From positions 36,394,001 through 36,458,000 of the forward strand of contig OZ024756.1 of assembly GCA_964016885.1 (NCBI GenBank): 64,000 nucleotides of DNA. The letters are read 5' to 3'. The DNA comes from Eledone cirrhosa (taxonomy: Eukaryota). Position numbers and translations under genes: made by a program. The notes under the pieces were generated by a model. The model did not search any database, was not told the origin of the DNA, and worked only from the letters and a program-made list of their open reading frames with translations. Positions 1 to 64,000 of this stretch are shown here, piece after piece; within the stretch, counting starts at the first letter, position 1; every line of letters begins with the position of its first letter.

Positions 1-29668: not shown

Positions 29669-29840
29669 TTGTCTCTACTTTAGGCACAAGGCCAGCAATT
29701 ACTCAGTGCATTACTGGTACTTTATTTTATTGACCCCGTAAGGATGAAAGGCAAAGTCAACCTCGGCGGGATTTGAACTCAGATCGTAAAGGGACGTAAC
29801 TATGCTGGGAAGCATGGCGTCCGACCCTCGACTGATACTA
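29666..29840 (-). mobile_element. tRNA-derived SINE, family 1
   Basis: Reverse family consensus (ggatgaaaggcaaagtcaacctcggcgggatttgaactcag). Confidence 0.85.
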
Positions 29841-30719
29841 GTATAATATGATATGATATGATATAATTGTTTCTACTTTAGGCACAAGGCCAGCAATTAC
29901 CAGTGCATTACTGTATGATATAATATAGTATAATATGATGATAAAATATAGTATAATATATAGTATAGTATATATATATATATACGTAGGTCCCGAATGA
30001 AACAGTACTAGTCCTGTAGAAGCTCCTTCTATAAAATAAATATATATATAAGTAAATAAGCCACCAATATATATAACATTTCAATGAAAAGAGATCGCTA
30101 AATGTCATTCGGAGAAGAAATTACATATAGAACATCATATAAAAAATCACTGAGGGGTAGATCCCAGTTAAGAATCTAAAGAATTTAGATTACTATATTA
30201 GGATCTACCCCTCAGTGATTTTGTATAAGATTTCTTTCTCTCTCTCTCTCTCTCTCTGTCTGTATATGTATATATATATATATAAAATATATATATACAT
30301 ATACATATATATATATGTATGTATGTGTGTGTGTGTGTGTGTTTGTCTGTGTATGTATGTATATTGTCAGTATGTATGTTTGTCGAGAGGAGAGAAAGAC
30401 CAAATTTCCACACGGAAAAACTGATATATGTGTGACGAACGAACAAAAGCTTCACTGTCTTCATCAGCCACCCAATTGGGAAAGTAATTTCGTGTACAAG
30501 GGTGGTATTGAAATGATATTAAACAAAGGTTGCACTGCACGTCGGCTTGAAGAAGCCGCCAGAAAGATGCATATGGGGCAACACTAGAACATAGAAACAG
30601 GGGTGACAAGCACAAAACCCACAAACTGCTTTTTCTATGACCCTCGAGAGAACAATTTTCGTAACTAATATTTTCCTAAAACTTGATAATTTCTCTCTCA
30701 TCCGTTTCCATACTCTTGC

Positions 30720-30763
<44 letters not shown>

Positions 30764-30858
30764 CAGCAACATTAAGCTTGATGCGACAACGTAATGCAGA
30801 CACAATCAATTTTAAGATCAGCTACAGTTGAAAGTACTTTAATATTTAAGAAAAGGAG

Positions 30859-31051
30859 GGCGGTAGATTGACAGTATCGGTAGAGGGTGAGACACCATAC
30901 TTTGCAGCATAGAGTTACGGTCCTTTACGGTCTGAGTTCAAATCTCGCCGCGGTTAACTTTGCCTTTCATCCTTACTGGGTCGATAAAATAAAGTACCAG
31001 TAATGCACTGGTTAATTGCTGGTCTTGTGCCTAAAAATAGAAACAATTATT
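30859..31051 (+). mobile_element. tRNA-derived SINE, family 1, full length
   Basis: Complete consensus from ggcggtagattgacagtatcggtag to tagaaacaattatt. Confidence 0.88.
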
Positions 31052-31255
31052 TAAGATAAGGAAAGGTAGAATGTACTTTAATATTTCAGTGGATTTCACT
31101 TCAAGATAAATTACTGTAAAGTTGAAATATGTATCCGATTTTATATACAGGGTGGGTCAGAATTCATGACTCGCTTGTTAGTTATATTTCTTAACATGCT
31201 TATTTTATTGTTATTGTATTGTGTTCAATGTATGAGATTATTTGCTAAAACAGAC

Positions 31256-31446
31256 GGCGGTGGATTGGAAGTATCGGTAGAGAGTCGGTCACCATGCTCT
31301 GAAGCATAGAGTTACGTCCCTTATGATCTGAGTCCAAATCCCGCCGAGGTTAACTTTGCCTTTCATCCTTACAGGTTCGATAAAATAAAGTACCAGTAAT
31401 GCACTGGGTAATTGCTGGCCTTGTGCCTAAAAATAGAAACAATTAT
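31256..31446 (+). mobile_element. Family 1 SINE with target-site duplication
   Basis: Flanked by the direct repeat attatttgctaaaacagac. Confidence 0.9.
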
Positions 31447-31494
31447 TTGCTAAAACAGACAACATCACTGAAGTCTGCAGAGTAATGGAAGCAA

Positions 31495-31755
31495 CGCCCT
31501 ACTCACAACCACAGGCGCTGAGCTGGCCAGCCGCAGGTGTGAGCCCCTTGCGAGCTGGAATGGCTTTTCCAACGCGTCTCCCTTGCCGTCCTCCGGGGAA
31601 ACGCCTTCTCCATTCTGTCTGCCGGGGACTGTGGAGAGGCCACCAATAGCAGTCAAGTACTGGGGTCGATTCTTCGTCTATATCTCTTTCTCACTTCCAT
31701 TCTCTCTCTCTCTCACACACACACACACACTCCACTCCCTCTCTCTCCCTCTCTA

Positions 31756-31795
<40 letters not shown>

Positions 31796-32113
31796 TCCCC
31801 TCCTCCTCTCTCTCTCCCCCACACACACACTCCACTCCCCCCTCTCTCTCTCACACACACACTCTCTCTCTCTCGCGAGCTGGAATGGCTTTTCCAGCGC
31901 GTCTCCCTTGCCGTCCAGCGGGGAAACGCCTTCTCCATTCTGTCGGCCGGGTCTGTGGGGATTGACTGACTTGTCATTTTACCAGGCGACATGGACACAT
32001 GGCTATAGGTACTTAGCGTGAATTTACTTCTGCCTTTGTATCACCTTTCTATAACTCCATCAGTATTTTACATTTTATAACAAGGCTAATCCTTTGTCGA
32101 CGATTGGCGTTCT
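31495..32113 (+). mobile_element. Two CRE-clade 3' fragments (31495-31630 and 31872-32113)
   Basis: ELEWLFQRVSLAV(L/Q)RGNAFSILSAG occurs twice; the second is followed by the same 3' UTR as 26446-26590. Confidence 0.8.
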
Positions 32114-32498
32114 ATATATGTATGTTTGCATGAATGAATGAATACACGGAAGCAACTTATGGGCTACTGGTACCTACGAGAAAGATCTATAAATAATCAA
32201 GTGAGTCGTGAATTCTGCCCCCCCCTCCCCCTGTACATTAAAGAAAAACATTTAAAATAAATATTAATGAAATCTACATTAGATTGTTTCAAAGATCTAA
32301 TCTGGTGGAGACTGAGAGATTATAATAAACTAACTCAACAACAGAACACGAAGGCAATGTTTTGTTTGATAACGCGAGGAAGGGGTTGGTTTCAGATTTT
32401 GTTTGATAACGTGAGGAAGGGTTGGTTTCACATTTTGTTTGATAACGTGAAGAGGGGTTGGTTTCACATTTTGCTTTTGTTTTCTTTGTTTTAATAAT

Positions 32499-32713
32499 GG
32501 TTTCTACTATAGCCACAAGACCAGCAATTTGGAGAGAGGGGAAAGTCGATTAAATTGACCCCAGTACATTACTGGTACTTTATTTTATCGACCTCGTAAG
32601 GATGAAAGGCAAAGTTAACCTCGGCGGGATTTGAACTCAGAACACAAGGAGCCGTAACTCTATGCTGCAAAGCATGGTGTCCGACCCTCTACCGATACTG
32701 CCAATCCACCGCC
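32499..32713 (-). mobile_element. tRNA-derived SINE, family 1, full length
   Basis: Reverse family consensus. Confidence 0.88.
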
Positions 32714-32780
32714 CTTTTCTTTGTTTTTCGATGTGCAACGAAAGAACTTTGATAGACTATTATATATATATATATATATA

Positions 32781-33056
32781 AGCAAGATGTATGGTAGGTC
32801 GTATGTGAATCGCGATGATCACGTCTGACCTACCAAATATGTGACGGTAGCTAGTTAAGCTCTATGCGTATACGCAGAACAGAAATATTAGTGAAAAAGA
32901 ACAAAGGAACTATTATGACATTATAACGAGTTTATTGCCGACAGCCGTTTCGTCCGACCATCACATGTTATATGCCTTGAAAAGTCCCACCATATGGTCG
33001 GACGAAACGGCAATAAACTCGTTATAATGTCATAATAGTTCCTTTGTTCTTTTTCA

Positions 33057-33063
<7 letters not shown>
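32781..33063 (-). mobile_element. Family H Penelope-like fold-back element
   Basis: Inverted arms 32885-32961 / 32994-33063; minus arm reads ggacGAAACggctGTCggcaataaa; about 100-bp tail to (TA)n at 32780. Confidence 0.8.
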
Positions 33064-33119
<56 letters not shown>

Positions 33120-33275
33120 TTTTAACCGTTGGTCAGTCAATGATAAACATTGATTGCTAAATAAATTAACTATGGAGATATAAAAGATACAGAAGCGAAA
33201 ACAAACCAAACATTGAGTGTGTTCTGTAATTATTTCTGGCAATATTATAACAACAATATGACCCTCCCCAAGTAT

Positions 33276-33967
<692 letters not shown>

Positions 33968-34290
33968 GAATGCACCAAAGGACTCGCAAATGCAACTCCG
34001 TCTGAGGAGGTTACATAAATGTTTAGAAATATCGTATTTATGTAGAAGCTGCCTTTCCTCTATCTCAATGGAGTTATTGTTAATAAGCTAAACCTCTTGG
34101 GTTGGTGGTCGCATGGGAAGTTGGTTTCCTAATAATTTTATATTCTCTCATATTACCGAATCCATAGGCGGAGTACGGGAAACAGCGAGAAAGTTGAGAT
34201 AAATATTCACATCAAGCCAAGGTATCATTTTACCACACATACACACACTCACACACACATGTATGTACACACACACACACATGTATGTAT

Positions 34291-34407
<117 letters not shown>

Positions 34408-34462
34408 CATATATATATATGCATACACACACATGTATGTACACACACACACATGTCTGTTT

Positions 34463-34517
<55 letters not shown>

Positions 34518-34573
34518 CATATATATATGCATATACATATATATATATATATATTTATATATACATATACATC

Positions 34574-34621
<48 letters not shown>

Positions 34622-35039
34622 AATATATATATTTATATAAATGTATGTATATCCACACACACACACATACATTCACACACACATACATATATATACATAC
34701 ACACACACATACCCCCATATATATATATATATATATATATAATAATAATGGAGCTGCGGCGTTGCAAATGGGGTACATATGAAAAAGCAAGTCCTTCATC
34801 AGTGGCCCTCCAACCGTTCTAGGCATTTCATCACTTTAAGGGCCATATACTTCAGGTTGGTGCGAACAACGGCTAAAAAAAGTCGTTGGGACACGTAAAT
34901 AAAGGGGACGCTGGGGTGAACAAACAAAATGGTTTAAACAACAGAAAGTGAGAAGAAAGAGACAAGACATATATATATATATAGAGAGAGAATTAGCCGT
35001 CGAAACGGCTTGAGCTCAGCCGTCGGGGTCTTACTTACT

Positions 35040-35096
<57 letters not shown>

Positions 35097-35339
35097 ACAC
35101 ACACAAACGTACATATAAACACACATCATTTTTCATCAAAAATGTCACTTCTATTTTTTCATCGCAAGCACTATTATTATGCTGCTGAAAAGGTCGGGGG
35201 TCGGGGAATTGCCAGTATCGGTAGGAGGTTGGACGCCATGCTTTCTAGCATAGATACGTGGTGGTGGAGTTGGTGGCTATGGTGGTGGTCGTGGTGGGAA
35301 GGCTTATATTTGTCGTCGTGGTAATGGATGTGAGAGTGA

Positions 35340-35592
35340 TGTGGTGGCGAGTCGTAGTGGTGCTAACAGAGCTAGTGTTGGTGGTGGTGGTGGTGGTGGT
35401 GGTGGTGCTAATGGTGGTGGTGGTGGTGCTAACAGAGCTAGTGGTGGTGGTGCTAATGGACCTGGTGGTGGTGGTGGTGGTGGTGGTGGTGGTGGTGGTG
35501 GTGGTGTTAATGGAGCTAGTGGTGGTGGTGGTGGTGGTAGTGGTGGTGCTAATGGAGCTAGTGGTGGTGGTGGTGGTGGTGGTGGTGGTGGT
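35340..35592. repeat. (GGT)n microsatellite with gctaatggagcta-like interruptions
   Basis: Direct inspection. Confidence 0.95.
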
Positions 35593-35816
35593 TGATTAGT
35601 TTCGTCGTGGTTGTGGCGGTAGTGGTGGCAAGAATGGTCCCACGTCCCACTGCATGGTTTGTCCGAAGCTAATTGATAATGGCTGAAGTGTAATATGAGC
35701 GTGATGCTGGACAATTGTACACACTTGAATAAGTTGATAAATGAGGGAACTGATAAATAATGAGAAATAATGAAATTAGATAGAAACGGTGTTGCCCCTG
35801 GCTGTATAGTCAGTGT

Positions 35817-38545
35817 GACAGACAGTGTGTAGATGTTGGCTGTGTAGATAGGGTGTAGATGTTGGCTGTGTAGATAGACAGTGTGTAGATGTTGGCTGTG
35901 TAGATAGATAGGGTGTAGATGTTGGCTGTGTAGATAGATAGGGTGTAGATGTTGGCTGTGTAGATAGGGTGTAGATGTTGGCTGTGTAGATAGGGTGTAG
36001 ATGTTGGCTGTGTAGATAGCTAGGGTGTAGATGTTGGCTGTGTAGATAGGGTGTAGATGTTGGCTGTGTAGATAGGGTGTAGATGTTGGCTGTGTAGATA
36101 GCTAGGGTGTAGATGTTGGCTGTGTAGATAGGGTGTAGATGTTGGCTGTGTAGATGTTGGCTGTGTAGATAGGGTGTAGATGTTGGCTGTGTAGATAGGG
36201 TGTAGATGTTGGCTGTGTAGATAGGGTGTAGATGTTGGCTGTGTAGATAGATAGGGTGTAGATGTTGGCTGTGTAGATAGATAGGGTGTAGATGTTGGCT
36301 GTGTAGATAGGGTGTAGATGTTGGCTGTGTAGATAGGGTGTAGATGTTGGCTGTGTAGATAGATAGGGTGCAGATTTGGCTGTGTAGATAGATAGGGTGT
36401 AGATGTTGGCTGTGTAGATAGATAGGGTGTAGATAGGGTGTAGATGTTGGCTGTGTAGATAGCTAGGGTGTAGATGTTGGCTGTGTAGATAGGGTGTAGA
36501 TGTTGTCTGTGTAGATAGATAGGGTGTAGATGTTGGCTGTGTAGATAGGGTGTAGATGTTGGATGTGTAGATAGGGTGTAGATGTTGGCTGTGTAGATAG
36601 ATAGGGTGTAGATGTTGGCTGTGTAGATAGGGTGTAGATGTTGGCTGTGTAGATAGATAGGGTGTAGATGTTGGCTGTGTAGATAGGGTGTAGATGTTGG
36701 CTGTGTAGATAGATAGGGTGTAGATGTTGGCTGTGTAGATAGGGTGTAGATGTTGGCTGTGTAGATAGATAGGGTGTAGATGTTGGCTGTGTAGATAGGG
36801 TGTAGATGTTGGCTGTGTAGATAGGGTGTAGATGTTGGCTGTGTAGATAGATAGGGTGTAGATGTTGGCTGTGTAGATAGGGTGTAGATGTTGGCTGTGT
36901 AGATAGATAGGGTGTAGATGTTGGCTGTGTAGATAGGGTGTAGATTTGGCTGTGTAGATAGATAGGGTGTAGATGTTGGCTGTGTAGATAGATAGGGTGT
37001 AGATGTTGGCTGTGTAGATAGGGTGTAGATGTTGGCTGTGTAGATAGGGTGTAGATGTTGTCTGTGTAGATAGATAGGGTGTAGATGTTGGCTGTGTAGA
37101 TAGATAGGGTGTAGATAGGGTGTAGATGTTGGCTGTGTAGATAGCTAGGGTGTAGATGTTGGCTGTGTAGATAGGGTGTAGATGTTGTCTGTGTAGATAG
37201 TTAGGGTGTAGATGTTGGCTGTGTAGATAGGGTGTAGATGTTGGCTGTGTAGATAGGGTGTAGATGTTGGCTGTGTAGATAGCTAGGGTGTAGATGTTGG
37301 CTGTGTAGATAGGGTGTAGATGTTGTCTGTGTAGATAGTTAGGGTGTAGATGTTGGCTGTGTAGATAGGGTGTAGATGTTGGCTGTGTAGATAGGGTGTA
37401 GATGTTGGCTGTGTAGATAGCTAGGGTGTAGATGTTGGCTGTGTAGATAGGGTGTAGATGTTGGCTGTGTAGATAGGGTGTAGATGTTTGCTGTGTAGAT
37501 AGGGTGTAGATGTTGGCTGTGTAGATAGATAGTGTATAGATGTTGGCTGTGTAGATAGGGTGTAGATGTTGGCTGTGTAGATAGATAGGGTGTAGATGTT
37601 GGCTGTGTAGATAGGGTGTAGATGTTGGCTGTGTAGATAGATAGCGTGTAGATGTTGGCTGTGTAGATAGGGTGTAGATGTTGGCTGTGTAGATAGATAG
37701 GGTGTAGATGTTGGCTGTGTAGATAGGGTGTAGATGTTGGCTGTGTAGATAGATAGAGTGTAGATGTTGGCTGTGTAGATAGCTAGGGTGTAGATGTTGG
37801 CTGTGTAGATAGGGTGTAGATGTTGGCTGTGTAGATGTTGGCTGTGTAGATAGCTAGGGTGTAGATGTTGGCTGTGTAGATAGATAGGGTATAGATGTTG
37901 GCTGTGTAGATAGCTAGGGTGTAGATGCTGGCTGTGTAGATAGCTAGGGTGTAGATGTTGGCTGTGTAGATAGGGTGTAGATGTTGGCTGTGTAGATAGA
38001 TAGGGTGTAGATGTTGTCTGTGTAGATGTTGGCTGTGTAGATAGACACAGTGTGTAGATGTTTACAGGATATATATATACAGTGTGTAGATGTTGACTAT
38101 ATATATATACAGTGTGTAGATTTTGACAGGATATATAGACACAGTGTGTAGATGTTGACTGGATATATAGATACAGTGTGTAGATGTTGACTGGGTATAT
38201 AGACACAGTGTGTAGATATTGACTGGGTATATATATACAGTGTGTAGATGTTGACTGGGTATATATATATACAGTGTGTAGATATTGACTGGGTATATAT
38301 ATATACAGTATGTAGATGTTGACTGGGTATATATATACAGTGTGTAGATGTTGACTGGGTATATATAGACAGTGTGTAGATATTGACTGGGTATATATAC
38401 AGTGTGTAGATATTGACTGGGTATATATAGACAGTGTGTAGATGTTGACTGTATATATAAAGTGTGTAGATATTGACTGGGTATATAGACACAGTGTGTA
38501 GATGTTGACACTATAGATAGGTACAGTGTATTAGTGTTGACTGGA
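35817..38545. repeat. 2.7-kb minisatellite (26/30-bp units) grading into a variant 30-36 bp unit after about 38050
   Basis: gtgtagatgttggctgtgtagata(gata)gg repeats, then acagtgtgtagatgttgactgggtatatat repeats. Confidence 0.97.
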
Positions 38546-39033
38546 CCGTGTGTATGTGAGTATGTGTGTATGTGTGTATATGAGTGTATGAATGTATGCT
38601 CCACTCATATCTTGTATACTCATGTATGTGAGTGTGTGTGAGTGTATGTGTGTATATATGTGAGTGTATTGGTGTATGTGTGTGAGTGTATGTGTGTATA
38701 TATGTGTGTGTATATCTGACTTCTTGTGTATATACTGTTCCCAACTATCTTGGGAATAATATATCTTGCTTAAATAAGATGAACTGGATAACATGTAAGA
38801 CAAGAAGTCTCTTAGATGTGTGTGTGTGTGCGTATGTGTATATATGTGTGTGTGTCTATCTAAACATACTTTACATATGTATGTGGGTATGTGCGTGTGT
38901 ATGTTCATATATATATATACATGTGTGTGTGTGTGTGTATTTGTAAATATACTTTACATATGTGTGTATATTTACATATATATACACACATGTATATATA
39001 TATATATAAATATATATATATATACATACATAG

Positions 39034-39082
<49 letters not shown>

Positions 39083-39147
39083 CATGTGTGTATGTGTGTG
39101 TCTATGTAAATATACTTTATATATGTGTGTGTATGTGCTTGTGTATG

Positions 39148-39179
<32 letters not shown>

Positions 39180-39491
39180 CATGTGTGTGTGTGTGTGTAT
39201 GTATGCATGTGTACATGTGCATGTGTATGTGTGTGTGTAAGTTTATGTCTGTGTATGTGTGTGTGTATGTGTCTGTGTATGTGTGTGTGTATGTCTCTCA
39301 GGTATTTTATATATGTGAGTATGATCATGTACGGCCATCATTTTGACTTAAGTCCAGAGATAAAAGATGAGAGATTCTTGATGTTTGTTTCTGAAACAGA
39401 GACTATAGATAGCAACAACAACAACTACAATAGCAACAACAACAACTACAATAGCAACAACAGCAACAACAACAACAGTAACAACAACAGT

Positions 39492-39522
<31 letters not shown>

Positions 39523-40419
39523 CTAGTAACAACAACAACAACAACAGTAACAAAACAGTACCACCACCACCACCATCACCACCACCAACAACAACAACAA
39601 TAACAATAATAACAACAACACCAACAACAACAACAGTACCACCACCACCACCACCACCACCACCACCACCAAGAACAACAATAACAACAACAATAACAAC
39701 AACAACAAGTAGTAACAGTACATAAGCGGAAACATATGAGTCTGTAAGGCCGAAACATGTCGTGGGAAGATTGCTGTTTGTAGGTCATTTTTTTTCTTAA
39801 CTCCTTTGACATAAACCTATACATACATATATATATATATATATATATGTATATGTGTGTGTGTGTATATGTATATATATATATATATATATATACTTTC
39901 TGTTAGTAATATTGACATCACTGTGAGTATTTTTAGTTGACACAGGCACGTACTTACTTTCGTATGTATGTATGTATCTATGTATCTATGTATGTATGTA
40001 TGCATTTATGTATGTACGTAAGTATTATGTATGTATGTATCTATGTATGTATGTATGCATCTATGTATATACATAAGTATGTATGTATGTATCAATGTAT
40101 GTACGTACGTATGTAATATCATCACACAAGCCATAAGTTACATGTTTTCTTTTGAGTTATTGTCCTTTATAAATCCTTAACATCTAGGGCGTAACGACTG
40201 AGAAGCAATGACCCCTGCAGTCACTTCTTAATTAATTAATCTATGACCTTAACAAATCTAGGACGGACTTTGACACATATTCATTTCTTTTAGTGTGCAT
40301 TCTAATGTCTTTAATATTGTGTGTCAGTTCCGTTCATGCTTGAAGAAGATAAGAAAAAAGAAAGCTAACGATGTGTGTATGTTCACAGCTCCAGTTAGGC
40401 TTTGGTGAAATCGGGTTTC

Positions 40420-40983
40420 CTTGGCCCTAGGGCTACCTTCCTATTCACCACCATGGGCACAGAGTTGGCTACCCATAACAGTGCAGACTTCTGGTGTCCT
40501 TAGCCCTAGGGTCACCTCCCTATTAACCACCATCTGCACAGAGTTGGCTATCCATAACAGTGCAGACTTCTGGTGTCCTTTGGCCCTGGGGTCACCTCCC
40601 TACTCACCGCCATCGGCACAGAGTTGGCTACCCATAGTAGTGGAGACTTCTAGTGTCCTTGGCCCTAGGGTCACCTCCCTACTCACCACCATCGGCACAG
40701 AGTTGGCTACCTGTAGTAGTAGAGACTTCTAGTGTCCTTGGCCCTAGGGTCACCTCCCTACTCACCGCCATCGGCACAGAGTTGGCTACCCATAGTAGTA
40801 GAGACTTCTAGTGTCCTTGGCCCTAGGGTCACCTCCCTACTCACCGCCATCGGCACAGAGTTAGCTACCCATAGTAGTAGAGACTTCTAGTGTCCTTGGC
40901 CCTAGGGTCACCTCCCTACTCACCGCCATCGGCACAGTTGGCTACCTGTAGTAGTGGAGACTTCTGGAGCCCTTGGTCCTAAG
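40420..40983 (+). repeat. 79-bp minisatellite derived from CRE endonuclease coding sequence, about 7 copies
   Basis: Unit encodes VVETSSVLGPRVTSLLTTIGTELA, matching AVETSGVLGSRATSLLTTIGAELA in the 26587-26952 ORF. Confidence 0.9.
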
Positions 40984-40992
40984 ACCTCCTAC

Positions 40993-41173
40993 GATCATCA
41001 AATCGATCGTGCCTCGAGCTGGTCGCCAGAGAAACGATTGTAATATGTCCAATAAATTCCATTCGTCGCAACACTGATTCTCTTTTTTTTTCTGTGATAT
41101 CATACTCTGCTCTATGAGACGATCGAGTGCTCATACGGCCTACCGCATACAGACGCTTTAAGCATCCAACACC

Positions 41174-41178
<5 letters not shown>
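40993..41178 (+). mobile_element. Family I Penelope-like pLTR remnant
   Basis: GAAACgattGTA, then aataaa and a tactc...gagtg hairpin, ending in (TA)n. Confidence 0.7.
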
Positions 41179-41226
<48 letters not shown>

Positions 41227-41228
<2 letters not shown>

Positions 41229-41390
41229 AATGAAGTAATTCCGTCGGAAAAGTCCAGGAAAAAAGAGTGCTCTATGTAGGTAACAGAGCTTAATAGTTAT
41301 GTAATAAACAACATAAAGCAATTATTTCATTTACCAGTGATTTCTTAAAAGCAAAAAAAATTTGCTTTCAATCATCAGAATGAAAAAATG
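41227..41390 (-). mobile_element. Family D Penelope-like pLTR remnant
   Basis: Hammerhead motif plus a 100-nt tail to (TA)n; homologues at 14021, 24545 and 46574. Confidence 0.8.
41325..41385 (-). ncRNA. Type I hammerhead ribozyme motif (family D)
   Basis: Minus strand: tttcatt CTGATGA tt gaaagcaaa-ttttt-tttgctttt aa GAAA tc-act-gg TA aatgaaa; 7-bp stem I. Confidence 0.8.
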
Positions 41391-41788
41391 CAAAAAATGC
41401 AAAAATGAAAAAATCCTATATATATATAAAGGGCGGAAGAACTCATAAGAGTCAACGGCCATCCAAAAGTGTGTAAATATGTATATACACATGTACCGCG
41501 TGGTTAAACCACTGGGAGTGAAGGACCCCTAGTCTTTGTCAGGGCATTCTTCTAGGAGAAGGCAACTCAGGAAACTGGGATAACTCCGATATAAAACCTG
41601 CGGCTCAGTAGTTACCGATGGTGTTGATCTTTTCTTCTTTTCGGGTTATAGCTACTGTCGCTCAGAGAGTGGGATTGGCTCAGTGCACAGTCTTTCCTCA
41701 CTTTCAAATATATCTTCACCCATTGCACGATAGAATTAATTAATAATTATTAATAATGGTATATCATGCAATGGCCATACTCGATAAC

Positions 41789-41883
<95 letters not shown>

Positions 41884-42004
41884 GTATGTATATATATTAT
41901 ATATATATGTGTGTGTGTAGGAGAGGTGAATGGCTGAAGAATGAATGAAATAATGGTATGAGAAAACTTGTTGAAGGAAAATATAACACAGGAACATATA
42001 ATAG

Positions 42005-42018
42005 ATAGAAGAGGAAGA

Positions 42019-42087
<69 letters not shown>

Positions 42088-42880
42088 AGAAGAAGAAGAA
42101 GAAGAAGAAGAAGAAGAAGAAGAAGAAGAAGAAGAAGAAGAAGAAGGAATGAATAGAAGAAGAGAAGAAGAAGAAGAAGAAGAAGAAGAAGAAGAAGAAG
42201 AAAAGAAGAAGAAGAATGAATGAATAGAAGAAGAAGAAGAAGAAGAAGAAGAAAGAAGAAGAAGAAGAAGAAAGAAGAAGAAGAAGAAGAAGAATGAATA
42301 GAAGAAGAAGAAGAAGAAGAAGAAGAAGAAGAAGAAGAATAAGAAGAATGAATGAATAGAAAAAGAAGAAGAAGAAGAAGAAGAAGAATGAATGAATAGA
42401 AGAAGAAGAAGAAGAAGAAGAAGAAGAAGAAGAAGAAGAAGAAGAAGAAGAAGAAGAAGAATGAATGAATAGAAGAAGAAGAAGAAGAAGAAGAAGAAGA
42501 AGAAGAAGAAGAAGAAGAAGAATGAAAGAAAGAAGAAGAAGAGAAGAAGAAGAAGAAGAAGGGAAGAAGAATGAATGAAAGAAGAAGAAGATGAAGAAGA
42601 GAAGAAGAGAAGAAGAAGAAGAAGAAGAATGAAAGAAGAAGAAGATGGAGAAGAAGAAGAAGAAGGAGAGAATGAAAGAAGAAGAAGAAAGAAGAAGAAG
42701 AAGAAGAAGAAGAAGAAGAAGAAGAAGAAGAAGAAGAAGAAGAAGGAAGAAGAAAGAAGAAGAAGAAGAAGAAGAAGAAGAAGAAGAAGAAGATGGAGAA
42801 GAAGAAGAAGATGGAGAGAAGAAGAAGAAGAAGAATGAAAGAAGAAGAAGAAGAAGAAGAAGAAGAAGAAGAAGAAGAAG
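42005..42880. repeat. (GAA)n microsatellite with gaat interruptions
   Basis: Direct inspection. Confidence 0.98.
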
Positions 42881-59214: not shown

Positions 59215-59729
59215 GCGAGAGAGAGAGAGAGGGAGAGAGAGAGAGGGGGAGAGAGAGAGAGGGCGAGACAGAGTAGGACATCTTCCCTAGAATCATTAAG
59301 ACCAAATAACAACAACAATAACAAACACTAACAGTGGCAACAGAGGCAACAACAACAACAACAACAACAACAATAACAATAATAACAGCAGCAACAAGTG
59401 AAAATACATGAAAAACGAAAAAATATAATAATAAAAAAAAAATCTAAAATAAATCTGATAAATAAACCCTCAGCCGGTATCAAATCCTAATCACGTGACC
59501 AGAGAAGCGGAACGTGATGTTGTATAATTAAAATAAATACAAAAAGACAAATGAAAAAACACACCAAAAATACAATAAAACGGTCATTCGATATCGTTTG
59601 GCTGTTTAGAGAGAAACTGTCCAAGCACAAATGACAAATTTATCTCTCTATGATTTAATGTGTAAGCCATTATGGTACGGTAAAGTAAGAAAGAAAGACC
59701 ACAAAACCACACAGTAACAATACGACCAC

Positions 59730-60900
59730 TCAGTCACATATAACCATATAATCACACATTCACATATAACCACAAAACCACACATTCATACATAACCACA
59801 AAACCACACATTCACATATAACCACAAAACCACACATTCACATATAACCACAAAACCACACATTCATACATAACCACAAAACCACACATTCACATATAAC
59901 CACAAAACCACACATTCACATATAACCACAAAACCACACAGTCACATATAACCACAAAACCACACATTCACATATAACCACAAAACCACACATTCACATA
60001 TAACCACAAAACCACACATTCACATATAACCACAAAACCACACATTCACATATAACCACAAAACCACACAGTCACATATAACCACAAAACCACACATTCA
60101 CATATAACCACAAAACCACACATTCACATATAACCATAAAACCACACATTCACATATCACCACAAAACCACACAGTCACATATAACCACAAAACCACACA
60201 TTCACATATAACCACAAAACCACACATTCACATATAACCACAAAACCACACATTCACATATAACCACAAAACCACACATTCACATATAACCACAAAACCA
60301 CACAGTCACATATAACCACAAAACCACACAGTCACATATAACCACAAAACCACACATTCACATATAACTACAAAACCACACAGTCACATTTAACCACAAA
60401 ACCACACAGTCACATATAACCACAAAACCACACATTCATACATAACCACAAAACCACACATTCACATATAACCACAAAACCACACATTCACATATAACCA
60501 TAAAACCACACATTCACATATCACCACAAAACCACACAGTCACATATAACCATAAAACCACACATTCACATATCACCACAAAACCACACAGTCACATATA
60601 ACCACAAAACCACACATTCCCACATTACCACAAAACCACACATTCACATATCACCACAAAACCACACATTCACATATAACCACAAAACCACACATTCACA
60701 TATAACCACAAAACCACACAGTCACATATAACCGCAAAACCACACAGTCATATTTAACCACAAAACCACACATTCACATATAACCACAAAACCACACATT
60801 CACATATAACCACAAAACCACACATTCACATATAACCACAAAACCACACATTCACATATAACTACAAAACCACACATTCACACACCATCTCAAAACCACA
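59730..60900. repeat. 26-bp minisatellite, about 44 copies
   Basis: Unit taaccacaaaaccacacattcacata. Confidence 0.97.
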
Positions 60901-60907
60901 CAGTAAT

Positions 60908-61086
60908 AATTGTTTCTAATTTTGGCACAAGGCCAGCAATTACCCAGTACATTACTGGTACTTTATTTTATCGACCCCGTAAGGATGAAAGGCAAAGTTA
61001 ACCTCGGCGGGATTTGAACTCAGAATGGCAAGGACCGTAACTCTATGCGTCAAAGAATGGCGTCCGATCTTCTACTAAAACTGCCA
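60908..61086 (-). mobile_element. Family 1 SINE with target-site duplication aaaccacacagtaataat
   Basis: Reverse consensus flanked by a direct repeat. Confidence 0.88.
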
Positions 61087-61177
61087 AACCACACAGTAAT
61101 AATACGACCACAGTCACATATAACCGTATAACCTCAGAGTTACACATCCTGGAAACCACAAAACCACACAGTAATAA

Positions 61178-61333
61178 TACTCGATACTTGGGGCAGTAGA
61201 GTGGGTAATGATGATTTCTCCCGAATGAAACAGTTCTAGTCCTGTAGAAGCCATTTCTATATTAAATATTTATACTCTGCTTTGTATTGAGTACCTTACT
61301 TACTGTGGTTACCCCAGATTGAACCTAGGATAA
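61178..61333 (+). mobile_element. Family C pLTR remnant fused to an inverted family A tail piece
   Basis: tactcgatacttggggcagtagagtgggtaa (A, inverted) then TGATGA tttctcccgaat GAAAC agttctagtcct GTA gaagcc and the C tail. Confidence 0.75.
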
Positions 61334-61419
<86 letters not shown>

Positions 61420-61421
<2 letters not shown>

Positions 61422-61865
61422 AGGGCGGGTAAAATTCCCGAGATCCATGGACGAGTTCTCTCCAGCGGTCTCTGTCCCTCATCATCGTTGCCATGTCCTG
61501 CGTCTCCAAGAGATAGTGCCCGAGGATTAGAAGAGGGAATGGCTGGACCATTTTTGGACCCTACTAGGAGAGCCGCTCTCCACAGCCCAGAACACTAGGG
61601 AGATCAGGCGGCTCTTTGAGGAATTGGATATTGAGACAGGATCCTTCACCAGAGAGGAACTTCAGAGCCAAGAAGAAGATCAAGGAGGGCAAGGCTTATG
61701 GGGAAGATGGAGTGGCATCAGAGGTGATGAAGATGTGCGATTTTGATGATATCATCCTGGGGTTCTGTAACCAGGCACTGGAGAAAGGAGTTGCCCGAAA
61801 TCAGTGGAGGATCAGTAAAACATCGTCCCAGTACCAAAGAAGGGAGATCTCTCTAACACTAACAA
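61420..61865 (+). mobile_element. RTE/RTEX-like LINE ORF2 internal fragment upstream of the RT core
   Basis: Frameshifted peptide EELDIETGSFTREEL..AKKKIKEGKAYGEDGVASEVMK..QWR..IVPVPKKGDLSNTNN, typical of the pre-RT region. Confidence 0.8.
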
Positions 61866-61933
61866 CACACAGACACACACACACACACATACACGCACAC
61901 ACACACACACACACGCACGCACACACACACACG

Positions 61934-62058
<125 letters not shown>

Positions 62059-62379
62059 TTAACTTTAATTATATCTCATAAAATAATACAACTGGTTTTT
62101 CCACATTATACATATTGTTAGCACCCCAAACACTTAAATTGGGTTTATATTTTAATATAACCTAATGTTTGTTGAGTGAGATGGTTACCAGTCAGAGTTT
62201 AGCTTTAAACTATCTCTGTTATTGTATTAAATAAATATATATATATATGCTCTTAGCCATTGCTTTCCTCTGCCGAGGCTCCTACGTGTCCATACTGCCC
62301 TATCCCAGATGAGGTGATTCTCTCTTTCTAAGTCCATTTCACGAATCGCTGCTCTGCTGTCCTTCATAAGTCCAAAGTG

Positions 62380-62451
<72 letters not shown>

Positions 62452-62475
62452 ACTCTCTCTCTCTATCTCTCTCTC

Positions 62476-62534
<59 letters not shown>

Positions 62535-62743
62535 TTGTGTGTGTGTGTGTGTATGTGTTTCTGTATGTGTTTGTGAGTTTGTGTATGTATGTATGTGTTT
62601 GTGTTGGTATCTATGTTAACAAACATACGTTCACATAGACATATGCACACACACACACACACACACACACACGCATTCGTTGTGTAGTCGGGATGGTGTA
62701 TGTATGAGTGTGCGTGCGCGCGCGTGTGTGTGTGTGCTTGCGC

Positions 62744-62792
<49 letters not shown>

Positions 62793-62872
62793 CGTGCCTG
62801 AAAGCGTATGTGTGAATACTGTGTGCGTTTACTTGTTTAACTATAAATATACTCATTCATTATATATACATA

Positions 62873-63117
<245 letters not shown>

Positions 63118-63241
63118 AAAATATATATAAGTTAATACAATATATTCATATCACAATCTATCAATCTATATTTATCGATCTTGCTATCGACTTTTTGTCT
63201 CTCTCTCTTTCTCTCTTTATATATATGTGTGTGTGTATACG

Positions 63242-63434
<193 letters not shown>

Positions 63435-63627
63435 CTATATAGGTAATATTTGCATCCCGAAATACTTTTGTTGATTTTTGAGCTTTTATTTATAGCTATC
63501 GATTATTATTTAGGTCATTTCCTTTGGGACACCCACGTTTGAAGTTTCATATTCTCACAATGTGTTTCTTAGTTCAACAGCTTTGGTTTTTTTTTGTTCC
63601 TCTTTTGTGATCCCGTCTCTATTTGTA

Positions 63628-63733
63628 CTTCTGAAGAAGGGCTTAAGTCCGACACGTCAAACTATCTTTCTCTTTCCAATATAAAGCATGAAACTAATAA
63701 CTTTTTGTACCTCTGTTTGTTGCTTCCTTGAAC
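63628..63733 (+). mobile_element. Family E-like remnant with mutated hammerhead
   Basis: CTGAAGA agggcttaagtcc GACAC GTC (GAAA mutated to GACA), tail ending in (TA)n. Confidence 0.65.
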
Positions 63734-63796
63734 TATATATATATATATACACACACACACATATTATATATATACATATATTATATATATATACAC

Positions 63797-63853
<57 letters not shown>

Positions 63854-63900
63854 TAATGTATATATACATATATTATACACACACACACATATATATATAC

Positions 63901-63983
<83 letters not shown>

Positions 63984-64000
63984 CATATATATAATATATA

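Follow-up and report, generated by a model that had tools for sequence, protein, structure and literature searches.

A bulged hairpin apparently conserved at the ends of Hydra-clade Penelope-like elements: a likely RNA site for starting reverse transcription internally

In telomerase, an RNA stem next to the internal template sets the position of the reverse transcriptase (RT) TERT on it, the DNA primer pairs with a few template bases, and a template boundary element located 5' of the template stops synthesis. In LINEs the recognized hairpin lies 5' of a terminal repeat, and copying starts at the end of the RNA. As described in the available parts of the literature on stringent LINEs and their partner SINEs, of which eel UnaL2 is an example, this structure is a small bulged hairpin near the priming site (PMC1636434, PMC4176376), and in UnaL2 its bulge is required for retrotransposition (PMC1636434). 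The closest described systems are found among the Penelope-like elements (PLEs). According to the accessible text of PMC8557442, PLEs of the Hydra clade target (TA)n, carry canonical type I hammerheads, have an inverted, 5'-truncated partner and a one-sided tail of 30-40 nt, and encode an ORF marked by the motifs RWK, DK[TS], CxCX5C, CxxC and CxH. Poseidon_Ac (Frangieh et al. 2024, PMC11167929, from the portion available) inserts at AT-rich targets, its copies end at two positions that bound a tail downstream of the hammerhead, and a stem loop is present at its start region. The Poseidon RT starts internally at the two sites bounding the tail, it cleaves and extends both DNA strands, and the protein is a predicted dimer (PMC11167929, same portion). 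Both accounts, in the parts available, state the choice of the PLE start site and the origin of the one-sided tail as open questions (PMC8557442, PMC11167929).

We analyzed a 64,000-nt stretch of Eledone cirrhosa DNA, referred to here as the window, that is AT-rich and about 26% microsatellite. It contains families of short PLE 3' ends inserted into (TA)n, each composed of a hammerhead, a short linker and a tail of about 60-95 nt that holds a small bulged hairpin, and many copies have an inverted partner arm that is devoid of the tail. The (TA)n targeting, canonical type I hammerheads, inverted 5'-truncated partners and one-sided tail are shared with the Hydra clade, whereas the tails are longer than those published for that clade and the window copies contain no ORF (PMC8557442, main text as available). 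No remnant of a PLE ORF was found in the window, and some of its copies may be non-autonomous. The features are as follows; families J and K were absent from the preliminary description.

40992..41176, plus strand: end of a family I element, 5'-truncated and tail-bearing, that matches the copy at 24226-24323; it has read coverage with loose ends
41031..41042, plus: family I hammerhead, 3' half only, with the GAAA core, a short stem III and the GUA site
41098..41100, plus: TAT at which tail-less family I enters (TA)n, 3 nt before the stem; putative inner RT start
41101..41176, plus: family I tail, 76 nt, missing from the copy ending at 24217
41104..41128, plus: family I bulged hairpin, mutated in this copy in the upper stem at 41120-41121
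41177..41226, no strand: (TA)n target array common to the tail-to-tail I and D copies
41227..41292, minus: family D tail
41269..41289, minus: family D bulged hairpin, closed by G-C and lying 3 nt beyond the junction, a TAT at 41293 (E 3e-6)
41325..41385, minus: type I hammerhead of family D, with a stem I of 7 bp, CUGAUGA, a long stem II, GAAA and GUA
14062..14082, minus: another family D hairpin, whose inverted arm is short and has no tail
24217..24354, minus: tail-less family I copy with a complete hammerhead core
24354-24343, minus: CUGAGGA core of family I in this sister copy, also seen in read extensions
58491..58514, plus: family A hairpin; the inverted tail-less arm 58373-58425 stops 5 nt before it
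25785, 47679, 33477 and 20251, plus: further family A hairpins
49064, 10209, 61202 and 6920, minus: further family A hairpins
61274..61292, plus: family C hairpin, with tail-less ends 4-5 nt before it
15973-15955, minus: second family C hairpin; a mutated copy lies near 19631
18941..18961, plus: family G hairpin; the inverted hammerhead-bearing arm 18669-18765 stops 3 nt before it
46199..46223, plus: family J hairpin; the inverted hammerhead-bearing arm stops at 46014, 4 nt before it
32859..32880, minus: family K variant hairpin, GUUC/GAGC
53603..53632, minus: bulged hairpin of a candidate further family; its upper stem has 7 bp, and (TA)n follows after 69 nt (z -3.3)

The preliminary description had reported CTC...GAG hairpins in the tails of families A, C, G, I and D, and all five strings are present where it had placed them. 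It called these families unrelated, and no BLAST similarity is detected between them; they are probably members of one clade, so the hairpin is likely inherited. Its statement that the hairpin lies a few tens of nucleotides before the TA array agrees with the 41-57 nt measured to the downstream array in A, C, D, I and J, although this spacing is less telling than the 3-5 nt that separate the hairpin from the upstream junction of tail-less copies. The hairpin was also said to follow a ribozyme. In families C, D and G the hairpin does follow a complete type I hammerhead, whereas the family I copy at 41.0 kb retains only the 3' half, and no CUGANGA core was found in any window copy of family A. 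The family I core is present in the sister copy at 24354, the inverted arm of J carries a hammerhead, and A and K show the 3' half alone. The two arms of J have only their last 12 nt in common, and the K hairpin was located through its inverted arm, not through the motif. Neither a hammerhead nor a partner copy was seen for the candidate at 53.6 kb. Family A copies (58373-58482 and others) contain GAAAC..GUC with a palindromic loop, and the family I hammerhead (24354-24274, minus) has a long loop II of about 55 nt with its own hairpin. Hammerhead cores of other families that are not followed by the hairpin occur at 47072 (plus), 12450, 26056 and 25586 (all minus), and at least two of these run into (TA)n as tail-less copies do.

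The bare string pattern is not itself informative. CTC-N8-22-GAG occurs 178 times in the window, as compared to 146+-15 (maximum 185) in 40 shuffles, and is thus at background, whereas the fuller hairpin motif, which was defined post hoc from the five families first reported, occurs 13 times as compared to 0.05 in shuffled sequence. A structural descriptor placed 28-100 nt before a microsatellite was found at 13 of 298 segment ends versus 0.07 in 30 shuffles, and a relaxed form at 16 versus 0.87 (30 shuffles), with several copies of one same family among the matches. Rfam yielded no match at gathering score within the window.

The hairpin consists of a 4-bp RCUC/GAGY lower stem, a 2-nt bulge led by U, and an upper stem that covaries. 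The swap from A-U to G-C that had been pointed out in family D is confirmed, and outside the window G-C predominates, being present in all 24 metagenome families with independent PLE support (described below). The lower stem is conserved in sequence, in keeping with the initial view that the stem is kept while the loops diverge, but the supposed loop is not free, as it holds the covarying upper stem set off by the bulge. With a 2-nt bulge, upper pairs 5, 6, 7 and 8 are formed in 24/24, 24/24, 18/21 and 12/19 of the supported families, and in 27/33, 17/33, 12/31 and 11/27 of the unsupported singletons; the denominators omit short loops, and the search pattern partly constrained pairs 5 and 6. 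Registers with no bulge, a 1-nt bulge or a 3-nt bulge pair worse across families and were rejected. Compensatory changes are found (U-A/C-G, A-U/G-C, C-G/G-C), giving a covariation score of 0.267 versus 0.152 that none of 500 shuffles reaches (best slid register, 0.158) in a metagenome set picked with a pattern derived from the window, and with shuffles that ignore relatedness among the families. G-U pairs outnumber A-C pairs 12 to 3, which favors the sense strand.

The predicted stability of the fold varies. The median lower-stem probability is 0.98 in the supported families versus 0.14 in unsupported matches, and of six window families only D and G are predicted to exceed 0.5 at 37 C. The computed minimum free energy structures of A, G, I and J lack the stem, and the window copies closed by A-U fold weakly in silico. 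This weak predicted folding is a real weakness of any reading of the hairpin as an RNA handle. A covariance model trained without window sequences, on a set itself chosen by the window-derived pattern, gave 16 window matches at E<=3. All of them fall in tails of families A, C, D, G and J, and the model did not recover K, the 53.6-kb candidate or the I copy with the mutated upper stem.

The hairpin keeps a fixed register relative to copy ends. In all seven window families (A, C, D, G, I, J and K) tail-less arms or solo copies end in a TAT 3-5 nt before the stem: 5 nt in A (7 copies), 4-5 nt in C, 3 nt in D, G and I, and 4 nt in J and K. All of these junctions are TATs, with which (TA)n can pair. 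Two exceptions to the register occur in the window, at 10290 and 44690, where the copies stop 19 nt short of the stem. An automatic scan of the window found the tail to be one-sided in 8/8 hairpin-bearing inverted insertions, and the metagenome loci comprise six one-sided inverted pairs and one symmetric tail-less pair (L094). In four metagenome families the tail-less partner stops 4 nt short of the stem, and in some other pairs it stops 7-12 or 39 nt short. For family I, 198 raw reads and 32 contigs exit at 41100 into (TA)n in sequencing runs of a related organism that shares at best 0.56 of sampled words with the window. Most of these reads differ from the window copy at 41120-41121 so as to complete a 6-bp upper stem. 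Of the other variants listed, most lie in the 3-nt loop or the bulge, and none lies in the lower stem. RAD-seq read ends at 41165 and 41177 were left out, as they may be restriction sites. Three one-sided, inverted, TA-inserted families in the window (7413-7604, 7634-8028 and 54144-54227) were found to have no RCUC/GAGY hairpin and possibly represent another PLE clade with another signal; further copies lie at 45277 and 45926 (of the second) and 23482 (of the third). Tail-only copies that start at the inner junction, immediately behind a TA array, occur in the window (47671-47750) and in a metagenome locus (L010:3980-4060). At 61178-61209 (minus), a family A tail fragment that stops exactly at the 3' end of the hairpin is fused head-to-head to a family C copy.

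The same hairpin is present in other animals' elements and next to PLE genes. A search for the motif followed by (TA)5, which covered 23 of 64 parts of a metagenome contig collection, returned at least 118 loci, whereas viral contigs gave no match to this pattern and none in a protein search for the elements' ORFs. Clustering of the tails, with L023 left out as a duplicate of L022 and the start of L064 moved by 5 nt, produced 64 groups. Independent evidence of a PLE supports 24 of these, and the unsupported remainder comprises 33 singletons and 7 groups with several copies. A type I hammerhead, which is outside the search pattern, lies upstream in 18 of the 84 matches with enough flank as compared to 27 of 2792 tiles. 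The distance between its cut site and the hairpin stem is 41-56 nt. Hydra-type ORFs finish about 170 nt (L031) and 210 nt (L058) upstream of the hairpin. The ORFs linked to it in L031, L058, L106 and L120 show RWK, DK[TS], CxCX5C, CxxC and CxH, marks that they share with the Hydra clade as they do its assignment to PLEs with a C-terminal endonuclease (EN, seen in L031 and L058), and their Atlas neighbors carry RVT_1 and GIY-YIG. Pfam, NCBIfam and PDB searches gave nothing significant for these ORFs.

Published elements carry the hairpin as well. In the available portion of the PMC8557442 supplement, three of the six new Hydra consensus sequences (Hydra-2_Amil, Hydra-2_Ajap and Hydra-1_Ajap) show by eye the canonical form, so that it is present in coral and sea-cucumber elements; Hydra-1_Crog has a variant, Hydra-1_Amil is doubtful, and no hairpin is seen by eye in the Hydra-1_Obim consensus. 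The family D tail resembles, also by eye, that of Hydra-2_Ajap. Six 9-mers from the 3' side occur eight times in this 584-kb supplement, as available and with line breaks that may hide matches; four occurrences are Hydra hairpins, and the other four lie in Naiad/Chlamys consensus sequences, apparently in coding stretches, with no hairpin context. The Naiad/Chlamys clade itself was ruled out as the source of the elements, as canonical hammerheads are present and the linked ORFs have a C-terminal EN. An early guess at a Neptune-like clade was given up for Hydra in view of the Hydra consensus sequences and the linked ORFs, and a Helitron-type 3' hairpin was dropped because hammerheads, inverted partners and RT ORFs are present. 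Two Hydra-type PLEs (L119 and L120) lie on contigs filed under bacterial MAGs, probably through contamination from an animal host.

The hairpin is real and conserved, and is apparently an unpublished cis-element of Hydra-clade PLE ends. The preliminary description did not recall it as described, and we found no published description either, although subscription papers, Repbase notes, figures or bioRxiv supplements might mention it. Neither 'hairpin' nor 'stem-loop' appears in the main text of PMC8557442 or in PMC7229834 and PMC4209133, as far as these texts were available, and the available parts of PMC11167929 and 10.64898/2026.07.22.740005 contain no description of the motif.

In two loci a second hairpin precedes the ORF, 4-8 nt past the far end of the tail. 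The order in L106 is hammerhead, hairpin, tail, (TA)n, 4 nt, second hairpin and the ATG of an ORF with the RWK motif, with the second hairpin 29 nt before the ATG. L120, which was retrieved by protein likeness only, has one hairpin behind the hammerhead and another before the start of the ORF, 7-8 nt past 13 nt that are common to the end of the tail. The Hydra-1_Ajap consensus, in the part of the supplement available, opens with two hairpins. The twin arrangement is therefore seen in two loci and one consensus, the L119 contig ending inside the hammerhead. There is no second hairpin in the window, whose copies stop short, and none was found behind family I in the reads of the related organism, in which one family I loose end (7 contigs), cut at 30 letters, closes in a possible stem start.

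Taken with the register, these arrangements make it likely, in our judgment, that the hairpin is an RNA site gripped by the element's RT to start copying internally, and that two hairpins give two starts. The proposal in the preliminary description of a shared cis-element that serves as an RT recognition or initiation signal is supported in that the fixed 3-5 nt register to copy ends fits it, the function being deduced from position. The outcomes that it had named as refuting were not obtained, as compensatory changes are present and shuffled sequence is devoid of the fuller motif, and the hairpin does occur in known Hydra-clade consensus sequences. According to this model, the endonuclease would cut the (TA)n target, the freed (TA)n 3' end would pair with the UAU located 3-5 nt 5' of the hairpin, and the hairpin-bound RT would extend the paired primer. 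Two hairpins about 60-90 nt apart would then provide two starts, and the 'tail' would be the sequence between them. More speculatively, a protein dimer holding both hairpins may prime one cut end at each site, so that an inverted tail-less arm becomes joined to a tail-bearing arm. That the twin hairpins of the Hydra clade seat the two subunits of a dimeric, telomerase-related RT, each priming one (TA)n end, is a speculative extension that we consider possible yet hold only tentatively. If true, a single step would make both the one-sided tail and the inverted partner, any short RNA with the hairpin could hitch-hike, and the hairpin would act as a transferable RNA handle that sets the position at which internal target-primed reverse transcription begins, a present-day counterpart to the placement of TERT on its own RNA.

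The arrangement differs from each of the described systems. In Poseidon_Ac, the starts fall within one AC-rich stem loop inside the ORF, there is no homology to the target, and no conserved motif is given in the part of the text available (PMC11167929), whereas here a conserved bulged stem is positioned 3-5 nt 3' of the TAT microhomology, upstream of the ORF, and occurs twice. In kind, the PLE hairpin is like the stem-loops by which RTs recognize stringent LINEs. LINEs have a different class of RT, however, and their hairpin is itself copied, whereas the PLE hairpin is positioned 3' of an internal start, is missing from tail-less copies and is duplicated. Unlike the telomerase boundary element, the PLE hairpin is on the 3' (start) side, and the likeness drawn here to telomerase is one of arrangement; the hairpin offers a natural comparison for RNA positioning in telomerase, as well as an annotation marker for Hydra-clade ends and their non-coding dependants. 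Owing to the fixed register, the compensatory variants and the conservation across phyla, start-site choice and the one-sided tail become directly testable.

The fixed register would also be explained if the hairpin directed a cut in the RNA, or the end of the transcript, a few nucleotides upstream, with the RT starting at the resulting 3' ends. RNA-seq read ends have been reported at the start sites of Poseidon (PMC11167929, available part), but in the same work extending the template at its 3' end left the dominant product unchanged and the main substrate was unprocessed RNA; that element is of a different clade, and we judge processing to be an unlikely explanation. Rather improbable, too, is a motif that acts as DNA, in which the GIY-YIG endonuclease or the whole protein would recognize element DNA or cDNA, cut beside it and trim one arm. 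The sequence conservation of the lower stem resembles that of a protein site, the endonuclease of D. virilis Penelope needed the tail for recognition (earlier work cited in the available part of PMC11167929), and Craig et al. attribute the tail to resolution by the endonuclease (PMC8557442, available part), yet duplex DNA needs neither a variable spacer nor a covarying upper stem, and the excess of G-U over A-C pairs (12 versus 3) fits a single sense strand.

A signal for RNP assembly, stability or translation, with the register a by-product of nearby TAT microhomology, would account for the hairpin that lies close before an ORF start (29 nt before the ATG in L106) and for junctions that are all TATs pairable with (TA)n. 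It seems improbable, as the AT-rich regions hold other TATs, yet most copies end at the TAT that is 3-5 nt away from the stem, and both hairpins lie just behind an end. Chance likeness or a functionless ancestral relic, which the background frequency of bare CTC..GAG and the thermodynamically weak stems might suggest, is already largely refuted and very improbable, as the hairpin is kept with compensatory changes across families that are otherwise devoid of detectable likeness, recurs in published coral and sea-cucumber elements, and is absent as a pattern from viral contigs.

The window contains other repeats in addition to these elements. A 79-bp tandem repeat abuts family I and is related to fragments at 26570-26971, 31472-31969 and 40411-40981, which we take to resemble the C-terminus of a retrotransposon with a restriction-like endonuclease. 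An abundant SINE-like family of about 190 nt is present at 17452-17625, 29670-29839, 30848-31053, 52974-53162, 60903-61092 and elsewhere, with short target duplications at several copies, and a short ORF stretch at 61568-61900 presumably resembles the reverse-transcriptase region of a LINE.
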